Sequence record: OR896820.1
Length of the DNA stretch: 64,000 bases
Strand: one strand, 5' to 3'
Origin: Escherchia phage Stokescottia
In this document: positions 1 through 64,000 of the stretch, one piece after another
Numbering within the stretch: the stretch's first letter is position 1
How the letters are laid out: each line of letters opens with the position of its first letter
Notes under the pieces: model-generated
Databases searched by the model: none
What the model was told of the DNA's origin: nothing
The model's input: only the letters and a program-made list of their open reading frames with translations
Translations under genes and position numbers: made by a program

Positions 1-1317
1 ATGGAAGTATCAAGACCCTACGTTAACACAGTAGATGTTATTGATTTCGGAATAGACAAACGTTTCTTTCGTCTACCCGTTTCAGGAATACTAGCACAAG
101 AAGGTATTACACCTAATGGTCCTCAAATAGCAATTATCAATGCGCTAGAGGATCCTAGACATCGTTTTGTAACGGCGTGTGTGTCACGCCGTGTAGGTAA
201 ATCCTTCATCGCATACACACTTGGGTTCCTAAAATTGCTGGAACCTAATGTGAAGGTGTTAGTAGTTGCTCCTAACTACTCACTGGCCAACATCGGATGG
301 TCTCAGATTCGTGGTCTTATTAAAAAGTACGGTCTACAAACTGAACGTGAGAATGCTAAAGATAAAGAAATTGAGCTAGCTAATGGTTCTCTATTTAAAC
401 TAGCTTCTGCAGCTCAGGCTGACTCCGCAGTTGGACGTTCATATGACTTTATCATCTTTGATGAGGCTGCAATTTCTGATGTAGGTGGTGATGCTTTTAG
501 AGTTCAGTTGCGTCCTACCCTAGATAAACCTAATTCTAAGGCTCTATTTATCTCTACTCCTCGTGGAGGTAACTGGTTTAAAGAGTTTTACGCCTATGGA
601 TTTGATGATACGTTGCCTAACTGGGTATCTATTCATGGTACATATCGTGATAACCCACGTGCTGATCTGAATGACATCGAAGAAGCACGTCGTACAGTTA
701 GTAAAAACTACTTCCGTCAGGAATACGAGGCTGACTTCTCCGTATTCGAAGGTCAGATCTTTGATACCTTTAATGCTATTGATCATGTTAAAGATCTCAA
801 AGGTATGCGTCACTTCTTTAAAGATGATGAAGCATTTGAAACATTGCTTGGCATTGACGTGGGTTATCGTGATCCTACAGCAGTTCTTACTATCAAGTAT
901 CACTATGATACGGATACTTACTATGTTTTAGAAGAGTACCAGCAGGCGGAGAAAACCACAGCTCAGCATGCTGCTTACATTCAGCACTGTATAGATCGTT
1001 ATAAAGTTGATCGTGTTTTTGTTGACTCTGCCGCAGCTCAGTTCCGTCAGGACTTAGCCTATGAACATGAAATTGCATCAGCTCCAGCTAAAAAATCTGT
1101 CCTAGATGGTCTAGCATGTTTACAGGCGTTATTCCAGCAGGGTAAGATTATTGTAGATGCTTCATGTTCCTCATTAATCCATGCGCTACAGAACTATAAG
1201 TGGGATTTCCAAGAAGGTGAAGAAAAATTATCACGTGAAAAACCACGTCATGATGCTAACTCTCACCTCTGTGATGCTCTGCGCTATGGAATTTATTCTA
1301 TTTCCCGTGGTAAATAA
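1..1317 (+). CDS. terL: Terminase large subunit (complete, or 5'-truncated at the window edge)
   Basis: 438-aa ORF starting at base 1; Walker-A-like 'VSRRVGKSF'; first gene of the head module, followed by portal; length as recalled for T5 TerL. Confidence 0.8.
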   Translation: MEVSRPYVNTVDVIDFGIDKRFFRLPVSGILAQEGITPNGPQIAIINALEDPRHRFVTACVSRRVGKSFIAYTLGFLKLLEPNVKVLVVAPNYSLANIGWSQIRGLIKKYGLQTERENAKDKEIELANGSLFKLASAAQADSAVGRSYDFIIFDEAAISDVGGDAFRVQLRPTLDKPNSKALFISTPRGGNWFKEFYAYGFDDTLPNWVSIHGTYRDNPRADLNDIEEARRTVSKNYFRQEYEADFSVFEGQIFDTFNAIDHVKDLKGMRHFFKDDEAFETLLGIDVGYRDPTAVLTIKYHYDTDTYYVLEEYQQAEKTTAQHAAYIQHCIDRYKVDRVFVDSAAAQFRQDLAYEHEIASAPAKKSVLDGLACLQALFQQGKIIVDASCSSLIHALQNYKWDFQEGEEKLSREKPRHDANSHLCDALRYGIYSISRGK

Positions 1318-1431
1318 ATAAGTATAGGATGGGATACTACTCAGTTGGTATCCCATTCCTGCATTTTAAAATCCCCTTTACAAATTCGATACGATTATGT
1401 ATACTATATTCATACAGTTGAGGAGAACACT

Positions 1432-1869
1432 ATGGCAAGCAATGTAAAATATAAACGCGATGCTATATCCCTTATGAGAGACGGAATAAAAAGTCAATAT
1501 AAAAAAGACTCTCAATGTGCTATCTGCGGTTGTGCTGAAGAATTAGAGCTTCATCATTACCATACGGTGTCTCTACTAGTTAAAAAATTTGCTAAAGAAC
1601 TCCAATTGGATTTCACTGACGAAGAAATAGTCCTTTCAAATAGGACGGCATTCTATGATCGATATAGGCATGAGCTAGTAGAAGACACTGTTACCCTTTG
1701 TGTACACCATCACCAATTATTACATAAGGTTTACACAAAAGAACCTCCTTTATTTTCTGCTAATAAGCAAAAAGTGTGGGTTCAAAAGCAGAAAGACAAA
1801 TTACAGAATCCTCAAGAAAAGACACAAGTCAAGACTGAAACAAAATCAGGATTCGCAAGGTTCTTATAA
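1432..1869 (+). CDS. HNH-like zinc-finger protein between terminase and portal (start taken at MASNVKYK, which has a GAGGAG RBS)
   Basis: Cys/His motifs 'CAICGC...LHHYH' and 'LCVHHHQLLH'; the track ORF begins at 1345 on a start with no RBS. Confidence 0.4.
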   Translation: MASNVKYKRDAISLMRDGIKSQYKKDSQCAICGCAEELELHHYHTVSLLVKKFAKELQLDFTDEEIVLSNRTAFYDRYRHELVEDTVTLCVHHHQLLHKVYTKEPPLFSANKQKVWVQKQKDKLQNPQEKTQVKTETKSGFARFL

Positions 1870-3086
1870 TGGGTTTTAAAAGCTGGATTACTGAAAAGCT
1901 AAATCCGGGTCAACGTATTATAAGAGACATGGAACCAGTTAGTCATCGCACTAACCGTAAGCCTTTTACCACTGGACAAGCCTACAGTAAAATTGAGATC
2001 CTCAATAGAACTGCTAATATGGTTATAGATAGTGCGGCGGAGTGTTCTTATACTGTCGGAGATAAATATAATATTGTCACGTATGCTAATGGCATCAAGA
2101 CAAAGACTCTAGACACTCTCTTAAATGTACGACCTAATCCATTCATGGATATAAGCACATTCCGTAGACTTGTAGTCACTGACCTACTTTTTGAAGGTTG
2201 TGCATACATCTATTGGGATGGCACAGCACTTTATCATGTCCCTGCTGCACTTATGCAAGTAGAGGCAGATGCCAATAAGTTTATCAAAAAATTTATATTT
2301 AATAACCAGATAGACTATCGCGTAGATGAGATTATCTTTATAAAGGATAACAGTTACGTGTGTGGCACAAATTCTCAAATTTCTGGACAATCTCGTGTTG
2401 CTACTGTTATTGATTCTCTTGAGAAGCGTTCTAAGATGCTTAACTTTAAGGAGAAATTCCTCGATAACGGAACCGTGATTGGTCTTATTCTTGAGACGGA
2501 TGAAATCCTGAACAAGAAATTGCGTGAGCGTAAACAAGAAGAATTACAACTAGATTATAATCCTAGTACTGGTCAGTCCTCTGTCCTGATTCTAGATGGT
2601 GGTATGAAAGCTAAACCGTACTCCCAAATATCCTCTTTTAAAGATCTAGACTTTAAGGAAGACATTGAAGGATTTAATAAATCTATCTGTCTAGCCTTTG
2701 GTGTTCCGCAAGTACTGCTTGATGGTGGTAATAATGCGAACATTCGACCAAACATCGAATTGTTCTACTATATGACTATCATCCCTATGCTGAACAAGCT
2801 GACTAGTTCTCTTACTTTCTTTTTTGGTTATAAGATTACTCCTAATACTAAGGAAGTAGCTGCGTTAACACCAGACAAAGAAGCTGAGGCTAAACATTTA
2901 ACCTCATTGGTTAATAATGGTATTATGACTGGTAACGAAGCTCGTTTAGAGCTGAACCTTGAACCTTTAGATGATGAGCAGATGAATAAGATTCGTATTC
3001 CTGCTAACGTTGCTGGTTCTGCAACAGGTGTATCGGGTCAAGAAGGTGGTAGACCTCAAGGTTCCACCGAGGGAGATAAAGAATGA
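1869..3086 (+). CDS. Portal protein (pb7-like)
   Basis: 405 aa, immediately after the terminase region; length and position as in T5. Confidence 0.8.
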   Translation: MGFKSWITEKLNPGQRIIRDMEPVSHRTNRKPFTTGQAYSKIEILNRTANMVIDSAAECSYTVGDKYNIVTYANGIKTKTLDTLLNVRPNPFMDISTFRRLVVTDLLFEGCAYIYWDGTALYHVPAALMQVEADANKFIKKFIFNNQIDYRVDEIIFIKDNSYVCGTNSQISGQSRVATVIDSLEKRSKMLNFKEKFLDNGTVIGLILETDEILNKKLRERKQEELQLDYNPSTGQSSVLILDGGMKAKPYSQISSFKDLDFKEDIEGFNKSICLAFGVPQVLLDGGNNANIRPNIELFYYMTIIPMLNKLTSSLTFFFGYKITPNTKEVAALTPDKEAEAKHLTSLVNNGIMTGNEARLELNLEPLDDEQMNKIRIPANVAGSATGVSGQEGGRPQGSTEGDKE

Positions 3087-3574
3087 TTGATTATAATGGT
3101 CTAAAGACCATTTTTGGTGAAAAACTGCCAGAATCTCATATCTTCTTTGCTACGGTTGCTGCGCATAAATATGTTCCTAGCTATGCTTTTCTGCGTAGAG
3201 AACTAGGACTTTCATCTGCGCATACTAACCGTAAAGTATGGAAGAAATTTGTAGAGGCATATGGTAAAGCAGTTCCTCCTGCTCCGCCTGCTCCGCCCTT
3301 AACTCTTTCTAAAGATTTAGCTGCTAGCATGTCCGTTGAAGAGGGAGCAGCATTAACACTTTCTGTTACTGCAACCGGCGGCACTGGTCCTTATACTTAC
3401 GCATGGACTAAAGATGGTTCTCCTATTCCAGATGCTTCAGGAGCTACCTATACTAAGTCTGCAGCAGCTACTGATGATTCTGGGGTCTATAAAGTAACGG
3501 TTACTGATAGCAAGAAAGTTAGTAAACCTTCTACTGCATGCACAGTAACGGTTAATCCCGGTGTTGGAGGCTAA
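3083..3574 (+). CDS. Capsid decoration protein (pb10-like) with C-terminal Ig-like domain
   Basis: 163 aa; Pro/Ala linker 'PPAPPAPP' followed by an Ig-like segment ending 'TVTVNPG'; sits between portal and protease. Confidence 0.65.
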   Translation: MIDYNGLKTIFGEKLPESHIFFATVAAHKYVPSYAFLRRELGLSSAHTNRKVWKKFVEAYGKAVPPAPPAPPLTLSKDLAASMSVEEGAALTLSVTATGGTGPYTYAWTKDGSPIPDASGATYTKSAAATDDSGVYKVTVTDSKKVSKPSTACTVTVNPGVGG

Positions 3575-3577
3575 TAA

Positions 3578-4210
3578 ATGACACAAGCTGCTATTGACTA
3601 TAACAAGTTAAAATCAGCACCGGTTCATTTAGATGCTTATATTAAATCTATTGATAGCGAATCCAAAGAAGGTGTTGTAAAAATCCGTGGATTCGCTAAT
3701 ACAATTAGTAAAGATCGCGCTGGTGATGTAATCCCTGCTTCGGCATGGAAAACATCTAATGCACTTGCTAACTACATGAAAAACCCGATTATTCTTTTCG
3801 GACACGACCATCGTCGTCCAATCGGCAAGTGTATTGATCTTAACCCTACTGAAATGGGTCTCGAAATCGAATGCGAGATCTATGAAAGTTCTGATCCGGC
3901 TATCTTTTCACTAATTAAAAACGGTGTACTGAAAACTTTTAGTATCGGATTCCGCTGCCTAGACGCAGAGTGGGATGAAGCTACTGATATATTTATTATT
4001 AAAGATTTAGAACTATACGAAGTTTCGGTAGTTTCTGTACCCTGTAATCAGGACTCAACATTCAATCTCGCTAAGAGCATGAATGGTCATGATTATACTG
4101 AATGGCGTAAATCTTTTACTGCAATAAGTTCTAAAGCTGTCCCAGCTCAAGAACGTAATCTTTCTGAACTAGAAAAACTTGCGATAGCTTTAGGCTACGT
4201 TAAAGAATAA
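3578..4210 (+). CDS. Prohead maturation protease (pb11-like)
   Basis: 210 aa directly upstream of the major capsid gene. Confidence 0.7.
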   Translation: MTQAAIDYNKLKSAPVHLDAYIKSIDSESKEGVVKIRGFANTISKDRAGDVIPASAWKTSNALANYMKNPIILFGHDHRRPIGKCIDLNPTEMGLEIECEIYESSDPAIFSLIKNGVLKTFSIGFRCLDAEWDEATDIFIIKDLELYEVSVVSVPCNQDSTFNLAKSMNGHDYTEWRKSFTAISSKAVPAQERNLSELEKLAIALGYVKE

Positions 4211-4227
4211 CGGAGAATTATTTAAAA

Positions 4228-5604
4228 ATGACTATTGATATTAATAAGCTGAAAGAAGAACTTGGTCTGGGTGATCTGGCTAAATCTCTGGAAGGTCTGA
4301 CCGCTGCTCAGAAAGCTGCTGAAGCTGAACGTATGCGTAAAGAGCAGGAAGAAAAAGAACTGGCTCGTATGAATGATCTGGTTTCTAAAGCAGTTGGCGA
4401 AGATCGTCAGAAACTGGAAGAAGCTCTGACTCTGGTTAAGTCTCTGGATGAGAAATCTAAGAAGAGCGCAGAACTGTTTGCACAGACTGTAGAAAAACAG
4501 CAGGAAACTATTGTTGGTCTCCAGGATGAAATTAAATCTCTGCTGGCAGCTCGTGAAGGACGTTCCTTCGTCGGTGATAGCGTAGCTAAAGCGCTGTACG
4601 GTACTCAGGAAAACTTTGAAGATGAAGTTGAAAAACTGGTTCTGTTATCTTATGTAATGGAAAAAGGCGTATTCGAGACCGAGCACGGTCAGAGACACCT
4701 GAAAGCAGTGAATCAGTCTTCCTCTGTAGAAGTTTCTAGTGAAAGCTATGAAACTATTTTCTCTCAGCGTATTATCCGTGACCTGCAGAAGGAACTGGTA
4801 GTTGGTGCACTGTTCGAAGAACTGCCAATGTCTAGTAAGATTCTTACTATGTTGGTTGAACCGGATGCTGGTAAAGCTACTTGGGTTGCTGCTTCTACCT
4901 ATGGTACTGATACTACTACTGGTGAGGAAGTTAAAGGCGCTCTTAAAGAAATTCACTTCAGTACTTACAAACTGGCTGCTAAGTCCTTCATTACTGATGA
5001 AACTGAAGAAGATGCAATCTTCTCCCTGCTACCGCTGCTTCGTAAGCGCTTGATTGAAGCACACGCTGTTTCTATCGAAGAAGCTTTCATGACTGGTGAT
5101 GGTTCTGGTAAGCCTAAAGGTCTGCTGACTCTTGCTAGTGAAGACAGCGCTAAAGTTATTACCGAAGCTAAAGCTGATGGTTCTGTTCTGGTAACTGCTA
5201 AAACTATCTCTAAACTGCGTCGTAAACTGGGCCGTCATGGTCTGAAACTGAGCAAACTGGTACTGATCGTATCTATGGATGCTTACTACGATCTGCTGGA
5301 AGATGAAGAATGGCAGGATGTTGCACAGGTTGGTAACGATGCTGTTAAACTGCAGGGCCAGGTTGGTCGTATTTATGGTCTGCCGGTTGTAGTTTCTGAA
5401 TACTTCCCAGCTAAAGCTACCTCCGCAGAGTTCGCAGTTATTGTTTATAAAGATAACTTTGTAATGCCGCGCCAGCGTGCTGTTACTGTTGAACGTGAGC
5501 GCCAAGCTGGTAAACAGCGTGATGCGTACTACGTTACTCAGCGTGTTAACCTGCAACGTTACTTTAGTAATGGCGTTGTATCTGGTGCTTACGCTGCATC
5601 TTAA
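4228..5604 (+). CDS. Major capsid protein (pb8-like) with N-terminal coiled-coil scaffolding region
   Basis: 458 aa; charged coiled-coil N-terminus; strongly biased high-expression codon usage; followed by a hairpin terminator. Confidence 0.8.
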   Translation: MTIDINKLKEELGLGDLAKSLEGLTAAQKAAEAERMRKEQEEKELARMNDLVSKAVGEDRQKLEEALTLVKSLDEKSKKSAELFAQTVEKQQETIVGLQDEIKSLLAAREGRSFVGDSVAKALYGTQENFEDEVEKLVLLSYVMEKGVFETEHGQRHLKAVNQSSSVEVSSESYETIFSQRIIRDLQKELVVGALFEELPMSSKILTMLVEPDAGKATWVAASTYGTDTTTGEEVKGALKEIHFSTYKLAAKSFITDETEEDAIFSLLPLLRKRLIEAHAVSIEEAFMTGDGSGKPKGLLTLASEDSAKVITEAKADGSVLVTAKTISKLRRKLGRHGLKLSKLVLIVSMDAYYDLLEDEEWQDVAQVGNDAVKLQGQVGRIYGLPVVVSEYFPAKATSAEFAVIVYKDNFVMPRQRAVTVERERQAGKQRDAYYVTQRVNLQRYFSNGVVSGAYAAS

Positions 5605-5624
5605 TACAGGCTTTTCAGCCGATA

Positions 5625-5650
5625 AGGAGAGCTTCGGCTCTCCTTTTTTA
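5625..5650 (+). terminator. Rho-independent terminator after the major capsid gene
   Basis: Hairpin AGGAGAGC-TTCG-GCTCTCCT followed by a T-run. Confidence 0.75.
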
Positions 5651-5663
5651 TTGGGAAAAATAA

Positions 5664-6176
5664 ATGCAAATCATCACAGCCGAAGATTATAGATTATACG
5701 GTAGTTTAAAACGACCTGAATTAGAGTCTGGTGTAGAAATGATGATTACTGCTGCCAATGCGCTGATTACGAGCCTTCTAGGCATGGATGATGCTGATGC
5801 GGTAGACCAGTTAATCAATACAAAACCTACACGTAGGAAATATTTTCTGAGCTCACCATCTGCTACCTCCGTAACTAAAGTGACGATTAACGATAATGAG
5901 ATTGACCCAGAGCAGTATAAACTATACTCTGACGGTATTATCCTTCTCAAATTTAATCCTCCAGAAGGTTATATGGACGTAGCGTATACACAAGGTGGAT
6001 TCAATCCAATGCCTGAAGATCTTAAGCTAGCAGCATGTATGCTAGTAGATCATTGGCATAAACAAGATTACCGCCAAGCTAAAACAATTGGTGGTGAAAC
6101 AGTAACCTTCAATAATACTAAATCTGGTATTCCAGAGCATATTCGTACTATTATTGAAGTATATAGGAGAGTATAA
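5664..6176 (+). CDS. Head completion / adaptor protein (p144-like)
   Basis: 170 aa; position between capsid and tail tube genes. Confidence 0.45.
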   Translation: MQIITAEDYRLYGSLKRPELESGVEMMITAANALITSLLGMDDADAVDQLINTKPTRRKYFLSSPSATSVTKVTINDNEIDPEQYKLYSDGIILLKFNPPEGYMDVAYTQGGFNPMPEDLKLAACMLVDHWHKQDYRQAKTIGGETVTFNNTKSGIPEHIRTIIEVYRRV

Positions 6177-6943
6177 TGTCTCTTTCCGATCTAGCTAAAC
6201 AAATTATTAAAGAGCAGCTAGATACTGCAGGACGATCTGAAAATAATAAGAATACTGTTGTGTACTCTGTTGAAACAGGGTTAAAAGATCCTACTAGAGA
6301 TGGTACTGTTGCTCAAGTATCCTTTAAGTTTTCAAAACCCGTATCACAAGATCTTCTTGATGTTAGAACAGCCTCTATACTAAAAGCTGTATCCTCTAGT
6401 TTAGATCTTTCGGGAGATTTAGGTGCTCTAGAAAATCTTATACAGGCAACCGCAGGTAAAAAATCTGCTGTAGGTAAAAAACGTTCTACAGGCAGAGTAG
6501 AGGTAAACTTTGGAGATCCTAAAGACGTAGAGGATGGATACTCAGGTGCAATAACAGGTGCTTCCGGACGTTTCGTGTCTAATAGCAATATGAAGGTTAT
6601 ATTAGAGATAGTTGCTAAAGAATACTTAATAAAGGATATGAAAAAGACAGGAGCGCCATTAAAATTTAGAACCGGTCGCTTTGCAAATTCTCTAAAAATT
6701 AAAGATGTTATGCTTAGAGACGCAGAGACTAGTAAAGGTTCTCCTGAATTGAACGTAACATATAATTATATGACTCGTCCATATTCTGTATTCAACCCTG
6801 CAGTATCCACCTACAGGAGACTATCTCTACGACCTTATCCTGGTGCTAGAAACCCCCAAAAACTTATTGGTGAGGCTATAGCAAAAGCTGCAAGAGACCT
6901 GATTCACTCCAGATATAAAATTAAGGTTAATCAAGGAACCTAA
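6176..6943 (+). CDS. Head-tail joining protein (p143-like)
   Basis: 255 aa; synteny only. Confidence 0.4.
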   Translation: MSLSDLAKQIIKEQLDTAGRSENNKNTVVYSVETGLKDPTRDGTVAQVSFKFSKPVSQDLLDVRTASILKAVSSSLDLSGDLGALENLIQATAGKKSAVGKKRSTGRVEVNFGDPKDVEDGYSGAITGASGRFVSNSNMKVILEIVAKEYLIKDMKKTGAPLKFRTGRFANSLKIKDVMLRDAETSKGSPELNVTYNYMTRPYSVFNPAVSTYRRLSLRPYPGARNPQKLIGEAIAKAARDLIHSRYKIKVNQGT

Positions 6944-6946
6944 TAA

Positions 6947-7432
6947 ATGGACCATAGAACAAGTATTGCACAAGCTATGGTTGACCGAATCTCTAAACAA
7001 ATGGATGGTTCTCAACCTGACGAATATTTTAATAACCTATACGGAAACGTTTCTCGTCAAACTTATAAATTTGAGGAAATACGAGAGTTTCCTTATGTGG
7101 CAGTTCATATCGGAACTGAAACTGGGCAGTATCTTCCTTCGGGCCAACAGTGGATGTTTTTAGAACTTCCAATCCTGGTGTACGATAAAGAGAAAACAGA
7201 CATTCAAGAGCAACTTGAAAAACTCGTAGCGGATATAAAAACCGTTATTGACACAGGTGGAAATTTAGAATATACTGTTAGTAAACCTAATGGATCGACC
7301 TTCCCATGTGAGGCAACTGATATGATCATTACATCAGTTAGTACAGATGAGGGTCTACTGGCCCCATATGGTTTAGCAGAAATAAATGTAACAGTGAGGT
7401 ATCAGCCTCCACGTAGGTCACTTCGCAGATAA
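6947..7432 (+). CDS. Tail terminator protein (p142-like)
   Basis: 161 aa immediately upstream of the tail tube gene. Confidence 0.4.
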   Translation: MDHRTSIAQAMVDRISKQMDGSQPDEYFNNLYGNVSRQTYKFEEIREFPYVAVHIGTETGQYLPSGQQWMFLELPILVYDKEKTDIQEQLEKLVADIKTVIDTGGNLEYTVSKPNGSTFPCEATDMIITSVSTDEGLLAPYGLAEINVTVRYQPPRRSLRR

Positions 7433-7458
7433 GTTACAGATTAGGAGAAAATAATTAA

Positions 7459-8853
7459 ATGTCTTTACAACTATTACGTAATACTCGAATCTTCGTGTCT
7501 ACGGTTAAGACTGGTCATGATAAGACCAACACGCAAGAGATTCTAGTTCAGGATGATATTTCTTGGGGTCAGGACAGTAACTCAACAGATATTACTGTTA
7601 ATGAAGCTGGTCCGCGTCCAACTCGTGGTTCTAAACGTTTTAATGACTCTTTAAACGCGGCTGAGTGGAGTTTCTCTACTTATATCCTGCCGTATAAAGA
7701 TAAAACTACTAGCAAACAAATTGTTCCTGACTATATGTTATGGCATGCACTTTCTAGTGGTAAAGCTATTAACTTAGAAGGTAATACAGGGGCACACAAT
7801 AACGAAGCTAACTTTATGGTTAACTTCAAAGATAACTCCTATCATGAGTTGGCAATGTTACATATTTATATTCTGACTGATAAAGCATGGAGTTATATCG
7901 ATTCCTGTCAGATTAATCAGGCAGAAATTAACGTTGATATCGAAGATATTGGCCGTGTAACTTGGTCTGGTAATGGTAATCAGCTTATTCCTCTGGATGA
8001 GCAACCATTTGACCCAGATGTAGTAGGTATTGATGATGAAACTTATATGACTATCCAGAGTTCTTATATTAAGAACAAACTTACTATCCTGAAAATTAAG
8101 GATATGGATTCTGGTAAAGCATATGATATTCCTATTACTGGTGGTACTTTCACTATTAATAACAACATCACGTACCTAACCCCGAATATTATGTCTCGTG
8201 TTAATATTCCAATTGGTTCCTTTACTGGTGCTTTTGAATTAACTGGTTCATTAACTGCTTATCTGAATGATAAATCTCTTGGTTCTATGGATCTGTATAA
8301 AGATCTTATCAAAACTCTGAAGGTAGTTAACCGCTTCGAAATTGCTCTAGTACTTGGTGGTGAATACGATGAAGAACGTCCTGCGGCTATTCTGGTAGCT
8401 AAACAAGCACACGTTAATATTCCTACTATTGAAACTGATGATGTACTTGGTACTTCAGTAGAGTTTAAAGCTATTCCATCTGATCTGGATGCTGGTGATG
8501 AAGGTTACTTAGGCTTCTCTAGTAAATATACCAAAACAACTATTAATAACTTGATTGTTAATGGTGATGGTGCTACTAATGCTGTAACCGCAATTACTGT
8601 TAAATCTGCTGGTGATGCTACTACAGTAAACAACTCGGCTACTCTTCAAATGAGTGTTGAAGTTACTCCTTCTTCCGCAAAGAATAAGGAAGTTACTTGG
8701 GCTATCACTGCCGGTGATGCAGCTACTATCAGTGCAACTGGACTGTTAACAGCACATGCTAGTAAAACTGGTGCAGTTACTGTAGAAGCTACTGCTAAAG
8801 ATGGTTCTGGAGTTAAAGGTACTAAACAGATTACTGTAACAACAGGTGGCTAA
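7459..8853 (+). CDS. Tail tube protein (pb6-like) with C-terminal Ig-like (Big_2-type) domain
   Basis: 464 aa; C-terminal Ig-like segment '...TVEATAKDGSGVKGTKQITVTTGG'. Confidence 0.75.
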   Translation: MSLQLLRNTRIFVSTVKTGHDKTNTQEILVQDDISWGQDSNSTDITVNEAGPRPTRGSKRFNDSLNAAEWSFSTYILPYKDKTTSKQIVPDYMLWHALSSGKAINLEGNTGAHNNEANFMVNFKDNSYHELAMLHIYILTDKAWSYIDSCQINQAEINVDIEDIGRVTWSGNGNQLIPLDEQPFDPDVVGIDDETYMTIQSSYIKNKLTILKIKDMDSGKAYDIPITGGTFTINNNITYLTPNIMSRVNIPIGSFTGAFELTGSLTAYLNDKSLGSMDLYKDLIKTLKVVNRFEIALVLGGEYDEERPAAILVAKQAHVNIPTIETDDVLGTSVEFKAIPSDLDAGDEGYLGFSSKYTKTTINNLIVNGDGATNAVTAITVKSAGDATTVNNSATLQMSVEVTPSSAKNKEVTWAITAGDAATISATGLLTAHASKTGAVTVEATAKDGSGVKGTKQITVTTGG

Positions 8854-8857
8854 TTAA

Positions 8858-9757
8858 ATGTACTACTCTCTAATGAGAGAGTCAAAAGTTATAGTTGAGT
8901 ATGATGGTAGGGCATTTCATTTTGATGCCCTATCAAACTATGATATACAGACTTCCTACGAGGAATTCAAGACTCTTCGTAGGACTGTTCATCGTAGAAC
9001 TAACTATGCAGACTCTATTATAAATGCTCAAACTCCCTCTTCTATCTCTCTAGCAGTAAATTTCAGCAATACTCTTACGGAGGCTAACTTCTTTGAATGG
9101 TTAGGTTTTGATAGAAAAGGTAATACTTTCTTACTCCCACTATATAGTAATAATATTGAACCTATTATGTTCAATATCTATATAGTAAATAAAGATAATA
9201 ACTGTGTATATTTTGAAAACTGCTATGTATCTACGGTAGATTTTTCTTTAGATAAGAATATACCAATTCTTAATGTTGGTATTGAATCGGGGAAATTTTC
9301 CGAAGTATCTACGTATAGAGAAGCAGCTTCTATTATACAGGGTGAAGTAATGTCTTATAGCCCAGTAGTAGCTTCTACTAATGGTAGCATCTTACCTGGT
9401 CTTATTTCTGCCTCTTTATCTTTCCAGCAGCAGTGCTCCTGGAGAGAGGATAAGAGTGTTTTTGATATAAATAAAATTTATAATAATAAAAGAGCCTATG
9501 TAACTGAAATGAATGCTTCGGCAACCCTTTCCCTGTATTACTTAAAACGTTTTGCAGGAGATATGGTTTATAATATAGAACCGGAGACAGATGTACCTTT
9601 AACGATAAGAAATAATAATATTTCTATAGATTTTCCTTCAGCACGTATTACAAAACGCCTAGAGTTCTCAGATGTGTATAGAGTTGAGTGGGATATTATA
9701 CCTACTGCTTCTTCAGACCCAGTGAGAATAGATTTCTTTGGAGAAATTAAAAAATGA
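8858..9757 (+). CDS. Minor tail protein (p140-like)
   Basis: 299 aa; synteny between tail tube and chaperone genes. Confidence 0.4.
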   Translation: MYYSLMRESKVIVEYDGRAFHFDALSNYDIQTSYEEFKTLRRTVHRRTNYADSIINAQTPSSISLAVNFSNTLTEANFFEWLGFDRKGNTFLLPLYSNNIEPIMFNIYIVNKDNNCVYFENCYVSTVDFSLDKNIPILNVGIESGKFSEVSTYREAASIIQGEVMSYSPVVASTNGSILPGLISASLSFQQQCSWREDKSVFDINKIYNNKRAYVTEMNASATLSLYYLKRFAGDMVYNIEPETDVPLTIRNNNISIDFPSARITKRLEFSDVYRVEWDIIPTASSDPVRIDFFGEIKK

Positions 9758-10158
9758 TTAATTTAAAAGATATTACTCTTGATACTCGTACTATTACTCT
9801 TTCCTACCCAGGTATGCCGAACTTTAAACTAGAACTTAACTATATGTCTCGTGCTACCTCTAAACGTGTTATTTCTTCTGCTAAACGCGATGAATGGGTT
9901 AACGGTACTTTGGTTCAGGTACAGGATGATGATAAATTCATTGAAGCCTTCGTTGATGCTGCGATTAAAGGTTGGACTGGTTTGACTGTAGGTGACGTTG
10001 AAAAACTGATGCTGATTGAAACAGATGCTGATCCTGAGACTGAAGTTCCTTTTAGTCGCGATAATGCTGTAATGCTTATGCAGAACTCTGCTGCGTTTGA
10101 TTCTTGGATCAACCAGACAGTGTTCCACTTAGACACTTTTCGTAGCCCAAAAGCGTAA
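9754..10158 (+). CDS. Tail assembly chaperone (G-like)
   Basis: 134 aa directly upstream of the tape measure region; GGAGA RBS. Confidence 0.45.
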   Translation: MINLKDITLDTRTITLSYPGMPNFKLELNYMSRATSKRVISSAKRDEWVNGTLVQVQDDDKFIEAFVDAAIKGWTGLTVGDVEKLMLIETDADPETEVPFSRDNAVMLMQNSAAFDSWINQTVFHLDTFRSPKA

Positions 10159-10219
10159 AGAACTTCTAGATGCTGTTGCTGATTTTGCAGATAAATGTAT
10201 TAAAAGCTCAGCATCTAAA

Positions 10220-10588
10220 ATGACCAAACAACAATATTTAATACTTTGTGAGTCAATGGGTATAGAGCCGGATCCTAAGGCTATGCCCGTTGAACTTGAG
10301 GATTTTCCACCTATTGTAGCTATTAGTATGAATATTTATAACAGTCTAATTGACTGTTTCATACCGGGTGACTTTCCTATTTTTATAGGTAAGGATAAGG
10401 CTGCATTAGGTGTTTTATTTGATATTTACGGGATTACTGATCCTATAGAAAAAGAATTTGTTCTACACATTATCAATATATTTGATGCTAAAGCTGTAGA
10501 TGCTGCACGTAAACGTGCTGAGAAGCATAAACCGCAAAACGGGAGGATTCCTAACGTTAAGCCACATGCTAGATCTCGTGCACGGTAA
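10220..10588 (+). CDS. Tail assembly chaperone, downstream ORF in the +1 frame (possible frameshift extension)
   Basis: 122 aa; no Shine-Dalgarno before the ATG; its reading frame stays open back into the 3' end of the preceding ORF. Confidence 0.4.
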   Translation: MTKQQYLILCESMGIEPDPKAMPVELEDFPPIVAISMNIYNSLIDCFIPGDFPIFIGKDKAALGVLFDIYGITDPIEKEFVLHIINIFDAKAVDAARKRAEKHKPQNGRIPNVKPHARSRAR

Positions 10589-10624
10589 AAGTTTCCTCCA
10601 ATGGGCGTTCCACGATGAGGCTTG

Positions 10625-10656
10625 GCTCTGGGTGATTTGCCCAGAGCCTTTTTTAT
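10625..10656 (+). terminator. Rho-independent terminator upstream of the tape measure gene
   Basis: Hairpin GGCTCTGGG-(7 nt)-CCCAGAGCC followed by TTTTTT. Confidence 0.7.
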
Positions 10657-10671
10657 TGGGAAAAATAAAAC

Positions 10672-13600
10672 ATGACTGATAAGCTAATACGAGAATTACT
10701 AATAGACGTTAAACAGAAGGGGGCAACTCGTACTGCAAAGTCTATTGAAAACGTATCTGATGCATTGGAAAACGCTGCTGCTGCTTCCGAACTGACAAAT
10801 GAGCAGTTAGGTAAAATGCCCAAAACTCTTTATTCCATTGAGAGGGCAGCAGACAGAGCAGCGAAAAGTCTTACTAAAATGCAGGCAAGCAGAGGCATGC
10901 TTAGTGTTACTAAATCTATAAATGATATAGGAGCTAAGTTAGATGATCTCGCTATTACAATGATTGAAGTAGCAGATAAGTTAGAAGTCGGATTTGATGG
11001 GGTTTCTAGATCTGTTAAAACAATGGGTAATGATGTTGCAGCTGCAACAGAAAAAGTCCAGGATAGATTATATGATACTAATAGAGCATTAGGTGGCACA
11101 GCTAGAGGTTTTAATGATACTGCTGGTGCTGCTGGCAGAGCTTCTAGAGCTATTGGTAATACTTCTGGTTCAGCACGTGGTGCAACTCGTGATTTTGCGG
11201 CAATGGCTAAGATCGGTGGTAGTTTACCTATTATGTACGCAGCTCTTGCTTCCAACATCTTCGTTTTGCAATCTGCATTTGAACAACTTAAACTAGGTGA
11301 TCAGCTAAATCGTCTAGAAAAATTTGGTGTTATAGTAGGTACTCAGACAGGTACTCCTGTTCAGACCCTTGCTAGATCACTACAAGAAGCTGCTGGATAT
11401 GCTATTTCTTTTGAGGAAGCAATGAGACAGGCATCTTCAGCATCTGCTTATGGATTTGATGCCGAACAACTTAATAAATTTGGTTTAGTAGCTCGTCGTG
11501 CGGCTGCTGTTCTTGGCGTTGATATGACTGATGCACTTAACCGTGTAATTAAGGGCGTATCTAAACAAGAAATCGAACTTCTGGATGAACTTGGTGTCAC
11601 CATCCGTCTTAATGACGCATACGCTGATTATGTTAAACAGTTAAATGCTGCAAACACAGGTATAACATATAATGTTAATAGTCTTACCACTTTCCAGAAG
11701 CAACAAGCATACGCTAACGCGGTAATTGCTGAATCTACTAAGCGGTTTGGCTACCTAGATGAAGTACTACGTGCAACTCCATGGGAGCAATTTGCTGCTA
11801 ATGCAGATGCTGCACTAAGAAAAATACAACAAGCTGCTGCTAAGTATTTAGGGCCAGTAATTGATGCTATCAACACAGTATTTTATACATCTCAGGCTTC
11901 TATATCTGCTGAGGCAGCTAGAGCTCAAGAAAAAACTAATAGACAGATAGACCCTACCAACGTTGGTGCTGTTGCTTTAAGTTTAGCTGCTTCTGAAGAA
12001 GGCTATAATAAAGCTCTAGATATGTATAAGGAATCTCTTGATAAGCGTAATAAGCTAAAATCTGAGTTCGATAAACGAATGGAACAAGCAGATTTCTATA
12101 CAAAACTAGCTATACGTCAAGTTGGTGAAGGTATTCCTGTTGGTCTTGCAGCAGCAGGTGCTTCGGAGGCCAATAAGCAATTTGTAGCAGAAACTGCAGC
12201 TATGGGTCTACAAGTAACTAGACTTGGTAAGGAAGTAGAGGATTCTACAGAGAATCTCAATGCTTGGAAATCAGCGTATCAAGCTGCTGGGGCTGCTGCT
12301 GCAAAGGCTAGTCCAGAGTTTCAGAAGCAAATTAATTTACAGAGAGATACTACTGATCCTGATGCTGTATACGATTTTAACTCTACTGTATTAAAAGGGC
12401 TAACTGAGCAGCAGAAAGCATACAATCAGACTAAGAAAACTGCTAGTGACTTAGCTAATGATATACAGAACGTTGCTCAGAATACAGATACTGCTGCTAA
12501 AACTAGTGCTACTTTAGCAGATGCTATAAAAAACATAGAATCTCTATCTCTAGGTACTGGTAAGAGTGCTGATGAGTACGTTAAAAATCTTAACCTAGGC
12601 TACAACACTCTGTCTGAAATGAAAACTGCATCTCAGGCTCTATCTGAGTATGTTAAACTAACTGGTAATGAAACTAAAAATCAGTTAGCAGTCCAACAGA
12701 AGATAGCTGATGTATATAACCAAACTAAGGATAAAGAAAAAGCACAGGAAGCCGGTAGGCGTTTAGAACTCCAACAGTTAGAAGAGCAAGAAGCTGCTTT
12801 ACGCCGTGTTCTTCAAACAAACCAGGGAAATAAAGCTGTTGAGAAAGAAATTGAAAAAATTCAGCTGGAGAAACTTAAACTTACTAATCAGGGTATGGAG
12901 GCTCAGAAGAAAGTTAAGGATTATACAGATAAAATTCTTGGTGTAGATCGTGAGATAGCTCTCTTAAATAACCGTACTATGACAGATACTCAGTATCGTC
13001 TAGCACAGTTAAATCTTGAATTGACCATTGAAAAAGAGAAGTACGAATGGTACACAAAACAAGCTGATAAACAGAAAGAGGCTGAACAGTCTAGACGTTC
13101 TCAAGCCCAAATTGAACGTGAAATATGGAAATTCCGTCAGGATCAGCAAGCTGAAATGACCAGTAAAAGGCAAGAAGCCTTTGAAAATACTCTAACTTCC
13201 ATGTTCCCTCTGGCAGGGGAAATGCAAAAAATGGAAATGCAGTTAGATTTTTATACTCAGATGAAAGAACTTACTAAAGGTAATGCTAACGAGCAAATGC
13301 GCTGGAATGCTGAAATAGCCAAGACAAGGGCTCAGATGTCGGCTTTAACAGCACAACGTAATGCTCAGATGCAGCAACAGGTAGGGTCTTCTTTAGGTGC
13401 TGTGTATACTCCTACAACTGGACTATCTGGAAAAGACAAAGATTTTGCTGATATGGGAAATAGACTGGCTTCTTATGATCAGGCAATCTCTAAATTATCT
13501 GAGCTAAACTCCGAAGCAACCGCTGTAGCTCAAAGCATGGGTAATTTAACTAATGCTATGATTCATTTCTCCATGGGGTCTTTAGACACTACTTCCTTAA

Positions 13601-14355
13601 TTGCTGCTGGTATGCAATCCGTATCCTCGATGATTCAATATAGTACTAGTCAACAGGTTAGTGCAATTGATCAGGCTATTGCAGCAGAGCAGAAACGTGA
13701 TGGTAAATCAGAAGCATCTAAAGCTAAGTTGAAGAAGTTGGAAGCTGAAAAGCTGAAGATTCAACAAGACGCAGCTAAGAAGCAGATTATTATCCAAACT
13801 GCAGTAGCTGTAATGCAGGCGGCAACAGCTGTTCCATACCCGTTCTCTATCCCTCTGATGGTAGCGGCAGGTTTAGCAGGTGCTCTAGCCCTCGCCCAAG
13901 CATCTTCTGCATCGAGTATGTCGAGTATTGCTGATTCGGGAGCTGATACAACTAGTTACTTAACCTTAGGAGAGCGTCAAAAGAATATAGATGTGTCCAT
14001 GTCTGCTAATGCAGGTGAACTATCTTATATTCGTGGCGATCAAGGTATAGGTAGTGCCAACTCTTTCGTTCCTCGTGCTGAGGGTGGTAATATGTACCCA
14101 GGGGTTAGCTACCAAATGGGTGAACATGGTACAGAAGTAGTTACCCCTATGGTTCCTATGAAAGCTACGCCTAATGATGAGCTAAAAACCTCATCTAACT
14201 CAACTTCAGGAAGACCTATCATCTTGAATATTAGTGCTATGGATGCTGCAAGTTTTAGAGAGTTTGCTTCTAGTAATAGTAGCGCTCTAAGAGACGCAGT
14301 AGAATTAGCTCTGAATGAGAACGGTGCTAGTCTGAAAACATTAGGAAATTCTTAA
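10672..14355 (+). CDS. Tape measure protein (pb2-like)
   Basis: 1227 aa, Ala/Gln-rich coiled coil, hydrophobic segment near the C-terminus; followed by a hairpin terminator. Confidence 0.85.
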   Translation: MTDKLIRELLIDVKQKGATRTAKSIENVSDALENAAAASELTNEQLGKMPKTLYSIERAADRAAKSLTKMQASRGMLSVTKSINDIGAKLDDLAITMIEVADKLEVGFDGVSRSVKTMGNDVAAATEKVQDRLYDTNRALGGTARGFNDTAGAAGRASRAIGNTSGSARGATRDFAAMAKIGGSLPIMYAALASNIFVLQSAFEQLKLGDQLNRLEKFGVIVGTQTGTPVQTLARSLQEAAGYAISFEEAMRQASSASAYGFDAEQLNKFGLVARRAAAVLGVDMTDALNRVIKGVSKQEIELLDELGVTIRLNDAYADYVKQLNAANTGITYNVNSLTTFQKQQAYANAVIAESTKRFGYLDEVLRATPWEQFAANADAALRKIQQAAAKYLGPVIDAINTVFYTSQASISAEAARAQEKTNRQIDPTNVGAVALSLAASEEGYNKALDMYKESLDKRNKLKSEFDKRMEQADFYTKLAIRQVGEGIPVGLAAAGASEANKQFVAETAAMGLQVTRLGKEVEDSTENLNAWKSAYQAAGAAAAKASPEFQKQINLQRDTTDPDAVYDFNSTVLKGLTEQQKAYNQTKKTASDLANDIQNVAQNTDTAAKTSATLADAIKNIESLSLGTGKSADEYVKNLNLGYNTLSEMKTASQALSEYVKLTGNETKNQLAVQQKIADVYNQTKDKEKAQEAGRRLELQQLEEQEAALRRVLQTNQGNKAVEKEIEKIQLEKLKLTNQGMEAQKKVKDYTDKILGVDREIALLNNRTMTDTQYRLAQLNLELTIEKEKYEWYTKQADKQKEAEQSRRSQAQIEREIWKFRQDQQAEMTSKRQEAFENTLTSMFPLAGEMQKMEMQLDFYTQMKELTKGNANEQMRWNAEIAKTRAQMSALTAQRNAQMQQQVGSSLGAVYTPTTGLSGKDKDFADMGNRLASYDQAISKLSELNSEATAVAQSMGNLTNAMIHFSMGSLDTTSLIAAGMQSVSSMIQYSTSQQVSAIDQAIAAEQKRDGKSEASKAKLKKLEAEKLKIQQDAAKKQIIIQTAVAVMQAATAVPYPFSIPLMVAAGLAGALALAQASSASSMSSIADSGADTTSYLTLGERQKNIDVSMSANAGELSYIRGDQGIGSANSFVPRAEGGNMYPGVSYQMGEHGTEVVTPMVPMKATPNDELKTSSNSTSGRPIILNISAMDAASFREFASSNSSALRDAVELALNENGASLKTLGNS

Positions 14356-14362
14356 AACTGGA

Positions 14363-14389
14363 GGAGGACTTTGAGTCCTCCTTTTCTTT
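14363..14389 (+). terminator. Rho-independent terminator after the tape measure gene
   Basis: Hairpin GGAGGAC-TTTGA-GTCCTCC followed by a T-run. Confidence 0.7.
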
Positions 14390-14408
14390 ATGGAAAAATA
14401 AAAATTTC

Positions 14409-14437
14409 TTGATAAAATTTTCTAATACTATTATAAT
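14409..14437 (+). promoter_or_regulatory. Sigma70-type promoter (TTGATA-N17-TATAAT) upstream of Dit/pb9
   Basis: Hexamers with 17-nt spacing, followed by RBS 'ATTAAAGAGGAGAAATTAACTATG'. Confidence 0.6.
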
Positions 14438-14464
14438 ATTGTTATTAAAGAGGAGAAATTAACT

Positions 14465-15079
14465 ATGAGATTACCAGACCCATACACGAATCCAGAACTT
14501 TCAGGCTTAGGATTCGAAAGTGTTAACCTGATTGATAATGACCCAGTAATTCGTGATGAGTTACCAAATGGTAAAGTTAACGAAGTTAAGGTATCTGCTC
14601 AATACTGGGGTATAAATATTTCTTATCCAGAATTATTTCCAGATGAATATAGTGTTCTAGATGCTTTTATTCTAGAATACAAAAGGACTGGTAGTTATAT
14701 AGATGTTATATTACCCCAATACGAAGCTTTTAGAGTTAGAGGTAATACTAGTCTAGTAAATATACCTGCTGGGCAGAAGGGTTCTAATATAACTATGGAT
14801 ACAAAAGGACTTCTTATAGGCACCCCAAAACCGGGGGATCTATTTAAGCTATCTAACCATCCAAAAGTATATAAAATAACATCATTCAACAAATCAGGTA
14901 ATACGTGGTCTATAAACTTATACCCTGATTTATTTATAACTACTACGGGGGCTGAGAAACCCGTGTTTAACGGAATACTATTTAGAACAAAACTCATGAA
15001 TGGTGATGCTTTCGGATCTACATTAAATAATAACGGAACATATTCCGGCATCTCATTAAATTTACGGGAAAGTTTATGA
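14465..15079 (+). CDS. Distal tail protein Dit (pb9-like)
   Basis: 204 aa immediately after the tape measure gene; own promoter and strong RBS. Confidence 0.6.
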   Translation: MRLPDPYTNPELSGLGFESVNLIDNDPVIRDELPNGKVNEVKVSAQYWGINISYPELFPDEYSVLDAFILEYKRTGSYIDVILPQYEAFRVRGNTSLVNIPAGQKGSNITMDTKGLLIGTPKPGDLFKLSNHPKVYKITSFNKSGNTWSINLYPDLFITTTGAEKPVFNGILFRTKLMNGDAFGSTLNNNGTYSGISLNLRESL

Positions 15080-17925
15080 AGAAAATACTAGATAGTGCTA
15101 GAAACTACTTAAAAAATAATAGCAGAATAAAAACTGCTAGTCTAATTTCCCTAGAATTACCTGGCTCTACTGGTACTAGTACTGCTTTTATTTATTTAAC
15201 TGATTATTTTAGAGATGTACTATATAATGGTATTTTGTACCAGGCCGGTAAGGTTAAGTCCATTAGCACACATAAACAAAATAGAGATTTATCTATTGGC
15301 AGTCTATCTTTTACTATTACAGGTACAGCGCAGGATGAAGTACTGAAACTAGTGCAAAATGGTGTGTCCTTTTTAGATAGAACAGTATCAATCCACCAAG
15401 CAATTATTACAGAGGATGGTTCTATTTTACCTGTAGACCCAGACACAAATGGCCCTTTATTATACTTTAGAGGGAGAATTACCGGTGGTGGTATTAAGGA
15501 CAACATTAGTACTTCTGGGGTTGGAACCTCCACAATTACTTGGAATTGTTCTAACCAATTCTATGATTTTGATAGGGTTAATGGTAGATTTACTGATGAT
15601 GCTTCTCATAGAGGGCTTGAGGTTGTAGCAGGGCAATTAGTTCCATCTAACGGGGCTAAAAGACTTGAGTACCAAGAAGATTATGGGTTCTTTCACGCCA
15701 ATAAAAGTATCTCTATTCTAGCAAAATATCAGGTACAGGAAGAAAGATACAAGCTAAAGTCTAAGAAAAAACTATTTGGCCTATCTAGAAGCTATAGTCT
15801 TAAAAAGTACTATGAGACTGTTACTAAAGAAGTAGATATAGATTTTAACCTTGCTGCTAAGTATATACCAGTAGTTTATGGTGTACAGAAAATACCGGGA
15901 ATACCTATTTTTGCGGATACGGAATTACACAATCCTAATATAGTTTATGTAGTATACGCCTTTGCTGAAGGGGAGATAGACGGTTTTCTTGACTTTTCCT
16001 TTGGTGATAATCCTATGATTTGTATGGACTCTAATGATAGCTCTGCTAGAACCTGCTTCGGTGTTAAAAAAATAGCAGGAGACACCATGCAAAGAATAGC
16101 ATCAGGAATATCTTCTAGTAGTCCTTCTGTGCATGGCCAGGAATATAAATATAACGATGGTAATGGTGATATAAGGATTTGGACTTATCATGGAAAAGCC
16201 GATCAAACGGCTTCTGAAGTATTAGTAAATATAGCGAAGGAACGTGGGTTCTACCTCCAAAATATGAATGGTAATGGGCCTGAGTACTGGGATGCTAGAT
16301 ATAAACTATTAGATACTGCATACGCGGTAGTACGCTTTACTATTAATGAAAATAGAACTGAGATCCCAGAAGTTAGTGCTGAGATTCAGGGTAAGAAGAT
16401 AAAAATCTATCATTCTGATGGTAGAGTAACTGCTAATAGCACTAGTTTAAATGGTATCTGGCAAACACTTGATTACTTAACTTCAGATAGATACGGTGCT
16501 AACATTACTATTGATCAGTTCCCTCTCCAACAATTGATACAGGAAGCTGCTATCCTAGATATTATAGATGAATCTTACCAAGTATCCTGGCAGCCATACT
16601 GGAGATACGTTGGGTGGACTGATCCATTAGCAGAAAATAGACAAATAGTACAAATGAATACTATTCTAGATACGTCTGAATCAGTATTTAAAAACGTGCA
16701 AGGTTTGCTAGAGTCCTATGGCGGGGCTATTAACAACTTATCTGGTCAGTATAGGATTACTGTAGAAAAATACTCTAATACTCCGTTAGAGATTAATTTT
16801 CTGGATACTTATGGTGATTTAGAGCTATCAGATACTACTGGTAGAAATAAATTCAACTCAGTTCAAGCATCCATCGTAGACCCAGCTCTTAGCTGGAAAA
16901 CTAACTCTATTACCTTTTACAACTCTAAATATAAAGAGCAGGATAAAAATTTAGACAAAAAATTACAATTATCTTTTGCAAATATAACTAACTACTATAC
17001 TGCTAGAAGTTTTGCAGACAGAGAACTTAAGAAATCTAGGTATTCTAGAACCCTCTCATTTTCTTTACCATACCAATTCATTGGTATTGAGCCTAACGAT
17101 GCTATTGCATTCACATACGACCGTTACGGATGGGATAAGAAGTATTTTTTAGTAGATGAAGTAGAAAACTCTCGAGAAGGAAAGATAAACGTCACCCTAC
17201 AGGAGTATGGAGAAGATGTATTTATCAACTCTGATCAAGTAGATAATAGTGGTAATGATATACCAGATATTAGTAACAATGTTCTTCCTCCTAGAGATTT
17301 TAAATATACCCCTACACCCGGTGGTTTAGTTGGCTCTATAGGAAAAAACGGTGAGCTATCTTGGCTTCCAAGTTTAACTAATAACGTAGTTTATTACTCT
17401 ATTGTGCATTCAGGCCATGCTGAGCCCTATATCGTGCAGCAACTAGAAACAAATCCCAATGAACGCATGATCCAAGAGATAATTGGAGAGCCTGCAGGTT
17501 TAGCAATATTTGAAATAAGGGCTGTGGATATAAACGGTAGAAGAAGTTCTCCAGTAACATTATCTATAGAACTTAACTCTGCTAAAAACCTAAGCGTAGT
17601 ATCTAATTTTAGAGTAACTAATACGGCCTCTGGGGATGCAACTGAGTTTGTAGGCCCAGATGTAAAACTAGCTTGGGATAGGATACCGGAAGAAGATATA
17701 ATAGAAAGTATATTCTATACTCTGGAGATCTATGATTCTCAGAATAGAATGCTAAGAAGTGTACGCATTGAAAATCAGTATACTTATGACTATTTATTAA
17801 TGTATAATAAGGCAGATTTTGCTCTTCATAACAGTGGTGCTCTAGGGATCAATAGAAAACTATATTTTCGTATTAGAGCAGAAGGAGATGATGGAGAACA
17901 GTCTGTGGAGTGGGCATCCATTTAA
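15076..17925 (+). CDS. Baseplate hub / tail tip protein (pb3-like)
   Basis: 949 aa following Dit; length as recalled for T5 pb3. Confidence 0.65.
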   Translation: MKKILDSARNYLKNNSRIKTASLISLELPGSTGTSTAFIYLTDYFRDVLYNGILYQAGKVKSISTHKQNRDLSIGSLSFTITGTAQDEVLKLVQNGVSFLDRTVSIHQAIITEDGSILPVDPDTNGPLLYFRGRITGGGIKDNISTSGVGTSTITWNCSNQFYDFDRVNGRFTDDASHRGLEVVAGQLVPSNGAKRLEYQEDYGFFHANKSISILAKYQVQEERYKLKSKKKLFGLSRSYSLKKYYETVTKEVDIDFNLAAKYIPVVYGVQKIPGIPIFADTELHNPNIVYVVYAFAEGEIDGFLDFSFGDNPMICMDSNDSSARTCFGVKKIAGDTMQRIASGISSSSPSVHGQEYKYNDGNGDIRIWTYHGKADQTASEVLVNIAKERGFYLQNMNGNGPEYWDARYKLLDTAYAVVRFTINENRTEIPEVSAEIQGKKIKIYHSDGRVTANSTSLNGIWQTLDYLTSDRYGANITIDQFPLQQLIQEAAILDIIDESYQVSWQPYWRYVGWTDPLAENRQIVQMNTILDTSESVFKNVQGLLESYGGAINNLSGQYRITVEKYSNTPLEINFLDTYGDLELSDTTGRNKFNSVQASIVDPALSWKTNSITFYNSKYKEQDKNLDKKLQLSFANITNYYTARSFADRELKKSRYSRTLSFSLPYQFIGIEPNDAIAFTYDRYGWDKKYFLVDEVENSREGKINVTLQEYGEDVFINSDQVDNSGNDIPDISNNVLPPRDFKYTPTPGGLVGSIGKNGELSWLPSLTNNVVYYSIVHSGHAEPYIVQQLETNPNERMIQEIIGEPAGLAIFEIRAVDINGRRSSPVTLSIELNSAKNLSVVSNFRVTNTASGDATEFVGPDVKLAWDRIPEEDIIESIFYTLEIYDSQNRMLRSVRIENQYTYDYLLMYNKADFALHNSGALGINRKLYFRIRAEGDDGEQSVEWASI

Positions 17926-19982
17926 TGATTTCGAATAATGCACCAGCCAAAATGGTCTTAAATAGTATAATGACTGGATATACAATGGCGTATGTCCAGC
18001 ACTCTATATATACTGACTATGACGTTATTGGTAGATCTTTTTGGTTAAAGACAGGAGAAAGTATAGATAGACGTGATTATACTGGTATAGATACTTTCTT
18101 CGTAATGATTAATAACCTGACCCCTTCAACCTCTTATGAGATTCAAGGGGCTTTTTATGATTCTATTATAGATTCAGAGCTACTAGAGGCTAAAATTGGT
18201 ATAAACTTATCCAATAAAACTACCTTTAATACTAAGAGAAAACCTACTATTACTGCCGCTAGATCAGAAGCTGATCCAGTAGATGTGGGTGTAGGTGCCC
18301 CTATAGTAGTTATAGAGACTACAGGAGAAGCTAGTTATTGTACTATTGAGTTAAAAAGTACTCAACCTTCAAATAGCCCGTGGGTAAAGTATTATATAGG
18401 CCCACTATCTCCGACTATTAGATTTGGTGGTGTTCCTATTGGGGATTATAAAGTACGTATATCAGGGCAAGTTACTATGCCTGATGGTGTAACTGTAGAC
18501 TCCTCTGGATACTTTGAGTTTTCTAAAGTTCTTACTGTAGAGTATAACTTTGTACCTCCCACTGCTCCTAGCAATATTACCTTCAAGGCTGCAAGAATTG
18601 CAGATGGTAAAGAACGTTATGATTTACGTGTGCAATGGGATTGGAATAGGGGGTCTGGAGCCAATGTTCGTGAATTTGTTGTTTCTTATATAGACTCCGC
18701 AGAATTTGCAAGAACTGGATGGACTAAGGCCCAAAAAATTAACGTAGGTGCTGCACAAGCGGCAACTATTATATCGTTTCCGTGGAAAATTGAGCATAAA
18801 TTTAAAGTCTCCTCTATAGCGTGGGGGCCAGATGCTAAAGATGTAACAGATTCTGCAGTACAGACTTTTATACTAAATGAGGATACTCCTCTTGATAATA
18901 GTTTTGTTAATGAAACTGGTATCGAAGTAAACTATGCGTATATTAAAGGTAAGATTAAAGATGGCTCTACGTGGAAGCAAACATTTTTAATTGATGCCTC
19001 TACTGGTGCTATTAATATAGGTCTTCTGGATGCAGAAGGAAAAGCACCAATATCTTTCGATCCTATTAAAAAGATAGTTAACGTTGATGGTAGTGTTATA
19101 ACCAAAACTATCAATGCTGCTAATTTTGTAATGACTAATCTAACTGGCCAAGATAATCCGGCAATCTATACTCAAGGTAAAACTTGGGGAGATACAAAAT
19201 CTGGTATCTGGATGGGAATGGATAACACTTCTGCTAAACCAAAGTTAGATATAGGTAATGCTACTCAATGGATACGTTATGATGGTGATACTCTTCGTAT
19301 TTCTAGCGGGGTTGTTATTGGGACTCCTAATGGTGACGTAGATATTGGTACTGGGATGCAGGGTAAACAAACAGTATTTGTTTATAAACTTGGTAAAAGC
19401 TTGCCAGCAAAACCATTGGAGCAAGATTACCCACCTCCTGGTTGGTCAAAAACTCCACCCAACCGTACAGATATGACACAAAATATCTATGCGACTACAG
19501 GTACACTTGATCCAGTAACTAATAAGCTACTTGCAGGTACTAGCTGGTCTGATGTAGTTCAATGGAGTGGTACTGAAGGTACTATCGGTGCAGATGGGCA
19601 AAGAGGTCCTGGCATGTATTCCTTAGGTATTCCAGATCTTGGTGGTTGGGATGATGGGCAAGCTAATACCTTTTTCCAGAATAACTTTGGTAGTCCCCCA
19701 GTTAGATATGATGTATTGACTGAGTTTAATAGTAATGCTCCGCAAACAGCATTTACTCGTCAATGGAATGGTTCCGGTTGGATTAACCCTGCAATGGTTC
19801 TTCATGGCAACATGATTGTTAATGGAACTGTGACTGCTGATAAGATTGTGGCAGGAAATGCCTTCTTATCACAAATCGGTGTTAATATAATCTATGATAG
19901 AAATGCTGCGTTATCAGGGAACCCGGAAGCCTATTACAGAATGAAGATAGACCTGCAAAACGGGTACATTCATATAAGGTAA
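17910..19982 (+). CDS. Tail tip protein pb4-like (start may be the in-frame ATG at 17925, which overlaps the pb3 stop as TAATG)
   Basis: 690 aa; synteny. Confidence 0.6.
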   Translation: MGIHLMISNNAPAKMVLNSIMTGYTMAYVQHSIYTDYDVIGRSFWLKTGESIDRRDYTGIDTFFVMINNLTPSTSYEIQGAFYDSIIDSELLEAKIGINLSNKTTFNTKRKPTITAARSEADPVDVGVGAPIVVIETTGEASYCTIELKSTQPSNSPWVKYYIGPLSPTIRFGGVPIGDYKVRISGQVTMPDGVTVDSSGYFEFSKVLTVEYNFVPPTAPSNITFKAARIADGKERYDLRVQWDWNRGSGANVREFVVSYIDSAEFARTGWTKAQKINVGAAQAATIISFPWKIEHKFKVSSIAWGPDAKDVTDSAVQTFILNEDTPLDNSFVNETGIEVNYAYIKGKIKDGSTWKQTFLIDASTGAINIGLLDAEGKAPISFDPIKKIVNVDGSVITKTINAANFVMTNLTGQDNPAIYTQGKTWGDTKSGIWMGMDNTSAKPKLDIGNATQWIRYDGDTLRISSGVVIGTPNGDVDIGTGMQGKQTVFVYKLGKSLPAKPLEQDYPPPGWSKTPPNRTDMTQNIYATTGTLDPVTNKLLAGTSWSDVVQWSGTEGTIGADGQRGPGMYSLGIPDLGGWDDGQANTFFQNNFGSPPVRYDVLTEFNSNAPQTAFTRQWNGSGWINPAMVLHGNMIVNGTVTADKIVAGNAFLSQIGVNIIYDRNAALSGNPEAYYRMKIDLQNGYIHIR

Positions 19983-19985
19983 ATA

Positions 19986-20408
19986 ATGAGTACTGAAAAT
20001 AGAGTTATAGACTTAGTAATAGATGAAAAAGTACCTTATGGTTTAATGATGCAGTTCTTAGATGTTGATGATAGTACTTATCCACCTACAAATACCCCTG
20101 TTAATTTAACGGGGTATTCTCTAAGAGGTGTTATAAAAAGTAGTCTAGAAGAGAACGCAGAAACCCTAGCATCCTTTACTACTAGTATTATTGATGCTGC
20201 CCAGGGAGCTGTGGCTATAAGTTTGCCAGTAGAATCCGTGGAAAATCTAGGAGCTAAAGCGTCTAAAGATAGAGATAAATATAACCCACGTCAGCGATTC
20301 GCAGGATACTATGATATAATTATGACTAGAGATGTTGTAGGATCTGCAATTAGCTCCTTTCGCATAATGGAGGGTAAAGTATTTATCAGTGATGGGGTAA
20401 CTAAATAA
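19986..20408 (+). CDS. Tail collar protein (p132-like)
   Basis: 140 aa between pb4 and the fibre gene. Confidence 0.45.
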
Positions 20409-22780
20409 TGGCAGTAACTACTAAAATTATCGTACAGCAGATATTAAATATTGATGATACTAAAGCTACTGCTAGTAAGTTTCCTAGATATACAGTAACT
20501 CTAGGTAACTCTATTAGTTCTATTACTGCAAGTGAGCTAGTATCGTCTATTGAGGCAGCAGCTAAGTCTGCTGCAGCTGCAAAAGATTCTGAGATAGCTG
20601 CTAAGACTTCGGAACTTAACGCTAAGGATTCTGAACAAGAAGCTGCTATATCTGCTGGAGCTTCTGAAGCCTCTGCCACTCAGTCCGCTACATCTGCTAC
20701 TCAATCTGCTGCATCAGCGGATAGATCTGCAGAATCAGCCGCAGCAGCTAAAGTATCTGAGACTAATGCGAAAGCTAGTGAAACTAAGGCTAAAACCTCA
20801 GAGACTAATGCAAAAGTATCAGAAACTAATGCTAAGACTAGTGAAACCAAAGCTAAAGCCTCCGAGACTAATGCTAAAACTAGTGAGACTAACGCTGCTG
20901 CTTCCGCTGCTGCTGCAAAAATTAGTGAGACTAACGCTAAAATTAGTGAGACTAATGCTGCTGAATCTGCTGCCGATTCTAGAGGTTTTAGGGATGAAGC
21001 AGAAACATTCGCTAGACAAGCTGCAGCATCTGCATCTGCTGCTAAAGTATCTGAGACTAATGCAAAAGCATCCGAGACTAATGCAAAAGCATCAGAAACT
21101 AAAGCTAAGGCTAGTGAAACTAATGCAGCTAGTTCTGCAACTTCAGCTAGTCAATCAGTAACCACTATTCAAGGTCTAAAATCAGATGTTGAGATATTAA
21201 AATCTGATACTCAAACCATTAAAGATAGTGCTGTAGCTGAAACTACAGCTTTAAAATCAGATGTTGAGACATTAAAATCTGATACTCAAGCCATCAAGAA
21301 TAGTGCTGTAACTGAGACAACAGCTTTAAAAAATCAAGCGGCTACTTCTGCAACTAATGCTGCTGCATCTGCTACTGAAGCGGGAAAACAAGCTACTAGT
21401 GCTGCTAATAGTGCTAATAATGCTAAAACTGAGGCAGATCGTTCGAAAACTGAGGCGGATAGATCAGAAGCTGCTGCCAATGCTACCCCTGATATTCAGC
21501 CCCTCCCAGATGTATGGATACCATTTAATGATTCTCTAGATATGATCACTGGATTCTCCCCTAGCTATAAGAAAATAGTGATTGGCGATGATGAAATAAC
21601 TATGCCTGGAGATAAGATTGTTAAATTTAAACGCGCATCAACTGCAACTTATATTAATAAATCCGGAGTTTTCACTGTTGCGGAAATTGATGAACCACGT
21701 TTTGAACGTGATGGTCTGCTTATTGAAGGTCAGAGAACTAACCTGTTAATCAATTCAACCAATCCTACTAAATGGAACAAATCGTCAAATATGATCTTAA
21801 GTACGTCAGGTGTAGATGATTTCGGATTCCAGTACGCAAAATTTACACTAAAGCCAGAAATGGTAGGGCAAACTTCAGCGATTAACATAGTAACCGTTAG
21901 CGGCAGTAAAGGTTTTGATGTAACAGGCGACGAAAAGTACGTAACTGCATCATGCAGGGTACAAAGTGGAACACCAAATTTAAGATGCCGATTGCGGTTT
22001 GAAGAATATAATGGATCTGCTTACACTTTTCTCGGTGACGCATACTTAAATTTGACAGATTTATCTATTAAAAAAACAGGTGGAGCAGCAGGTCGTATTA
22101 CTGCAAGAGCTGTTAAAGATGAAGCAAGTAAATGGATTTTCTTTGAGGCAACAATTAAAGCTCTTGATACAGAAAATATGATCGGTGCGATGGTGCAATA
22201 TGCTCCACCAAATGGAGGATCTGGAACTGGTGCAGATGATTATATTTATGTCGCAACTCCTCAGGTGGAAGGTGGTTCTTGTGCTTCTTCATTCATTATT
22301 ACTGAAGCAACACCAGTGACAAGAGCTAGCGATGTTGTCACTATTCCATCACAAAACAACCTTGCTGTTAGGCCATTTACTGTTCTTTGTGAAGTAAACA
22401 AAAATTGGACTACTCCACCAAATGCAGCTCCACGTATATTTGACGTTGGTGGACATCAGATTGATGATAATTATCTGTCACTTGGTTTTGTCTCAACAGG
22501 AAAGCTGGCCGCAAATGTCGGAATGACTCAACCGCTAATCGCTGTTGATGGTGATAAGTTTGTTGTTGGTTTAAGGGCTAAATCAGATTTATCCGTTAAT
22601 GCTATATTTAATGGCAGCTACACAATAAACCCTAACGGTAAAGTGTTCAGAATTACGGCAACATCGTACCGATTTGGAGGACAAACTGCTGCTGGGTCGC
22701 GCCATTTATTTGGGCATGTTAGAAACTTCCGTATTTGGTTTAAAGAGTTAACTGATAAACAAATAAAGGAGTATATATGA
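20408..22780 (+). CDS. L-shaped tail fibre protein, first gene (LtfA-like): N-terminal attachment region, SETNAKx heptad repeats, C-terminal globular domain
   Basis: 790 aa; Ala-rich 7-aa repeats over residues 115-240; about 400-aa non-repetitive C-terminal domain. Confidence 0.7.
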   Translation: MAVTTKIIVQQILNIDDTKATASKFPRYTVTLGNSISSITASELVSSIEAAAKSAAAAKDSEIAAKTSELNAKDSEQEAAISAGASEASATQSATSATQSAASADRSAESAAAAKVSETNAKASETKAKTSETNAKVSETNAKTSETKAKASETNAKTSETNAAASAAAAKISETNAKISETNAAESAADSRGFRDEAETFARQAAASASAAKVSETNAKASETNAKASETKAKASETNAASSATSASQSVTTIQGLKSDVEILKSDTQTIKDSAVAETTALKSDVETLKSDTQAIKNSAVTETTALKNQAATSATNAAASATEAGKQATSAANSANNAKTEADRSKTEADRSEAAANATPDIQPLPDVWIPFNDSLDMITGFSPSYKKIVIGDDEITMPGDKIVKFKRASTATYINKSGVFTVAEIDEPRFERDGLLIEGQRTNLLINSTNPTKWNKSSNMILSTSGVDDFGFQYAKFTLKPEMVGQTSAINIVTVSGSKGFDVTGDEKYVTASCRVQSGTPNLRCRLRFEEYNGSAYTFLGDAYLNLTDLSIKKTGGAAGRITARAVKDEASKWIFFEATIKALDTENMIGAMVQYAPPNGGSGTGADDYIYVATPQVEGGSCASSFIITEATPVTRASDVVTIPSQNNLAVRPFTVLCEVNKNWTTPPNAAPRIFDVGGHQIDDNYLSLGFVSTGKLAANVGMTQPLIAVDGDKFVVGLRAKSDLSVNAIFNGSYTINPNGKVFRITATSYRFGGQTAAGSRHLFGHVRNFRIWFKELTDKQIKEYI
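20750..21127 (+). repeat. Tandem 21-bp (heptad SETNAKx) repeats inside LtfA, two blocks (20750-20959 and 21041-21127)
   Basis: Repeating 'tctgagactaatgcaaaagca'-type units visible in the DNA and as SETNAKA/SETKAKT in the protein. Confidence 0.8.
21176..21334 (+). repeat. Two copies of a roughly 63-bp unit (LKSDVExLKSDTQxIKxSAVxETTA) inside LtfA
   Basis: Direct repeat seen in both DNA and protein. Confidence 0.7.
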
Positions 22781-23055
22781 AAGATTTAATCCTAAAGTTT
22801 AGTAATAAACAGGCTTATAAAGATTTTCTCATTCAAATAGGCTGGGAAAATAATGACGAACTCCAAAATTATATTATGCTTGATGAGATTGGCTACACAT
22901 ATACTGAAACCTCCCAGCCAGGTGACGAGGAGCCAACATATATTCGTAATGAAGGATATTATGTTAATGTAAGGATTCTTGATGAATCCTTTACTTACGA
23001 ATACTTTGAGCCTTTTATAGTTCAGTTGGAACAGCCTCTTAGAGAGTGGGCATAA
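22777..23055 (+). CDS. Hypothetical protein between the two fibre genes
   Basis: 92-aa ORF overlapping the LtfA stop by 4 nt. Confidence 0.3.
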   Translation: MKDLILKFSNKQAYKDFLIQIGWENNDELQNYIMLDEIGYTYTETSQPGDEEPTYIRNEGYYVNVRILDESFTYEYFEPFIVQLEQPLREWA

Positions 23056-23064
23056 GGTTTTATA

Positions 23065-24795
23065 ATGGTAACTAAAACAGTAATTCCTACGGATATTACA
23101 AAACTTAAAAATGAGTCACTTAATAAGAATAATAATTTAAGTGATTTAGCAGATCGCGCAGCTGCATGGCTAAATGTGCGTCCTATTGGATCTACCCCTC
23201 TTGCGGGGGATCCTGTTAGTGACTATGATGCTGTTACTAAGCGTTGGGTAGAAAATAAAATTAATACTGGTACAGTAGGGCCAACAATGAATGGCGTTAT
23301 GAATTACGGGGTTGGCGATTTCCACCTGCGTGATAGTCGTGCGTATATTCAACCTTACGAGGTGGTTTCCGATGGTCAATTGCTGAACCGTGCTGACTGG
23401 CCGGAACTTTGGGCATATGCTCAAATGTTAAGTCCTATCAGTGATGCAGAATGGTTAGCAGATCCACATGAGAGAGGCAAATACTCAGTTGGTGATGGTC
23501 AAACAACCTTCCGTGTTCCTGATCGAAATGGTGTTCAATCTGGTTCCTTTAAGGGTCTTTTTGGACGTGGTGATAGTGGGGTAACTTCTAACCTTGGTAG
23601 AGCGAATGAGTCTTCTGCTCCTAACTTAACTGCCTACTTCAGAACCGTAACTGATACGTCAATTATTGAAAATGATGCTGCAAGTGGTGCTGGATACCCA
23701 ACCGAGGTATTCCAAAAATATGCTCGGCTAAGCGCTATTAAAGAAGAGGCTGCACCAGAAATATACCCCCGTAGGTGGAACTTTGATGCTTCTCGCCAAT
23801 CTAGTGTATATGGTCGTTATGGTAATACAGATGAGATTACACCTAATAACTTCACCGGTGTATGGGTAATCCGGGCGTCCGGTGGTTTCGTTGCAGCAAA
23901 TACATCATGGAGTGTTATTAACGCTGATAAAACAACCCCCGATTCAGGTGTTGTTGTTTCTGGTGGTAGTGTTAAATCTGAATATAAATCGCCCAGTGCA
24001 AGTGTAACAGCGGAACTAAAATCAAGTAAAGTAATTAATGGTGCATGGGGTGTTAGCTTAACTATAACAGATGATAGAGGGATCCCTGTAAGCATTAAGT
24101 ATGACAGTAATGGTCAGTTTTCAACATCTCATAGGCCATCTGGAGTCGGTACTGGGAGTTCCTATACTCACTGCGCTTATCGTGCGCCAGACTGGTGGAA
24201 TAACACAGGATATAGTGCCTTCGTACCAATTCTTGGAGGTGGTAGCGGTAATTCACTAAAGAACTATAGATCTTTTGCTTGTTTTGGACAACTATCTTAT
24301 CCTGATTCTAGTAATAGTTATCCTAGAGCTGCAATTGCTCAAGTAAGGGATTGGGCATTACCAGATGGTGAACAAGGTAACGGCAAGAGTATTACCGTGT
24401 TTACGTTTATTGATAATTCATTTGATCTTCAATATGGGTACAACGATGGTTCGCTAAACTATATTTTTTCAAAATCTCCGATTTGTGATGAAAGATTAAA
24501 GAAAAATATTCAGTCCATTGATACTAATATTGCAATAGGTAATATTAAGCAGATGCCCTATAAATCATACATCTATAAAAATGATGAGAATGAACAGGTG
24601 AGGCGCGGTTTTATAGCTCAGGATTTACAGAAAATAGATCCCCAATATGTACGGGAATACGGAGATCCCGGAAGAGAGAAAACGTTAGCCATTGATGAAA
24701 ATGTTATGTTGCTTGATTCCGTTGCTGCGATTAAGTGGCTTATTAATAAAGTTGAAGAATTGCAAGAAGAAATAAATATATTGAAAGCTAAGTAA
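23065..24795 (+). CDS. Tail fibre protein, second gene (LtfB-like) with tail-collar domain and C-terminal intramolecular chaperone (S74-type)
   Basis: 576 aa; 'DYDAVTKRWV' and collar-like 'ADWPELWAYAQ...TTFRVPDRNG'; C-terminal 'KKNIQSIDTN...RGFIAQDLQKIDPQYV...' resembles the auto-cleaving chaperone domain. Confidence 0.7.
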   Translation: MVTKTVIPTDITKLKNESLNKNNNLSDLADRAAAWLNVRPIGSTPLAGDPVSDYDAVTKRWVENKINTGTVGPTMNGVMNYGVGDFHLRDSRAYIQPYEVVSDGQLLNRADWPELWAYAQMLSPISDAEWLADPHERGKYSVGDGQTTFRVPDRNGVQSGSFKGLFGRGDSGVTSNLGRANESSAPNLTAYFRTVTDTSIIENDAASGAGYPTEVFQKYARLSAIKEEAAPEIYPRRWNFDASRQSSVYGRYGNTDEITPNNFTGVWVIRASGGFVAANTSWSVINADKTTPDSGVVVSGGSVKSEYKSPSASVTAELKSSKVINGAWGVSLTITDDRGIPVSIKYDSNGQFSTSHRPSGVGTGSSYTHCAYRAPDWWNNTGYSAFVPILGGGSGNSLKNYRSFACFGQLSYPDSSNSYPRAAIAQVRDWALPDGEQGNGKSITVFTFIDNSFDLQYGYNDGSLNYIFSKSPICDERLKKNIQSIDTNIAIGNIKQMPYKSYIYKNDENEQVRRGFIAQDLQKIDPQYVREYGDPGREKTLAIDENVMLLDSVAAIKWLINKVEELQEEINILKAK

Positions 24796-24802
24796 AAGAA
24801 AA

Positions 24803-24830
24803 CCCCAGTGGACAAAATCCACTGGGGTTT
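24803..24830. terminator. Bidirectional terminator between the convergent LtfB and dut genes
   Basis: 10-bp stem CCCCAGTGGA/TCCACTGGGG flanked by A-run and T-run. Confidence 0.75.
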
Positions 24831-24854
24831 ATTATTATTTATTTGACTGATAGA

Positions 24855-25301
24855 TTATTTGCTTCCCGAACTTCCAAACCCGCCTTCACCACGATCAGTC
24901 TCTCCTAGTTCGTCAACAATTTCAAAATTATGAGTTGAGTAGTGTGGTACTACTACCAACTGGCAGAGTCTTTCAAAATTTTCCAGGGTTTGCATTTCAG
25001 AACCATAGTTGAACAGATTCATCTTAATAGTTCCACGATAGTCTGAGTCGATCACTCCTGCGGTATTTGCAATCATCAGATGGCGCTTACCTAAAGAGCT
25101 GCGAGGAACTACCAAACCGAACCAACCTCGCGGAATTTCTACCGCGACACCGGTGTCAATCATCAAGGATTTGCCTGGTGCAATAGCACGTAAATCTGCA
25201 GCAGGGTTAGTACCAAAGAATGCCCGCAGATCCATACCTGCGGCATCTTCGGAACCAATCTTAGGCATACAATCTGGATGAGTTAATTTAATTTTAATCA
25301 T
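24855..25301 (-). CDS. dut: dUTPase
   Basis: 148 aa with dUTPase motifs 'AGMDLRA', 'PRSSLG', 'GVIDSDYRG', 'RGEGGFGSSG'. Confidence 0.85.
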   Translation of the reverse strand: MIKIKLTHPDCMPKIGSEDAAGMDLRAFFGTNPAADLRAIAPGKSLMIDTGVAVEIPRGWFGLVVPRSSLGKRHLMIANTAGVIDSDYRGTIKMNLFNYGSEMQTLENFERLCQLVVVPHYSTHNFEIVDELGETDRGEGGFGSSGSK

Positions 25302-26173
25302 TGTTCTGCAATCTCCAAAATATCTTTTGTAAACTTATCTAATACATCTTGACCTACAGCAGCAATAGCATCCACACAGTAGGTTGGTAAATCAACCAGA
25401 ATTAGGTTTCGGTAAAGCAATTCTTCCGAAGCATTTAAGTTCTGTATATATTTCTGTTTTCCAGGCAAGGGAAGCTGATCAATAATATCCAGAACGTTAC
25501 CAAATTCACGAATAATATTATACCCGCGTTTTGCCCCAATACCCTCGACACCACGGATATTATCTCCTAAATCACCCATAATTGCTTTCAGAGAGATAAA
25601 CTGCTCTACATCGTCAACATTATGATGCTCATACATATCACGAAGATGGTACTCACGACGTGTTGTGAAAGAAAAACGAGAAACTTTATCAGTTAATAAA
25701 GTATCCCAGTCACCATCAGTAGAAATCAACCAAACGTGATCATACAGATGTCCAATGAGTTTAACGATATAAGCCGCCATATCATCTGCTTCTACACCAC
25801 GAATAGTGAATGTTGGGAATGTAGTTTCACATAATTCGAAAGCATCTTTCAAATACTCGAAGAACTGCTCATCTAACGCTTTCTCCTCTTCCGTACGCTG
25901 AGAGTATTTCTCATCTCGATTACCTTTATACTCGGGGAGATGCTCTAAGCGGAATGCAGACTTCCCTTTATCTCCTAAAACTATTGTAGTTCTAGCTGAA
26001 TAAGATTTTGCTAGAGACTGAATAGTGGAAACATAACTTGAGGCAAATGGTTTTTTACTATTGTTATGCTTGAAGCGAAAGCCTAAGTTAGTTCCATCGA
26101 CAATCATTAGGTTACGACGGGAAGCCATTTCAGCTTCCTCTTCTTCAATAAATTTTCCCCAGGATTTACTCAT
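25298..26173 (-). CDS. Flap endonuclease / 5'-3' exonuclease (T5 D15-like)
   Basis: 291 aa; 5' nuclease features and H3TH-like 'GVEGIGAKRG'; length as recalled for T5 D15. Confidence 0.8.
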   Translation of the reverse strand: MSKSWGKFIEEEEAEMASRRNLMIVDGTNLGFRFKHNNSKKPFASSYVSTIQSLAKSYSARTTIVLGDKGKSAFRLEHLPEYKGNRDEKYSQRTEEEKALDEQFFEYLKDAFELCETTFPTFTIRGVEADDMAAYIVKLIGHLYDHVWLISTDGDWDTLLTDKVSRFSFTTRREYHLRDMYEHHNVDDVEQFISLKAIMGDLGDNIRGVEGIGAKRGYNIIREFGNVLDIIDQLPLPGKQKYIQNLNASEELLYRNLILVDLPTYCVDAIAAVGQDVLDKFTKDILEIAEQ

Positions 26174-26655
26174 TATTTAATTAAGTCCTCAACAGATGCA
26201 TGATGTAGCCACGGCTCAAATAAACCAATTACGATTTCCATGTCTTTCTTATTTAACACCATATGGGTACGACTCATTAAGTTGTCAACCATCGGGTCTG
26301 AGCTATCCAAAGCTATTAACCACTGTCCTCTGTCTTTTTTGAATATTAATGCAGGTTTGGAGTTCATCTGCTCACCTTCACGTGAGCACTGCTGCCACCA
26401 CTTCTCTAGAGTGGATTCACCAACATTAAATAAATTACTTGATATATTATCATCTTTATACCACTTAACTTCGAAGCAGTATTTACTAATGTGTCCGCTT
26501 TGTGGTGGAAGGTAGATGTCACCTTTCAGTCCGTGGCTCTGGCCAAAAGCACCAGAACCAGGAACACGTTCCCACTCAAGACCTGTACGATCACGTAGAA
26601 TATCTCTTACCTGATATTCACCACGTTTACCTTTCTCTCTACTATCTACGGCCAT
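26173..26655 (-). CDS. D14-like protein, possible nuclease
   Basis: 160 aa; position upstream of D15 in the recombination cluster. Confidence 0.35.
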   Translation of the reverse strand: MAVDSREKGKRGEYQVRDILRDRTGLEWERVPGSGAFGQSHGLKGDIYLPPQSGHISKYCFEVKWYKDDNISSNLFNVGESTLEKWWQQCSREGEQMNSKPALIFKKDRGQWLIALDSSDPMVDNLMSRTHMVLNKKDMEIVIGLFEPWLHHASVEDLIK

Positions 26656-26658
26656 GTT

Positions 26659-28497
26659 TTATTCTAAGTAGGAAAATCCTTCTGCATCTTTTTTGACAGT
26701 AATCTTATGGGCCAATGGATGCGTATGCCCATGAGAAACAATGATAGAATTTAGACTTTCTTCCTCATTTAATAATTCAACAAGGGTGTCAAGTCCTTTA
26801 GTATCAATAAAGCTAATTACTTCATCAAGGAATAGAAGATTAATATTAACTTTACTAATAGATGTTAGTAGCATTCGAATAGCTAACAGAGTTGCTAGAT
26901 TAATTCTACTTTGTTGACCAGTAGAGCAATTCTCCATACTGGTACGATTTCCATCATTGAAGATTACTACTTGTAATTTTGTTTCATCAAGTTCAAATCC
27001 AAGTGCGAATTTACCGCCAGTCATAATAGAAAGGTATTTATTTATTAATTCTTCAAATACTTTCACACTATGCTCTAGTTTATACCCTACCAGATTTTTC
27101 AATGCAGCGATCAGAATATCAAGATCAGCAACAGCTTCTGATACTTCATCCAGTTTGGACGTTATCTCAGACATTTCTGCCTCAGCTTTTTCAATCTGTT
27201 CTAGTTTCGCTTTATATTTTGCATTGGCTAATTCAACATTTGCATTATGCTCTTTGGCAATTGCAACCTTAGAACGGCCATCAGCTATTTCCTGTTCTAG
27301 TTGTCGGATTTGCACCTGTAGGTTTTGCACATTGAGTTCTTCAAAAGAAGCATCACTCATTGAATTTTTGAACTCGTCTCTAGCTGCTACTGCTTTATCC
27401 AAAGCATCCTTTGCTCTAATATATGTAGTGTACTCAAGTTGTTCTTTCTTCAACTGTTCTAACTTAGCTTCAAGAGATTGTTTCTCTTTGAACAGAGGAT
27501 CATATTCTGTTCTAGCCATATCCATTGCTTTTTGAGCAGCAGTTGTATCCAGATGAGTACCACAAGTAGGACATTCAGTATTTGAAGCCTCTTGCTTGAA
27601 CTTCTGATAACGTTTCTTAACTTCGCTCGCACGTGAGGTCACAATCGTTAGGTCACGCGTAACACTCGAGATCTCTTCGTTTTGGTCAGTGGGCGCAGGT
27701 AAATTTTTGAAAGGCTCGAAAGATTGTTCGGCAACTTGTACAGCTTTGTCCAAATTACGCAACTTAGTAATATTAGCCTCTTGTGACTTGGCTAATGCCG
27801 CCTTAATTTTCGATTCAGTAAGTTCTTGTGCTAAGGGTTCTTCGTCAAACTCAGGCACTTCGACTGGTTCTTGTAAGGTTCCCAAGTTATTCTTTCCATT
27901 AAGGATTTTCGTAATTACAGCCATTTGGCCCTGCAAATTATTTAAGGTATTTGCTATTTCTTTACGGTCAGCCTTAATAGTTTCTGACATTTCTTTATAC
28001 TGTTCTTGATTGAACAAGTTAACAAGAAAAGCCTTACGTGTTGCATCTGTTGCTTTTAGAAAATCTAGGTTGGAACCCACTGATTGATAAATTAGTTTGG
28101 TGAATGTTTGGAAGTCACCACCCATAATCTCTTCAATCATCTTGTATGTTTGGGTTGCCGTATGCCCACTAATATCTTCTCCATTCTTAATAAGAGTTAC
28201 TTTAGCAGTTGATTTAACTACTTTATGCAGTTCGTACTCATCTTCATCTTTCGAGAAGTAAGCGTGCATATCGTATTCTTTTTTCGGAGAAGACCAGGAG
28301 AACAGAGCATCCTTCTTAATACCGCGTGAGTTCTTATTATAAAACAATTCCTCGATAACCGTGGCGATGGTGGATTTCCCTAGCCCATTGCCACCAATTA
28401 ATTGAGTAACTGGGTTCTTATTGAAATGAATTACGATGTCCTTACCGTAAGACATAACGTTACTAAATTTTAGTGTCTTAATTGTAATCTTTGACAT
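26659..28497 (-). CDS. SbcC/Rad50-like ATPase (D13-like); start taken at MSKITIKTL, the track's longer ORF starts at 28572
   Basis: Walker A 'GGNGLGKST', long central coiled coil with CxxC hook 'CPTCG', C-terminal signature region. Confidence 0.7.
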   Translation of the reverse strand: MSKITIKTLKFSNVMSYGKDIVIHFNKNPVTQLIGGNGLGKSTIATVIEELFYNKNSRGIKKDALFSWSSPKKEYDMHAYFSKDEDEYELHKVVKSTAKVTLIKNGEDISGHTATQTYKMIEEIMGGDFQTFTKLIYQSVGSNLDFLKATDATRKAFLVNLFNQEQYKEMSETIKADRKEIANTLNNLQGQMAVITKILNGKNNLGTLQEPVEVPEFDEEPLAQELTESKIKAALAKSQEANITKLRNLDKAVQVAEQSFEPFKNLPAPTDQNEEISSVTRDLTIVTSRASEVKKRYQKFKQEASNTECPTCGTHLDTTAAQKAMDMARTEYDPLFKEKQSLEAKLEQLKKEQLEYTTYIRAKDALDKAVAARDEFKNSMSDASFEELNVQNLQVQIRQLEQEIADGRSKVAIAKEHNANVELANAKYKAKLEQIEKAEAEMSEITSKLDEVSEAVADLDILIAALKNLVGYKLEHSVKVFEELINKYLSIMTGGKFALGFELDETKLQVVIFNDGNRTSMENCSTGQQSRINLATLLAIRMLLTSISKVNINLLFLDEVISFIDTKGLDTLVELLNEEESLNSIIVSHGHTHPLAHKITVKKDAEGFSYLE

Positions 28498-29455
28498 ATT
28501 TCGCAGCTCTAGCCAAGATTCTATCAATGTCGCCTTGAGATAGCTTCTCGACTTCACGGAAGTAAAGTTCAAGTTCGCCTAACATATCAAGATCAACAAG
28601 ATTTAACTTAGCATCTTTAGTAACTCGATGGTTAATCTTCTTATCTAATAAATCAGAGTCTTTAATAGACTTTAATTGAACAACATCACCAGTAACTTCA
28701 TAGACTACACGATCGTAATCACTAGGTTCCATCTCTTCACCAGCTCCGATTGTTTTACGAATCAGTTGTGGTAAATCACCGAGTTCAATCCATTCTACTT
28801 TTAATGTATCGGTATCAATGATAAAGCAACCATTTGTACCTTTTGTGCGTTCTCTATGGAACGATGTAGTTAATGGAGAGCCTGGGTAGAGGAGTCTAGT
28901 AGATCCGATAGTCTGGCTATTAGTATAAGAATGTAAATCGCCAGCAATTACAGTATCATAACAGTTATACTTAGTTAGATCAATTTCTGGTTTTACATGT
29001 GGAGGGATTTCACCACGAACATGCGTGAAACATAGTTTTGATTCAGATGGTTTCCACTTAGACTTATGGATCTCATCATATGGAACAATATCAAATTCAG
29101 GGGAACGATATGGTTTGGTAATTACTTCCCACTTTCCACTAGTTACTTTATTAATAACTCCTGCATAATGATATAGGCATGAAATGGTTTTAGTTAACAT
29201 TTCATGATTTCCAGTAAAGATTTTGCCTGGATGGTCAAGTCTTGACATGAACTGTTCAAGCAGTTCTATTTCTTCTGACGACGGGTCGGCAACATCAAGT
29301 ATATCACCACCAGCAATATGAAGATCACAGTTATGATTATGGAATATATCATTTAACCGTTCTCCTAGCATCAGGAAGCGACGCTTCTGCCATTCCTTTG
29401 GAACTTTATCTTGTCCTAGTTTGATATGATGATCAGCACTAAATAATATTCTCAT
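28478..29455 (-). CDS. SbcD/Mre11-like nuclease (D12-like)
   Basis: 325 aa; calcineurin-like phosphoesterase motifs 'SADHH', 'GGDILD', 'GNHE'. Confidence 0.75.
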   Translation of the reverse strand: MRILFSADHHIKLGQDKVPKEWQKRRFLMLGERLNDIFHNHNCDLHIAGGDILDVADPSSEEIELLEQFMSRLDHPGKIFTGNHEMLTKTISCLYHYAGVINKVTSGKWEVITKPYRSPEFDIVPYDEIHKSKWKPSESKLCFTHVRGEIPPHVKPEIDLTKYNCYDTVIAGDLHSYTNSQTIGSTRLLYPGSPLTTSFHRERTKGTNGCFIIDTDTLKVEWIELGDLPQLIRKTIGAGEEMEPSDYDRVVYEVTGDVVQLKSIKDSDLLDKKINHRVTKDAKLNLVDLDMLGELELYFREVEKLSQGDIDRILARAAKYVKDYN

Positions 29456-29457
29456 TG

Positions 29458-29483
29458 GTTAAAAAGAAAGGGGCCGAAGCCCC
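29458..29483 (-). terminator. Terminator hairpin after the SSB-like gene, immediately before the D12 start
   Basis: AGGGGC-CGAA-GCCCCT, with T-run on the minus strand. Confidence 0.6.
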
Positions 29484-29491
29484 TCTATTTA

Positions 29492-30265
29492 TTAGTCGTC
29501 CAGATCGCTTGCAGCTTCTGTGTCAATACCTTTCTGGGAGCCTGCATTGCTATTACCAGATTTGGCATCATCATCTTTATTCTCACGACCCTCCATGAAG
29601 GCTTGAATTGCTTCTTTCTGCTCTTCATAGGTAGGAACCGGATAGGTTTGTTCCAGAGAAGGAACTTTTTCGAACTTAATGATGTCGCCATCTTCATCAC
29701 ACATAGCTTCACCGATCAGATCTACATCCGCAGCATATTGCTTGGATTCCGCACTGTTAGGATCTTGCAGCTTAATCTGGAACTGCATAGCAGCAATCTG
29801 CTGTACATCATACTCAGTATCGAAACCTTTACCTTTTTTCTCGATAGAAATATCAATATCAAACGGAGTTGCCAGATTCAACTGCTTCATGATAGACTGG
29901 ATGCCTTTCAGAATAGTAGCCTTGACTTCCATTACTTTCAGTTTGTTATCAGAACGGTCGATAACAAAAGCGATATAGTTTTTCTTCGGCTTCAGCGGAA
30001 CACGATTACCATCTTTATCCAGCTCTTTCTCGAAGAAGCCCATCTCATGAACTGGATCAGCTTTACCACGAACAAAGCTCTCTTTGTCACGGTTAAAACG
30101 GAGACATTCGAAAGGAGCTACGTTACCCTCTTTATTAGTCAGCCAATAGACATAACGTGGAAGAACACCAGAAACGATACGAACACGAGTGATACCGTTG
30201 TTGAACTTCAGGAATTCGATTTTATCGTTAGAACCGCCAGTAGTTTCGCCCCAAGACTTAGCCAT
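29492..30265 (-). CDS. Putative ssDNA-binding protein with acidic C-terminal tail
   Basis: 257 aa ending 'DTEAASDLDD'; location inside the replication module; followed by a hairpin terminator. Confidence 0.35.
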   Translation of the reverse strand: MAKSWGETTGGSNDKIEFLKFNNGITRVRIVSGVLPRYVYWLTNKEGNVAPFECLRFNRDKESFVRGKADPVHEMGFFEKELDKDGNRVPLKPKKNYIAFVIDRSDNKLKVMEVKATILKGIQSIMKQLNLATPFDIDISIEKKGKGFDTEYDVQQIAAMQFQIKLQDPNSAESKQYAADVDLIGEAMCDEDGDIIKFEKVPSLEQTYPVPTYEEQKEAIQAFMEGRENKDDDAKSGNSNAGSQKGIDTEAASDLDD

Positions 30266-30542
30266 ATTTTATTTCCTCTTTAAAGATTAATTTCGATTTG
30301 TTAATTGCGATTAGTGGGTTAGTGTCGATTACTAAACGTGGTATCCATACTGGAACATATTGTATGTCCAAATTAGGATCGTTTGTAAACTTGTATTCGG
30401 CATAATTTCGTAGACTTAAAATTCCTAGATATTCTGCCAGTTGTCTATTAGACAATTTATTTGGATTATCAACTATTGTTGATTCATTCAAAATGAATGA
30501 GGAACCGACCAATAATTGGTGAGCATCAGGCTCTGTAAGCAT
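30258..30542 (-). CDS. Hypothetical protein
   Basis: 94-aa ORF behind a TTGCTA-TATAAT promoter. Confidence 0.3.
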   Translation of the reverse strand: MLTEPDAHQLLVGSSFILNESTIVDNPNKLSNRQLAEYLGILSLRNYAEYKFTNDPNLDIQYVPVWIPRLVIDTNPLIAINKSKLIFKEEIKYG

Positions 30543-30649
30543 TCTTTTGAATAGCTTAATAATTAGGTCGGAATTTCCTCTAGCTAGTAAGTATAGCTTT
30601 TCATAATCGAAGAATTTAATTTTTGTTTTCTCCTCGAATTTATGTATAT

Positions 30650-30679
30650 ATTATACTAGATTTCGAGAGAATTTAGCAA
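30650..30679 (-). promoter_or_regulatory. Promoter (TTGCTA-N18-TATAAT) downstream of the D10 helicase gene
   Basis: Hexamers on the minus strand; the -10 and leader cassette is duplicated at 30728-30758. Confidence 0.5.
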
Positions 30680-30762
30680 CTAAAATTTTTATTTTTCTGC
30701 TTCGGACTTTCTTATCAATCCGAAACTTTCTCTCTCAAATTTATGTATATATTATACATCAT

Positions 30763-32115
30763 TTATGAGCTGTTGCCAAATGCAATTTTAGCTAATTGAA
30801 CTGCTTTCTCTGGAGTCATGGTAATAGTTTTCCACCCGTTGTTACGATATACTGCCATACGTCCAGAAGCCTGTCTTAGTCCAGTGCCACCTTTCATAAT
30901 TAGGTCTACAACAATAGGGTCGAGTTTACCATCGACAATACGTTGAACACGACCTGCAAGCTGTTCAATGAGAGATTCATTATTAATGAGACTTCCCATT
31001 ATTAAACAAGATAACTCATTAAGAGAAATACCTTCAGAGAAGATACTTTGAGCTGCTGCAAGTACACAAGGTCCACCTTTTGCTATATCTTCCTGAATTT
31101 TTAATCGGTCATCTAAGTGGGTTGCCCCTATAATTTCATATGTTGTAACACCACGCTGTGCAAGAGCTTCTAGTACTGTTTGGATTAACTCTGTTCTGTC
31201 ACTTACAATGAGTACTTTATGCCCCATATTCACGTATAAATGTGCTAGATTTATAATAGTCTCTCGATATTCAGGATGATTGTACACATCATTAGCACGT
31301 AATGCCCATGGTACGTTTTGGTTTCCTGATAGCTCAACAGGTACTGAGTACCTATGGATTGTGGGTGCAACAGTATTATTAACCGGCGGACTAAATATCT
31401 TATATCCAAAGAAATCTTTGAACATAACTTGTAGACCATCTTTCCGTTTTAATGTTCCAGATAGTCCAATCTTATAGCGAGCACATGATATTTCTAGGAA
31501 GTTAGTGAAAGTTGTAGCCACACAATGGTGAACTTCATCAACTATAACAGTACCGAATACTTTAGAAAGATTATTCGCATGTTTATTCACTGTTTGAATA
31601 TTACTGACCACAATTGGTGGATCAATATTGTATTTCCCAGAACCTATGATGCCTGGTTCAAACCCAAACCATTTACGAACTTCTGCTGCCCACATCTCAC
31701 GAATGGATGTATTCGTACAAATTACCAAAGTTTTCTGGCCAAATTTATACGCAAGTGCAAGAGCTAGGATAGTTTTGCCAAATCCGGGCTTACCATTAAT
31801 AATACAGGTATCATCACACTCTTCATATATTGGGAGCTGGTCTTCTTCACGCAGTTTGAACTTAGGTTTTGGTATATCTACCGGAGCTAATGTGCGTTTA
31901 TCAACTAATTCGTATTTTACTCCTTTAGCATCTAGTAAATCCAGACGCGTGATAGGAATCCACTTAATCTCTTTAGCAACAACACCACTATTCTTATACA
32001 TAATAGGGTATTTACTAGTCATTGTCTCTATGTGATAAGTGGTTTGCTTACTACAATAATCCCAAAGTTCATCATCGGGCTTGAAATAGGCTTTATTAGA
32101 TATAACAACCTTCAT
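30763..32115 (-). CDS. DExH-box SF2 helicase (T5 D10-like)
   Basis: 450 aa; Walker A 'GKPGFGKT', Walker B 'DEVHH'. Confidence 0.7.
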   Translation of the reverse strand: MKVVISNKAYFKPDDELWDYCSKQTTYHIETMTSKYPIMYKNSGVVAKEIKWIPITRLDLLDAKGVKYELVDKRTLAPVDIPKPKFKLREEDQLPIYEECDDTCIINGKPGFGKTILALALAYKFGQKTLVICTNTSIREMWAAEVRKWFGFEPGIIGSGKYNIDPPIVVSNIQTVNKHANNLSKVFGTVIVDEVHHCVATTFTNFLEISCARYKIGLSGTLKRKDGLQVMFKDFFGYKIFSPPVNNTVAPTIHRYSVPVELSGNQNVPWALRANDVYNHPEYRETIINLAHLYVNMGHKVLIVSDRTELIQTVLEALAQRGVTTYEIIGATHLDDRLKIQEDIAKGGPCVLAAAQSIFSEGISLNELSCLIMGSLINNESLIEQLAGRVQRIVDGKLDPIVVDLIMKGGTGLRQASGRMAVYRNNGWKTITMTPEKAVQLAKIAFGNSS

Positions 32116-32609
32116 AATTTTATTCTAAGTCTAGGAATTTCAGGCTCCTCTTGATGGACTTGGTAAATAACAGGGCTATTATTTACCAGAATATAGCTTA
32201 TATAAGCTGGAACATAGGATAATACAAATGGATATGGAACTTTAGCTACATAGCATTGGTATTTTCCGTTATAAATTCTAGCTGAATGCAAAACTTTAGA
32301 GGTGACAACATCATAGAACGTAGTTTTCTTCCAGTTAATAAGATTTCCATCAGAATCTATAAATTGGCTACGTTTTGACCCAACTAATTGAGACAACATT
32401 GATATTCTACCTCTAATAGGATAGAGCTTATATGGTAATTCTTTCCGTTTCTCAAATAGGATAAGCCTACGTTGAGAAAACGTGCCAGGCAACTTCCTGT
32501 TATCTAGCACATATTTATTATATCTTGTTGTAATTACGGAATAATCACCTTCTTGCTCAATTGATACAAACGCCCGTAAAGCATATACGGGCAATTTGAA
32601 ATCAAGCAC
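32112..32609 (-). CDS. Hypothetical protein
   Basis: 165-aa ORF between the polymerase and helicase genes. Confidence 0.3.
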   Translation of the reverse strand: MLDFKLPVYALRAFVSIEQEGDYSVITTRYNKYVLDNRKLPGTFSQRRLILFEKRKELPYKLYPIRGRISMLSQLVGSKRSQFIDSDGNLINWKKTTFYDVVTSKVLHSARIYNGKYQCYVAKVPYPFVLSYVPAYISYILVNNSPVIYQVHQEEPEIPRLRIKL

Positions 32610-35169
32610 CGAGAATCCTTCTCACGTTATCCAAATCTTTACATACAGCAATAAACTTATCATCCTTGTATTTGCTATGATCTGGATGCTCTTTATCCAT
32701 TGCAGCTAGTTTCTTATACTCGAACTCTGCATCAAGTAATACACCCTTGACATAACGAGTATACTCATCATCATCAATACAAGCGATTGATGGGTGCTGT
32801 TTCTTCATCTTACCACAAGAGTAGTCACGAGAACCTCCAGCTTCAGAATCTGAATCAATACCAATCGGACAGCCAGGAATACTGATACCACGGTCTTTCT
32901 GAATATTACGAATCAGGATTTCATTGTATTGGTCGATCAAATCCTCACGAACAATAGCAACTACGGAGTCGTGAACCAGCATAACAATCTTCATCTCTTG
33001 TTCTAGGCCAAGAGAAATGATCTCATTATCCGCATCTACAGCCCCTAAAAGGAGACTATCAGAAGAAGCAGACTGAATGATTGCGTTAAATCCAGAACGG
33101 ATTTCTTCACCCTGAACACCACGGTCTTCGGAGTGAATATTATGCAGACGACGTTTACGACCAAAGTGACTATAGATAAATCCATGATTCTTGATCTGAT
33201 CGTGGCACTTATCAATCCAACGCTTAAGCTGCGGGAACTGACCGAAGTAAGTTTCAATGTACTCTTTAGCATCCGCAACAGTACATTCAACAAACGGTTC
33301 GCCTGTCTTAGCAGCCTGTTCCAGAAGAGCTTCGTTAACAGAATGAGCTACTTTAGCTGGGCCAGAACCATACAAAATACCGAAGGTGATTGCCTTAGCA
33401 GCCTGACGCAGAGCTGGGAATAACTTTTTAACATCACGAGGTTCGCATTGTAGCTTAAATACCATATGTGCGATGTTAGAGTGGAAGTCAGGGTATTTAT
33501 CAGGTTCATTTCTCATGTTGATAAATACCTGTTGCATATTTCTATCACCAGATAGAACAGCAGCATAATAAACTTCCGCAGTTGTTAAGTCCCATGCGAT
33601 TACACGATACCCGGGAGGAGCTACTACACAACCCTTGATAATAGATTCATCACGAGGTAGCTGTTGCAGGTTCAGTTTACCAGAAGAACTCAAACGACCA
33701 GAAGTAGTCATGTGTTCATGGAAGCCAGTACGAATGCAACCATCAGCATCAATGCTCAGAAGAATCTTCTCAATGTAAGTAGAGATCAGCTTGGTCAGCT
33801 TACGAATCTCTAGTAGGGTCTTAGCAATTGGATGCTGCGTAGCCAATTCGTTCAAGGCTTCTGCATCTGTAGAGTCTGCTCCAGTATCCGTCAATTTACC
33901 TGTTGGAGTTAAGCCAACATAATCAAATAGAAGAACACGTAGCTGCTTAACAGAGTTAGGATTAAATGCTTCATTCTGATCTTTCTCTAGCTGAACTACT
34001 TCTGGATAAGTATACAGCTTCTCACGAGCTTTATTCAGATTATGAGTTAACTGATACTGAGCTTCTTTCAAGCGATCAATAGAAATTGGTACACCACGAT
34101 CCTCAACACGCTGGAGAAATACACAACCAGGCATTAGAACATCATAATACAGACTGCAAAGTTTTTCATTCTTCTCAATTTTTGGTAAGAAGAAATTGTG
34201 CAAACGTAGGGTGGCATCGGTATCTTTTGCAGCGTAAGGCCACATAATATCAAACGGAATTAAATCATAGGTGAAATCTTCTTTCTTGATTTTATGTGCT
34301 TTGCAGTAATCATCCTTGAACTTATCTAGTTCAAAGTCATAGTCACCCATATCGGTATACTTCATTGCTAGAGATTTCAAGCCATGAGTACCACGACGTT
34401 CATCTAGAACATAATGCTGCAACATAGTATCATGGAGCCTACGTTCTTTATGTGCTTTATCAAAAGTAAGTCCCAGATGGTACTTATAAAAGTGCATATC
34501 AAACTTCAAGTTGTGAAAAACAATAGTGTGGTTTTCACTATCCAGGATTTTCTGGAGATAATATACTGCAACCTCTGTGAGACAATCAGAATCGATATAT
34601 ACACCCTGATACTCTTGGTGAGACATAGAAACACCAAGCAGATAACCATCTCGACAGTATAGTGCTGAGGTTTCGGAGTCAAATGCGACAGGTCCGATAA
34701 CCATATTATACACCATCTTGATATATTCTTCCGCCTCATCAGGGTCAGTAATAGGACGGTAATCACCAGCTTTTGCAATCTTCTCACGACCATTGATAAT
34801 ATCGTGGATATTCTCTACTGTTGCATCAAAAACTGGTTTCATTTCAGGTTTAAAGTGTAACTGGGCTGGGCTGATACTCGCAATCCAGTTAGCATATCCA
34901 TTATACTCTACACGTTTACCAGTATAGTCACCAATGCCTTTCTTACCTGCGAAGTACAGGAAAGGTTCAGCACCTACTAGTATAACAAAATCATAATCAT
35001 TCGGATCAAATGGGTTTTCTGGTGTTCCAATAGTAATATGCTTTTTAAGCAAACGACCAGATAACTTCTCGTTACACATATGGAATACATCAACTTCCTC
35101 GCCGTATAGCTGGAAATGTTTATCATAACGAGTGTTATTTAGAGCTTTATCAACTACTGCGATCTTCAA
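32602..35169 (-). CDS. DNA polymerase, family A, with 3'-5' exonuclease domain (apparent TTG start)
   Basis: 855 aa; exonuclease-like 'FDSETS' and polymerase motifs 'RRLHDTMLQHY...', 'KAITFGILYG', 'LVHDS'; GAGGAG RBS. Confidence 0.85.
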   Translation of the reverse strand: MKIAVVDKALNNTRYDKHFQLYGEEVDVFHMCNEKLSGRLLKKHITIGTPENPFDPNDYDFVILVGAEPFLYFAGKKGIGDYTGKRVEYNGYANWIASISPAQLHFKPEMKPVFDATVENIHDIINGREKIAKAGDYRPITDPDEAEEYIKMVYNMVIGPVAFDSETSALYCRDGYLLGVSMSHQEYQGVYIDSDCLTEVAVYYLQKILDSENHTIVFHNLKFDMHFYKYHLGLTFDKAHKERRLHDTMLQHYVLDERRGTHGLKSLAMKYTDMGDYDFELDKFKDDYCKAHKIKKEDFTYDLIPFDIMWPYAAKDTDATLRLHNFFLPKIEKNEKLCSLYYDVLMPGCVFLQRVEDRGVPISIDRLKEAQYQLTHNLNKAREKLYTYPEVVQLEKDQNEAFNPNSVKQLRVLLFDYVGLTPTGKLTDTGADSTDAEALNELATQHPIAKTLLEIRKLTKLISTYIEKILLSIDADGCIRTGFHEHMTTSGRLSSSGKLNLQQLPRDESIIKGCVVAPPGYRVIAWDLTTAEVYYAAVLSGDRNMQQVFINMRNEPDKYPDFHSNIAHMVFKLQCEPRDVKKLFPALRQAAKAITFGILYGSGPAKVAHSVNEALLEQAAKTGEPFVECTVADAKEYIETYFGQFPQLKRWIDKCHDQIKNHGFIYSHFGRKRRLHNIHSEDRGVQGEEIRSGFNAIIQSASSDSLLLGAVDADNEIISLGLEQEMKIVMLVHDSVVAIVREDLIDQYNEILIRNIQKDRGISIPGCPIGIDSDSEAGGSRDYSCGKMKKQHPSIACIDDDEYTRYVKGVLLDAEFEYKKLAAMDKEHPDHSKYKDDKFIAVCKDLDNVRRILGA

Positions 35170-35231
35170 ATTTAATCTCCTCTTGGTAAGTAAGTATAAC
35201 TTCAGTGTTTCTTCTCTAACTTACCAATATA

Positions 35232-36122
35232 TTATACCAAATCTTTAAGCGATTCAGCAACTAAAATTTCAATACGTTTTGCTAACATATCAATTTCTTC
35301 TTTATTTAAGTCACCAGGGTCTTTACCTTCAGGCAGAAGAAAGTTAGCAACTACAGGTGTTAAACGCGTTTTTGTACGAATTAGCTTGGCCAACGCTTGT
35401 GCAGCTTTGTTACCAGAAGCATCATTATCTAGTAAGATAACAACAACTTTTACACCAGCAATAATATAAGGACTGAACTTATCTGCAATGTTATCCGAAG
35501 TAAACTGATGTGTACCAAAGCAGCAAGAAGCATAGTCTATACCATTATCCTCTAGGTTCAGCATATCAAAGATACCTTCAACTAGAATAAGAACTGGAGT
35601 ATTATATCGTACAGGGAAAATCGGTGGTGAAACTTGCTTTGGTTTTACTAAGTATTTAGGAGGGGCAGAACTGTTTATAGAACGACCCAAAAATAGGATA
35701 TTGCGTCCAACAGCATCTGTGATTGGGAATACAATTCTGCCTTCCCAGTCTGCTTGGTGTTGGAAAGCAAAATATTTCTTCAAGGTCTTAGAACTTATAC
35801 CTCGGAAATCACCTTCGAAAAGGTAAGCAGATTCAGGAATTGCAAGATTCGTAGATCCATTCCTAATCTCTGAAATCTTTTTACGTACCTGCGATAGTCT
35901 TGGGGACTGTCGGTACTGAGTCTCATTAAAATAATGGTAAATGCTCGGTATACCTTTACCGAAGCCACAACTCAAGCAGTGCATAATACCTGTTTCAGGA
36001 TCAATACGCAAACTTGGGTGTTTATCGTCATGATCTGGATTGAGACAACAGATGAGGATGTCCCCACCTGTGTCTTTATATTCAATGCCTTTCAGATCAA
36101 GTAGTTCTGTTATTCTACTCAT
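35232..36122 (-). CDS. DNA primase (zinc finger plus TOPRIM)
   Basis: 296 aa; 'CCLNPDHDDKHPS...HCLSCGFG' zinc finger; TOPRIM-like 'LVEGIFDM'. Confidence 0.7.
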   Translation of the reverse strand: MSRITELLDLKGIEYKDTGGDILICCLNPDHDDKHPSLRIDPETGIMHCLSCGFGKGIPSIYHYFNETQYRQSPRLSQVRKKISEIRNGSTNLAIPESAYLFEGDFRGISSKTLKKYFAFQHQADWEGRIVFPITDAVGRNILFLGRSINSSAPPKYLVKPKQVSPPIFPVRYNTPVLILVEGIFDMLNLEDNGIDYASCCFGTHQFTSDNIADKFSPYIIAGVKVVVILLDNDASGNKAAQALAKLIRTKTRLTPVVANFLLPEGKDPGDLNKEEIDMLAKRIEILVAESLKDLV

Positions 36123-37591
36123 ATATCGCTGGCCTGTTCACCTGTTGAATTTTCAGCTTTGTCTTTCTTAGCACGTTTAGGTTGAGCCGGCTTATCCTTC
36201 TCAATAGGGATAATGAACTCAGCTTCCATTTGAGATATATCTTCCATTGCTAGGTTGGTAGTGTTATCCATCCGCAGGGTTTCCCAGTTCATTTTAGGCA
36301 TAAACTTCACGCTATCAGAAGAACGAGTCTTAACGAAGTCAAACATAATAGCACCTTGACCATTATCAGCTTTTGCAGCATTAAGATTAGCAGCCATGTC
36401 AGCGGAATCAAGAATCCCCTTTGACATACGTGTTCTACCATCTTGATCAATCTGGTAAGGAGCTACACCAGCCACATTATGTTTCTGGCAGATAGATTTG
36501 AAAGACGAGCTGACAACCATCTGTTCTTTCCAGTCATACATATCAATGGTTTTAGAGTCTGGAAGTCTGGTCTGGTTAATATAGTCCAGTAAAGCTACTG
36601 TAACTTTATCTCCGTATCTAGCAACTAATTTATTTAATTCTACGTCAACTGTTGTAATAGACAGCTCAGGGTCATAAACAATAATCATAGGAGTATGTAG
36701 CTCATACCCTTCTATTAGCTTACTCTCCATATCGTAGAAATCACTCATCTTAGCCATTGTGTACTGTTTAACGAAGCTATCGAAAAGCTCTTCACCACCA
36801 TTAAACATTCTAGCTCTAGTTCTGGCTAATCTCAATAGAGCTGCACCTTCTAGAGTATTATTACGCATTGCTAATGCTGATACACCAGCTAACATGGCTA
36901 GATTACGTCTAAATACTTCATGTTCTTTCATCTCAATTGAGAAGTATGGAGCAATATCCCCATTCAAATATTGCTGAACCTGTATGTTTGAACAGATAAT
37001 GGATTTACCAGTACCACGCCAACCACCAAGCAGTAACGTTTCTGTGCGAGCTAAACCAATTTGAGCGTCGAACTCATTACAAATACCAAGAGCGATTAAG
37101 TTCAGTTTGGTATCTTCTTCTCTCTGGAAAATACGCATGTTATCTGCGTTGAATACTTTTCCAGTATTCGTTACTTTCTCTTCTAATTTTAAGTGAAGGG
37201 AGGCAACTCGGTTGAGAATTTCTCCCTGATCCAGCATTGTTAAATCTTGAAGCACGTCTGTTTCTAGAAGCTTCAGGAATAAATCCTGTGTATATTCAGC
37301 CTCTAGGACTTCAAGTGCCTGTTCCATGCTCACTTCTGGAATTTGAGTGTTAGCTAAGACGACTAGAGCTTGAGAAAGGCGGGCGTTCCTATTAGCCTCA
37401 AGCATCAGTGCGTCAATGGACGGCATTGTGTTATATTTTTTATAATAATTCTGGACGGCTTGGTAAATTGAGGAGAAAGCGTCATTAAAATGATCTTTAT
37501 GCAGTTTTGAGAATGTTTCCAATGCTATTTGCTTCTGTTCAGAAGCTAGAAGCATCTTCAACACTACAGCTTGCACGTTAAACAAGGTCAT
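36119..37591 (-). CDS. Putative replicative helicase (DnaB-like P-loop ATPase); start taken at MTLFNVQ, the track ORF starts at 37642
   Basis: Walker A 'GGWRGTGKS'; AAGGAGA immediately upstream of the chosen ATG; the alternative start lies inside a terminator hairpin. Confidence 0.55.
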   Translation of the reverse strand: MTLFNVQAVVLKMLLASEQKQIALETFSKLHKDHFNDAFSSIYQAVQNYYKKYNTMPSIDALMLEANRNARLSQALVVLANTQIPEVSMEQALEVLEAEYTQDLFLKLLETDVLQDLTMLDQGEILNRVASLHLKLEEKVTNTGKVFNADNMRIFQREEDTKLNLIALGICNEFDAQIGLARTETLLLGGWRGTGKSIICSNIQVQQYLNGDIAPYFSIEMKEHEVFRRNLAMLAGVSALAMRNNTLEGAALLRLARTRARMFNGGEELFDSFVKQYTMAKMSDFYDMESKLIEGYELHTPMIIVYDPELSITTVDVELNKLVARYGDKVTVALLDYINQTRLPDSKTIDMYDWKEQMVVSSSFKSICQKHNVAGVAPYQIDQDGRTRMSKGILDSADMAANLNAAKADNGQGAIMFDFVKTRSSDSVKFMPKMNWETLRMDNTTNLAMEDISQMEAEFIIPIEKDKPAQPKRAKKDKAENSTGEQASDI

Positions 37592-37673
37592 TCTCCTTTG
37601 CACGCTTTCGTGCCTTCTAAATGCAAAAAGGGGAAGGAGCATAGCCCCCTCCCCTTAGGTTTAATTTACCAGA

Positions 37674-38441
37674 TTATTCAGCAGCCGCAGCTTTTGCATC
37701 CAGTTTAGCACGCTTAGCGGCACCATCATAGTCCTTAGCAACCAGACCACGACGAGACAGCATAGATTTAACACCACGCTCAGACTTACCAGTTTTCTCA
37801 GCGATCTCAGCAACAGTCATGTTAACCAGATCTAGACCTTCTAACAGATCTTCACGAGTTTTAGCACTTGAAGTTTCCTGTACCGGCATAGCAGCAATAC
37901 GACCTTCACGAAGCAGGCTCAGAGCTTTACCACGGATCTGCTTAATATTGCGACCGAAGTGAGCAGCGATAGCTTCAATAGTAGCACCAGCAACAACCTG
38001 ATTAACAAAATCAGTTTCTTCATCCGGAGTGAAGGAACGAACAGCAGCAGCTTTTTCAGTTGGTTTAACAGAAGCGGTCATTTCCAGACTCAGAATCTTA
38101 CCTTGTACCTGCTTAGCACCGAACTGACCACCAGCTACAGCAGCAGCGATTTCAGCATAGGTATACTGACCAGCATGAGCATTCAGGAAATCAACCAGTT
38201 CAGCTTCCTGCTCAGGAGTCCACGGGGATTTCTGTACTTCGTTAGCTTTCTGTACTTCAAAACCTTCTTTACGCAGTTTAGAGCCAACAGAGCGAGCGGT
38301 AACGTCTTTGCCAGTTTCAGCGGCCAGTTCAGCAGCGATAGCAGCTACTTGTTCTTGAGAGATTACAGCAACACCCAGAGCAGTGGCTTTTGCTTTCAGA
38401 GACTCGGTTACACCTTCTACGTTCCAGTTCAGTTTAGACAT
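37674..38441 (-). CDS. DNA-binding protein with four tandem HTH-like repeats (possibly T5 D5-like)
   Basis: 255 aa; four repeats of roughly 'IAxxxGxxxxxVxxKxLxLxREG'; biased high-expression codon usage. Confidence 0.4.
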   Translation of the reverse strand: MSKLNWNVEGVTESLKAKATALGVAVISQEQVAAIAAELAAETGKDVTARSVGSKLRKEGFEVQKANEVQKSPWTPEQEAELVDFLNAHAGQYTYAEIAAAVAGGQFGAKQVQGKILSLEMTASVKPTEKAAAVRSFTPDEETDFVNQVVAGATIEAIAAHFGRNIKQIRGKALSLLREGRIAAMPVQETSSAKTREDLLEGLDLVNMTVAEIAEKTGKSERGVKSMLSRRGLVAKDYDGAAKRAKLDAKAAAAE

Positions 38442-39207
38442 TATTATTTTTCTCCAATAGTTCTTTAATCGACAGGATTTCTATCCCATTCGTTTCGGCT
38501 TTCTTATAAGATGAGGAAGAACGTTTTGATTCATCCTCACAGATTAGGTATTTGACGTCTTTGGTAACGGATTTCTTAACCGTATATCCTAGACCTTCTA
38601 AATAGTTTGTTGCATCCGTTCGATTTGCAAAATCTTGCAAAGATCCGGTAATACATACCACGATTCCATTTGGCTGGGCAACTAAATCATCAGTAACGAC
38701 AGTTTTAGCTTTAGCACCAGTTGAGAATTTCCACGGTAGTTCGATAACATCCTTGCCTTGTGGGGAATTTAGCCAGGCTTTGTAGTTTTCTCCAGCCTTG
38801 CCGTCAGCCTTCACATCGTGGAAGCTAGTGCAATTTTGGGATAATTTCTTTGCTGCAACCTCTCCGATTAGAGGGATTCCTAAAGAACCGAGAACTGAAC
38901 CAAAGTCAATGTCTCCGCGAACTTTAGTATTTAATTCGCTAATTAACTTAGCTGCAACCTTGCTACCCACGGCTCTAACTAAATCTTCTTCGGTTAGGTA
39001 AAATAGTTCTGAAATCTTCGTCAGCTCCAGCTTCTCAATAGTTTTTGGGCCAAAGCCCTTTAACTTCATTTTTGTACAGAAGTTCTCAATTAACTTACTT
39101 GATTGCGCTGGACAGTTGGACTTATTCCTACAGAATAATTGTCCGTTGACAAGATCTAGCTTAGAACCACAAGAGGGACATTGTGTTGGAATTTCGATTT
39201 TCATCAA
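38434..39207 (-). CDS. NAD-dependent DNA ligase, C-terminal subunit (Zn finger, HhH, BRCT)
   Basis: 257 aa; 'CPSCGSKL...CRNKSNCPAQ' zinc finger then HhH-like 'GPKTIEKL'; own promoter. Confidence 0.65.
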   Translation of the reverse strand: MMKIEIPTQCPSCGSKLDLVNGQLFCRNKSNCPAQSSKLIENFCTKMKLKGFGPKTIEKLELTKISELFYLTEEDLVRAVGSKVAAKLISELNTKVRGDIDFGSVLGSLGIPLIGEVAAKKLSQNCTSFHDVKADGKAGENYKAWLNSPQGKDVIELPWKFSTGAKAKTVVTDDLVAQPNGIVVCITGSLQDFANRTDATNYLEGLGYTVKKSVTKDVKYLICEDESKRSSSSYKKAETNGIEILSIKELLEKNNNV

Positions 39208-39234
39208 ATTTCTTCCTTATCAATTTATATAAAT

Positions 39235-39263
39235 ATTATAGCAAGTATTTAAGCATTTAGCAA
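39235..39263 (-). promoter_or_regulatory. Promoter (TTGCTA-N17-TATAAT) between the two ligase subunit genes
   Basis: Hexamers with 17-nt spacing in the 200-bp gap. Confidence 0.55.
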
Positions 39264-39406
39264 CTACAATTTTAACTAACTTTGCTTACCCTCGCCATAA
39301 CTTTCTATCCCTCAACTGAATGATAATAGTATATACCTAAGCGGCGAAAATGTCAATAACCACTTTATAATTCCGATATGGTAGATGGGTAGCAAAGGGT
39401 TATGTA

Positions 39407-40378
39407 TTAATCGTATACTCGCTCTACTATGCACGGGATTACACCACCAGCACGAATTACTCGAATCTGGCAACCGATCTCTAGATCAAGAGAGTTAATA
39501 TAATCAACGTTATTAAGAGTCGCTTTAACAATTGTAGCATCATCAATAATTACCGGTTCGAAATAACCAACTGGAGTTACTTTACCAGAAGCCCCTACCT
39601 GCCACTCAACTTTAGTAAGAGTTGTAATCTCGCCTTCTTCATCCTCTTTAATAGCGAATGCTCCACGAGGGAATTTATTAGTCCAGCCTTCTCGGAAGAA
39701 TTTGTTGTTGTCATTAATACGAACAACTTTACCGTCCGTCGGAATCCATTTAAAGAATGAACGCACATTAACAACTGTTAAGAAGTCTTCATTCTCTAGC
39801 CAAAGCATATCTTTTAAATATGCTTCTGTAATACCTACAGATTCAGCAGAACACTGGATACCATATGCAACGAAGATTAAACCACCTTCCCCGATACGTT
39901 GTACGAAATCATCGCTATCTTTGAGGTTAATAGCACCAGAGGCAAAGTTACGTTTATTCTCTACTTCTTTTGTAATTAGAACTTCACCAGTGATTTGAGT
40001 AGGTACTTTTTGGGAAATCTTTTTAGGGATGTTCAGCAATCTTACGTTGCTTGTGACATCATTCCCTAGAATACCGTTACCACGAGTTAGTGCTTGAACA
40101 AATTCTCCATTAATATATAACAGAGAAATCGCACAACCATCTAATTTATCAGTTTCTACCTGACCTAATGGGTTAAACGGAGGTTTATCTCCACGATTAT
40201 AATAAACTTTCTGTAAAGAATACATACGATACAGATGTGGAATATCACCCTTAGGCCCGATCTCTTCTTCTAACGGGAAGCGTTTTACCAGGCAATCATA
40301 CTCCTCATCAGAGATTAAAGACATGCCTTGATAATATGCTTCTTGACAGCGTTTAATAAATTCTTTTACATTAGTCAT
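39407..40378 (-). CDS. NAD-dependent DNA ligase, N-terminal adenylation/OB subunit
   Basis: 323 aa; adenylation 'KLDG' motif in 'ETDKLDGCAISLLY'. Confidence 0.7.
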   Translation of the reverse strand: MTNVKEFIKRCQEAYYQGMSLISDEEYDCLVKRFPLEEEIGPKGDIPHLYRMYSLQKVYYNRGDKPPFNPLGQVETDKLDGCAISLLYINGEFVQALTRGNGILGNDVTSNVRLLNIPKKISQKVPTQITGEVLITKEVENKRNFASGAINLKDSDDFVQRIGEGGLIFVAYGIQCSAESVGITEAYLKDMLWLENEDFLTVVNVRSFFKWIPTDGKVVRINDNNKFFREGWTNKFPRGAFAIKEDEEGEITTLTKVEWQVGASGKVTPVGYFEPVIIDDATIVKATLNNVDYINSLDLEIGCQIRVIRAGGVIPCIVERVYD

Positions 40379-40651
40379 TTATTCTGCCTCATAGTACGTG
40401 GGCTGTCTAGTGGACCCGTGCCATGTATAGTTTTTGCAAAGATGCAAATATGTAGTTTTTACTAGCCTATCTGACAACGGAGAGTATATTTCAGCTGTTA
40501 ATACTTCTTTTTCGTAATGAAGTGAAATCAGCTTATACCCACTTCTAGTTTTAGTATACTTTTCTCCATTAATCTTCTCCTCCCACATAAGTATAAGAGG
40601 CTGTCCGATGTATGGGAAAGGTTTAAGTGTACTTATATTTATCTTTTTCAC
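40379..40651 (-). CDS. Hypothetical protein
   Basis: 90-aa ORF. Confidence 0.3.
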   Translation of the reverse strand: MKKINISTLKPFPYIGQPLILMWEEKINGEKYTKTRSGYKLISLHYEKEVLTAEIYSPLSDRLVKTTYLHLCKNYTWHGSTRQPTYYEAE

Positions 40652-40738
40652 TTTGCAACCCTCTCATTAATTTATATAAATATTATATAACAAAACTGAG
40701 TTGAAAGCAAATACATTTATAAATAAAAAAGCCAAGAA

Positions 40739-41047
40739 CTAGGCATTCTTGGCTTTGAGTTCTTCAGCTCGTTTCTGTACTTCATGTAAAACCTCAGATT
40801 CGCTAAGAATCTGTGTAAATGCATAGAAAAGCTGTGATGTTGTTTCTAGGGTGTAAGGAAAAGAGAAGCCAGATTTCGTTGGAAACCATTCATCATTAAT
40901 ATCAAGAAGCCAGTAACGAATACCCATGTATAGATTCCCACGAAATTCAGATACTGTTAATCTTACTTGTTCTCCCTCCTTCTCCCAAAGTATGATGGAC
41001 TGGTCATCAACGTGTCCTTCATAGTTTTGATTTACCTGTTCGCTCAT
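40739..41047 (-). CDS. PC4-like ssDNA-binding protein
   Basis: 102 aa; 'VRLTVSEFRGNLYMGIRYW...WFPTKSGFSF' matches the PC4/p15 fold signature. Confidence 0.55.
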   Translation of the reverse strand: MSEQVNQNYEGHVDDQSIILWEKEGEQVRLTVSEFRGNLYMGIRYWLLDINDEWFPTKSGFSFPYTLETTSQLFYAFTQILSESEVLHEVQKRAEELKAKNA

Positions 41048-41061
41048 TTACATATCCCAAA

Positions 41062-41087
41062 TACACAAAAAGCCCCATATAGGGGCT
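41062..41087 (-). terminator. Terminator after gene 41098-41394
   Basis: AGCCCC-ATATA-GGGGCT, with T-run on the minus strand. Confidence 0.6.
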
Positions 41088-41097
41088 AATTGGTTTC

Positions 41098-41394
41098 TTA
41101 TCGGCCTACTGGAGAAGCACGATCTAACTCTGATTGGAGGCTAGTCACACGACGGACTTTCTCGACAGGAATAAAACGGAAGCTATCATTAGTACGAGAG
41201 AAGACAAGGATTTCATCATCTTTCGCTTTACGAATACGTTCACGTTTAATACGCTCAGCCAGATATTTATCTTGGGCTGGATCAAATTCCATCGTACCCT
41301 GAAGGTACGTGGTTCCTTTCTGACGAAGTTTCTCGTAATGAAGATAAAACTCACCAAATTTTTCACATTGTGCGATAATTTCAGCTTTGGTCAT
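41098..41394 (-). CDS. Hypothetical protein
   Basis: 98-aa ORF followed by a hairpin terminator. Confidence 0.3.
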   Translation of the reverse strand: MTKAEIIAQCEKFGEFYLHYEKLRQKGTTYLQGTMEFDPAQDKYLAERIKRERIRKAKDDEILVFSRTNDSFRFIPVEKVRRVTSLQSELDRASPVGR

Positions 41395-41430
41395 AACTGT
41401 ATTCCTTTTGTTGGTGGATTTATCTAAAAA

Positions 41431-41841
41431 TTACTTAGTGATAGCTCGGATTGCTTCTGCCAGATGAGCGGCTGCTTTACCGGTCAGTTTGTCGATAATT
41501 GCATCATCCAGAAAATCTGGTGCTAAGCCAGCATCAGAAAATGCTGAACGAAGATCGGCATGAGCTTGGGCTTTGGAAGTACGAGAACCACCAGAAGCTT
41601 TTTCTCCAGTAGATGCGCTAGATTTAGAAGCAGAGCCAGCAGCTTTCTTGATATACAAACCTGCTTTAGTCAGCTTCATACGAAAACCGTTCGGAGTTAC
41701 ACCATTTTCCTGGGCAATTTCGCTAACAATTTCCATGCTAACACCCGGACGTTCATCCTCTGGGAATTGCTCCATACGAGCAACGTATTCGGAAGACATT
41801 TTTTCGAACAGTTCATCAGTCCACTGAGTTGGAGTAGTCAT
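41431..41841 (-). CDS. Hypothetical protein
   Basis: 136-aa ORF. Confidence 0.3.
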   Translation of the reverse strand: MTTPTQWTDELFEKMSSEYVARMEQFPEDERPGVSMEIVSEIAQENGVTPNGFRMKLTKAGLYIKKAAGSASKSSASTGEKASGGSRTSKAQAHADLRSAFSDAGLAPDFLDDAIIDKLTGKAAAHLAEAIRAITK

Positions 41842-41944
41842 ATTTTATATTTCCTTAATTAAGAATTAAACAGAATAGTTCTTTCAAACTATGAGAATAT
41901 TATATCAAGAATAATAGGATTAAGCAACTGAAATTTTTCTGTAG

Positions 41945-42220
41945 TTACTCCACCAGGCCAACAGCGAGCATATCATCAATGCTGGCAATCTCCCAATCGT
42001 CGGCAATAGCTTCGCATACTGTTAACGTAACAACCTCACTATAGGGATAATTACCAGCTACCCAGGTATGTTGGGTAACTACATCCAGATCAGTATCCAA
42101 AGTTAATAATACTAAACCGTTATTATCGTTATTCCAACTTTTACGATATACGGTTTTTGTTTCACCATCTTTGAGCAAATCTGTTAGCTTACTCACGGCG
42201 TTTTCCTTTTTCTTTATCAA
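41945..42220 (-). CDS. Hypothetical protein
   Basis: 91-aa ORF. Confidence 0.3.
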   Translation of the reverse strand: MIKKKENAVSKLTDLLKDGETKTVYRKSWNNDNNGLVLLTLDTDLDVVTQHTWVAGNYPYSEVVTLTVCEAIADDWEIASIDDMLAVGLVE

Positions 42221-42893
42221 GTTTCAGGGCAGCCTTAACAGCTTCGTTAATCAACGTAATAATTTCTTCACGAGTCCACTTGTATCCTAGAGATTTTACG
42301 TCTACCCCTAGTTTTTCCAGATGTTTAACAGAAGCCAGCTCGTAATTCATATAATGGACGTTCTGTTGTTTGCCTTCTGATAGAAGCCATACACGGTAGC
42401 AACCAACAGGATTATCCATTGCTTTTTTGATTTCACCGATACACTGGTATCCAGGGACCCAAACAAGCTCACCAACTGCAAATTCTTCTGCTACAGCATC
42501 ATCAGGAATAATTGGAGGATTCAATGGATCTACAATATCGTTCAAACGAAGTAGAGCACCATATCGTTCCAGAACGGATTTAACCATTGCTACAGAGCGG
42601 TAATTACGATCGGCAATTTCTTCGAAAGAATCACCAGATAAATACTGTTCAATAACGTTGGCTAACTCGATGCCTTCAATTAGTGTGCCACGTTTCTTTT
42701 TCTTCATTTCGGCAACTTGAATTTGGCGATCTTGCCACTCTTCAATCATCCTTTCCATAGTTGGATTGGATGATACGCCGAGCATTTCACATGCTGCTTT
42801 CTTAGTACCACCGTTCTCCAGATGCTCTATAACCTTTTTAAAGACTTCATCCGGGATTTCATGGATATGTTTCTTTCTACGAGAACCAGCCAT
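42189..42893 (-). CDS. HTH-containing early protein
   Basis: 234 aa; N-terminal HTH-like 'GGTKKAACEMLGVSS'; driven by a promoter nearly identical to T5 PN25. Confidence 0.35.
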   Translation of the reverse strand: MAGSRRKKHIHEIPDEVFKKVIEHLENGGTKKAACEMLGVSSNPTMERMIEEWQDRQIQVAEMKKKKRGTLIEGIELANVIEQYLSGDSFEEIADRNYRSVAMVKSVLERYGALLRLNDIVDPLNPPIIPDDAVAEEFAVGELVWVPGYQCIGEIKKAMDNPVGCYRVWLLSEGKQQNVHYMNYELASVKHLEKLGVDVKSLGYKWTREEIITLINEAVKAALKLDKEKGKRRE

Positions 42894-42924
42894 ATTTAAA
42901 CTCCTCTCTCAAATTTATGAATCT

Positions 42925-42953
42925 ATTATACAGAAATTTTTTGAACTATGCAA
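42925..42953 (-). promoter_or_regulatory. Early promoter nearly identical to T5 PN25 (TTGCAT-N17-TATAAT)
   Basis: Minus-strand 'ctgtataatagattcataaatttgagagaggag' matches the N25 promoter core as recalled. Confidence 0.7.
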
Positions 42954-42961
42954 ATAAATTT

Positions 42962-43204
42962 TTACGATTCCTTGAGCAAAGAAGCAAGTTCAGCATAGAC
43001 TTTATCTAACTCAAAGCCGATGCGAAGAGACACGTTTGTTTTCCGTTGTTTAAGTAACCACTCGGATATGTTAGGGATGCCAGCTAATCTATGCGGTACC
43101 ACCCTACATAGCTTTTCCGAAGTGTCGTAAACAGGAACTTTACGTTCTTTTACTGGGAACTTCCTTGTTTCCCATTTTTTATTCTTCACTGTCATTTCTA
43201 GCAC
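42962..43204 (-). CDS. Hypothetical protein
   Basis: 80-aa ORF. Confidence 0.25.
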   Translation of the reverse strand: MLEMTVKNKKWETRKFPVKERKVPVYDTSEKLCRVVPHRLAGIPNISEWLLKQRKTNVSLRIGFELDKVYAELASLLKES

Positions 43205-46046
43205 CTAGCTCTGCCATTGCTTCATCATGCATATGTTTCTCCTCATCAGTCATAAACTTATACGGGATTGGCATACACTCGATTTTACAATAGGTTCTGT
43301 ACCAGTCTACAATATTTTCAGTGTTCATATCCTTACCAATACCCATCATACCAAGATACATTCTGGCGTATTTTGGGTTAGCACTCTGGCCTGTTTTAAG
43401 GAAGAAATCTTTCTTCTTACCTTTCAGAGCTTCTATGAATGGTTTGATAGTGACATTTGAACACTTCTTAATATCTTCCCAGAACATCTCGTGCATTTTA
43501 TGGAAGAATGCCGCTCGATCATTCGGTTTATCCTTGATATACTGTTCAACATGCTCAACTGTTACATCTTTAATAGACTCAAGATGATAATAGCGAACAA
43601 GAAGTAGTTTAGCTTCATACGCATCTGCATGGCGTGGAGCACAATAATCAGGAGTTGAATACAAAATAGCTTTGATTCGCTCTTCCGTATACTCTTTTCC
43701 TGCACCTTCGATAGTTCCCCAGCTTTCACTGAAAATATCAATAGTTGCACCCTGATCAAGCAAGTAATAACGTAAAGTACTAGTATAATTCCTAGACTCC
43801 AGCTCCCTGCGACGTGCGTATAATTGCTGTGCTAACTCCAGCCAACCTTCATCAATGTTATATTGCTCAGAACCTGCGGAGAACCCACTCGTAGATTTAT
43901 CAATAAAATAATAAATGTTCTGAGCGCCACGGTCGCGCCTGATTGCTTGGAAACGCATGTTTGGCGCTTGGTTTGAGGTTCTAGTAATAACGAATACGTT
44001 ATCAAAGTAGTTAAAGTCAACACCACTTGTTACGGATGGACTACATAATAAGCAATCAATTTGTTGATCAATTAGCTCATTAGTTGTGTAATCCAGAATA
44101 CGTCTAATATCCACATCAGACGTAGAGTTTGAGTGGATTTCCTTAACTAACGCACCCGTATTACGACGCAGAGCCATACCCTTCTCATTCAGTTCATCCG
44201 GCCCACAGTCAGATACTAGGATAGATTTCTCCCCCATCTCTAGAGAAGTCTGAAGTGCAACCCAAATACTGGATTCATCCGGGAACTCATAAGCATGAGC
44301 TTTTGATAGCATTTTACGGTGATGATTATAAAATGCAACCGGTTTATCAAACTCAATCAAAGAACCATATGCTTCAATGGTTTCTGCACTAATATCCCCA
44401 TCAGATAATATAATGATTTTTGCAGTTGCAAGAATATCCCGAAGAACCTGAATACATTCACGACGTTGTTTAACAACCGGGGCGAATAATAGGTCATTCA
44501 TTACAGCATCACATTCATCGATAAAGATTGCATCAATTTGACCAATAAAACTCTTGAACTTATGCAAAGAATGTATAGTTGTGGACATACGGTCAATAGC
44601 GCCACGCTTAAAATTAAGCATATCTACAGACTTATCATATTGTCCTGCACTAAATTTCTTAGCATTTGAAGATACCAGTGCTCGAGTATTGGTAATTGCT
44701 AAGAAATTACCTTTAATAACTCCTGAATCTAACCAACGCACAACCGCTGTAGTTTTACCTGTACCTAGACTTGCTTTTACAAAAGTCATATAACCTTCTG
44801 GTGGTACAGTATTTAATTTCAAGAAGTTATCAGTTTCTAGAGAATTAGTTTCTAGCTTTTTAAGTGGAATACCTTTTAAAACATCAGGTATATCACGTTT
44901 AGAATTATTAACAAACGCTTTCAGAGCCTGTTTACGACCGTTATTAAAGTAATCTTGAATATTACGACTATTATCTTTAGTTGCAATATATTCTGATAAG
45001 GCTGGGCGGATTTCTTTTTCTAGCCATGCAAAATCAACACCATCCTCTAAAGCTCTGTGATAGAGTTTAGGAATAATACGTAGATACACTCCATCCTCAG
45101 CTTCTTCTAGTTCGCTGATAGTTTCCTCTACTTTATCAGAGGCAGCTTTTTTACCTTTAATTTGGTCGAGTAAAGAGTAAAACTCCTCCTTAAACTCACC
45201 TCTAGTTGTTTCATAGTCAACCAGATTATTAGGTAAATTTACTTTAGAACCCTTAACAAATACCAGACGTGAAGCACCCTCCGCTTTAAACGGATCTACT
45301 ATACCATCGGTAAATAACGGATCTGCAAAATAATGGAGCTGTACGGAAGAGTAATAAGCTAAGTCGGCAATATCAAAGCCATACTTTTGTCTACTACTTT
45401 CGTTGATAGATGTAAATAAGAATTTGATTTGACCCTGAGTTACTTTAACATTAGATTCTAGTATTAAGTGCATTCGGATACCTGGTTTTAGCCCAGCCGA
45501 AGACGATGCATGAGCGATAAACCCTGCATCAAGAGGAAACATATCCTCACTAATACTATTTAACATTCTAATAATATGTCTAGCCATGCCAACAAGATCA
45601 AACTTGTTACAACCACCTGTATCTACAATACCATCCACATCCATTGCAATTATATGGCTTGGGTTAGATACATTAAAGTTGCCCTTCTTACGCCGCACAT
45701 TATTTTTAGGTGCAAGACATCGACCTCGTACCGCAACGATATGAGGGTCAGACGTTAAACGTCTCATAAGAGGAAGCATTTCTACTAGAGTTTGCGGATC
45801 AACTTCATCAATTACATCAAACTTGAAGGGCATTGAAGCTGGTTTACCTTCAGGATGCTTTGAGGAGAATCTTTTAGCAAAAAGATAGTCTTCTGCTTTA
45901 ACTTCTCGCCAATTGCCTGTGGCTAAATCGCGATGAAATCCTGCATGACCTTGTAGGATTGAGAACACAACAATACTCCTGTGTTGGAAATGAAATAAGT
46001 TTTCTTTAGGACTATTCAGAAAGAATAGAACAACTGTTACTGTCAA
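43179..46046 (-). CDS. Large P-loop ATPase / putative SF2 helicase, possible replication initiation protein (start uncertain; the track uses TTG)
   Basis: Walker A 'SLGTGKTT', Walker B 'IFIDECD'; first ATG with any RBS is about 70 codons inside the ORF. Confidence 0.5.
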   Translation of the reverse strand: MTVTVVLFFLNSPKENLFHFQHRSIVVFSILQGHAGFHRDLATGNWREVKAEDYLFAKRFSSKHPEGKPASMPFKFDVIDEVDPQTLVEMLPLMRRLTSDPHIVAVRGRCLAPKNNVRRKKGNFNVSNPSHIIAMDVDGIVDTGGCNKFDLVGMARHIIRMLNSISEDMFPLDAGFIAHASSSAGLKPGIRMHLILESNVKVTQGQIKFLFTSINESSRQKYGFDIADLAYYSSVQLHYFADPLFTDGIVDPFKAEGASRLVFVKGSKVNLPNNLVDYETTRGEFKEEFYSLLDQIKGKKAASDKVEETISELEEAEDGVYLRIIPKLYHRALEDGVDFAWLEKEIRPALSEYIATKDNSRNIQDYFNNGRKQALKAFVNNSKRDIPDVLKGIPLKKLETNSLETDNFLKLNTVPPEGYMTFVKASLGTGKTTAVVRWLDSGVIKGNFLAITNTRALVSSNAKKFSAGQYDKSVDMLNFKRGAIDRMSTTIHSLHKFKSFIGQIDAIFIDECDAVMNDLLFAPVVKQRRECIQVLRDILATAKIIILSDGDISAETIEAYGSLIEFDKPVAFYNHHRKMLSKAHAYEFPDESSIWVALQTSLEMGEKSILVSDCGPDELNEKGMALRRNTGALVKEIHSNSTSDVDIRRILDYTTNELIDQQIDCLLCSPSVTSGVDFNYFDNVFVITRTSNQAPNMRFQAIRRDRGAQNIYYFIDKSTSGFSAGSEQYNIDEGWLELAQQLYARRRELESRNYTSTLRYYLLDQGATIDIFSESWGTIEGAGKEYTEERIKAILYSTPDYCAPRHADAYEAKLLLVRYYHLESIKDVTVEHVEQYIKDKPNDRAAFFHKMHEMFWEDIKKCSNVTIKPFIEALKGKKKDFFLKTGQSANPKYARMYLGMMGIGKDMNTENIVDWYRTYCKIECMPIPYKFMTDEEKHMHDEAMAELGARNDSEE

Positions 46047-46503
46047 TTTCTCAACAAATTAATTGCAAATACTGAAGTGGGGTGGCAACTTCCACTTTCA
46101 CGCTGCGCTGCTGCTTTGCTATACCGCACAAATCCTTGAGGATGGCCGCTAAGCCAGATTTGCTCACCTAATGCTTCATATACTAGCTCATACTAGATGC
46201 AATATAACTTACAGAATCACGTCTCGGAGTTTTTCACTCCTCCCGTCTCACTTCACAACCACCTCTATCTAGGTTGCTTCGAGGCCTTACCAGGGTTCCT
46301 ACGGGACGCAGATCGCTAAGTATTCTATTAACTATTTGTTTAAAAACCAACACGTAACAGTTAAAACAACCCTTAATGGGGCAGCCTAACTGTTCCGTAT
46401 CGCGGATTGTAAACAAGAAAAATTAGCAAAATCAATTTTTACTAATGTCTCTCATTTATGGGAATATTATACTATAAAATAATACTCCCTTGCAAATGAA
46501 ATT

Positions 46504-47019
46504 TTACTGAATTGATTCCCTACCATATAATTGGCCCCTAAACATCTTGGCCATAGAACATGCAACTTCATAGTTATCATATGTTCCTTTAACTACTCGT
46601 TTACGATTAATAGTAAATACTACTTGCCAGTTCTTACTACCAGAAGGGTAAACATGCATTCCTTTCTTATATTTGGTATTTCTTAGATTACCAGTTACTG
46701 TCTGATCCCTAAGATTTTCAATACGATCATCGCCTTTTATAGTGTTCTCATGATCTACCAAATCAGGTAAGTATCCATGATGCATTAAGAAGATAGCTCT
46801 GTGTCGGAGCATAGTTCTACTCCCTAGAGAAATACGGTAATAACCATTCCCCGTTGAAACACAACATTCCTTGCCTGCATTTCTTCCTGTAGTTCTAAAT
46901 AATTTTCCATCTTCATATCGGAAATTATCTAAAAGTTCTTGTTGTGTGAGCGACATCTTTACCTCCAATACATATATTATTACATAATCCATCCAATTTG
47001 TCAATGACAATTTATTCAT
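46504..47019 (-). CDS. HNH homing endonuclease
   Basis: 171 aa; HNH core 'VDHENTIKGDDRIENLR' followed by an AP2-like DNA-binding segment. Confidence 0.6.
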   Translation of the reverse strand: MNKLSLTNWMDYVIIYVLEVKMSLTQQELLDNFRYEDGKLFRTTGRNAGKECCVSTGNGYYRISLGSRTMLRHRAIFLMHHGYLPDLVDHENTIKGDDRIENLRDQTVTGNLRNTKYKKGMHVYPSGSKNWQVVFTINRKRVVKGTYDNYEVACSMAKMFRGQLYGRESIQ

Positions 47020-47098
47020 ACTGTCAATTAACTGGAAAGATTAGGTAATAATCCGAGCACTAATAGCCCGGATTATAGAGTTCAGCTAATAAAAATCA

Positions 47099-47488
47099 TT
47101 AGTCACTTAACCCCGGAACATAGATCCCAACACGGTTTAATTGTTCTTTAGCTTCTTTGAGTATATCTGGAGTGTACTCCCAAATATCATCTTCCACCTG
47201 TAAAAGATGGGGCGAACAACCGTCATCAGGCACACGACATATGGCCAAACCACGTGGATGGAACAAAGAGAAATTTAGGGCAACAATTAAACCCATAGCA
47301 GACAATTCATTCCAATCCAATTCCCATTCCCCGGCGTATCCAGACAGGAAAATGCCAATGCATGGATCATCTATTTGCTGCTCCGGAAAAGTGAAGGAGG
47401 CTTGTCTTACCCCCAACCAACGTTGTAGCAGCTTCTCCGCACGTTTCACCAAACTAGGGTCAATCTGACGCCAATATACTTGTTCCAT
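47099..47488 (-). CDS. Hypothetical protein, tandem paralog A
   Basis: 129 aa; shares 'PCIGI', 'MGL..ALN..LF.P' and 'PGL' anchors with the adjacent ORF. Confidence 0.35.
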   Translation of the reverse strand: MEQVYWRQIDPSLVKRAEKLLQRWLGVRQASFTFPEQQIDDPCIGIFLSGYAGEWELDWNELSAMGLIVALNFSLFHPRGLAICRVPDDGCSPHLLQVEDDIWEYTPDILKEAKEQLNRVGIYVPGLSD

Positions 47489-47497
47489 CCTGCCTCC

Positions 47498-47926
47498 TTA
47501 AGCAGTTAAACCTGGGATCATATACCCGAAACGTCGAAGTTTCTGAATCCCATCATTTACTTCTTCCGGTGAGTAAGACCAACCATAACGTTCATTAACC
47601 TGAAAACCAGGAGATTCACTAGTTTTATAGTTAACAACGAGGCGATGCTTAGCAGGCATAAACAGCTTATAGTTTAACGCAAAAACTAAGCCCATTTCAT
47701 CTAACTCTTTCCAGCCGACAATCTCTTCAAGACCCTCCTCTACCTGAACAATTAAACCAATACAGGGGGCCTCATCAATATCATCTTTAAAAGCAAAGGA
47801 GATTTCGTTATTCTCACACCATATTTTCAAAGAGTTAATAGCCTTATTATACAGGCTAGCTGGGAGAGTACGCCAAAAGTTAACCAAAATTGGGTTAGCT
47901 TCTTTAGAGAATACATTATTAAACAT
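47498..47926 (-). CDS. Hypothetical protein, tandem paralog B
   Basis: 142 aa; paralog of 47099-47488. Confidence 0.35.
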   Translation of the reverse strand: MFNNVFSKEANPILVNFWRTLPASLYNKAINSLKIWCENNEISFAFKDDIDEAPCIGLIVQVEEGLEEIVGWKELDEMGLVFALNYKLFMPAKHRLVVNYKTSESPGFQVNERYGWSYSPEEVNDGIQKLRRFGYMIPGLTA

Positions 47927-47928
47927 AT

Positions 47929-48441
47929 TTACACCTTAAATTGTTGTAGGGCTTTACACATTTCAAGATCTGGACTAAATTCTAACATATAGCTAACAGC
48001 TTTTAAATCTTGAAGATTTATTCCAGTCCTACCGTTGACTATAACCGTTGGATACTGATACATCATAGCACCCGCATCGTCAAGCACACACCAATGTTTG
48101 AGCCTATGCTTTTCAACGAAGCGAAGAACAGAATTACCCCTAGATAATCCACCCCCGGTAAAATCCGTTGTACCAAGAAAACGATCGATAAGGCCTAATC
48201 CGGTCATAATCTGAACATTCTCCATCTCATTTCTGACAGAGAACCAAGATGATACTCCAACAATCATTATCGGGGAAGGACGAATAAAGTCCTGAAAAGC
48301 CTTGAGAAGCGGTTTGAAAACCCAGTCACTCCCAAAGAAAATCTTTTCATCATCAGGTGCATGATGGTGGGAGATGCTCGAATTGAGCACCCCATCAATG
48401 TCTAGAAAAATAATTGGAGTATTACTTATTTCCTGATACAT
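47929..48441 (-). CDS. HAD-superfamily phosphatase-like protein
   Basis: 170 aa; motif I 'FLDIDGVL'; start overlaps the Sir2-like gene end. Confidence 0.5.
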   Translation of the reverse strand: MYQEISNTPIIFLDIDGVLNSSISHHHAPDDEKIFFGSDWVFKPLLKAFQDFIRPSPIMIVGVSSWFSVRNEMENVQIMTGLGLIDRFLGTTDFTGGGLSRGNSVLRFVEKHRLKHWCVLDDAGAMMYQYPTVIVNGRTGINLQDLKAVSYMLEFSPDLEMCKALQQFKV

Positions 48442-49237
48442 AAGGTCTATCCCCTAAATGAGCTTCTACACGAGCAATAAAATCAGGATCACTGAAAGCA
48501 TCTACCGCACCTTTACTCCAGTAAGGGATACCGCGTTCTTCCAGCTGGTACATCTCACTACGAGTCATACCTTGATAGCCCGGTTCCACCGCTAGGGCAC
48601 TATCATAGTAGTTAACAACCATTAGCTTGGCAGCAGTCAAATTAAGAACAGGAAATAATTCCCAGTAGAAATTAATTACTTGGTTAGAGCAACCAACCAC
48701 AATGATCATATCTTGACTGGTAATACCATCAAAAATATTGTACATCTCCGCATATGCTGGAGCATGCTCTCCAAAGAAGATTACATTAGGTTTAACCCAT
48801 TTATAATCATCTGGATCAATAGAATTGTATCCTACATCAATAATCCGTTTATTGCTACTATTGTAGCTATCAGCTACAACAACCTCTTTTAAATATCCGT
48901 GAATGTGCAGAATGTCACTATGTGAAACGCCAGCACGCTCAATAAGGTCATCAACGTTGGTAGTCAAGTTTACTACTTGACCTGGATATTGTTTATACCA
49001 TTCACCAATACGCAAATGCGCAAGATTGGGTTCAACAGTTTTTAGCTCTTCACGACGCTTGTTGTAAAACATATGGGTTTTATGATAAAAATTACCACGA
49101 AAGGCATGAATATTACATACTTCTTCTAGATCATAATCATCCCACAGTGCTTTACCACTAGCAGTATCAGTACGAAAAGCTCGTACACCACTTTCAACAC
49201 TCAAACCTGCACCGCTAATAATAATTAATCTACGCAT
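48422..49237 (-). CDS. Sir2-family NAD-dependent protein (sirtuin-like, no zinc ribbon)
   Basis: 271 aa; sirtuin motifs 'GAGLSVESGVRAFR', 'TTNVDDL', catalytic 'HG', 'PNVIFFGE', 'VVGCS'; no CxxC pairs. Confidence 0.65.
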   Translation of the reverse strand: MRRLIIISGAGLSVESGVRAFRTDTASGKALWDDYDLEEVCNIHAFRGNFYHKTHMFYNKRREELKTVEPNLAHLRIGEWYKQYPGQVVNLTTNVDDLIERAGVSHSDILHIHGYLKEVVVADSYNSSNKRIIDVGYNSIDPDDYKWVKPNVIFFGEHAPAYAEMYNIFDGITSQDMIIVVGCSNQVINFYWELFPVLNLTAAKLMVVNYYDSALAVEPGYQGMTRSEMYQLEERGIPYWSKGAVDAFSDPDFIARVEAHLGDRPYVSGNK

Positions 49238-49451
49238 TTTTCACCTGTTCTCTGAAGTTTTGCCCAATACTGTCTAATAGCTCAGCTAATTCTTTATTGC
49301 CTTTCTCCATTAAGGTATTAGCAATAACTTCTAGCATAGTAGCGCAGGATTCAACACCATCCTTATAGCCAGTTTCCCAGTGCTGCATTAATGCGTTTTC
49401 CAAAGCGGCGTTTAAACCCTTATCTGGTAGCATCGGCTTCGAGAATGCCAT
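49230..49451 (-). CDS. Hypothetical protein
   Basis: 73-aa ORF overlapping the Sir2-like start. Confidence 0.3.
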   Translation of the reverse strand: MAFSKPMLPDKGLNAALENALMQHWETGYKDGVESCATMLEVIANTLMEKGNKELAELLDSIGQNFREQVKNA

Positions 49452-49623
49452 AAAGTTTCTCCTCTAGTTCCATAACACGATTTTCATAAGAGGCACGCAA
49501 CTTTTCAATTGCCAGCGCACGCACTGTAACCTCATTAGAATTAATAGCTAATTGGGCCAGGTCTTCTGTTTCCATACGTCCGTTGTAAATTAAGCGATAT
49601 TTAAGATGTTTTACGTTTTTCAT
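49420..49623 (-). CDS. Hypothetical protein
   Basis: 67-aa ORF in the same overlapping operon. Confidence 0.3.
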   Translation of the reverse strand: MKNVKHLKYRLIYNGRMETEDLAQLAINSNEVTVRALAIEKLRASYENRVMELEEKLYGILEADATR

Positions 49624-49832
49624 TCTTGTTCCTCAAACATTTCAATTTCTGCATTAGCAATAGAAAGGGCGGGCTCAGATAAGCACAATCCCATCCTAGG
49701 ATCGATCTTCCCTTCGCCAATCCAAGTACTTACTAAACATAATTTAGTTATATCCTCACGGAGAATCGAACCATATGCCCCAGAATCCATAATAAAATAG
49801 ATACGTTCTTTATCTACCTTGTGAACTCTCAT
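49620..49832 (-). CDS. Hypothetical protein
   Basis: 70-aa ORF, first gene of the operon; TTGCTT-N17-TATAAT promoter and GAGGAG RBS upstream. Confidence 0.3.
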   Translation of the reverse strand: MRVHKVDKERIYFIMDSGAYGSILREDITKLCLVSTWIGEGKIDPRMGLCLSEPALSIANAEIEMFEEQE

Positions 49833-49860
49833 AGCTTTCTCCTCTCAAATTTATAAATCA

Positions 49861-49889
49861 ATTATACATAAATTTTTGGCTGAAAGCAA
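49861..49889 (-). promoter_or_regulatory. Early promoter (TTGCTT-N17-TATAAT) for the Sir2 operon
   Basis: Hexamers with 17-nt spacing; 'aaatttgagaggag' leader. Confidence 0.6.
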
Positions 49890-49931
49890 ATAAAATAAAA
49901 GCCAGGTCGACTAGCAACCCGGCTGATTAGC

Positions 49932-51806
49932 TTACTTAGCTCGAATATCCTGATGCTTCACTCTGCCCATCACCTCGTGCTGTTTGCCAGGGTTAAATGG
50001 ACGAGCACCTGGATTTCCAAGATACCCACAAACTCGACGAGTTACTTCAAGAGTTTCGGGGTCATGATTACCACAGATAGGGCACTTAAATCCATCTTCG
50101 GATGCTATTGTTTCACCTAAGAATCCACATTTACCACAAGAATCCACTGGAGTATTAATACCAAAGTAATGAACCTTACTAGCCGCATAATTAATAACCC
50201 ATTCCAGTGCATCTGGGAATCGTTTCATATCCGGTAGTTCTACATAGGAAATGCACCCACCAGAAGCAATCGGAGTAAAGTTAGACTCATAATCAAATTT
50301 CACGTTAGGAGCAACTTTACGTTCCACATCAAGGTGGTGAGAGTTAGTGTAGTATCCTTTGGACAGAATATCTTCATGCTCCGGGAAATATTCACGGTCT
50401 AGACGACAAAAACGGTCACATAGGGATTCTGATGGTGTAGCATACAGGCTATAGCCTAACTTAGTTTCTTCCTTCTTCTGATCGACTCTATCCCGCATGT
50501 ACTGCAATACACGCTGAACAAACTTGATGCAGGTCTCGGACATTGTGTCCACATCTTTGCCAAACATGAACTGTAGCATTTCATGGCAACCAATATACCC
50601 TAGAGATACAGAAGCACGGTTATAGAAATGATCGAATACATATTCATCAGGCTCCAAGCGTAACCCAAAGGCTCCTGACATATAGAGGATGGGTGCAGCT
50701 TTAGCTTGGATGTATTTTAAGCGATCAACTCTCCACTCCAATGCTTTTAACGCTGTATCCACACGTAGCTCAAGCAAATCAAAGAATAGATCAATATTTC
50801 CTTCAGCTTCGATAGCAATTCTAGGCAAGTTTACAGAAACAACACCTAAGTTATTACGACCGGCAGTTTCACCGTCTTCTGTAGCAGCTAGGAATGAACG
50901 GCAGCCCATAGAAACTTTATAGTCTCCAGTAACTTCCACAACCTTATCATAGCTGATATAATCTGGATACATACGTTCAGACGTACATTTCATAGCTAAC
51001 TTCTTGATGTCATAATTAACATCTCCTGGTTTCATGTTAACACCATCACGAAGTACAAATACCAGTTTCGGGAAGATAGCTGTACGTTTATTGATACCTA
51101 AACCATCCATGCGTACTTTCAGTATTGCTTTCTGTACTAGACGTGCTTCCCAAGAAGTTCCTAGACCAAAACCAAAGGCAATAAAGGGACTCTGACCATT
51201 AGAGTTAAACATGGTATTGATTTCATATTCTAAACCCTGACAAGCGTCATAGACTTCTTTTTCAGTCATCTCCGTAGCCATTACGGATGCTTTGGCTTCA
51301 TCCTTAGTCCAACGTTTTGCAAACGCATGATTTTTGTCATAGGATTTACGAACATAAGGAGCTAATACTTCATCAAGGCGATCTACAGAGGTACCACCAT
51401 ACTGATGGGAGCTAACTTGAGTGATAATCTGAGCAGTAATAGCCGCCGCAGTAGTGATAGAGTTTGGAGTGCTAATTTCAGCATTACCAACCTTCATACC
51501 ATTCTTCAACATATCTTCCAGGGCTACCAGACAACAGTTAGTCATGCCTAATGCAGCATAATCAGCATCATGGAAATGAATATCCCCAATCATATGAGCA
51601 TTTCGAATCTGAATTGGCATTTCTTCTAGAATTAGATACTTACTCAATTCACCTGCAAGCATATCCCTTTGTGTAGGGAAACGTTCTGAGGGTTTATTGG
51701 CATTATTAAATAACAGTTCTTCATCTGCTGACCCTTCGATAATCTCTTTGCAGTTTCTAATTAATGCCTGCATTTCTTTATATTTTAGTTCTTCATTACG
51801 ATTCAT
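49932..51806 (-). CDS. nrdD: Anaerobic ribonucleoside-triphosphate reductase (class III)
   Basis: 624 aa; C-terminal zinc site 'CGKCGF...CPICG' and glycyl-radical motif 'RRVCGYLG'; consensus TTGACA-N17-TATAAT promoter. Confidence 0.7.
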   Translation of the reverse strand: MNRNEELKYKEMQALIRNCKEIIEGSADEELLFNNANKPSERFPTQRDMLAGELSKYLILEEMPIQIRNAHMIGDIHFHDADYAALGMTNCCLVALEDMLKNGMKVGNAEISTPNSITTAAAITAQIITQVSSHQYGGTSVDRLDEVLAPYVRKSYDKNHAFAKRWTKDEAKASVMATEMTEKEVYDACQGLEYEINTMFNSNGQSPFIAFGFGLGTSWEARLVQKAILKVRMDGLGINKRTAIFPKLVFVLRDGVNMKPGDVNYDIKKLAMKCTSERMYPDYISYDKVVEVTGDYKVSMGCRSFLAATEDGETAGRNNLGVVSVNLPRIAIEAEGNIDLFFDLLELRVDTALKALEWRVDRLKYIQAKAAPILYMSGAFGLRLEPDEYVFDHFYNRASVSLGYIGCHEMLQFMFGKDVDTMSETCIKFVQRVLQYMRDRVDQKKEETKLGYSLYATPSESLCDRFCRLDREYFPEHEDILSKGYYTNSHHLDVERKVAPNVKFDYESNFTPIASGGCISYVELPDMKRFPDALEWVINYAASKVHYFGINTPVDSCGKCGFLGETIASEDGFKCPICGNHDPETLEVTRRVCGYLGNPGARPFNPGKQHEVMGRVKHQDIRAK

Positions 51807-51835
51807 TATACCCTCCTTCTCTAACTAAGACTACT

Positions 51836-51864
51836 ATTATAACTCATTCGAGGGCGGATGTCAA
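51836..51864 (-). promoter_or_regulatory. Consensus sigma70 promoter (TTGACA-N17-TATAAT) for nrdD
   Basis: Perfect hexamers with 17-nt spacing upstream of the nrdD RBS. Confidence 0.65.
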
Positions 51865-51915
51865 CAATATTTTACTATAAAGTTCTGTAACATGATCTGA
51901 GTCAAAAAATTTTAT

Positions 51916-51944
51916 TTGCCAACCTCTATTAAAAATTGTATAAT
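51916..51944 (+). promoter_or_regulatory. Promoter (TTGCCA-N17-TATAAT) in the divergent control region
   Basis: Hexamers with 17-nt spacing and A-rich upstream sequence. Confidence 0.5.
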
Positions 51945-52056
51945 CACGCACTCGTGTATGCGATATAAAATGATTATCTAGTATCACACATCTCCCGTTA
52001 AAAGCAAGCAAATTTTTTATTTAAATGCAATATCATAGGCTTATTTAAAATTGTAG

Positions 52057-52085
52057 TTGCTTTTTACTGTATATATTGGTATAAT
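52057..52085 (+). promoter_or_regulatory. Promoter (TTGCTT-N17-TATAAT) for phoH
   Basis: Hexamers with 17-nt spacing about 70 nt upstream of the phoH start. Confidence 0.6.
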
Positions 52086-52158
52086 ATATTTGTAAGTTGA
52101 TAAACAAGATCTTTTTGTTGATCCTCTGTTAGCGAAGTACACTATAGGAGTGTTATTT

Positions 52159-52911
52159 ATGGGAAAAGCACGTCAAAAAAGAGAGAACCGCAATGGTTCA
52201 AGAAAGCGTGGCAACAAATATGAGAACAACGTAATTCAGGCTGATTTTTCTAATGATTACGCTAATCCAGTTGCTAAATCCCTAGTAGGTAAAAACCGCG
52301 AGCAAAAATCATATATCAATATGATCAAGAACAACACAGTGACTGTGGGTATCGGTGAGCCAGGTACTGGTAAAACCTTTATTCCGTCCGTTCTTGCAGC
52401 TCAGGAACTCGTAGACATTCACTCAGATATTGAGCAGGTGATTCTCGTACGTCCTAATGAACCTCTAGGTAAGTCTCTTGGTATGCTTCCTGGTGATCTA
52501 GCAGAAAAGCTAGAGCCTTGGTTAGAGCCAATAGCTGATGGTATGAAATGGGCCATCGGTGATCATGCCTATAAGGGATATGTCGAACGTCAGAAAATTA
52601 AATTTTTGGCTATCGAACATGCTCGTGGCAGAACTTTCAACAACTCCTATGTAATTGTCGATGAAGCTCAGAATATTTCCGTTGAGGCAATGATTTGTCT
52701 CCTAACTCGTGTAGGACAAGACTGCCGTTTAATTATCTGCGGAGATATAGCTCAGAAAGACATTAAAGGTGACTCAGGTCTAGCACTCCTTATGGAAGTC
52801 TATGAGAAATACGAAAATGCCCCATTCTCAATGATCGAATTGATTGATAACGTTCGTTCTGTTGAGTCTAAAGCATTCTATGATATTTTTAAAGACATGG
52901 GGAAGGTGTAA
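52159..52911 (+). CDS. phoH: PhoH-like ATPase (start at MGKARQ; the track uses GTG at 52150)
   Basis: Walker A 'GEPGTGKTF', Walker B 'VIVDEAQN'; AGGAG RBS 8 nt upstream. Confidence 0.75.
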   Translation: MGKARQKRENRNGSRKRGNKYENNVIQADFSNDYANPVAKSLVGKNREQKSYINMIKNNTVTVGIGEPGTGKTFIPSVLAAQELVDIHSDIEQVILVRPNEPLGKSLGMLPGDLAEKLEPWLEPIADGMKWAIGDHAYKGYVERQKIKFLAIEHARGRTFNNSYVIVDEAQNISVEAMICLLTRVGQDCRLIICGDIAQKDIKGDSGLALLMEVYEKYENAPFSMIELIDNVRSVESKAFYDIFKDMGKV

Positions 52912-52912
52912 T

Positions 52913-53155
52913 ATGGGAAACGTCGTTCATCTGAGCCGTAAAACTAAAATACATCGTACTTCACTGAGTGCTGCTAATATGATTACACGTAAGGAAGGGG
53001 AAGAAAGTCCTAAGACAGCCCTAGCGTGGAAAATTGTAACCTCAAATCCAAATAAACCATTCAATTATAACGAGCTGAGCACCTCCATAGATATTCTATT
53101 AAAAGAAGTTGCTAGAGCTAAAGTAATTGAACAAGCTAAAAAGCTAGACTGGTAA
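52913..53155 (+). CDS. Hypothetical protein
   Basis: 80-aa ORF with GGAAGG RBS (inner start of the track ORF 52844-53155). Confidence 0.3.
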   Translation: MGNVVHLSRKTKIHRTSLSAANMITRKEGEESPKTALAWKIVTSNPNKPFNYNELSTSIDILLKEVARAKVIEQAKKLDW

Positions 53156-53275
53156 TATACAGGCCTGGGTATGAAAATACTCGGGCCTTTTCTATCAGAA
53201 AATTTTATTTGCCTAATGACCGATAATAAAGTAGAATATTCCTTAAATCCTGATAACTATAAAAAGGAAAGCCAA

Positions 53276-55606
53276 ATGAGCCATCGCATTGAAAAAGTAA
53301 TTAAACGTGACGGTACTGTAGAAGACTTTGCTCCTGAAAAACTCAATGGTTGGGCGGAGTATGGTTGCAAAACAGTTGATGTAAGTTGGTCAGCCATTAC
53401 TATGGCTGCTCAAAAAACTCTGCCTAAAGGGGTTGTAGATTCCGACACTCTGATGGATGCATTAATTAAAGCTGCTGAAAGTCTTATTAAAGATAATCCA
53501 GCATATGATGTGCCAGCAAAGGAGTTACGTCTTGCGCAAATGCGTAAACGCCTTTATGATTCTTTCGAACCACCTTCTCTACGCTTCTTCCATGACCATA
53601 TGGTTAGCGTAGGTGCATGGGAAGACATGAGTGCATGGATTACCGATGAACAATTTGAAGCTCTGAATCAGGTTATCGACCATGATCGTGATCGTCTTTT
53701 TACTAGTGGTGGGCTGAAGCAGTTCTTTGATAAATATTCCCGTCGTAACATAGCCACTGGTGAAATTTATGAAACTCCGCAGTTTGCCTACATGGGTATG
53801 GCAATGGCGATGCTATCTCAACCTAACTGGACAATTCTAGATGCAATCGACCTCTACAACGCAATGTCACTCCACAAAATCAACGTTCCTACGCCGCCAT
53901 TGGTTGGTCTGCGCTCTAGTGACCGTGGATTTGCTAGTTGCTGCCTCGTGGATTCCACTGACACGTTGGATTCAATTGACACCGCCGAGCACATCGTCTT
54001 CAAAATGGTCGCAGCCAGAGCGGGAATCGGGTATCATCTTGAAAGCCGATCAATTGCTGATCCGGTGCGAAATGGGGCATTCCCGCATTCCGGAAAACTG
54101 CCATATTATCGACACATTGACCGCTCAGTAAAGGCCAATACTCAGCAAACTCGTGGTGGTTCTGCCACAGTGTCTTATCCATACTTCGACCCTGAAATCA
54201 TTCAATTGATGCAGGTTAAGCAACAACGTGCTACAGATGAGAATAAAATCGATAAGATGGATTATTCCCTGAGCTTTAACAATCTTTTGTTAAAACGTTA
54301 TCTTAAAAACGAAGATATTACGCTAATGTCATACTTCTATGCTCCAGAAGTTCATGAAGCGTTTTATAGTGATGACGAGGCTAAATTTGAAGAAATCTAC
54401 GTGGCAGCGGAGAAACGTGTGGCATCTCTTACAAAAATCGACCATGAAGGAAAAACAGTTCCTGCAGCTCCTAAAGTCTCCGCAAAAGAAATCCTAGATA
54501 CTTGGCTACGTATTCGAATGGAAACAGGACGTATGTACGCTCATCACATCGGGGAATCTAACCGTCACGGTAACTTCCTTGATCCGATCCGTATGACAAA
54601 CCTTTGTGTTGAAATTACTCAGCCTACACGCCCGTTCCATCATATCACGGAACTGTATAAAACAAAAGAACAACTCGATCAAATGAAGCCGGAGGATATT
54701 GGTGAAGTATCTCTGTGTAACTTAGGTGGTGTTGTACTTGGACGCATGGAATCTCTGGCCGAGTGGGAAAAAACCTGCTACATCCTCCTGAAATTCGTTG
54801 ATACAATTATTGAAATTCAGGATTATCCGTTCCCAACTATGGAATATACTGCTAAGAAACGTCGTAATGTTGGTATTGGCCTGATGAACGCAGCAGGTGC
54901 AATGGCAGCAGAAGGTCTGGCTTATGAAGGTATTGAAGCCCGTAACTGGATTCACCGTGAGGCTGAAAAACTGTCTTACTTCCTGCATAAAGCCTCTGTA
55001 CGCCTAGCTAAAGAACAGGGTGCATGTGAGTGGTTTGATCGTACTAAACCATCTAAAGGAATTCTGGTAATCGACACGTACAAGAAAACTGTTGATGAAC
55101 TGGTATCCGTAGGTCTAGAAATGGATTGGGAGTCTCTGCGTGCAGATATTCTGAAATATGGTATGCGTAACTCTGTTCTGACTGCTCAGATGCCGGGAGA
55201 AAGTTCTTCTGTTCTGTTAGGTGTTACTAACTCTATTGAACCGCCTCGTAAGATTGTATCTATCAAAGGTAGTGCAGTAAATAAAGTAATTGCAATTGCT
55301 CCAGGTGCAACCGATTGGGAAACGTTAATGAGCTATAAACTGGCTTATGATGTAGATCGTATCGAGTGGATCAAGTGGGTAGCAACTATGCAGAAATTCT
55401 TCAGTCAGTCTATCAGTACGAATATGTACTATGACTACACCAAGTTTGAGAATGAAATCATTCCTGGCCCAGTAGTAGTTCGTGATTTCATGACTGCTGT
55501 TAAGTATGGGTGGAAAACTTGGTATTATGCTAACTTCAATACCGCAAATGGTGGAGGTGCTGGAGAAGAAGCAGCCGGTTGTGCATCCGGTGGTTGTACT
55601 ATTTAA
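53276..55606 (+). CDS. nrdA: Ribonucleotide reductase class Ia alpha subunit
   Basis: 776 aa from MSHRIEKVIKRDG (ATP-cone start); C-terminal 'CASGGC' redox pair; AAGGAAA RBS. Confidence 0.85.
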   Translation: MSHRIEKVIKRDGTVEDFAPEKLNGWAEYGCKTVDVSWSAITMAAQKTLPKGVVDSDTLMDALIKAAESLIKDNPAYDVPAKELRLAQMRKRLYDSFEPPSLRFFHDHMVSVGAWEDMSAWITDEQFEALNQVIDHDRDRLFTSGGLKQFFDKYSRRNIATGEIYETPQFAYMGMAMAMLSQPNWTILDAIDLYNAMSLHKINVPTPPLVGLRSSDRGFASCCLVDSTDTLDSIDTAEHIVFKMVAARAGIGYHLESRSIADPVRNGAFPHSGKLPYYRHIDRSVKANTQQTRGGSATVSYPYFDPEIIQLMQVKQQRATDENKIDKMDYSLSFNNLLLKRYLKNEDITLMSYFYAPEVHEAFYSDDEAKFEEIYVAAEKRVASLTKIDHEGKTVPAAPKVSAKEILDTWLRIRMETGRMYAHHIGESNRHGNFLDPIRMTNLCVEITQPTRPFHHITELYKTKEQLDQMKPEDIGEVSLCNLGGVVLGRMESLAEWEKTCYILLKFVDTIIEIQDYPFPTMEYTAKKRRNVGIGLMNAAGAMAAEGLAYEGIEARNWIHREAEKLSYFLHKASVRLAKEQGACEWFDRTKPSKGILVIDTYKKTVDELVSVGLEMDWESLRADILKYGMRNSVLTAQMPGESSSVLLGVTNSIEPPRKIVSIKGSAVNKVIAIAPGATDWETLMSYKLAYDVDRIEWIKWVATMQKFFSQSISTNMYYDYTKFENEIIPGPVVVRDFMTAVKYGWKTWYYANFNTANGGGAGEEAAGCASGGCTI

Positions 55607-55615
55607 TAAAAACAA

Positions 55616-55643
55616 GGAGATCTTCGGGTCTCCTTTTTCTTTG
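55616..55643 (+). terminator. Terminator after nrdA
   Basis: GGAGATC-TTCG-GGTCTCC followed by TTTTTCTTT. Confidence 0.7.
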
Positions 55644-55652
55644 AAATTTTAC

Positions 55653-55681
55653 TTGCTAATCGCTACCAGATTTGCTATAAT
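55653..55681 (+). promoter_or_regulatory. Promoter (TTGCTA-N17-TATAAT) for nrdB
   Basis: Hexamers with 17-nt spacing just after the nrdA terminator. Confidence 0.6.
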
Positions 55682-55712
55682 ATTCCTGAAATAGTGAGAA
55701 AGAGGAAAATCA

Positions 55713-56858
55713 ATGACTACTTTACTAAACCTGAATTGGGATCATACTAACGCTGACCTTTTCCTGGGAGATTCTCTCGGTATCGCAGATTATGTACGTG
55801 TAGCACATCCAGAACTAGAACGTCTGGCACTTCTGCAACGCTCTCAATTTTGGACTGAAACTGAAATCAGTCTGGAAGCAGATAAGAAACAATGGCCTAA
55901 TCTCCCGCGTGAAATTCAGGAAATTACACTCCTGAACTTAGCATGGCAGACTCAAACTGATTCCTTTATCAGTCGTGCTCCTGAAGCAGCTATTATGCCG
56001 CTTGTAAGTCGTCCAGAATTGGAAGGTATGCTCAAGCAGTGGAGCTACTTCGAAGATCTGCATAGTCGTGCTTATAGTAATATTATTCGTAATGTACTGA
56101 CTGATCCAGCAGAATTTATTGATTCTGTAACCAAAAACCAGGAAGCATTCGCACGAATCGCTGATTCTGTTGAGCTATTTGATGAGCTATATCAGTTAGG
56201 TCAGTATTTCATCGCAGTACGTGATCATCGTGGTGACAATACATATCCAGAAACTGAGTTCCCTGAAGTTAAACGTGAAACTCAGGCTAAACTATTAGAC
56301 GCTTACTTTGCGATCTATGGTCTGGAAGCAATGCAGTTCTACGCATCCTTTGCATGTACCTTTGCATTAGCAGAGAACGATATTCTGCAAGGTATTGCTA
56401 AAAATCTGCAATTAATCGCTAAAGATGAAGCTCTGCACACTCAGATGTCCAAAGCAATCATCCAGATTATGTTCCAGCAGTTTGACAAAGATCTGGTGGA
56501 TGAAGCAGTGGCTAAAGCACCAGCACAGCTCCTGAAAACTCTGAAAACTGAAATTGAATGGGGTCATTTCATCTTCAAAGGTCGTAGTCTGATTGGCTTG
56601 AATGCAGAACTTCTAGAAGAATATCTGTACTTTGTGGGGCGTAATGCATTTATGCACATCGGTGTAGAATGGCCTAGTCATTTACCAGTAATCACCAAAA
56701 ACCCTATTCCGTGGATCATGAACTGGTTGGATACCACTTCTTTACAGCCTGCTCCACAAGAAATCCAGATTGGTGCAGCATATCGTGTAGGTCAGGTAAC
56801 TGAGACCTCTACTGATACTCTGAAAGATCTGGGTAATGAATTTGGAGATTTCTTATGA
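55713..56858 (+). CDS. nrdB: Ribonucleotide reductase class Ia beta subunit
   Basis: 381 aa directly downstream of nrdA; own promoter. Confidence 0.75.
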   Translation: MTTLLNLNWDHTNADLFLGDSLGIADYVRVAHPELERLALLQRSQFWTETEISLEADKKQWPNLPREIQEITLLNLAWQTQTDSFISRAPEAAIMPLVSRPELEGMLKQWSYFEDLHSRAYSNIIRNVLTDPAEFIDSVTKNQEAFARIADSVELFDELYQLGQYFIAVRDHRGDNTYPETEFPEVKRETQAKLLDAYFAIYGLEAMQFYASFACTFALAENDILQGIAKNLQLIAKDEALHTQMSKAIIQIMFQQFDKDLVDEAVAKAPAQLLKTLKTEIEWGHFIFKGRSLIGLNAELLEEYLYFVGRNAFMHIGVEWPSHLPVITKNPIPWIMNWLDTTSLQPAPQEIQIGAAYRVGQVTETSTDTLKDLGNEFGDFL

Positions 56859-57388
56859 TTACAGCAATGTATGCAGTTGGGCCGAATGGGGAGTTCGGCC
56901 TCCGCGGTAAACTTCCATGGGGTTCCTTCAAAGAAGAACTAGATGCTTTCTATTCTCAATTGGACGTGTTGAATCCAGATAACATCATCATTGGTGCTGG
57001 TACTTATTTAGCTCTCCCATACGCCGTTAGGGAACGTATGATTGGAGCTTCCGACCTATTTATTCGTGCTGATCGTCCACTGCCAGACGATATTACACAT
57101 GATATTTACACCCCAATTTCTAAGATCGGGGATACATTGCCTACGTTCTTAAAAGATCAACAGACAGTGGTTTTAGGTGGTGCAACATTACTGTACGAAA
57201 TGTATATTCATGGTCATATTGAAAGTGCTTTCGTATCCACAATCTTTAGTAATCAAAAACTAGAGGCAGATGTACATCTGGATAATACGATTCTAGATTA
57301 CAACTATGAATCTACTCGTTTAGTTTACGCAACCGGCGCAAACAGTGATAACAGCCTGCGATTTGTACAGGAATTGGTTACTTATTAA
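56855..57388 (+). CDS. frd: Dihydrofolate reductase
   Basis: 177 aa; N-terminal '[22 protein letters not shown]'. Confidence 0.8.
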
Positions 57389-58242
57389 TGGATCAGTATA
57401 TCGAAGTTGGAAAACGTATTCTATCAGAGGGTCAGTGGGTAACGAATCCTAGAACAGGGGTTCGTTGCCTCACTATTATTGATGCAGACTTTACTTTTAA
57501 CGTAGGTGCAGGTGAATTTCCACTTATTACTACTCGTAAGGCGTTTGCAAAACAAGCAATAATGGAAATGATTGGGTATCTACGTGGGTATGATTCAGCA
57601 GCACAATTCCGCGCTATTGGTGTTAACACATGGAATGCTAATGCAAATGAAAACTTAGCTTGGCTAGACAATCCATACCGTAAAGGTGAGGATGATATGG
57701 GACGAGTCTATGGTGTTCAAGGACGTCAGTGGACTAATTCCGATGGTCTTATGTTTGACCAACTAGCCAAGATTTATCATAATCTGAAAAATGGCATTGA
57801 TGATCGTGGGGAAATTCTAACATTCTGGAATCCGGGAGAGTTCTCAAAGGGTTGCTTACGTCCATGTATGCACACTCATCAGTTCTCTATTTTGGGAGAT
57901 ACATTATATCTGAACTCTTTCCAGAGATCTAATGACTTCCTGTTAGGCCAAGTATTTAACATGGTTCAGTGCTATACGCTTCTAGCATTAATGGCACAGA
58001 TTACAGGCCTTAAACCAGGAATTGCACGCCAGAAGATTATCAATCTTCATATCTATGAGGATCAGTATAACGTTCTTATGGAGCATAAGCAATTCGATCG
58101 TGAACCTTTTGCACCTCCTACTCTAGAAATCAATCCAAATATCCGAACTCTGGAGGATGTATTGACCTGGGTAAATAAGGATGATTTTACTGTTCGTGGT
58201 TACAAACACCATCCTGCTATTGCATACCCCTTTACGGTATAA
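57388..58242 (+). CDS. thyA: Thymidylate synthase
   Basis: 284 aa; catalytic Cys in '[10 protein letters not shown]'. Confidence 0.8.
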
Positions 58243-58245
58243 TAT

Positions 58246-58599
58246 ATGTTTACAATATTATTATTTGTTATATTCTTCCTGAAACATTTTATGGCTGATT
58301 ATCCCCTCCAAACTCCATACATGTTAAGGAAGACTCACAAAATAGGATGGAAACTTCCATTACTAACCCATTCTCTAGTACATGCTGGACTAACCTTTAT
58401 AATTCTTACTATGTTCACATCACTAGGAATGGCTATAACTTTAGCTATAATGGAATTAATCCTACACTTTATCATAGATTACTGGAAAGCACAACGCTGT
58501 AAATACGATATAAGTGATTCCAAGTTTTGGATAGCTTTAGGATTTGATCAGTTACTCCATTACTTAACCTATGCTCTCATAATCTTGATTATAATTTAA
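58246..58599 (+). CDS. Small hydrophobic membrane protein
   Basis: 117 aa, AT-rich, several hydrophobic helices. Confidence 0.3.
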   Translation: MFTILLFVIFFLKHFMADYPLQTPYMLRKTHKIGWKLPLLTHSLVHAGLTFIILTMFTSLGMAITLAIMELILHFIIDYWKAQRCKYDISDSKFWIALGFDQLLHYLTYALIILIII

Positions 58600-58604
58600 C
58601 TCAA

Positions 58605-58630
58605 ATAGCCCTTCGGGGCTATTATATTTA
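58605..58630 (+). terminator. Terminator-like hairpin after the membrane-protein gene
   Basis: ATAGCCC-TTCG-GGGCTAT followed by a T-rich stretch. Confidence 0.45.
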
Positions 58631-58638
58631 AATTTCAT

Positions 58639-58667
58639 TTGCTTATTTAGTGAAATTTAAATATAAT
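58639..58667 (+). promoter_or_regulatory. Promoter (TTGCTT-N17-TATAAT)
   Basis: Hexamers with 17-nt spacing upstream of gene 58693-58974. Confidence 0.55.
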
Positions 58668-58692
58668 ATATTTTATAAATTGGAGGTATATA

Positions 58693-58974
58693 ATGATTTC
58701 AGCCAAAGAAGCTCAAGAACTCGCAGGATTAACAGAAGTACCCGCATTTCTAAAGTTTATAGAAGAAAAGATTGTAGAAGCTGCTAAGTCTGGAAATACA
58801 GAAGTAATTATTCGAGATAATCCTTACGCTAGGTGGCTATATAATCCTAGAGAAATGCCAGGAGCAGCTAAATCAGTACTAAAAACCTTATCGGATAAGG
58901 GGTATCATCTCTCACAATACTACCGAGAAGCCGCCTTTGTAGACATGGGTCTTAAAATTAGTTGGGAGGTATAA
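58693..58974 (+). CDS. Hypothetical protein
   Basis: 93-aa ORF with GGAGGT RBS and own promoter. Confidence 0.3.
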   Translation: MISAKEAQELAGLTEVPAFLKFIEEKIVEAAKSGNTEVIIRDNPYARWLYNPREMPGAAKSVLKTLSDKGYHLSQYYREAAFVDMGLKISWEV

Positions 58975-59450
58975 TGTCGGTTTTCCACATTTACACAGAT
59001 GGTGCTTGTAAGTCTAACCCAGGTCCAGGTGCTTGGGGTTTTATTGTCTATGATGATAACGACGATCGTTTAGGTTCTAAATCTGGTTATAATCCTAAAA
59101 CTACAAATAATGAGATGGAACTCACAGCTATTGTAGAAGCTCTACGTTGGTCCGTTAAAAAAGATAATAGACCAATTGCTATCTATACTGACTCTGCTTA
59201 TTGCAAAAACGGCATGGAAAGTTGGATGTTTTCTTGGCAAAGGAAAGGCTGGAAGAAAGCAGATGGTGAAGTTCCTCTTAATCTAGAACTTTGGCAGGAA
59301 GCATTTAAATTAACACAGCAGTATATCAACTTTCATAATACTAATCCTACCTTTATTAAGGTTAAAGGACATTCTGGTATTAGTGGTAATGAAGCTGTAG
59401 ATGCATTGTGTAATACTGTTATTACTGAGCAAGAACTTGCCGAGATGTGA
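58974..59450 (+). CDS. rnhA: Ribonuclease H (start at MSVFHIYTDG; the track uses 58962)
   Basis: RNase HI motifs 'YTDGACKSNPGPGAWG', 'EMELTA', 'IYTDSAY'. Confidence 0.8.
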   Translation: MSVFHIYTDGACKSNPGPGAWGFIVYDDNDDRLGSKSGYNPKTTNNEMELTAIVEALRWSVKKDNRPIAIYTDSAYCKNGMESWMFSWQRKGWKKADGEVPLNLELWQEAFKLTQQYINFHNTNPTFIKVKGHSGISGNEAVDALCNTVITEQELAEM

Positions 59451-59470
59451 TAAATAAATTAAAAATTTTC

Positions 59471-59499
59471 TTGCTTAAAGCCCTCTAATTTAGTATAAT
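59471..59499 (+). promoter_or_regulatory. Promoter (TTGCTT-N17-TATAAT) for the NADAR gene pair
   Basis: Hexamers with 17-nt spacing, then GAGGAG RBS. Confidence 0.6.
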
Positions 59500-59526
59500 A
59501 TTCATATTGAAAGTGAGGAGGGCTTT

Positions 59527-59811
59527 ATGCGGATTTATAACTCAAATTCATTAGGATTTAAACCATTGAGAAAACGTGCACAATCACCTCGTCAAATAAG
59601 AAAGGCTAATATTGGTGAGCCAGAGACACGACTTCCACCTCCTCCAGAACAACGTTTAGTTTATCTGGACGAAGAATTAGCGGAATGCGAAAGAAAAGCT
59701 CAAGAAGAGATTGAGCGTAAGAAAATGTGTACTGCTCCAGCCTACTCCAAAGGGGCTTATCAGTATATCTATACAGCCGAGGAGGCTAAAGATGCGGGGC
59801 GTAAAAAATGA
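59527..59811 (+). CDS. Hypothetical protein, translationally coupled to the NADAR gene
   Basis: 94-aa ORF whose stop overlaps the NADAR ATG (ATGA). Confidence 0.3.
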   Translation: MRIYNSNSLGFKPLRKRAQSPRQIRKANIGEPETRLPPPPEQRLVYLDEELAECERKAQEEIERKKMCTAPAYSKGAYQYIYTAEEAKDAGRKK

Positions 59812-60257
59812 AGATTACTGAATTTAAAGGTACTTATAGTTTCTTATCAAACTTTTATTTATCACCAATTACTTTCGAATATCTAAATGAAATATGGCAT
59901 GCTGATACTGTAGAACATGCTTTTCAGGCTATGAAATCCGACCAAAAAGATGATGTAGCTCATGTACTGCGCTCCCTAAATGCAGGAGTTGCCAAACGTA
60001 GAGGACGTAAATTAACTCTACGCTCTGACTGGGATAAGGTAAAAGATGATGTAATGCTAGAGCTTTTACGGTTAAAGTTTGCAATCCCTGATTTGAGAGA
60101 CAAACTGTTAGCAACAAAAAATGCAACTTTGATCGAAGGAAATACCTGGGGAGATACATATTGGGGTGTTTGCCGAGGCATTGGGGATAATACTCTAGGT
60201 GTTCTTTTGATGCAGGTAAGGTCTGAAATTAAAAGAAGCTTACAGTTAATAAATTAA
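59808..60257 (+). CDS. NADAR-domain (YbiA-like) protein
   Basis: 149 aa; 'FLSNFY', 'EHAFQAMK', 'KF..P.LR..LLAT....L.E....DTYWG'. Confidence 0.65.
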   Translation: MKITEFKGTYSFLSNFYLSPITFEYLNEIWHADTVEHAFQAMKSDQKDDVAHVLRSLNAGVAKRRGRKLTLRSDWDKVKDDVMLELLRLKFAIPDLRDKLLATKNATLIEGNTWGDTYWGVCRGIGDNTLGVLLMQVRSEIKRSLQLIN

Positions 60258-60265
60258 AAATTCAT

Positions 60266-60294
60266 TTGCTAAACGCTTCAAATTCTCGTATAAT
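60266..60294 (+). promoter_or_regulatory. Promoter (TTGCTA-N17-TATAAT)
   Basis: Hexamers with 17-nt spacing upstream of gene 60333-60848. Confidence 0.6.
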
Positions 60295-60332
60295 ATACTT
60301 CATAAATTGATAAACAAAAAGGAAAACAAATA

Positions 60333-60848
60333 ATGGCTAAGCAGAAAAACGCAAAAACTCAAGCAGCTCCGGCAGTTAAAACTTTCCCGCAGACCGAGGC
60401 TAATCGCAAAGATCGCCTGGAACGTCACCTGCGTAAGCATCCTACCGATACCCAGGCTGCGCAAGCACTGAATAATCCGGCTCCGATTCGTCAGAAGCCT
60501 AAAGCTAAAAATGCCACCCGTAAATCCTACAAAATGGTTATGTATGTAGAAAATTACGGCCACAAATCTGTCCCAGTTTCCCTGAGCTTTAACGCTGGGG
60601 CTGAATTGTTCTCTCGTAATGGTATGTCTATGAAAGACTATGAGAAGGCAGTTAACCAGAAGCGTAAACCAACAGCAGATGTATTGCGTGATACTCGTGG
60701 ACAGTTTGGTTCTGTTAAGCCAAATATCTTTGGCGTAGAGTATAGTAAAGATAATGTTCGTGCTCTGTGTTACGGTGTAGGCATTAAGTTCACGGGTGAT
60801 TCTGCTCGTAAATCTGCTAAACCAGCTCGTAAGCGTAAAGCGAAGTAA
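60333..60848 (+). CDS. Hypothetical basic protein, probably abundant
   Basis: 171 aa, Lys/Arg-rich termini, high-expression codon bias, own promoter. Confidence 0.35.
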   Translation: MAKQKNAKTQAAPAVKTFPQTEANRKDRLERHLRKHPTDTQAAQALNNPAPIRQKPKAKNATRKSYKMVMYVENYGHKSVPVSLSFNAGAELFSRNGMSMKDYEKAVNQKRKPTADVLRDTRGQFGSVKPNIFGVEYSKDNVRALCYGVGIKFTGDSARKSAKPARKRKAK

Positions 60849-60912
60849 TAGATAAATAGGGGCGAAAGCCCCTACAATCGATTAATTCTCTAACTAATCA
60901 AGGATATTTTTT

Positions 60913-61128
60913 ATGTTCTCTAAGAAACCACGTTCTGTTACTGAAATTGTTGCTTCCTTTACCACTATCACTGATGAACTTCAAGCTCGTATTGAGGCTG
61001 ATCAAAAAATCGCAGCTGATATTCAGAAACAGCAGGAAGAACTCGCTTTAAAGTTGGCTGAAACTAACAAGAGTGAAAAATCTGCCCAAACTATTATGGA
61101 AAATATCCTTAAACTGCTGGGCAAGTGA
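60913..61128 (+). CDS. Hypothetical coiled-coil protein
   Basis: 71-aa ORF. Confidence 0.3.
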   Translation: MFSKKPRSVTEIVASFTTITDELQARIEADQKIAADIQKQQEELALKLAETNKSEKSAQTIMENILKLLGK

Positions 61129-61169
61129 TTTAAATCAGGGGGCAAAAGCCCCTCTTATTTGGAGAAACT

Positions 61170-61391
61170 ATGCGTAATTTTGTAGCAAAGAATGATTTTA
61201 ACCGTGCTAGCACCCATAAGTCAGCTAGGGATTATACACGACTTTCTAGTCATGAGGTAATGGATTTAGCAGTGGATGAGTTAGACTTAGATGACCCCTA
61301 TATGGAAGAGAACTGGGATGTCAGTGAGGATATGCTTCCTGGTTTTAAAGACCCCAAGAAGTGGGAGTCTATTAAAGAGACAGCTCTTTAA
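61170..61391 (+). CDS. Hypothetical acidic protein
   Basis: 73-aa ORF. Confidence 0.3.
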   Translation: MRNFVAKNDFNRASTHKSARDYTRLSSHEVMDLAVDELDLDDPYMEENWDVSEDMLPGFKDPKKWESIKETAL

Positions 61392-61419
61392 TAGTTTTCT
61401 ACACAATAAAGGATAAGTT

Positions 61420-62121
61420 ATGAAAGTAAAACCATTTGGTATGCTAGATATTGAATCTCTAGGAACTCCAGGAGATTGTGGTACTACTCATATCGCAATG
61501 CCTTCTTTCGCTTTTGTGGCTATGCATGGAATTGATAAAGACCCTGATCTAGTATTTGTTACTTTGGATGTGCAAGATCAACTTAATTCTGGTGCCAAAG
61601 TCACAGCATCTACTCTAGCATTCTGGATGGATCAAGCTAAAAATAGTCCGTCTGCTATCCACATTATGGAAGCTATGAAGGAACGTAATCCAAAACTGAT
61701 TGCCTTCCAAAATGGTAAACATCATTGCACTAATAAATTAGGCTCAAACTATGCTGCCTTCTCTATGGCTCAAAATATTATGGAGTTGGCTCTAGGCGAA
61801 AATGCTTTGTATTATGGCAATGGCCCAGAGTTTGATATGACTATCTACTCTGCAAATACGTTCCATGCTGGAACCAATGAAGAGGTAGTTCCGTGGAAAT
61901 TCTGGAATTTGGGCAATGTTCGATCTCTTCGTAATCTCTGGATGCAAGCTGGATACAGTTATAAAGCTCTAGAGACCGAAGGTATTAGCTGGGCAATAGC
62001 TAAAATGGAGAAGATGGACACTATTCGTTATGGGATCTATCCAGTTAAGCACGACCCAGCATTCGATGCCTTAGTTGAGAGCTATTGTGTTGCAGCTATG
62101 ATCGAAAAAATGAAAATTTGA
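61420..62121 (+). CDS. Putative DEDDh-type 3'-5' exonuclease
   Basis: 233 aa; candidate Exo I 'LDIESLG', Exo II 'PEFDM', Exo III 'HDPAFDAL'. Confidence 0.45.
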   Translation: MKVKPFGMLDIESLGTPGDCGTTHIAMPSFAFVAMHGIDKDPDLVFVTLDVQDQLNSGAKVTASTLAFWMDQAKNSPSAIHIMEAMKERNPKLIAFQNGKHHCTNKLGSNYAAFSMAQNIMELALGENALYYGNGPEFDMTIYSANTFHAGTNEEVVPWKFWNLGNVRSLRNLWMQAGYSYKALETEGISWAIAKMEKMDTIRYGIYPVKHDPAFDALVESYCVAAMIEKMKI

Positions 62122-62122
62122 T

Positions 62123-62151
62123 TTGCTTCCGGCTCCAAAATTCTGTATAAT
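62123..62151 (+). promoter_or_regulatory. Promoter (TTGCTT-N17-TATAAT)
   Basis: Hexamers with 17-nt spacing upstream of gene 62192-62374. Confidence 0.6.
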
Positions 62152-62191
62152 ATATTCATAAATTTGAGAAAACAATAAAAGGAAAACAAAT

Positions 62192-62374
62192 ATGCCAGTA
62201 TCTAAAAATGTTCGTAAAAATGGTAAGAAAGCTACTCGTGATCTGGGTATCCGTCGTATGGCTGAACGTCAATCAGGTATCCAGAAAATCTTTAATCTAC
62301 TAAATCGTGCTAATCCTAAAATTGATAACAGTAACGATACTGTTCTGCGCACTCTGCTGGCAATTGGTCTGTAA
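62192..62374 (+). CDS. Hypothetical small basic protein
   Basis: 60-aa ORF behind a TTGCTT-N17-TATAAT promoter. Confidence 0.25.
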   Translation: MPVSKNVRKNGKKATRDLGIRRMAERQSGIQKIFNLLNRANPKIDNSNDTVLRTLLAIGL

Positions 62375-62427
62375 TAGACCAAATTTAAACAAATTCAAAT
62401 CTCAAACTTCGTATAAGGAAGCAAATA

Positions 62428-63066
62428 ATGACTACTCGTATTTCTAAAACTCGCGCTCTGGCAACTATCAAATCTCTGGAAGCTAAAATCCGTAAAGCTA
62501 CTGAACAGCAGCTTCTGATTGCTGTTGGTGAAGGTAAGGATAAAAACCAGGTTGTAGTTGGCGCTGCAATCGAAGTAGCTGATCTGTCTACCCGTATTAA
62601 GACTGATTTCCAATCTCTGCTGGATATGATGTCTCAGCGTGATCGTATCAAATCTGCTCTGATTAAGAGCAATGCAGAAACAATCGTTGAGATCGGTTCT
62701 CGTAAAATGACTGTTGCGGAAGCAATTGAAGCTAAGCGCTCTATGGAGCTTAAAGCTCAACTGCTGGCTAACATGCGTAAGCAGTTCCATGCCGCTACGG
62801 TTAAATTTAATACGCAGAAAGCACAATTTGATGCTAAATATGAGCGTTTACAGGATAGTATGGCTACTCGCGATAAGAAAACTTCCGAAGATGAAGTTAA
62901 AATGCAGCTCAACCTGCTGGAACTCAAGAATACTCCATTCTTGATTGACCCGCTGGAACTGGAAAAGCTGATTAAGCAGCATGACGAGGAATATCAGGAC
63001 TTTGCAACAAATGTTGACTTTGTTCTGTCCGAGTCTAACGCCTCTACCTTCATTGAAGTAGAGTAA
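62428..63066 (+). CDS. Hypothetical coiled-coil protein, probably abundant
   Basis: 212 aa with high-expression codon bias. Confidence 0.35.
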   Translation: MTTRISKTRALATIKSLEAKIRKATEQQLLIAVGEGKDKNQVVVGAAIEVADLSTRIKTDFQSLLDMMSQRDRIKSALIKSNAETIVEIGSRKMTVAEAIEAKRSMELKAQLLANMRKQFHAATVKFNTQKAQFDAKYERLQDSMATRDKKTSEDEVKMQLNLLELKNTPFLIDPLELEKLIKQHDEEYQDFATNVDFVLSESNASTFIEVE

Positions 63067-63449
63067 TAATTTAAAAGCTAGTAAATCGGTAGACGAAAGC
63101 CCAAGCATCTTACCTCGCAGCAGCGGTTGAAATACGAGGTTAAATAAGACCGCTGACCATACTATAAAGTATAATCTATTGGAGATTATGTTTATTACAC
63201 CAGCCTTTTAAGCTGACACGTAAGAACAAAGCGTCGTTGATATTACCGACACAACTTCAAAGATCAACATTTAAGTATGAAAGCTGAAAAGTTTAAAGAA
63301 CTCAAACTTCTAAACTTCTAAAGCTAAAAGATGCAAAGTATTCGTTGATGATTCAAACCCTAGATCAAAGGTACATGGCTCATAAGATATGGCCTGTGGC
63401 GCCTCTAGGCTGTTTATCGGTTTACTAGTTTCACAATTTAAAAATGTAT

Positions 63450-63478
63450 TTGCTAATTTACTAAGTTATCTGTATAAT
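63450..63478 (+). promoter_or_regulatory. Promoter (TTGCTA-N17-TATAAT)
   Basis: Hexamers with 17-nt spacing upstream of the receiver-like gene. Confidence 0.6.
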
Positions 63479-63508
63479 ATATTTTTAAATTGATGAAACG
63501 AGGCTATT

Positions 63509-63826
63509 ATGACTTTTCATATTTTGATTGATGATGTGCGTAATCTTCACGGAATGGACATTATCATTCGAACCCCAGAAGCCGCTGTAGAGTTTCTGAA
63601 TAAAACTGATACCACAGGCCATTTCGTTTATATGGATAATGACTTGGCTGTAGATGGTATGGAGGGTTATCAAATTCTTCGTTTACTCTTAGAATTTGGG
63701 CAGAGACCAAAGAAAGTGGTACTAGTAACCTCGAACCCAGTAGCTAAGCAAAATATGCGTAATGATTTGCTTGACTTAGGGTATAAAGAAAATCCCAATC
63801 GTGTTGAATATGATTGGCAGGAGTAA
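63509..63826 (+). CDS. Standalone CheY-like receiver-domain protein
   Basis: 105 aa; 'ILIDD', 'VYMDNDLAVDGMEGYQIL', 'VVLVTS' resemble the receiver fold. Confidence 0.4.
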   Translation: MTFHILIDDVRNLHGMDIIIRTPEAAVEFLNKTDTTGHFVYMDNDLAVDGMEGYQILRLLLEFGQRPKKVVLVTSNPVAKQNMRNDLLDLGYKENPNRVEYDWQE

Positions 63827-63831
63827 AAAGA

Positions 63832-64000
63832 ATGAAGGCAGCTTTGCTTTTAGTAGCTGCCCTTACCTTCAGCTTTAGTAGTCAGGCATCGCACGATGCA
63901 AGAGAAATAGATTGCATTGCTAAAAATATCTATTTCGAAAGTCGTGGTGAGGGCATAAAGGGAATGACGGCGATTGCACATGTTACTAAAAACCGTGTAA
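63832..64000 (+). CDS. Secreted cell-wall hydrolase-like protein (SleB/CwlJ-type), 3'-truncated at the window edge
   Basis: Signal peptide 'MKAALLLVAALTFSFSSQA' then 'NIYFESRGEG...AIAHVTKNRV'; AGGAG RBS; not in the ORF track because it is truncated. Confidence 0.4.
   Translation, partial: MKAALLLVAALTFSFSSQASHDAREIDCIAKNIYFESRGEGIKGMTAIAHVTKNRV

Follow-up and report, generated by a model that had tools for sequence, protein, structure and literature searches.

A Bas32-type adfN gene, very probably an orphan antitoxin against DarT1, on an accessory cassette behind the T5.090 homologue of a T5-like phage

In a region of DNA-replication and nucleotide-metabolism genes of a T5-like phage, a gene for a 149-amino acid (aa) protein of the NADAR family is very probably adfN of the Bas32 type, that is, an orphan, antitoxin-like NADAR that removes from phage DNA the guanine-linked ADP-ribose made by DarT1, carried on an accessory cassette and expressed off the gene T5.090. 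The window analyzed here is the whole stretch of 64 000 nucleotides (nt), and the gene lies on its plus strand, overlapping the end of an open reading frame (ORF) of 94 aa. The identity, fold and active-site residues of the gene product, and the boundaries and distribution of the cassette, were observed directly. The anti-DarT1 role of the identical protein is already known from the literature; phage NADARs that act as orphan antitoxins against DarTG1, this exact protein included, were published in 2024–2025. Three things are added here: the gene and the 3′ end of T5.090 are exchanged as one delimited cassette; the stop codon of T5.090 has served more than once as the point at which unrelated accessory ORFs attach by a 4-nt overlap; and T5.090 is recognized as a member of a large family of uncharacterized small phage proteins. 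The locus also provides an example of a genuine anti-defence gene being picked out from sequence alone. Its features are as follows.

59471-59499, plus strand: T5-type early sigma-70 promoter (-35 TTGCTT at 59471-59476, 17-nt spacer, -10 TATAAT at 59494-59499)
59516-59521, plus strand: Shine-Dalgarno AGGAGG of the 94-aa ORF, 5 nt before its ATG, read from the sequence
59527-59811, plus strand: 94-aa ORF with an ATG start, T5.090 homologue (phrog_4593)
59737-60250 (approximate), plus strand: mobile cassette, holding the last ~25 codons of the T5.090 homologue (allele ...SKGAYQYIYTAEEAKDAGRKK) and the whole NADAR gene
59808-59811, plus strand: ATGA junction of the T5.090-homologue stop and the NADAR start, a putative termination-reinitiation site
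59808-60257, plus strand: very probable adfN (Bas32 type) with an ATG start, 149-aa NADAR-family predicted DNA ADP-ribosylglycohydrolase
59913-59915, 59934-59936 and 60135-60137, plus strand: adfN active-site codons E36, K43 and E110, from alignment to YbiA and 8BAU
60153-60155 and 60162-60164, plus strand: adfN active-site codons D116 and W119, from the same alignment
60266-60294, plus strand: next T5-type promoter, P-H207 homologue (TTGCTA, 17-nt spacer, TATAAT), which drives the DUF7022 gene
60333-60848, plus strand: DUF7022 gene, T5.089 homologue, driven by the P-H207-type promoter

The window comes from a T5-like phage (Demerecviridae, Markadamsvirinae) with 97–98% identity to many T5-like phages of Salmonella and Escherichia, and its backbone is closest to those of Salmonella phages X5 and ABTNLsp9; it holds no tRNA genes within its 64 000 nt. 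The gene order is thymidylate synthase, a DUF3307 ORF, a 93-aa ORF, RNase H (rnh), the 94-aa ORF, the NADAR gene and the DUF7022 gene. Two overlapping ORFs of 94 and 149 aa had been described at this site, and both their coordinates and their overlap were confirmed: the ATG of the NADAR gene (59808-59810) overlaps the TGA of the 94-aa ORF (59809-59811) as ATGA. This junction is identical in 10 of 10 related NADAR-carrying loci examined. No gene for an ART or DarT toxin was found near the NADAR gene, the neighbors being rnh, the T5.090 homologue and the DUF7022 gene.

Profile and structural comparisons agree on the family of the 149-aa protein. It matches the Pfam NADAR profile PF08719 over residues 9-142 with E=6.3e-22 and 79 bits (gathering score 35.1), and its best solved relatives in a phmmer search are YbiA (2B3W, E=2.8e-15) and 8BAU (E=6.8e-7). 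An AF2 model built with 43 homologues has a pLDDT of 97.2 and a pTM of 0.91. With Foldseek, the best PDB match of this model is E. coli YbiA (2B3W, TM 0.82, E=4e-9, 36% identity); the ADP-ribose-bound NADAR of P. nicotianae (8BAU) is matched with TM 0.75 and an rmsd of 2.2 Å, and the DarT1-associated NADAR of G. lovleyi (8BAT) is matched weakly (TM 0.48, E=0.96). Taken together, AF2 and Foldseek show the fold of the NADAR superfamily, a YbiA-like alpha-helical core with small flanking beta-sheets, and the NADAR/YbiA signature noticed in the preliminary description is borne out by both the profile search and the structural alignments to YbiA and NADAR.

The catalytic residues expected of a NADAR are all present on alignment. 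In Schuller et al. 2023 the key residues of 8BAU are E43, K50 and E125; their counterparts in the E. coli C7 NADAR are E88, K95 and D171, and mutating these three abolishes its activity. E36, K43 and E110 of the 149-aa protein align with E43, K50 and E125 of 8BAU; the first two lie 7 residues apart in the motif TVEHAFQAMK, and E110 lies in LIEGN. The ADP-ribose-contacting residues K63, R67, W75, D116 and W119 are also there. Across the 43 homologues E36, K43, K63, E110, D116 and W119 are invariant, and W75 is found in at least 90%. The third catalytic position separates subfamilies, with Glu in the YbiA subfamily, Asp in the DarG1 type and His described for T4-type phage NADARs (Schuller et al. 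2023). Proteins of the DarG1 type (BC4488 subfamily, such as those of E. coli C7 and, as 8BAT, G. lovleyi) share with the 149-aa protein the Glu and Lys of ExxFQxxK and, by analogy, would share with it the hydrolysis of guanine-N-linked ADP-ribose. However, the 149-aa protein does not belong among them: there is no adjacent darT1, it starts 8 residues ahead of the first core motif and has no N-terminal extension, residue 110 is Glu and not Asp, and the structural similarity to 8BAT is weak. It is phage-encoded and has no adjacent DarT toxin gene, as is the case for an AdfN.

This closeness to YbiA bears on an alternative in which the protein is mainly a YbiA-type metabolic N-glycosidase, working in the riboflavin pathway or a similar one, and its effect against DarT1 is a side activity seen upon over-expression. 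E. coli YbiA is the best solved-structure match and shares with the 149-aa protein the minimal core fold and the E/K/E residues, E110 is the YbiA-type Glu at the subfamily-defining position, many public records call the gene YbiA or ‘GTP cyclohydrolase II’, and the NCBIfam model TIGR02464 (riboflavin-intermediate N-glycosidase equivalog) gives a score of 66.8 bits. That score, however, is under the curated cut-off of 73.7 bits. Furthermore, E. coli YbiA is chromosomal and LexA-regulated and gives no protection against DarT1 in vivo, whereas AdfN^Bas32 does protect and brings three phages to full titre. The setting also argues against a metabolic role, in that the phage is lytic and the gene an accessory, early one, located beside DNA-replication and nucleotide-metabolism genes with no riboflavin genes found nearby, and the presence and absence of the gene among near-identical genomes is typical of anti-defence cargo. 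We therefore consider a mainly metabolic role extremely unlikely. One observation is nonetheless counted against the adfN reading: the protein is nearer to YbiA than to DarG1 in both sequence and fold, while E. coli YbiA fails against DarT1.

The adfN reading draws its function from published work on nearly the same protein. The 149-aa protein has the same sequence as bas33_0070 of phage HildyBeyeler (Bas33; 100% identity) and differs from bas32_0066 of phage IrisVonRoten (Bas32; 99% identity) by two substitutions, T9A and K104E. The Bas32 protein has been named AdfN^Bas32, for anti-DarT factor NADAR (Johannesman, Carlson & LeRoux, bioRxiv 2024; Nat Commun 2025;16:1598). This protein by itself neutralizes the toxicity of DarT1 in E. 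coli, and its ectopic expression brings RB69, T5 and Bas25 back to full titre on hosts with DarTG1, with no rescue of T5 on the thymidine-specific DarTG2; according to the authors, an additional phage factor is unnecessary (Nat Commun 2025;16:1598). T5 is inhibited by DarTG1, and the T5 record contains no NADAR gene. The suggestion that a phage NADAR could serve as a counter-defence against guanine ADP-ribosylation of the DarT type had thus already been answered, for a protein 99–100% identical, by the neutralization of DarT1 and the rescue of DarTG1-sensitive phages. The chemistry of the 149-aa protein itself is predicted from its family and conserved residues, and the in vivo phenotype is the one published for the identical protein. 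Ectopic expression and homology likewise suggest that adfN would be needed in its native phage and that the Bas32-type clade would act directly as an enzyme in this way.

When compared with AdfN^Bas32, the gene studied here is alike in sequence, in the order of the locus (rnh, T5.090 homologue, NADAR, DUF7022), in the 4-nt overlap and in the promoters; it differs in the backbone and in the two substitutions relative to Bas32, and in nothing of substance. The paper on AdfN^Bas32 is silent on the upstream gene, on the overlap and on the boundaries of the cassette (Nat Commun 2025;16:1598). AdfN^T4 (T4 gp30.3) is another orphan phage NADAR, and it likewise undoes the ADP-ribosylation of guanine in phage DNA by DarT1. 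However, it belongs to another NADAR clade, and the authors’ BLAST and PSI-BLAST searches that started from it missed the Bas32 protein (Nat Commun 2025;16:1598). T4-type NADARs are described with a His where the 149-aa protein has E110 (Schuller et al. 2023), and AdfN^T4 is unable to neutralize DarT1 outside infection by T-even phages, whereas the Bas32 type can (Nat Commun 2025;16:1598).

A wider range of targets would be compatible with this anti-DarT1 role. The enzyme might also reverse other ADP-ribosylation of nucleic acids, such as that of cytidine or that made by other ART toxins, so that its target in Salmonella and E. coli would be broader than DarTG1. YbiA-type NADARs are reported to remove cytidine-linked ADP-ribose made by toxins of the pierisin family (PMC12945103), and a YbiA-like NADAR is reported as the antitoxin to YarT, a toxin unrelated to DarT (PMC11125620). 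AdfN^Bas32, unlike AdfN^T4, is independent of DNA or phage context (Nat Commun 2025;16:1598). On the other side, the existing data for AdfN^Bas32 are confined to products of DarT1, and DarTG2 is not countered by it. Overall, we see a broader target as possible but somewhat doubtful.

Expression of the gene would depend on signals that lie ahead of the 94-aa ORF. The promoter at 59471-59499 is preceded by an A/T-rich block, and was not listed in a generic sigma-70 scan because its TTGCTT matches TTGACA at just 3 of 6 positions. By contrast, a T5-specific pattern, TTGCT-N18-TATAAT, has 11 occurrences in the window where 0.10 would be expected, and none of 100 shuffles reaches 11. The 29 nt of this promoter are invariant in T5, Bas28 and Bas32, and the T5 record annotates a promoter at the equivalent place, upstream of T5.090. 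The enrichment of the pattern, the invariance and the T5 annotation together make the promoter more than a chance match. T5 early promoters of the TTGCT/TATAAT type are strong sigma-70 promoters. The T5 record also annotates P-H207, the counterpart of the promoter at 60266-60294. No terminator-like site was found on the plus strand between 59450 and 60330, so transcription probably runs on from the NADAR gene into the DUF7022 gene, leaving the unit open at its 3′ end. The idea of a two-gene unit with its own promoter holds in part: there is a promoter at the place proposed, but the 3′ end is open and the promoter is that of T5.090, which predates the arrival of the NADAR gene.

A strong Shine-Dalgarno sequence precedes the 94-aa ORF, and the sole candidate for the NADAR gene is a weak GGGG located 8 nt upstream, an arrangement that is consistent with dependence of the NADAR gene on translational coupling. 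An RNA hairpin that might mask the NADAR start was looked for, and the fold was no better than that of shuffled sequence (z=-0.22). A plausible sequence of events can be proposed on this basis. After entry of the DNA, host RNA polymerase would start at the T5.090 promoter at 59471-59499, early in infection. Ribosomes would load at the AGGAGG of the 94-aa ORF, stop at the UGA within AUGA and re-initiate on adfN, a step suggested because the overlap is combined with a weak Shine-Dalgarno. AdfN would then hydrolyze the guanine-linked ADP-ribose put by DarT1 on single-stranded phage DNA, and replication would be restored. Both the early timing and the coupling are predictions from the sequence signals.

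The 94-aa ORF, described beforehand as having no known function, is not an orphan, since it is the homologue of a core early gene, T5.090 (YP_006918.1, 92 aa), with 90% identity over residues 1-92; it matches phrog_4593, a PHROGs entry of unknown function, with E=2.5e-53 over positions 1-92 of 92. In T5 the order is rnh (T5.091), promoter, T5.090, P-H207 and T5.089, and there is no gene between T5.090 and P-H207. The two proteins are also alike in their position after rnh and in their promoter, and differ in the last ~25 codons, which have diverged in the 94-aa ORF (...IYTAEEAKDAGRKK versus ...VSDEEQAKMVGR) and end in the ATGA overlap. The family is recognized by a C-terminal module, E.E.AERE..AQ.EIERKK...APAYSKGAYQYI....GRK, which is invariant or nearly so in 29 sequences, and the N-termini are highly variable and basic. 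A profile search extends the family to 611 clusters at 50% identity, all of them of at most 165 aa and with the module at the C-terminus. In the 94-aa protein, the N-terminal half has a pI of 11.6 and the C-terminal module a pI of 5.4. Its AF2 model is moderate (pLDDT 72, pTM 0.35), with no regular secondary structure in residues 1-48, followed by a helix (49-66), a beta-hairpin (70-81) and a short helix (84-89). A reasonable guess is that the protein binds nucleic acid or a host factor.

Searches that sought a function for this family gave little. An NCBIfam search of the 94-aa ORF returned no match, Foldseek of its model against the PDB gave nothing below E=2, and no papers were found on T5.090, T5.089, YP_006918 or phrog_4593. 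Two other matches of the ORF were set aside as chance, namely the Pfam family NADase_NGA (E=0.066, 13 bits against a cut-off of 30.5) and polyubiquitin in a phmmer search of the PDB (E~0.007, with no stretch that passes on its own). A label of ‘DksA C4-type’ given to the upstream gene in one GenBank record was also rejected, as CxxC pairs are absent, just two Cys are present in the protein, and the family does not conserve Cys. The CDS annotated at the T5.090 position in Klebsiella phage Torridgeon does not share the reading frame of the tblastn match and was not used, and one record (P0022) that appeared to be a distinct allele, with 94 aa and no NADAR downstream, proved to be a frameshifted T5.090.

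The distribution of the two genes defines the mobile cassette. A tblastn search with the 94-aa protein matched 550 phage records, and in 438 of these the identity was ≥80%. The NADAR is present at ≥95% identity in 95 phage records, with the next-best phage NADARs below ~60%, and the 94-aa ORF at ≥95% identity is found in an equal number of records (95). Among 33 Markadamsvirinae loci that were scored, 9 have the NADAR and 24 do not, and the T5.090 allele is perfectly linked to its presence. In all nine NADAR loci the 94-aa allele ends in ...SKGAYQYIYTAEEAKDAGRKK and overlaps as ATGA, and the distance to the DUF7022 gene is 521 nt; all 24 NADAR-less loci have a 92-aa allele, ...NKG[AG]YQYVSD[AE]EQAKM[VI]GR, and a gap of 83 nt to the next gene. 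In these 33 loci the rnh and DUF7022 alleles vary independently of whether the NADAR is present. In mismatch profiles against NADAR-less loci, the left junction lies at ~59737, inside the conserved APAY..YQY coding stretch, and the right junction at ~60250, in the A-rich element upstream of the promoter at 60266-60294; this element forms the right edge of the cassette. On both sides the flanks are near-identical to those of NADAR-less relatives. A compositional anomaly was looked for in the cassette, and its GC content of 36–40% is like that of the flanks.

The junctions and the linked alleles, together with the lack of linkage of rnh and DUF7022, indicate that the mobile unit is the 3′ end of T5.090 plus the NADAR gene, apparently exchanged by homologous recombination between T5-like genomes. 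In this form adfN is an accessory cassette in about a fifth (~22%) of T5-like phages. Because the T5.090 3′ end that comes with the cassette is itself diverged, T5.090 and the NADAR gene must already have been neighbors in the donor phage, and their adjacency is older than the spread of the cassette in Tequintavirus.

Such a long-standing adjacency can be taken to suggest that the two proteins form a two-component counter-defence unit, for example with the basic protein bringing the hydrolase to single-stranded DNA or the replisome, or inhibiting DarT1. All 95 AdfN^Bas32-type genes in the phage database are directly behind a T5.090 homologue, with ATGA invariant in the 10 loci inspected, and the T5.090 C-terminal allele that travels with the cassette and the very basic N-terminal half of the 94-aa protein would fit such a partnership. 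A different NADAR allele also abuts T5.090 in Salmonella phage UTK0009; it is 60% identical, starts 5 nt after rnh and ends within the T5.090 promoter, and this same arrangement argues the other way, since that NADAR is part of the rnh unit, upstream of the T5.090 promoter. Several further observations weigh against a partnership. About 340 T5-like records have T5.090 and no NADAR. The 611 clusters of the T5.090 family are all small stand-alone proteins, and the distant members inspected lie in phage nucleotide-metabolism regions with no NADAR neighbor, as in the contexts of five distant homologues. The overlapping ATGA/ATGAG slot is used by ORFs that are unrelated to NADARs in Serratia phage Kamaji (85 aa), metagenomic contig L044 (71 aa) and Stenotrophomonas phage BUCT608, nor are the Kamaji and L044 ORFs related to each other. 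In Stenotrophomonas Menderavirus, the 147-aa protein encoded downstream, with an overlap, is not a NADAR; the NADAR of this virus is at another site and has no T5.090 module within 4 kb of it. Nor was a T5.090 module found near the NADARs of Vibrio phage phi 3 (36% identical, and upstream of rnh), Aeromonas 4_4572, Proteus Isfahan, Stenotrophomonas Moby or contig L049. AdfN^Bas32 alone neutralizes DarT1 in uninfected E. coli, and it rescues RB69 and Bas25, neither of which was scored for a T5.090 homologue.

A functional partnership is, in our judgment, very unlikely, and the claim of a functional two-gene unit is left unsupported by the action of AdfN alone in E. coli and by the occurrence of T5.090 without a NADAR in most T5-like phages. 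The NADAR-free relatives of T5.090, the unrelated cargo, the NADARs located elsewhere and the published sufficiency of AdfN argue that T5.090 gives the NADAR gene a promoter and ribosomes and not a partner function. The 94-aa protein, small and conserved across many phages, stands apart from AdfN and is not needed for its action, and the ATGA pairing is best read as hitch-hiking for expression, not as a two-protein system. There is a similarly slim chance that the T5.090 family has a function in dealing with DNA that is damaged or ADP-ribosylated, and that NADARs have repeatedly landed beside it, and been passed on along with its 3′ end, because the two proteins work together during infection.

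Recognition of the cassette helps to predict which T5-like therapeutic phages DarTG1 will block. It is also of use in annotation, where most public records still say ‘swarming motility protein’ or ‘GTP cyclohydrolase II’. The labels given to the 149-aa gene in public records include ‘swarming motility protein YbiA’, ‘GTP cyclohydrolase II’, ‘DUF1768’ and ‘NADAR family protein’, and one recent record labels it ‘antitoxin-like enzyme’.

The NADAR gene of the window contains two copies of a 12-nt direct repeat, AAAGATGATGTA, lying 96 nt apart, and a shortened allele of the gene (P0046) is found on three contigs of T5-like phages.

Window 59946-59957, plus strand: direct repeat AAAGATGATGTA, first copy
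Window 60042-60053, plus strand: second copy
Locus L048, 3501-3854: NADAR variant allele P0046, 117 aa

P0046 has lost, in frame, precisely the 32 codons between the repeats (residues 47-78). Since the deletion takes out K63, G66, R67 and W75, P0046 is probably a loss-of-function allele that arose by repeat slippage.

The NADARs encoded by Bas32 and Bas33 are described as identical in the publication on AdfN^Bas32 (Nat Commun 2025;16:1598). In the GenBank records the two differ at two residues, T9A and K104E, and at these positions the window NADAR agrees with the Bas33 version and not with that of Bas32.

Locus L004, 2501-2947: NADAR gene of Bas33
Locus L005, 2501-2947: NADAR gene of Bas32

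More distant NADARs were found in other settings.

Locus L047, 3501-3950: second NADAR type, Salmonella phage vB_SenS_UTK0009 (OQ359889.1)
Locus L049, 3501-3950: related NADAR, 61% identical to the window protein
Locus L050, 3977-4462: related NADAR, 38% identical to the window protein, Stenotrophomonas phage Moby

The UTK0009 protein has 60% identity to the window NADAR and is inserted on the opposite side of T5.090, starting 5 nt past rnh, with its 3' end overlapping the T5.090 promoter; in the phage database, vB_SenS_UTK0009 is the sole carrier of this type. The L049 and Moby genes adjoin queuosine or 7-deazaguanine-type genes, encoding PTPS/QueD, GTP cyclohydrolase I and a YAcAr protein. 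This neighbourhood may be relevant because guanine is the target of DarT1.

The 94-aa protein encoded upstream of the window NADAR has a C-terminal module that defines a large unannotated family (611 clusters at 50% identity), for which Pfam and NCBIfam hold no model. Members of this T5.090 family are all 165 aa or shorter, have basic, hypervariable N-termini, and are typically encoded in phage nucleotide-metabolism regions. The position taken by NADAR in the window is filled elsewhere by other small ORFs.

Locus L009, 2779-3036: 85-aa ORF, Serratia phage Kamaji
Locus L044, 3279-3494: 71-aa ORF

A T5.090 homologue with the C-terminal residues ...AGRKK or ...AGRKR precedes each of them, its stop codon overlapped by the ATG start of the ORF. 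The two ORFs are unrelated to each other, have no family match, and are candidates for further cargo of the accessory or anti-defence kind.

What looks like a further accessory insertion lies in the same early region as NADAR, between thymidylate synthase and a 93-aa ORF.

Window 58246-58599, plus strand: DUF3307 ORF, 117 aa (Pfam E=5.3e-12)

Bas28 has an ORF of equal length (354 nt) in the matching position, and this interval is without any ORF in T5, BB1, slur09 and Bas32/33.

Exact matches to TTGCT-N18-TATAAT occur at 11 sites on both strands (0.10 expected) between 39235 and 63478 and mark the T5-type early promoters throughout the early region. The sites checked, a subset of the 11 (e.g. 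58639, 59471, 60266 and 62123), lie closely 5' of ORF starts.

The window also encodes a SIR2-family protein, whose gene adjoins those of a HAD_SAK_2 and two DUF7415 proteins.

Window 48422-49237, minus strand: SIR2-family protein, T5.102 homologue (Pfam E=4.2e-25)
Window 47929-48441, minus strand: HAD_SAK_2 protein
Window 47498-47926 and 47099-47488, minus strand: DUF7415 proteins

This NAD-linked enzyme cluster shares its genome with the ADP-ribose hydrolase, NADAR.

Follow-up and report, generated by a model that had tools for sequence, protein, structure and literature searches.

A T5-type early gene encodes a putative free-standing DEDDh 3'-5' exonuclease of the DexA/Rv2179c-like family within a conserved gene triad

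The gene at 61420..62121 (+ strand) of the 64-kb window, which is the whole stretch of DNA that was analysed, very probably encodes a metal-dependent DEDDh 3'-5' exonuclease of the DexA/Rv2179c-like family that would be made early, co-transcribed with the other members of a conserved triad of genes, and used in a DNA transaction. The identification as an exonuclease is already recorded in Pfam (PF16473), in PHROG 255 and in the RefSeq annotation of T5, and by itself adds little new biology. New here are only the conserved triad, with the fusion of the nuclease to a DUF7230-like peptide, and a probable explanation for the wrong name that many of its orthologs carry. No papers characterising the T5 ortholog (T5.087) or its orthologs by biochemistry or genetics were found in the literature searched, and the literature on PF16473/DUF5051 or on DEDDh enzymes in anti-defence contained nothing specific.

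When the ORF list was read against the raw sequence, the coding sequence was found to specify 233 aa from an ATG start, with a Shine-Dalgarno-like AAAGGA (61408..61413, + strand) located 6 nt 5' of the ATG. Its ortholog T5.087 (YP_006915.1) shares 222 of the 233 amino acids (95 %), and nucleotide identity between the two genes is 92 %. The orthology with T5.087 and the substitution rates (dS 0.40, dN 0.022, dN/dS 0.056) identify 61420..62121 as a genuine T5 early-region gene under strong constraint. An identical protein (100 %) is present in Salmonella phage MET_P1_100_107. In total, 583 phage records matched the exonuclease, 573 of them over at least 80 % of the query, and nearly all are T5-like phages from Salmonella, Escherichia and Klebsiella. 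The genomes of 30 sampled T5-type orthologs measure 103-138 kb. A 51-aa minus-strand ORF within the gene (61792-61947) was dismissed, as there was no support for it.

The first-pass annotation, made from the letters alone, had proposed a DEDDh enzyme from candidate Exo I, II and III motifs in the right order, and reading the codons of the 233-aa frame bears this out. The Exo I motif (LDIESLG, 61444..61464, +) supplies D10 (gat, 61447-49) and E12 (gaa, 61453-55), the Exo II motif (GNGPEFDMTIY, 61816..61848, +) supplies D139 (gat, 61834-36), and the Exo III motif (KHDPAFDALVE, 62047..62079, +) supplies H211 (cac, 62050-52) and D216 (gat, 62065-67), that is, H211-x4-D216. The H-x4-D spacing in Exo III is the defining mark of the 'h' subtype, as opposed to Y-x3-D. 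A regular-expression search of the protein found a single D.E, a single N...FD and an H....D at residue 211, in addition to a second H....D at residue 36 that is not conserved. Taken alone, the motifs are short enough that they could occur by chance. The whole-protein evidence (PF16473, PHROG 255, the 583 records and the low dN/dS) far exceeds chance.

Two alignments were used to follow these residues, A1 with 29 homologs (identity down to 36 %) and A2 with 45 homologs (identity down to 21 %). D10, E12, D139, H211 and D216 are invariant in both. Within Exo II, A1 shows no variation at G133, N134, G135, F138 and D139, and the full invariant set in A2 consists of D10, E12, W69, F138, D139, R168, H211 and D216. 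In profile alignments, the DEDD acidic residues, on whose presence the first-pass annotation had let its proposal depend, and H211 also coincide with catalytic positions in T4 DexA, whose structure is solved: D10/E12 with D7/E9, D139 with the aspartate of ..GMSFD119, and H211/D216 with H186/D191. The structural paper on DexA names D7/E9, D119 and H186/D191 as catalytic residues, with the glutamate printed there as E12 (PMC12153337).

The Pfam search returned one match, PF16473 ("3'-5' exoribonuclease Rv2179c-like domain"; E=3.4e-8), at 33.8 bits against a gathering threshold of 27 bits; T5.087 scored 33.4 bits with the same model. The match spans residues 8-180 (model positions 4-148 of 177) and stops short of Exo III because of an insert. 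A match to PHROG 255 (phrog_255, 'exonuclease') was obtained at E=1e-52. There was no match to PF00929 (RNase_T) in the Pfam search, even at E<=10, and zero matches in NCBIfam and PADLOC. When the PDB was searched with the single protein sequence, only spurious matches to designed armadillo repeats were returned, and a search with the narrow profile A1 brought up nothing but PCNA noise. The A2 profile matched the T4 DexA structures 8KEL/8KEN ("exodeoxyribonuclease") at E=9e-24. In direct comparison by hhalign, A2 aligned with DexA in the register of the catalytic residues at a probability of 99.1 % (E=1.3e-18), and A1 aligned weakly (probability 60 %, E=8.6e-5). T4 DexA itself scores as a member of PF16473 (E=2.4e-22). 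The profile search, one of the checks that had been suggested for this gene, has yielded PF16473, PHROG 255 and DexA 8KEL/8KEN.

When 1.84 billion cluster representatives were searched exhaustively, the close subfamily proved small, with 13 clusters at E<=1e-10, and passed gradually into ordinary Rv2179c-like proteins (170-200 aa). Two long repeat proteins that scored E<=2e-5 against the exonuclease (P0040 and P0067, a eukaryote-type receptor phosphatase with tandem repeats and a BspA-like repeat protein) were rejected as spurious matches through many short repeated stretches. On these profile comparisons, the putative exonuclease is a divergent, T5-phage-specific branch of the DexA/Rv2179c-like family (PF16473).

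An AlphaFold2 model of the single chain, built on the 29-sequence alignment, reached a pLDDT of 89.4 and a pTM of 0.90, and its predicted fold is the RNase H-like alpha/beta fold of DEDDh enzymes. In the model, D10-I-E12 of Exo I lies within the first beta strand (residues 6-12), D139 of Exo II stands after a strand at the start of helix 138-148, and H211-DPAF-D216 of Exo III falls just before and at the start of the last helix (213-231). The five catalytic side chains would be expected to cluster around two metal sites. When the model was compared with the PDB using Foldseek, the top match was E. coli RNase T (E=3.6e-5, probability 1.0, TM 0.5-0.56, up to 0.56/0.62), followed by TREX2, 3'hExo and TREX1, all of which are DEDDh enzymes. 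T4 DexA (8KEL) was absent from the best 50 PDB matches. Against viral models, T5-like orthologs were found, followed by phage DexA and Rv2179c-like exonucleases. Structure prediction, which had also been suggested as a check, hence agrees with the DEDDh assignment that was drawn from the motifs, the above-threshold PF16473 match and the DexA register.

If the protein works as the rest of the DEDDh class does, its four acidic residues (D10, E12, D139 and D216) would coordinate a pair of divalent metal ions, with H211 as the general base, and nucleotides would be removed singly from a free 3'-OH end. This two-metal-ion chemistry with a histidine base is expected from what is known of the DEDDh class and from the invariant residues. 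The first-pass annotation had added that RNA or small nucleotide signals might be processed as well, and on this idea the computed results are neutral. Cyclic oligonucleotides are unlikely substrates because they have no free 3' end.

A competing description of the gene product is found in the databases, where 'metallopeptidase' or 'putative metallopeptidase' stands on many GenBank and UniRef entries. Among 30 evenly spaced orthologous records, 17 are annotated as metallopeptidase, seven as exonuclease and four as hypothetical, and two have no annotation. The T5 RefSeq note on T5.087 reads "identified by match to InterPro family IPR000834", the entry for peptidase M14. In the window, the stretch HAGTNEEVVPW (residues 149-159, 61864-61896) fits the PROSITE zinc-carboxypeptidase signature 2 and is the probable source of the name. 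However, no more than 8 of 29 homologs show the signature-2-like pattern, which is missing in the other 21, the first zinc signature is absent, and 210 of 200,000 shuffles of the exonuclease sequence produced a signature-2-like pattern by chance. In addition, no peptidase family was found in Pfam at E<=10, NCBIfam was empty, the predicted fold is RNase H-like DEDDh, and both RefSeq T5 and PHROGs now say exonuclease. We concluded that a zinc metallopeptidase is extremely improbable and that the label appears to be an inherited chance pattern match. In UniRef the name has also been carried over to the neighbouring small protein. The practical value of this result is curatorial, as spurious metallopeptidase names on about half of the sampled orthologs and on the UniRef neighbour need correcting.

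T4 DexA is the known enzyme most useful for comparison. Like the T5-type protein, it is a free-standing phage DEDDh 3'-5' exonuclease of about 230 aa that belongs to PF16473 and is separate from the polymerase. The two proteins have in common a T-x3-W(W) motif (STLAFW in the query, containing W69) and a P-x-KFWN...R motif (PWKFWNLGNVRS in the query, containing R168), and query PWKFWN aligns with PCKFWN of DexA in hhalign. The T5-type protein is distinguished by an added beta-hairpin (residues 92-106) and, ahead of Exo III, by a long insert of helices (residues 181-204). Identity between them is only about 16 % and the BLASTP match is non-significant (E=0.32), so that profiles are needed for detection. 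Because of this BLASTP value and the weak reach of the A1 profile to DexA, function is unsafe to transfer from DexA.

DexA degrades DNA in the 3'-5' direction, with a preference for ssDNA, and helps to process breaks in intron homing (PMC12153337). It has been reported to form a homodimer with a composite substrate site. T5 DNA is not known to contain 5hmC, and T5 is not known to recycle host DNA or host nucleotides, so the two documented roles of DexA are not directly transferable. In the window and in T5, the dNTP synthesis genes nrdA, nrdB and thy are near the exonuclease gene. As a full de novo dNTP set adjoins the gene and T5, by textbook accounts, does not reuse host nucleotides, a role in host-DNA scavenging as in DexA is unlikely.

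By analogy with T4 DexA, a substrate of ssDNA, 3' tails and oligonucleotides is somewhat favoured, since DexA is the only characterised phage member of the family and T5 has many HNH homing endonucleases (hegA, C, H, I and J in the T5 RefSeq record). The enzyme would then probably trim 3' ends in recombination-dependent replication or repair and act at breaks made by the phage homing endonucleases.

The same fold and chemistry could instead serve an RNA substrate, with an enzyme like RNase T or Rv2179c that trims the 3' trailers of tRNA and stable RNA or degrades RNA primers or host transcripts. Rv2179c of Mycobacterium tuberculosis, the founding member of PF16473, is in the same Pfam family and is of DEDDh type, but it is bacterial and acts on RNA. 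It is regarded as a divergent RNase T ortholog, i.e. an RNase T-like exoribonuclease (PMC8628891). This view of Rv2179c as the equivalent of RNase T, together with RNase T as the top fold match in the PDB, makes RNA a serious alternative. The Pfam family name also refers to a 3'-5' exoribonuclease domain, T5 has about 25 tRNA genes and several stable RNAs, and an RNase H gene (58962-59450 in the ORF list) is a near neighbour of the exonuclease gene. E. coli RNase T (PDB 3NH0, 3NH1 and 2IS3) is the closest solved structure and has the same DEDDh chemistry. It differs from the exonuclease in sequence (12-14 % identity, and the exonuclease does not match the RNase_T family), and as the TM is only ~0.5 the enzyme may work like RNase T without belonging to its family. 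Moreover, RNase T degrades ssDNA too and its top-match structures are ssDNA complexes, so that likeness to its fold cannot tell the two substrates apart. Against an RNA substrate, T4 DexA, the sole characterised phage member, is a DNA exonuclease (PMC12153337), and in the 64-kb window there are zero tRNA genes and no conserved linkage to tRNA genes. We consider RNA rather unlikely as the substrate and prefer DNA, although the computed results fit both alike.

The window belongs to a T5-like phage and is collinear with T5 in reverse orientation. The T5-type DNA polymerase gene (32605-35169, - strand), which is 99 % identical to that of T5 and includes its own proofreading domain, lies about 26 kb from the exonuclease gene and on the other strand, and is followed in T5 order by ligase, the origin-binding protein and NrdA. 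The exonuclease is thus free-standing, as had been claimed, and its place among the early genes is confirmed by collinearity with the T5 early region, where orthologs of T5.089, T5.086, T5.085 and T5.084 flank it.

Early transcription of the exonuclease gene would probably start from a sigma-70 promoter. In T5 RefSeq the order is promoter P-H207, then T5.089, T5.088 and T5.087, and in the window a sigma-70-like site (TTGCTA-17-TATAAT, 60266-60294, + strand, 10/12 in the consensus scan) is found at the position of P-H207, upstream of the triad. The scan alone proves nothing, as it found 10 sites against 11.6 expected in shuffles. A further promoter-like site (TTGCTT-17-TATAAT, 62123-62151, + strand) lies directly after the exonuclease stop codon; its -35 element matches at only 3/6, which is why it is absent from the scan output. 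T5 annotates a promoter that overlaps the 3' end of T5.087, which matches the position of this site, and the site probably drives the next small gene (62192-62374).

The triad begins with the gene for a very basic DUF7022 protein of 171 aa (60333-60848, + strand; PF22887, E=1e-75), the ortholog of T5.089. The second gene (61170-61391, + strand) encodes an acidic protein of 73 aa, the T5.088/T5p086 ortholog (phrog_4586), which is 78 % identical to T5.088 and has a weak DUF7230 match. The exonuclease gene is the third. This order (DUF7022, DUF7230, exonuclease) was observed in the window, in T5 and in two distant T5-like metagenomic contigs (L003 and L004) whose exonucleases are 36-39 % identical. 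The DUF7022 gene (7088-7498 in L003 and 6267-6752 in L004) immediately precedes the DUF7230-exonuclease pair in T5 and L004; in the window and in L003, one or two small genes intervene. In the case of the 73-aa acidic protein, its gene adjoins the exonuclease gene in all loci examined, including T5 and L004. The three genes would be co-transcribed, and the DUF7230-like protein would probably serve the nuclease as a flexible adaptor.

When more distant clusters were inspected, the DUF7230-like protein was found joined in frame to the exonuclease, at its N-terminus, in five of them (P0015, P0020, P0021, P0022 and P0029). The P0021 cluster represents 136 sequences, and the P0029 fusion is intact on a 57-kb contig. 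The PHROG 255 profile also contains the partner segment and matches the 73-aa protein at 3.7e-4. Homologs of the 73-aa protein are stand-alone only (44-92 aa) and occur in T5-like contexts. The in-frame fusion argues that the two proteins act together, and the DUF7230-like protein is a likely partner of the exonuclease. The most conserved stretch of the partner (residues 1-25, motif MRNFVAKNDFNRA-THKS) is predicted to be disordered. A model of the P0021 fusion, which was meant to show how the partner docks, was uninformative on the interface because the partner is mostly disordered: pLDDT is >90 in the nuclease domain and <50 in residues 1-25, with one helix at residues 27-43. Given the low pLDDT of residues 1-25, the partner resembles a linear motif or a flexible tether more than a docked domain. 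DNA polymerase III epsilon-theta (DnaQ-HolE) is likewise a DEDDh exonuclease with a partner of about 75 aa and is mentioned as an analogy only; a point of difference is that most of the T5-type partner is predicted to be disordered. Neither T4 dexA.1 nor dexA.2 is a relative of the T5.088-like partner. The DUF7022 protein, for which no relative was found in the PDB or PADLOC, is possibly a nucleic-acid-binding third component.

T5 is now a workhorse for the study of defence systems that involve ssDNA 3' ends and exonucleases (DRT4, DRT9 and retron-Septu), and the substrate of the exonuclease and its conserved partner could gain relevance for these studies. Systems that restrict T5 include DRT4, DRT6, DRT9 and retrons, for which ssDNA 3' ends and ExoI are important (PMC12783706, PMC13434031). 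The exonuclease could accordingly be imagined as a counter-defence nuclease that attacks 3'-ended immunity products (retron msDNA, the ssDNA or poly-dA of DRT4/DRT9, and linear di- or oligonucleotides), with the DUF7230 peptide as a targeting adaptor. The ssDNA used by several T5-active defences has a 3' end that host ExoI normally removes (DRT4, PMC12783706; DRT9, PMC13434031), and the conserved, disordered N-terminal motif of the partner resembles a binding peptide. Two neighbours, a NADAR-domain gene (59808-60257) and a cREC-domain gene (63509-63826), encode proposed conflict domains for NAD/ADP-ribose and cyclic phosphates (PMC7824862). However, the exonuclease gene belongs to the syntenic core of T5-like phages and evolves there under strong purifying selection, unlike typical variable anti-defence cargo, PADLOC gave no match, and cyclic oligonucleotides would offer no 3' end to such an enzyme. 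The known anti-retron protein of the T5 family, Rad, is a different protein (10.1101/2023.03.15.532788). A counter-defence role is accordingly judged improbable, and the role in DNA transactions of the phage is preferred.

It may also be speculated that the triad is a dedicated module, in which the invariant N-terminal motif of the partner anchors the exonuclease at one particular target in the host or the phage, possibly for erasing 3'-ended ssDNA immunity products (retron msDNA and DRT4/DRT9 ssDNA) or for processing 3' ends at the characteristic nicks of the T5 genome. We give this reading little credence; if true, it would mean a targeted function that is not known for DexA-type enzymes.

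Two further candidate connections to defence were rejected. The exonuclease is not Rad, which is a 189-aa TOPRIM-type protein of the tRNA region (10.1101/2023.03.15.532788). Triggering of Hailong by an enzyme of this kind was not accepted either, as the trigger reported for Hailong is a Dhillonvirus exonuclease that works 5'-3'.

Some other genes near the exonuclease gene depart from T5 or carry doubtful names. The thymidylate synthase gene (57388-58242, + strand) is only 31 % identical to T5 thy while its flanking genes are 90-99 % identical to T5, and it looks like a gene replacement inside conserved synteny. The NADAR-domain gene (+ strand; PF08719, E=6e-22) has the RNase H gene on one side and the DUF7022 gene on the other. 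It is apparently an addition with respect to T5, since T5 RefSeq has only one small gene (T5.090) in the interval. In relatives, the NADAR gene is annotated as 'swarming motility protein' or 'DUF1768'. The DUF7022 and DUF7230 genes are separated (region 60849-61160) by a 71-aa ORF (60913-61128, + strand; phrog_2380) flanked by GC-rich hairpins at 60856-60875 and 61138-61153. As T5 has a 42-bp gap and no gene there, this ORF looks like a small inserted cassette. The cREC-domain gene (+ strand; PF20274, E=3.8e-15) is the T5.084 ortholog, with 96 % identity. The cREC domain ('cyclic-phosphate processing receiver') was proposed by the Aravind group to process cADPR or 2',3'-cyclic phosphate ends (PMC7824862). 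Lastly, the T5.085 ortholog (62428-63066, + strand, 212 aa; phrog_1491) is annotated as 'tail fiber protein'. As an early-region and probably coiled-coil protein, it may bear in this label another inherited misannotation.

Follow-up and report, generated by a model that had tools for sequence, protein, structure and literature searches.

Evidence for a structured non-coding RNA gene adjoining T5.085 in T5-like phages and in distant phages

Results

Organization of the locus

The window is a stretch of 64,000 nucleotides from Escherchia phage Stokescottia (OR896820.1), and the region under study is a gap of about 440 bp (63067-63508) between the homologues of T5.085 and T5.084. This gap is blank in the curated T5 record AY543070 and almost certainly holds an unannotated gene for a structured non-coding RNA of about 357 nt (63075-63431, + strand). 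All neighbours of the RNA are on the + strand. The features, in window coordinates, are the following:

62428-63066, + strand: T5.085 homologue of 212 aa (PHROG_1491), directly upstream of the RNA
63075-63095, + strand: terminal helix P1, 5' strand, ending in the conserved junction C-G-A-A (63094-63097)
63098-63111, + strand: linker from P1 to the pseudoknot, holding AUCUU (63107-63111)
63112-63155, + strand: H-type pseudoknot, with S1 at 63112-63117/63135-63140 and S2 at 63121-63128/63148-63155
63159-63250, + strand: variable hairpins H1 (63159-63172), H2 (63173-63187), H3 (63201-63215) and H4 (about 63236-63250)
63208-63270, - strand: ORF of 20 aa
63255-63340, + strand: A-rich heptad tract of about 10-11 degenerate units of 7-8 nt, consensus A-A-A-G-n-U-n
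63345-63428, + strand: ORF of 27 aa, TTG start
63355-63412, + strand: 3' domain beginning with AAAC (RNAalifold consensus)
63359-63364 / 63404-63409, + strand: helix P-a of the 3' domain, 98.9% paired in alignment A1
63370-63372 / 63401-63403, + strand: helix P-b, 95.6% paired in alignment A1
63377-63382 / 63390-63394, + strand: helix P-c, 100% paired in alignment A1
63383-63389, + strand: loop UAAGAUA of the 3' domain
63389-63493, + strand: ORF of 34 aa, ATG start
63410-63412, + strand: junction C-U-G of the 3' domain
63411-63431, + strand: terminal helix P1, 3' strand, the 3' boundary of the RNA
63450-63478, + strand: early promoter TTGCTA-17-TATAAT (promoter scan, sigma-70, 10/12 matches)
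63509-63826, + strand: T5.084 homologue with a cREC_REC receiver domain (Pfam PF20274, 3.8e-15), given as context only

The promoter had been called strong in a preliminary description of the region, and it is indeed a near-consensus sigma-70 site, homologous to the promoter annotated at 43067-43141 in AY543070 and similar to BF23 promoter P13a. A 17-nt inverted repeat (63434-63450 / 63476-63492) flanks it. However, this promoter is outside the RNA and serves the downstream gene. The promoter scan identified no terminator-like site in 62300-63900, where the sole promoter is the one following the RNA; in the T5 record a promoter is annotated upstream of T5.086. The RNA begins 8 nt past the T5.085 stop codon in T5-like phages. 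Upstream of the RNA in Vequintavirinae no promoter exceeded the threshold, and a sub-threshold TTGTAA-17-TAAAGT with an upstream TG was recognized by eye.

The preliminary description also gave about 17 codons as the longest ORF, which is contradicted by the frames of 27, 34 and 20 aa in the ORF list. The region is still non-coding, as that description had it, because these three frames are not conserved outside close relatives.

The protein with the RNA-repair receiver domain (cREC_REC) and an Rv2179c-like exoribonuclease flank the locus. The identical phage SP15 carries tRNA genes 5.3 kb downstream, along with the anti-retron gene Rad (bioRxiv 10.1101/2023.03.15.532788), and the RNA module is on the margin of the tRNA-rich anti-defence island described in SP15/T5 (10.1101/2023.03.15.532788).

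Fold of the RNA

The + strand of 63075-63431 folds with -97.5 kcal/mol and z = -5.66 against dinucleotide shuffles, versus z = -2.74 for the - strand by the same measure. The fold is defined and evolutionarily maintained: P1 closes a core formed by the H-type pseudoknot, the variable hairpins and the 3' stem-loop domain, and this core also holds an A-rich tract of about 85 nt made of tandem heptads (A-A-A-G-n-U-n). A small RNA was among the possibilities raised beforehand; the product is an RNA, but with about 357 nt, a pseudoknot and wide conservation it is not a small one.

P1 is a duplex of 21 bp (63075-63095 / 63411-63431, -26.2 kcal/mol) that was equalled by 0 of 200 shuffles. Five of its 21 pairs are G-U and would be C-A on the opposite strand. 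The sequences of P1 in distant phages are wholly different, with the pairing retained. An anchored covariation test on 33 loci gave 88.4% paired versus 55% in shuffles (0/500) and 37-48% in slid controls, with constructs that were picked after a duplex search, though anchored on the conserved CGA/CUG junction; both-sided changes were identified in 10 of 12 pairs. Several clades present a small hairpin between the stop codon and P1, and in phage bobsandoy a homing-endonuclease insertion at 63430/63431 leaves the RNA intact. The pairing of the ends over 21 bp, missing from the preliminary description, is the dominant feature of the region.

The 3' domain together with inner P1 is 91.9% paired in a 15-sequence alignment, and double changes are present in the 3'-domain helices (pair counts of A1). 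The compensatory variants of P-a across clades are CCUAGA/UCUAGG, CCUGGG/UCCAGG, CCAUGA/UCAUGG, CCACG/CGUGG, CCCAG/CUGGG and CUUGG/CCGAG.

About 24 of 28 diverse loci, unrelated in sequence here, form a pseudoknot of the same topology, with S1 beginning 16-22 nt past the CGA junction. In 17 of the 28 loci the observed score was matched by at most 2 of 60 shuffles, made per locus and distinct from a test of the R-scape type. S1 and S2 were scored by anchored search and shuffles; on A1, MAFFT splits the S1 strand of Vequintavirinae by an 8-column gap. A two-hairpin alternative suits the Vequintavirinae and is impossible in the T5-like sequences, the pseudoknot being the sole reading common to both. 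The 7-bp stem reported earlier, CAGCGGT (63121-63127) with ACCGCTG (63149-63155), is real and contained in S2; it is one arm of the pseudoknot.

A second, long-range contact is suggested, at the level of sequence, between AUCUU of the linker (63107-63111) and its candidate partner AAGAU in the loop of the 3' domain (63384-63388). CAUCUU and AAGAU are invariant in the T5/Vequintavirinae alignment. Linker-loop pairing with compensatory changes was identified in L081 (UUUAACC/GGUUAAA) and L091 (UUCAAUC/GAUUGAA), and pairing in L066, L078, L085, L086 and L092 was reached by 0-4 of 200 shuffles. Between the pseudoknot and the heptads, the variable hairpins are the least conserved part of the RNA among T5-likes (88-93%); they are swapped for other hairpins between clades, and a tRNA gene occupies their position in L058, L065, L092, L199 and L216.

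The heptad tract

The units of this tract include TTCAAAG, ATGAAAG, TGAAAAG, TTTAAAG, CTCAAAC, TTCTAAAC, TTCTAAAG, CTAAAAG and TGCAAAG. The direct repeats 'aacttctaa' of the preliminary description are genuine and belong here, in a longer periodic tract that this description had not recognized: TRF identified a period of 8 repeated 2.4 times at 63304-63322, with unit AAACTTCT. Across 36 loci, AAAG was counted 189 times in the tract versus 13 in the remaining RNA, with spacing peaks at 7 (40), 8 (19) and 14 (31). In 87% of the units the second position past the G is U, and position 3 is near-random (U 34%, C 30%, A 19% and G 17%). Heptads of the GC-rich clades L067 and L090 switch to the CAG/GAG type. 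The thermodynamic prediction gave an unpairedness of 0.46 for the tract versus 0.37 elsewhere, a weak difference, so that a displayed single strand is not demonstrated. With textbook tRNA numbering, the unit n-U-n-A-A-A-G exactly complements the anticodon loop C32-U33-U34-U35-N36-A37-N38, and its variable positions correspond to tRNA positions 36 and 38.

Conservation and distribution

At least 80% of the 442-bp region was identified in 436 phage records with 88-100% identity; its absence or lack of conservation among close relatives, the outcome that the preliminary description had set against its own reading, is clearly contradicted. In a set of 30 distinct T5-like sequences, conservation is 98-100% for two segments of the RNA, 63058-63177 and 63328-63447, versus 87-98% for the flanking ORFs. 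The Vequintavirinae have a homologous region of about 390 nt, bounded by the T5.085 homologue and tRNA-Thr; RNA homologues adjoining T5.085 homologues also occur in dozens of uncultivated phages that are distantly related. The heptad tract was found by nhmmer downstream of distant T5.085 homologues, with protein identities of only 31-40%. From T5-like phages through Vequintavirinae to many uncultivated phages, both the fold and the periodicity of the heptads are conserved, and the element is found in phage families whose replication and packaging modules are unrelated. tRNA genes adjoin the RNA or sit within it in many clades.

The partner gene T5.085

In every locus examined, the T5.085 homologue adjoins the RNA and shares its strand, and the loci anchored on the protein carry the RNA. 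A degenerate DNA pattern scan, independent of the protein, returned mostly chance matches, as its information content predicts, the genuine ones being only those rich in heptads; 11 genuine copies had enough flank, and the T5.085 gene was adjacent on the same strand in 11 of 11. The gene order is RNA then protein in L199, and tRNA genes lie between the RNA and the protein gene in L216. The RNA probably works together with T5.085. Adjacency in sequence is taken as showing co-inheritance, and not physical interaction.

The T5.085 homologue matches PHROG_1491 with 2.5e-81, a family whose label 'tail fiber protein' is probably wrong for this protein. No informative sequence relative was identified in Pfam, NCBIfam or PDB, and Foldseek against PDB and BFVD was uninformative. 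The AF2 model is all-alpha and elongated (pLDDT 89.9), with no relative in PDB. Comparisons with Pfam, NCBIfam and PDB revealed neither a recognisable RNA-binding domain nor a nuclease signature, and the family is not basic (median pI about 6, net charge about -1). A coating of the heptads by many copies of T5.085 is weakened by this pI and by the lack of a recognisable RNA-binding domain.

Comparison with known RNAs

The literature search returned no paper naming T5.085 and none on the RNA, which may be included in a catalogue of 10,006 candidates (Fremin et al., PMC10690425). In Rfam 15 (cmscan, 61000-64000, E<=10) the only match was a chance one to snoR83 outside the element, and 14 diverse homologous loci (E<=1) matched tRNAs only. 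The unmatched Rfam 15 models include RNase P RNA, group I/II introns, 6S, Y RNA/YrlA, GOLLD, ROOL and riboswitches. Readings as a tmRNA-like or RNase P-like molecule, prompted by the topology and the string GACGAAAGCCC, were rejected: the string is not conserved in Vequintavirinae and no model matched.

GOLLD and ROOL are presumably the families RF01998 and RF03087 of Rfam. Like the RNA described here, they are large pseudoknotted non-coding RNAs of phages and prophages, typically beside tRNA genes and found by comparative genomics (PMC5737381, PMC12286853). The T5-like RNA is of this kind in its size, its tRNA adjacency and its one H-type pseudoknot with candidate long-range pairings. It differs in being about half their size or less and without a model match; in its A-rich heptad tract and one constant protein-gene partner; and in its occurrence in phages that infect Enterobacteria as well as many other hosts. 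Non-tRNA stable RNAs by tRNA clusters are also found in T5/BF23 (RNA2, RNA3, RNA IV and RNA 2H; NC_042564) and in T4 (species 1/2), these being of 74-172 nt and mostly tRNA-like. Homology to the four annotated T5/BF23 RNAs was discarded, as the BF23 record matches only positions 372-427 of the query, that is, the promoter.

The closing end helix, the pseudoknot just upstream of a weakly structured A-rich tract, the further structure downstream, the length of about 350 nt and the frequent location near phage tRNA genes are shared with tmRNA. Unlike tmRNA, the T5-like RNA lacks a tRNA-like acceptor/T-arm, a 3' CCA and a conserved tag frame. A tmRNA was rejected: ARAGORN identified neither tRNA nor tmRNA in the window and no tmRNA in 35 related loci, no match to the tmRNA clan of Rfam was obtained, and indels of 1 and 4 nt break the frame.

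Repeated short motifs are bound by TRAP in the trp leader (11 x (G/U)AG with spacers of 2-3 nt), by HutP in the hut leader (UAG-N4 repeats) and by CsrA in CsrB/RsmZ. The heptad tract would be analogous to these arrays in its short motif at fixed spacing, AAAG every 7 nt and up to about 11 times, a pattern typical of RNAs that bind proteins multivalently, and the constancy of the spacing is accompanied by the concentration of AAAG in the tract (189 versus 13). Differences are the motif and the period; the location of the array inside a closed pseudoknotted scaffold and not in an mRNA leader; and the protein, T5.085 being a candidate by synteny only, with a pI of about 6 weakly against it. GGA motifs are missing in most clades.

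As a mimic or decoy, the RNA would resemble repetitive phage non-coding RNAs such as pseudo-ToxI of phage phiTE (PMC3594212) and RNA anti-CRISPRs. ToxI differs in its units of about 36 nt with a pseudoknot each and in its partner, the endoribonuclease ToxN, the units here being of 7-8 nt. A type III toxin-antitoxin RNA (tandem repeats of about 34-45 nt with a ToxN/AbiEii-type nuclease) was rejected on the period of 7-8 nt and on the partner without a nuclease fold relative.

Discussion

The best explanation overall is a processed, trans-acting RNA that serves as a multivalent platform working with T5.085, perhaps in counter-defence or in the biology of tRNAs, and we regard its chances as about even. 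We infer that the RNA is transcribed, processed and stable. In T5-like phages it would share a transcript with T5.086-T5.085, begun at the early promoter that precedes T5.086. The interval holds neither a terminator nor a strong promoter. Excision from the transcript would occur at or near the 21-bp terminal helix, RNase III-like in length, and in Vequintavirinae the 3' end would be set when RNase P cleaves the adjoining tRNA-Thr. The mature RNA would then act in trans, its rigid pseudoknotted core presenting the heptad array to multiple copies of a single ligand. Most economically, this ligand would be T5.085, the co-inherited protein, acting by itself or together with a host factor and forming an RNP. 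This detailed mechanism of a multivalent-platform RNP is tentative, and we consider it somewhat more doubtful than probable. The position of the RNA among tRNA, RNA-repair and anti-defence genes suggests an action on RNA metabolism or host defence in early infection.

Other explanations at the level of RNA were also considered. A decoy or sponge, whose heptads titrate or misdirect a host RNA-binding protein or nuclease with T5.085 as helper, is unlikely. RNase E, a toxin cutting A-rich codons and an anticodon nuclease were the proposed targets, or else pairing with U-rich anticodon loops. Up to about 11 near-identical short sites in tandem, the fit of AAAG|nU to the RNase E preference RN|WUU and the complementarity of the heptad to the anticodon loop C32-U33-U34-U35-N36-A37-N38 agree with a sponge, as do the CAG/GAG-type heptads of L067 and L090. 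Phage RNA mimics against defence include, besides pseudo-ToxI, the RNA anti-CRISPRs. Mimics that defeat defence are established by pseudo-ToxI (PMC3594212), the module lies at the edge of an anti-defence island (10.1101/2023.03.15.532788) and tRNA genes are found beside or inside the RNA. Nevertheless, unit position 3 is essentially random, the commonest 'codon' would be UAA, without an ordinary cognate tRNA, no result points to a specific host target, and the constant adjacency of T5.085 is left unexplained. That adjacency, together with a start 8 nt after the stop codon and no terminator or promoter in between, would be accounted for if the element acted in cis within the 3' UTR of the T5.085 mRNA, as a stabiliser, a site of processing or an operator for autoregulation that controls T5.085 expression, and had no function in trans. 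We consider this unlikely as well: the RNA precedes the protein gene in L199, tRNA genes intervene in L216, and a small hairpin separates the stop codon from P1 in several clades. Moreover, the RNA is closed off by its terminal helix as a unit of its own, its nucleotides are more conserved than the gene supposedly regulated, and about 350 nt with at least one pseudoknot, long-range pairings and a periodic array far exceed what an mRNA 3' stabiliser needs. An RNA-only architectural particle, a self-assembling multimer with T5.085 as cargo or accessory, is improbable. Its model is GOLLD/ROOL, likewise large, multi-pseudoknotted and beside phage tRNA genes (PMC12286853; PMC5737381), but no similarity to their models was obtained, the length of about 300-370 nt is far smaller, and they have no obligatory protein partner.

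Explanations without a functional RNA fare worse. The preliminary description had proposed a replication or packaging site, and a DNA-level element of this sort, or an array bound by a dsDNA-binding protein, would suit an AT-rich region with short tandem and inverted repeats. To our knowledge, the replication origins of T5 were never precisely mapped. The conserved signal, however, is strand-specific RNA pairing: helices are kept by G-U pairs valid on the + strand only (5/21 in P1; invariant U-G/G-U columns), compensatory changes keep the pairing despite complete divergence of sequence, and the crossing pairings of the pseudoknot are conserved. The + strand also folds much better than the - strand relative to shuffles, and the RNA element is shared by unrelated phage families that differ in their systems of replication and packaging, which leaves a DNA element very improbable. 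Small proteins, from the 34-codon ORF at 63389-63493 or a 14-codon ATG ORF within the heptad tract, can scarcely be the product. The ORFs of 27 and 34 codons exist, GEC_vB_N3 annotates the latter and some records call it a hypothetical protein; but it crosses the promoter, and the Vequintavirinae, with a tRNA after the RNA, lack it. The candidate ORFs contain indels of 1 and 4 nt, and conservation tracks base pairing and not codons.

A more specific version of the multivalent platform, serving counter-defence or the handling of tRNAs, can be proposed as a long shot: the rigid pseudoknotted frame with about 10 heptads (n-U-n-A-A-A-G) would rack or shield tRNA anticodon loops together with T5.085, or act as a decoy for nucleases that recognize the codons or anticodons concerned. 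Equally speculative are its targets, which would be the anticodon loops of Lys/Glu/Gln (NAA/NAG-decoding) tRNAs, favourite targets of anticodon nucleases. If true, this would explain the association with tRNA clusters, the embedded tRNAs and the position at the edge of the anti-defence island.

T5 is a classical model phage, yet a gap of about 360 bp, blank in its curated annotation, encodes a complex RNA. Annotation can be corrected at two points, the 'tail fiber protein' label and the spurious small ORFs. The RNA joins a poorly understood class, the large phage non-coding RNAs beside tRNA genes. The RNA and one protein are common to Demerecviridae, Vequintavirinae and jumbo-sized uncultivated phages, making up a widespread candidate RNP that is experimentally tractable because T5, SP15 and phages of the BASEL collection infect E. 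coli K-12. The heptad array is a concrete handle for finding the ligand, and a testable role in the arms race between phage and host is suggested by the anti-defence island close by.

Locus and conservation

There is good support for a structured RNA gene in the gap separating the T5.085 and T5.084 homologues (63067-63508), and for its genetic coupling to T5.085; the proposed RNA is about 357 nt long (63075-63431, +). The window comes from a T5-like phage (Tequintavirus) with ~99.5% identity to Salmonella phage EH1/SP01, and its + strand reads opposite to the conventional T5 orientation. The gap is 100% identical in E. coli phage SP15, where the module comprises ORF83 and the gap.

Genes and RNA elements of the locus
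62428-63066 (+), T5.085 homologue, 212 aa
63075-63095 with 63411-63431 (+), P1 terminal helix, 21 bp, 5 of them G-U
directly 3' of the P1 5' strand (+), conserved junction C-G-A-A
between this junction and the pseudoknot (+), linker of ~14 nt
63112-63117 with 63135-63140 (+), S1 of an H-type pseudoknot
63121-63128 with 63148-63155 (+), S2 of the pseudoknot
63159-63250 (+), four variable hairpins
63255-63340 (+), A-rich (heptad) tract of ~10-11 tandem 7-8-nt units
'AAAYCC' (+), start of the 3' domain
63359-63364 with 63404-63409 (+), P-a
63370-63372 with 63401-63403 (+), P-b
63377-63382 with 63390-63394 (+), P-c, loop UAAGAUA
between the 3' domain and the P1 3' strand, no gap (+), junction C-U-G
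63509-63826 (+), T5.084 homologue, cREC_REC receiver domain protein (PF20274)

The PF20274 family is linked to cyclic-phosphate RNA repair. Two ORFs 5' of T5.085, and third upstream of the gap, the gene at 61420-62121 (+) matches the Rv2179c-like 3'-5' exoribonuclease family. These two neighbours place the RNA in an RNA-metabolism neighbourhood. In public records the latter gene is named 'metallopeptidase' or 'exonuclease'.

The 442-bp region is kept in ~436 T5-like records at 88-100% identity, answering the preliminary description's proposal of a conservation analysis. A comparison of 30 distinct T5-like sequences gives 98-100% conservation for RNA segments 63058-63177 and 63328-63447, against 87-98% for the coding sequence on either side; variability is confined to the hairpin region 63178-63237. 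Starting from a weak DNA match, a homologous non-coding region of ~390 nt was reached in a different phage family, the Vequintavirinae, between tRNA-Thr and a T5.085 homologue with 38-40% protein identity. Scanning IMG/VR with the protein as anchor gave 80 loci, and in nearly all of them the RNA sequence profile matches the + strand directly 3' of the protein; the matched loci include proteins of 31-40% identity and contigs of up to 624 kb. T5.085 homologues were also observed on contigs binned as giant-virus MAGs (L082 and L095/L096), L082 with a recognisable RNA, which reflects either mis-binning of phage DNA or a wider distribution.

Structure of the RNA

The main feature, overlooked in the preliminary description, is the end-to-end pairing of 21 bp that forms P1. 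The 7-bp stem reported there (CAGCGGT 63121-63127, ACCGCTG 63149-63155) exists and is part of S2, and a short direct repeat is present (AAACTTCT, 2.4 copies, 63304-63322).

The + strand fold has -97.5 kcal/mol and z = -5.66, against z = -2.74 for the - strand. P1 was evaluated in 33 loci; the constructs, positioned by the conserved CGA/CUG junction, joined 20 nt of each strand through an artificial linker. In them 88.4% of cells are paired, against 55% when shuffled (0/500) and 37-48% with the partner slid, and both sides have changed in 10 of the 12 pairs. In the alignment of T5 and Vequintavirinae, pairing in inner P1, P-a, P-b and P-c reaches 95-100%, with compensatory changes, against 32-55% in the slid controls; P-a has many compensatory variants from clade to clade. 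The pseudoknot is formed by unrelated sequences in a constant place, S1 beginning 16-22 nt past the junction in ~24 of 28 loci; in 17 of the 28, at most 2 of 60 per-locus shuffles score as well. A candidate extra pairing joins the linker (AUCUU, 63107-63111) to the 3'-domain interior (AAGAU, 63384-63388). The corresponding pairings of loci L081 and L091 are two compensatory changes apart, and in several clades only 0-4 of 200 shuffles are as good; such pairings are probable but unproven.

In the heptad tract, AAAG occurs 189 times in 36 loci, against 13 in the remainder of the RNA, with spacing peaks at 7, 8 and 14 nt; the consensus unit, A-A-A-G-n-U-n, carries its U in 87% of copies. The GC-rich clades L067 and L090 retain the 7-nt period with CAG/GAG-type units instead. 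Thermodynamic prediction makes the tract just slightly less paired than the remainder.

Since what is conserved is strand-specific RNA pairing, the replication or packaging site suggested earlier is not supported as a DNA-level element. The statement that no ORF exceeds about 17 codons was slightly off, since the region has ORFs of 27, 34 and 20 codons; none is conserved, and the region is not protein-coding. The RNA is neither a tRNA nor a tmRNA: no gene of either type was detected in the window, and no tmRNA in 35 related loci. In the window and in diverse homologous loci it matches no Rfam 15 family. It does not correspond to any stable RNA of the BF23 tRNA-region annotation, and a ToxI-type antitoxin is rejected on both repeat size and partner. 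Some records, such as L001 (GEC_vB_N3), annotate an ORF antisense to T5.085 (3496-4209, -, in L001) and a 34-codon ORF within the RNA/promoter region (4490-4594, +, in L001). Both are probably gene-caller artefacts.

The partner protein

The link between the RNA and T5.085 holds in both directions. Protein-anchored loci contain the RNA. In the other direction, most hits of a DNA pattern defined independently of the protein (AAATCCTGG-N30-60-CCAGGCTG) arose by chance; all 11 genuine heptad-rich ones with enough flanking DNA have a T5.085 homologue adjoining on the same strand. In the IMG/VR contig L199 the order is reversed (RNA ~4900-5340; T5.085 homologue 5367-6036, starting 46 nt past the RNA), so the conserved trait is adjacency, not order. 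In locus L216 tRNA genes lie between the two.

T5.085 has no Pfam or NCBIfam family and no PDB relative, and its BFVD matches are uncharacterised phage proteins only. The confident AF2 model has long helices and a small beta-sheet at one end; the family pI is ~6. The label 'tail fiber protein' given by PHROG_1491, which many GenBank records of homologues repeat, has no support here and looks wrong. The gene belongs to the early region, its predicted fold is all-alpha, and no relative has a known function.

Boundaries, transcription and tRNAs

In the Salmonella phage bobsandoy (L220) a freestanding homing-endonuclease gene (666-1203) is inserted exactly at window 63430/63431, at the 3' end of P1 between RNA and promoter, leaving the RNA intact; the falkor record has a split match spanning a homing-endonuclease gene. 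The strong promoter described earlier is present (TTGCTA-17-TATAAT, 63450-63478), and its homologue is annotated in the T5 record AY543070. A 17-nt inverted repeat, 94% complementary, flanks its core (CAATTTAAAAATGTATT, 63434-63450; AATATATTTTTAAATTG, 63476-63492) and could be operator-like symmetry or mere AT-rich T5 promoter architecture.

No terminator-like site was found in 62300-63900 and the promoter scan found no promoter between T5.086 and the RNA, while the T5 record annotates one 5' of T5.086. The simplest model is therefore that the RNA would be co-transcribed from this upstream promoter and then excised. In Vequintavirinae tRNA-Thr begins 1-5 nt past the RNA end, which suggests that RNase P cleavage may set the 3' end.

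A tRNA gene lies inside the RNA in at least 5 clades (L058, 2229-2305; L065, 2270-2347; L092, 2213-2286; L199; L216), always 3' of the pseudoknot and 5' of the heptad tract, replacing the variable hairpins. This arrangement would imply either a two-piece RNA once the tRNA is excised or a tRNA domain that is kept. Suppressor-type tRNAs occur near the module: tRNA-sup(tca) two genes past the RNA in both Erwinia phages (L011, 1671-1778; L017, 1968-2075), and a tRNA with anticodon tta upstream of it in locus L059 (265-337). UAA is also the commonest 'codon' of the heptad units.

Function and significance

The literature search found no paper naming T5.085 or describing the RNA, and 43142-43504 is blank in the curated T5 record. 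Fragments of it could be among the 10,006 unnamed viral RNA candidates of one catalogue (PMC10690425). The tRNA-rich 'anti-defence island' of SP15/T5 lies ~5 kb downstream of the RNA, and ORF82-83 with the RNA seem to fall just outside the SP15 fragments tested (10.1101/2023.03.15.532788). The Rad anti-retron gene is SP15 ORF75 (L221, 14764-15333), ~5.3 kb downstream.

All proposals for function are inferential. In the preferred model the RNA would be processed and act in trans, its pseudoknotted frame presenting the heptad array as a putative multivalent binding site, and would work with T5.085 as an RNP. Alternatively, it may titrate a host factor or tRNA anticodon loops as a sponge or decoy: n-U-n-A-A-A-G exactly complements C32-U33-U34-U35-N36-A37-N38 loops (tRNA Lys, Glu, Gln), which is intriguing because the RNA is constantly associated with tRNAs, but this reading is weakened by UAA being the commonest 'codon'. 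Other rivals are a 3'-UTR element acting in cis and an assembly made of RNA alone, resembling ROOL or GOLLD.

The feature is real, well beyond chance, and unusual in size and conservation. The RNA is a new family of a known kind, the large non-coding RNAs that phages encode near tRNA genes. Its periodic heptad array and obligatory protein partner are unusual, and it is located in a genetically tractable model phage.

Follow-up and report, generated by a model that had tools for sequence, protein, structure and literature searches.

A divergent receiver-fold protein of the cREC family in a T5-like phage: surroundings and proposed phosphate chemistry

Receivers and HAD phosphatases both place an Asp nucleophile beside a carboxylate-bound Mg2+. 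In receivers, the residues two positions after this Asp (D+2) and two positions after the conserved Thr (T+2) are variable and modulate how long the phospho-Asp persists, i.e., hydrolysis of the phosphoryl group, and in known histidine kinase-response regulator complexes alpha1 is the main docking helix for the kinase. In HAD enzymes, an Asp at nucleophile +2 is the general acid/base that enables turnover. The cREC family was defined by Iyer, Anantharaman, Krishnan, Burroughs, and Aravind (Viruses 2021) as a divergent receiver, with T5.084 and KVP40.0304 among its published members (PMC7824862), and was reported never to occur with histidine kinases (PMC7824862; likewise PMC9503650). Its genes were linked to NAD+/ADP-ribose-processing genes and RNA ligases, the predicted role being the processing of cADPr or 2',3'-cyclic phosphates, with cADPr or ADPr>P as the proposed substrates (PMC7824862). 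In 2022, Iyer et al. repeated this prediction and called the family experimentally uncharacterized (PMC9503650); a search of the literature on cREC, PF20274, and T5.084 yielded no biochemical or genetic test, and none later than the 2022 prediction. Here, we compare a cREC gene of phage Stokescottia with these systems.

The gene and its family

The window analyzed, i.e., the whole stretch of 64,000 nucleotides (OR896820.1), is part of a T5-like virulent phage (Tequintavirus). T5-type structural genes occupy its first 20 kb, and positions 62400-64000 are 98-99% identical to many Tequintavirus genomes. The initial annotation had placed an open reading frame (ORF) of 105 aa at 63509-63826, and this was recovered exactly, from ATG to TAA on the + strand, together with signals for its expression:

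63450..63478, + strand: sigma-70-like early promoter for cREC, TTGCTA - 17 nt - TATAAT (consensus scan, 10/12 matches)
63500..63503, + strand: Shine-Dalgarno GAGG, 5 nt 5' of the cREC ATG (from sequence)
63509..63826, + strand: cREC gene, ortholog of T5.084 / KVP40.0304 (ATG..TAA ORF, 105 aa plus stop)

The promoter site coincides in position with the one annotated 5' of T5.084 in the T5 record (NC_005859) and in phage Bf23; in the former record, T5.084 is labeled 'hypothetical protein, similar to KVP40.0304'. Compared with T5 and seven Epseptimaviruses, dN/dS of the cREC gene was 0.08-0.11 (dS, 0.25-0.63), and the ORF is therefore a constrained protein-coding gene under purifying selection. 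It is a genuine gene.

Assignment of the ORF to the cREC family is secure. Its product matched Pfam entry PF20274 (cREC_REC) with 56.8 bits (cut-off, 27; E = 3.8e-15), residues 4-87 of the protein aligning with positions 2-86 of the 88 in the model, and the same entry was matched by every distant relative checked. The product also falls in phrog_1479 (PHROGs, function unknown; E = 3.8e-30), and identical or near-identical proteins are already named 'cyclic-phosphate processing receiver domain-containing protein' in some GenBank and UniRef records. NCBIfam profiles gave nothing at E <= 10, and PADLOC models gave zero matches for the product and for three distant relatives. The gene was already known: both the cREC family and T5.084 have been found anew here, which is of little value as a discovery, given a Pfam entry and a functional prediction published since 2021. 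Length, stand-alone architecture, conserved Asp residues, and phage distribution are all shared with the family, and no feature sets the ORF product apart from it; at two positions, the T5 clade departs from the majority, with A47 instead of Gly (94% of members) and W103 instead of Lys or Arg at the aligned position (90%), and the copies of T5-like phages have no adjoining RNA ligase or Nudix domain. The protein is stand-alone, and the earlier statement that there is no output domain held.

By tblastn, the ORF product was found in 493 phage records; approximately 395 of these were T5-like (at least 80% identity), and the remainder were distant copies, including 50 Vibrio phage records. A profile search among 1.84 billion representative proteins yielded 427 cREC representatives at 50% identity, nearly all of them approximately 100 residues long and stand-alone, and a second profile search yielded 1101 clusters at 90% identity, the best 120 of which had PF20274 as the sole domain. 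In longer cREC-bearing proteins, the single interpretable extra domain was an HNH homing endonuclease (P0033). No other Pfam domain scored above cut-off in the larger cREC proteins examined, and among the matches listed there were none of the Nudix fusions reported previously (PMC9503650). The family is widespread in large phages, being carried by up to 18% of jumbo phages (PMC9503650). When prokaryotes were scanned with a single peptide pattern (one genome for each of 185,579 species), 8 cREC loci were found, all in metagenome-assembled genomes (MAGs), in line with its published description as a family mostly of phages and prophages (PMC9503650).

Fold and active-site register

The AlphaFold2 model of cREC (15 homologs) had a mean pLDDT of 91.8 and a pTM of 0.85, and Foldseek matched it to the receivers of DesR, GacS D1, and NarL (TM, 0.55-0.59). 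Strands were assigned by DSSP to residues 4-7, 18-20, 39-42, 69-72, 93-94, and 100-102, and helices to residues 23-32, 53-62, and 77-90 and no others. Strand 1 (4-7) is joined to strand 2 (18-20) by a loop in place of alpha1, and helix 77-90 is followed by a short hairpin (93-94 and 100-102) in place of alpha5. As modeled, cREC has a Rossmann-like receiver-type fold with an incomplete (beta-alpha)5 arrangement; the flavodoxin-like receiver fold on which the initial annotation had staked its proposal was thus returned by structure prediction. A sequence-profile search of the PDB with cREC gave chance-level matches only (e.g., resolvase, E >= 0.29), from which it follows that no cREC structure has been solved, and PDB profile and structure searches gave no solved structure closer than the receivers matched.

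Conservation was computed on 145 cREC representatives with a pairwise identity of <=50%. Three short stretches of the gene encode the core of the site:

63530..63541, + strand: codons D8-D9-V10-R11, acidic pair after strand 1 and family-conserved Arg (D8/D9 at 63530-63535)
63635..63643, + strand: codons D43-N44-D45, putative nucleophile Asp and D+2 Asp (DxD motif; D43 at 63635-63637)
63728..63736, + strand: codons T74-S75-N76, Thr after strand 4 and Asn at T+2 (T74/S75 at 63728-63733)

Among the 145 representatives, D8, D9, D43, and D45 were each conserved in 99%, position 74 was T or S in 99%, and N76 was present in 98%; position 44 was H or N. Two Arg residues (R11, 95%; R21, 99%) and D17 (88%) were also conserved, as were G53 (99%), P67 (94%), and Y92 (92%). 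In a profile alignment to Escherichia coli CheY, D8/D9 corresponded to D12/D13, D43 to D57, T74 to T87, and Y92 to Y106, while D45 corresponded to N59 (D+2) and N76 to E89 (T+2). CheY K109 fell on N95 of cREC, in a non-conserved column (K, 14%; N, 13%). This alignment is weak taken alone (E = 0.0015) and consistent with the structural matches, and it requires a 12-residue gap in the part of the fold that has no alpha1 and alpha5. The acidic pocket, the acceptor Asp, and the Thr/Ser that had been noticed earlier are D8-D9, D43, and T74/S75; D8, D9, D43, and T74 are each 99% conserved (T74 as T or S) and in register with CheY, and their presence is no coincidence.

Compared with CheY-type single-domain response regulators (PF00072), cREC shares the central parallel sheet with an active site at the C-terminal ends of the strands, and D8/D9, D43, T74, and Y92 stand in register with CheY D12/D13, D57, T87, and Y106. 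In contrast to PF00072 receivers, cREC has a 10-residue loop where alpha1 would be and a short hairpin where alpha5 would be, and the conserved quintet is incomplete: the DD pair, the D, and the T are present, but the Lys equivalent to K109 is absent. The D+2 and T+2 positions, which are variable in PF00072 receivers, are an invariant Asp and Asn in cREC, and cREC, unlike those receivers, has no reported histidine-kinase partner; no kinase was annotated in the T5 stretch inspected around T5.084. The product also fails the Response_reg profile (12.5 bits versus a cut-off of 30.2; E = 0.17). The description of the protein as CheY-like thus stood for the receiver fold and the DD/D/T residues and did not stand for alpha1, alpha5, the Lys, or the Response_reg profile itself; the related phage receiver family that a profile search did bring up was PF20274.

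Gene neighborhoods and proposed function

Several genes in the Stokescottia window are candidate neighbors or pathway partners of cREC, listed here with the gene that follows it:

47929-48441, - strand: HAD_SAK_2 RNA-repair phosphatase, candidate pathway partner (PF18143, E = 7.5e-20)
48422-49237, - strand: SIR2, candidate pathway partner (PF02146, E = 4.2e-25)
59808..60257, + strand: NADAR domain protein, candidate functional neighbor, 3.3 kb from cREC (PF08719, E = 6.3e-22)
61420..62121, + strand: Rv2179c-like 3'-5' exoribonuclease, T5.087 ortholog, candidate functional neighbor (PF16473, E = 3.4e-8)
63832..64000, cut by the window end, + strand: T5.083 ortholog, a SleB-like cell-wall hydrolase bearing a signal peptide (annotation in relatives: cell wall hydrolase/endolysin)

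NADAR, SIR2, HAD_SAK_2, and the exoribonuclease are scattered in the window, and none of the first three adjoins cREC, the HAD_SAK_2 and SIR2 pair (47929..49237) lying approximately 14-15 kb away. The nearest neighbors of cREC in Stokescottia are the cell-wall hydrolase and a protein without an assigned function, with no RNA ligase adjoining. For SP15-type (T5-like) phages, a pair of a sirtuin and a 'Swiss-army-knife' HAD has been proposed to be an RNA-end repair module (PMC9503650), and NADAR, as was cREC, has been placed in the NAD/ADP-ribose network (PMC7824862). The SleB-like gene starts 5 nt 3' of the cREC stop with no terminator-like site between, and because of this spacing the two genes are probably co-transcribed. 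We discarded the SleB-like hydrolase as a functional partner of cREC because the two genes are not adjacent in phage My1 and have a homing endonuclease between them in phage Ace. In T5, T5.084 borders the tRNA region. In a CRISPRi-ART screen of T5 in E. coli DH10B, knock-down of T5.084 was scored 'Not Fit' (five guides; mean fitness, -4.196; P = 0.88) (PMC11879866); T5.084 knock-down is therefore without fitness effect in DH10B, and the gene is dispensable under laboratory conditions, as expected of a conditional accessory gene. The HIDEN-SEQ preprint holds no T5 gene data.

Approximately 39 distinct loci of distant relatives (proteins 30-50% identical to that of Stokescottia) were gathered with subfamily alignments from IMG/VR, MAGs, and other assemblies. 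In most of these, cREC is surrounded by small early-type ORFs of no known function, and the link to RNA repair is therefore found in a minority of loci. A census of 157 neighboring proteins from approximately 31 loci, read from the top 25 Pfam families listed, revealed no universal cREC partner, and a fixed two-gene system was dropped as a candidate because most neighbor Pfam families occurred once. RNA ligases are, by estimate, rare in phage genomes; four types of RNA ligase were nevertheless found beside cREC or <=3.5 kb from it across other phages, and four such families near one 100-residue domain are hard to ascribe to chance. In one locus (L018), cREC (5007-5312) overlaps a 149-aa P-loop kinase, followed by a T4-type RNA ligase 1 and then by two calcineurin-like phosphoesterases, with the Thoeris inhibitor Tad3 two genes 5' of cREC; the relation of this kinase and ligase to T4 Pnk or Rnl1 is drawn from Pfam only because neither had a phmmer match in the PDB. 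In L039, a Pnkp kinase-phosphatase-ligase ends 67 nt 5' of cREC; in L031, RtcB is one gene away, with tRNA genes 1.5 kb upstream; and in L056, a PF09414 RNA ligase lies 3.4 kb upstream. Since L018 and L039 hold other phosphoesterases (Metallophos), cREC need not be the end-healing enzyme there.

Other neighbors of the distant relatives include the 2H phosphodiesterase Acb1, immediately 5' of cREC in L057; Antirestrict, AbiEii, and RNase_T in L055; SIR2; and, in L040 (an unrelated locus), an Rv2179c-like exoribonuclease that is two genes away from cREC and of the same family as that in the Stokescottia window. tRNA genes were present at <=5-6 kb from cREC in 8 of 33 distant loci; in L015, L026, and L027, cREC lies within or abuts a tRNA cluster, and in L023, the KVP40 tRNA cluster is 2 kb away. 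This proximity to tRNA genes is only suggestive.

We read cREC as a stripped-down receiver fold that keeps the phosphoryl- and Mg2+-binding acidic residues and the Thr and is no signaling receiver, and that would serve as a small stand-alone aspartate-based phosphoesterase in the processing of RNA ends or cyclic phosphates, a proposition that we rate above its alternatives and consider evenly balanced. A change from phospho-switch to phosphoesterase is suggested because D45 and N76 are frozen, two Arg residues were gained, and the kinase-docking helix and the Lys were lost. The same prediction was made by the describers of the family from independent data and is counted in support; counted against it is aligned position 103, at which 90% of the family carries a basic residue and the T5 clade a Trp. 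In the mechanism proposed, a divalent metal and the phosphate of the substrate would be bound by D8, D9, and D43; nucleophilic attack by D43 would give a short-lived acyl-phosphate; D45, at the position of the HAD general acid/base, would promote departure of the leaving group and fast hydrolysis; and T74, N76, R11, and R21 would hold the phosphate in lieu of the missing Lys. By analogy with HAD enzymes, D45 may act as the general acid/base, and receiver and HAD chemistry suggests a metal-dependent site, contrary to the describers of the family, who call the site metal-independent.

The substrates would likely be the phosphorylated ends that metal-independent RNases and 2H enzymes produce, i.e., broken RNA (above all tRNA) ending in a 2',3'-cyclic, 3'-, or 2'-phosphate, or small-molecule equivalents such as ADP-ribose 1'',2''-cyclic phosphate. 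In a T5-type phage, cREC would be an accessory gene next to the tRNA region, transcribed early from a sigma-70 promoter. It would pay off only against a host that damages RNA or uses such nucleotides as signals and would be dispensable in a defense-poor laboratory host. More specifically, cREC may be a phosphoesterase that forms an aspartyl-phosphate on a receiver scaffold, HAD-like but with its DxD after strand 3, with which T5-type phages reverse the effects of host defenses that generate cyclic or terminal phosphates (by healing anticodon-nuclease-cut tRNAs or by completing the breakdown of cyclic-nucleotide or ADP-ribose immune signals); we put this fuller version forward tentatively, as possible and somewhat short of probable. 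If true, cREC would be the first stand-alone enzyme demonstrated on a receiver-fold domain, and it would represent a new type of counter-defense protein, in a genetically tractable model phage; a receiver fold turned stand-alone phosphoesterase, once shown, would connect the chemistry of two-component systems with RNA repair or counter-defense in phages. T5.084, with 105 strongly constrained residues in a model phage with genome-wide knock-down data, is a convenient test case.

The HAD domain of T4 polynucleotide kinase-phosphatase (a DxDxT aspartyl-phosphatase) would share with cREC the Asp nucleophile, the Asp two residues on, and the carboxylate Mg2+ site, as well as RNA ends with a 3'-phosphate or a 2',3'-cyclic phosphate as targets, and the arrangement in L018, in which cREC overlaps a phosphatase-less 149-aa P-loop kinase followed by an RNA ligase, resembles a split kinase-phosphatase. 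HAD enzymes carry their DxD after strand 1, with squiggle, flap, and cap, whereas cREC has it after strand 3 of a receiver fold, and no HAD family in Pfam matched cREC at E <= 10; the resemblance would be confined to mechanism. The job that the describers of the family predict for cREC, the opening of cyclic phosphates (PMC9503650), is also that of the 2H phosphoesterases (e.g., Acb1 and LigT), but the fold and the catalytic residues of the latter (two His-x-Thr/Ser motifs) are unrelated, and they are metal independent.

With the same chemistry directed at another target, cREC could instead destroy immune messengers or their cyclic-phosphate products, e.g., CBASS or type III CRISPR cyclic oligonucleotides after cleavage by 2H enzymes or ring nucleases, or ADP-ribose-derived Thoeris-type signals, and serve anti-defense rather than RNA repair. 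The anti-CBASS protein Acb1 directly 5' of cREC in L057, Tad3 two genes 5' in L018, and Antirestrict and AbiEii in L055 fit this alternative, as do NADAR and SIR2 in the Stokescottia window, the cADPr and ADPr>P substrates proposed by the describers (PMC7824862), and the dispensability of T5.084 in a laboratory host (PMC11879866). Each of these anti-defense neighbors is, however, a single occurrence, and their adjacency is weak evidence because accessory regions of phages mix many anti-defense genes. The recurrent and more specific neighbors are RNA ligases of four types, no PADLOC model matches cREC, and gcADPR-type signals hold no cyclic phosphate; overall, we regard destruction of messengers as unlikely. 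The broader suggestion of the initial annotation that the protein acts on nucleotide signaling remains plausible as a nucleotide-related role, which fits the published prediction for the family and the Acb1 and Tad3 neighbors. Tad1, Tad2, and Acb2 are known small phage sponges, and cREC, a protein of approximately 100 aa with no further domain in the best 120 of 1101 clusters, is of a size that can be likened to theirs. Its pocket might accordingly be non-catalytic, a sponge for a phosphorylated ligand or nucleotide, or cREC might be a regulatory subunit or adaptor of a phage or host protein, and the conservation of Y92 (92%), equivalent to the CheY switch residue Y106, could mean a conformational switch. 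Yet four invariant acidic residues with a Thr and an Asn are typical of metal-phosphate chemistry and not of sponges for anionic ligands, and the D+2 Asp and T+2 Asn, at positions that tune hydrolysis in receivers, are invariant; a pure binder seems to us decidedly improbable.

A receiver fold with DD, D, and T in CheY register would also suit a genuine response regulator of the single-domain type, or a phosphate sink, that is fed by host histidine kinases, Hpt proteins, or acetyl phosphate and rewires host signaling, as the initial annotation had supposed in suggesting interception of host two-component systems. The findings do not bear this out: the protein scored 12.5 bits against the Response_reg cut-off of 30.2, alpha1 (the main kinase-docking surface) and alpha5 are missing from the model, and CheY K109 has no conserved Lys counterpart. 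The family is, moreover, almost phage-only, with just 8 loci, all in MAGs, in 185,579 species (one genome each, a single peptide pattern), and is reported never to be linked to histidine kinases (PMC7824862, PMC9503650). We consider such a regulator extremely unlikely. Equally slight is the chance that cREC is a Toprim-like metal-dependent nuclease. Toprim domains carry an acidic residue (Glu) after strand 1 and a DxD at topologically equivalent positions, where cREC has DD after strand 1 and an invariant DxD after strand 3 of a Rossmann-like sheet, but sequence and fold searches with cREC gave zero Toprim signal.

The non-coding block upstream of the gene

Directly 5' of the cREC gene is a non-coding gap of 440 bp that is conserved above the surrounding genes. 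Between Stokescottia and Epseptimaviruses, the block at 63251-63449 is 95-96.5% identical, compared with 87-89% for the flanking coding sequence and a synonymous divergence of approximately 0.5. The block contains no ORF of >=35 codons and is without annotation in nearly all of the records listed; no Rfam family or tRNA-like gene was found in the non-coding block 5' of cREC. Folding of its invariant core was no better than that of shuffled sequence. When the whole 383 nt was folded (+ strand), it folded better than shuffles (z = -4.8), with a long-range stem between 63068-63094 and 63412-63438.

Conserved non-coding interval and its flanking genes

The cREC gene (the T5.084 ortholog, encoding a 105-aa protein of the PF20274 family) is separated from the T5.085 ortholog upstream by an unannotated gap and is followed by a hydrolase gene.

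62428-63066, + strand: T5.085 ortholog, 212 aa, in the early nucleotide-metabolism region
63067-63449: the unannotated gap itself, with its core at 63251-63449 and a nearly invariant stretch at 63315-63430
63832-64000, + strand, cut by the window end: T5.083, SleB-like cell-wall hydrolase, downstream of cREC

Conservation was higher in the gap than in the genes on either side: in comparisons with Epseptimaviruses, the gap was 95 to 96.5% identical, whereas the coding flanks were 87 to 89% identical (dS of ~0.5). No open reading frame of at least 35 codons was found in the gap, and no part of it matched Rfam or a tRNA. Folding of the whole 383 nt on the + strand gave a z score of -4.8, with a long-range stem between 63068-63094 and 63412-63438; the invariant core, when folded alone, did no better than shuffled sequence. 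The gap could be a noncoding RNA or a regulatory site acting at the DNA level.

The T5.085 ortholog is labeled "tail fiber protein" in many records, a label that looks unsupported. No Pfam match at an E value of ≤0.01 was found for this protein, and knockdown of T5.085 was scored "Not Fit" in the T5 screen (PMC11879866). The T5.083 product, frequently labeled "endolysin" in records, begins with an apparent signal peptide (MKAALLLVAALTFSFSSQA). Its position in the early region, together with this secretion signal, suggests that its role differs from that of the lysis-cassette endolysin.

Variation and neighbors of cREC in other phages

In T5-like phages, the cREC gene was repeatedly adjoined by, or called as fused to, homing endonuclease genes, as in the following cases.

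L045, 2823-3347: locus of phage Ace
P0033: homologous protein
H76: match in phage Kenya-K44

At the DNA level, the cREC gene of phage Ace was only 62% identical to that of the window, whereas the upstream noncoding block retained ~95% identity. This contrast points to a local replacement of cREC in this phage. P0021, a 78% identical homolog from the T5 clade, carries Tyr at the otherwise invariant D9, the second residue of the conserved acidic pair (HILIDYVRNL). Two contigs carried this form; it may be a copy that has lost its activity, or else a sequencing variant.

A cREC relative also lies in a compact operon, where an anti-Thoeris gene adjoins an RNA repair cassette.

L018 (IMGVR_UViG_3300024054_000020), 3840-8013: cREC, P-loop kinase, T4-type RNA ligase 1, Metallophos_2, and Metallophos

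The gene for Tad3, a Thoeris inhibitor, is located two genes upstream in this locus.

Fitness-linked and accessory genes

With respect to T5.084, the published knockdown screen disagrees with itself (PMC11879866). The supplementary note places T5.084 and T5.090 among the "Fit" genes of unknown function, but both are "Not Fit" according to the 17-gene Fit list in that same note and the data tables, in which T5.084 has a value of -4.196 (P = 0.88). We took the status of T5.084 from the data tables.

Further features lie elsewhere in the window.

47099-47926, - strand: two adjacent paralogous DUF7415 proteins, beside the SIR2/HAD_SAK_2 pair
59808-60257, + strand: NADAR-domain gene, between the T5.090 and T5.089 orthologs
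60333-60848, + strand: DUF7022 protein, T5.089 ortholog

In the T5 reference, T5.090 and T5.089 are separated by just an 84-bp gap with a promoter; the NADAR gene is therefore an accessory insertion in the Stokescottia lineage. T5.107, one of the two DUF7415 paralogs, and T5.089 were both "Fit" in the T5 screen (PMC11879866), which makes them genes of unknown function with a measurable fitness effect.
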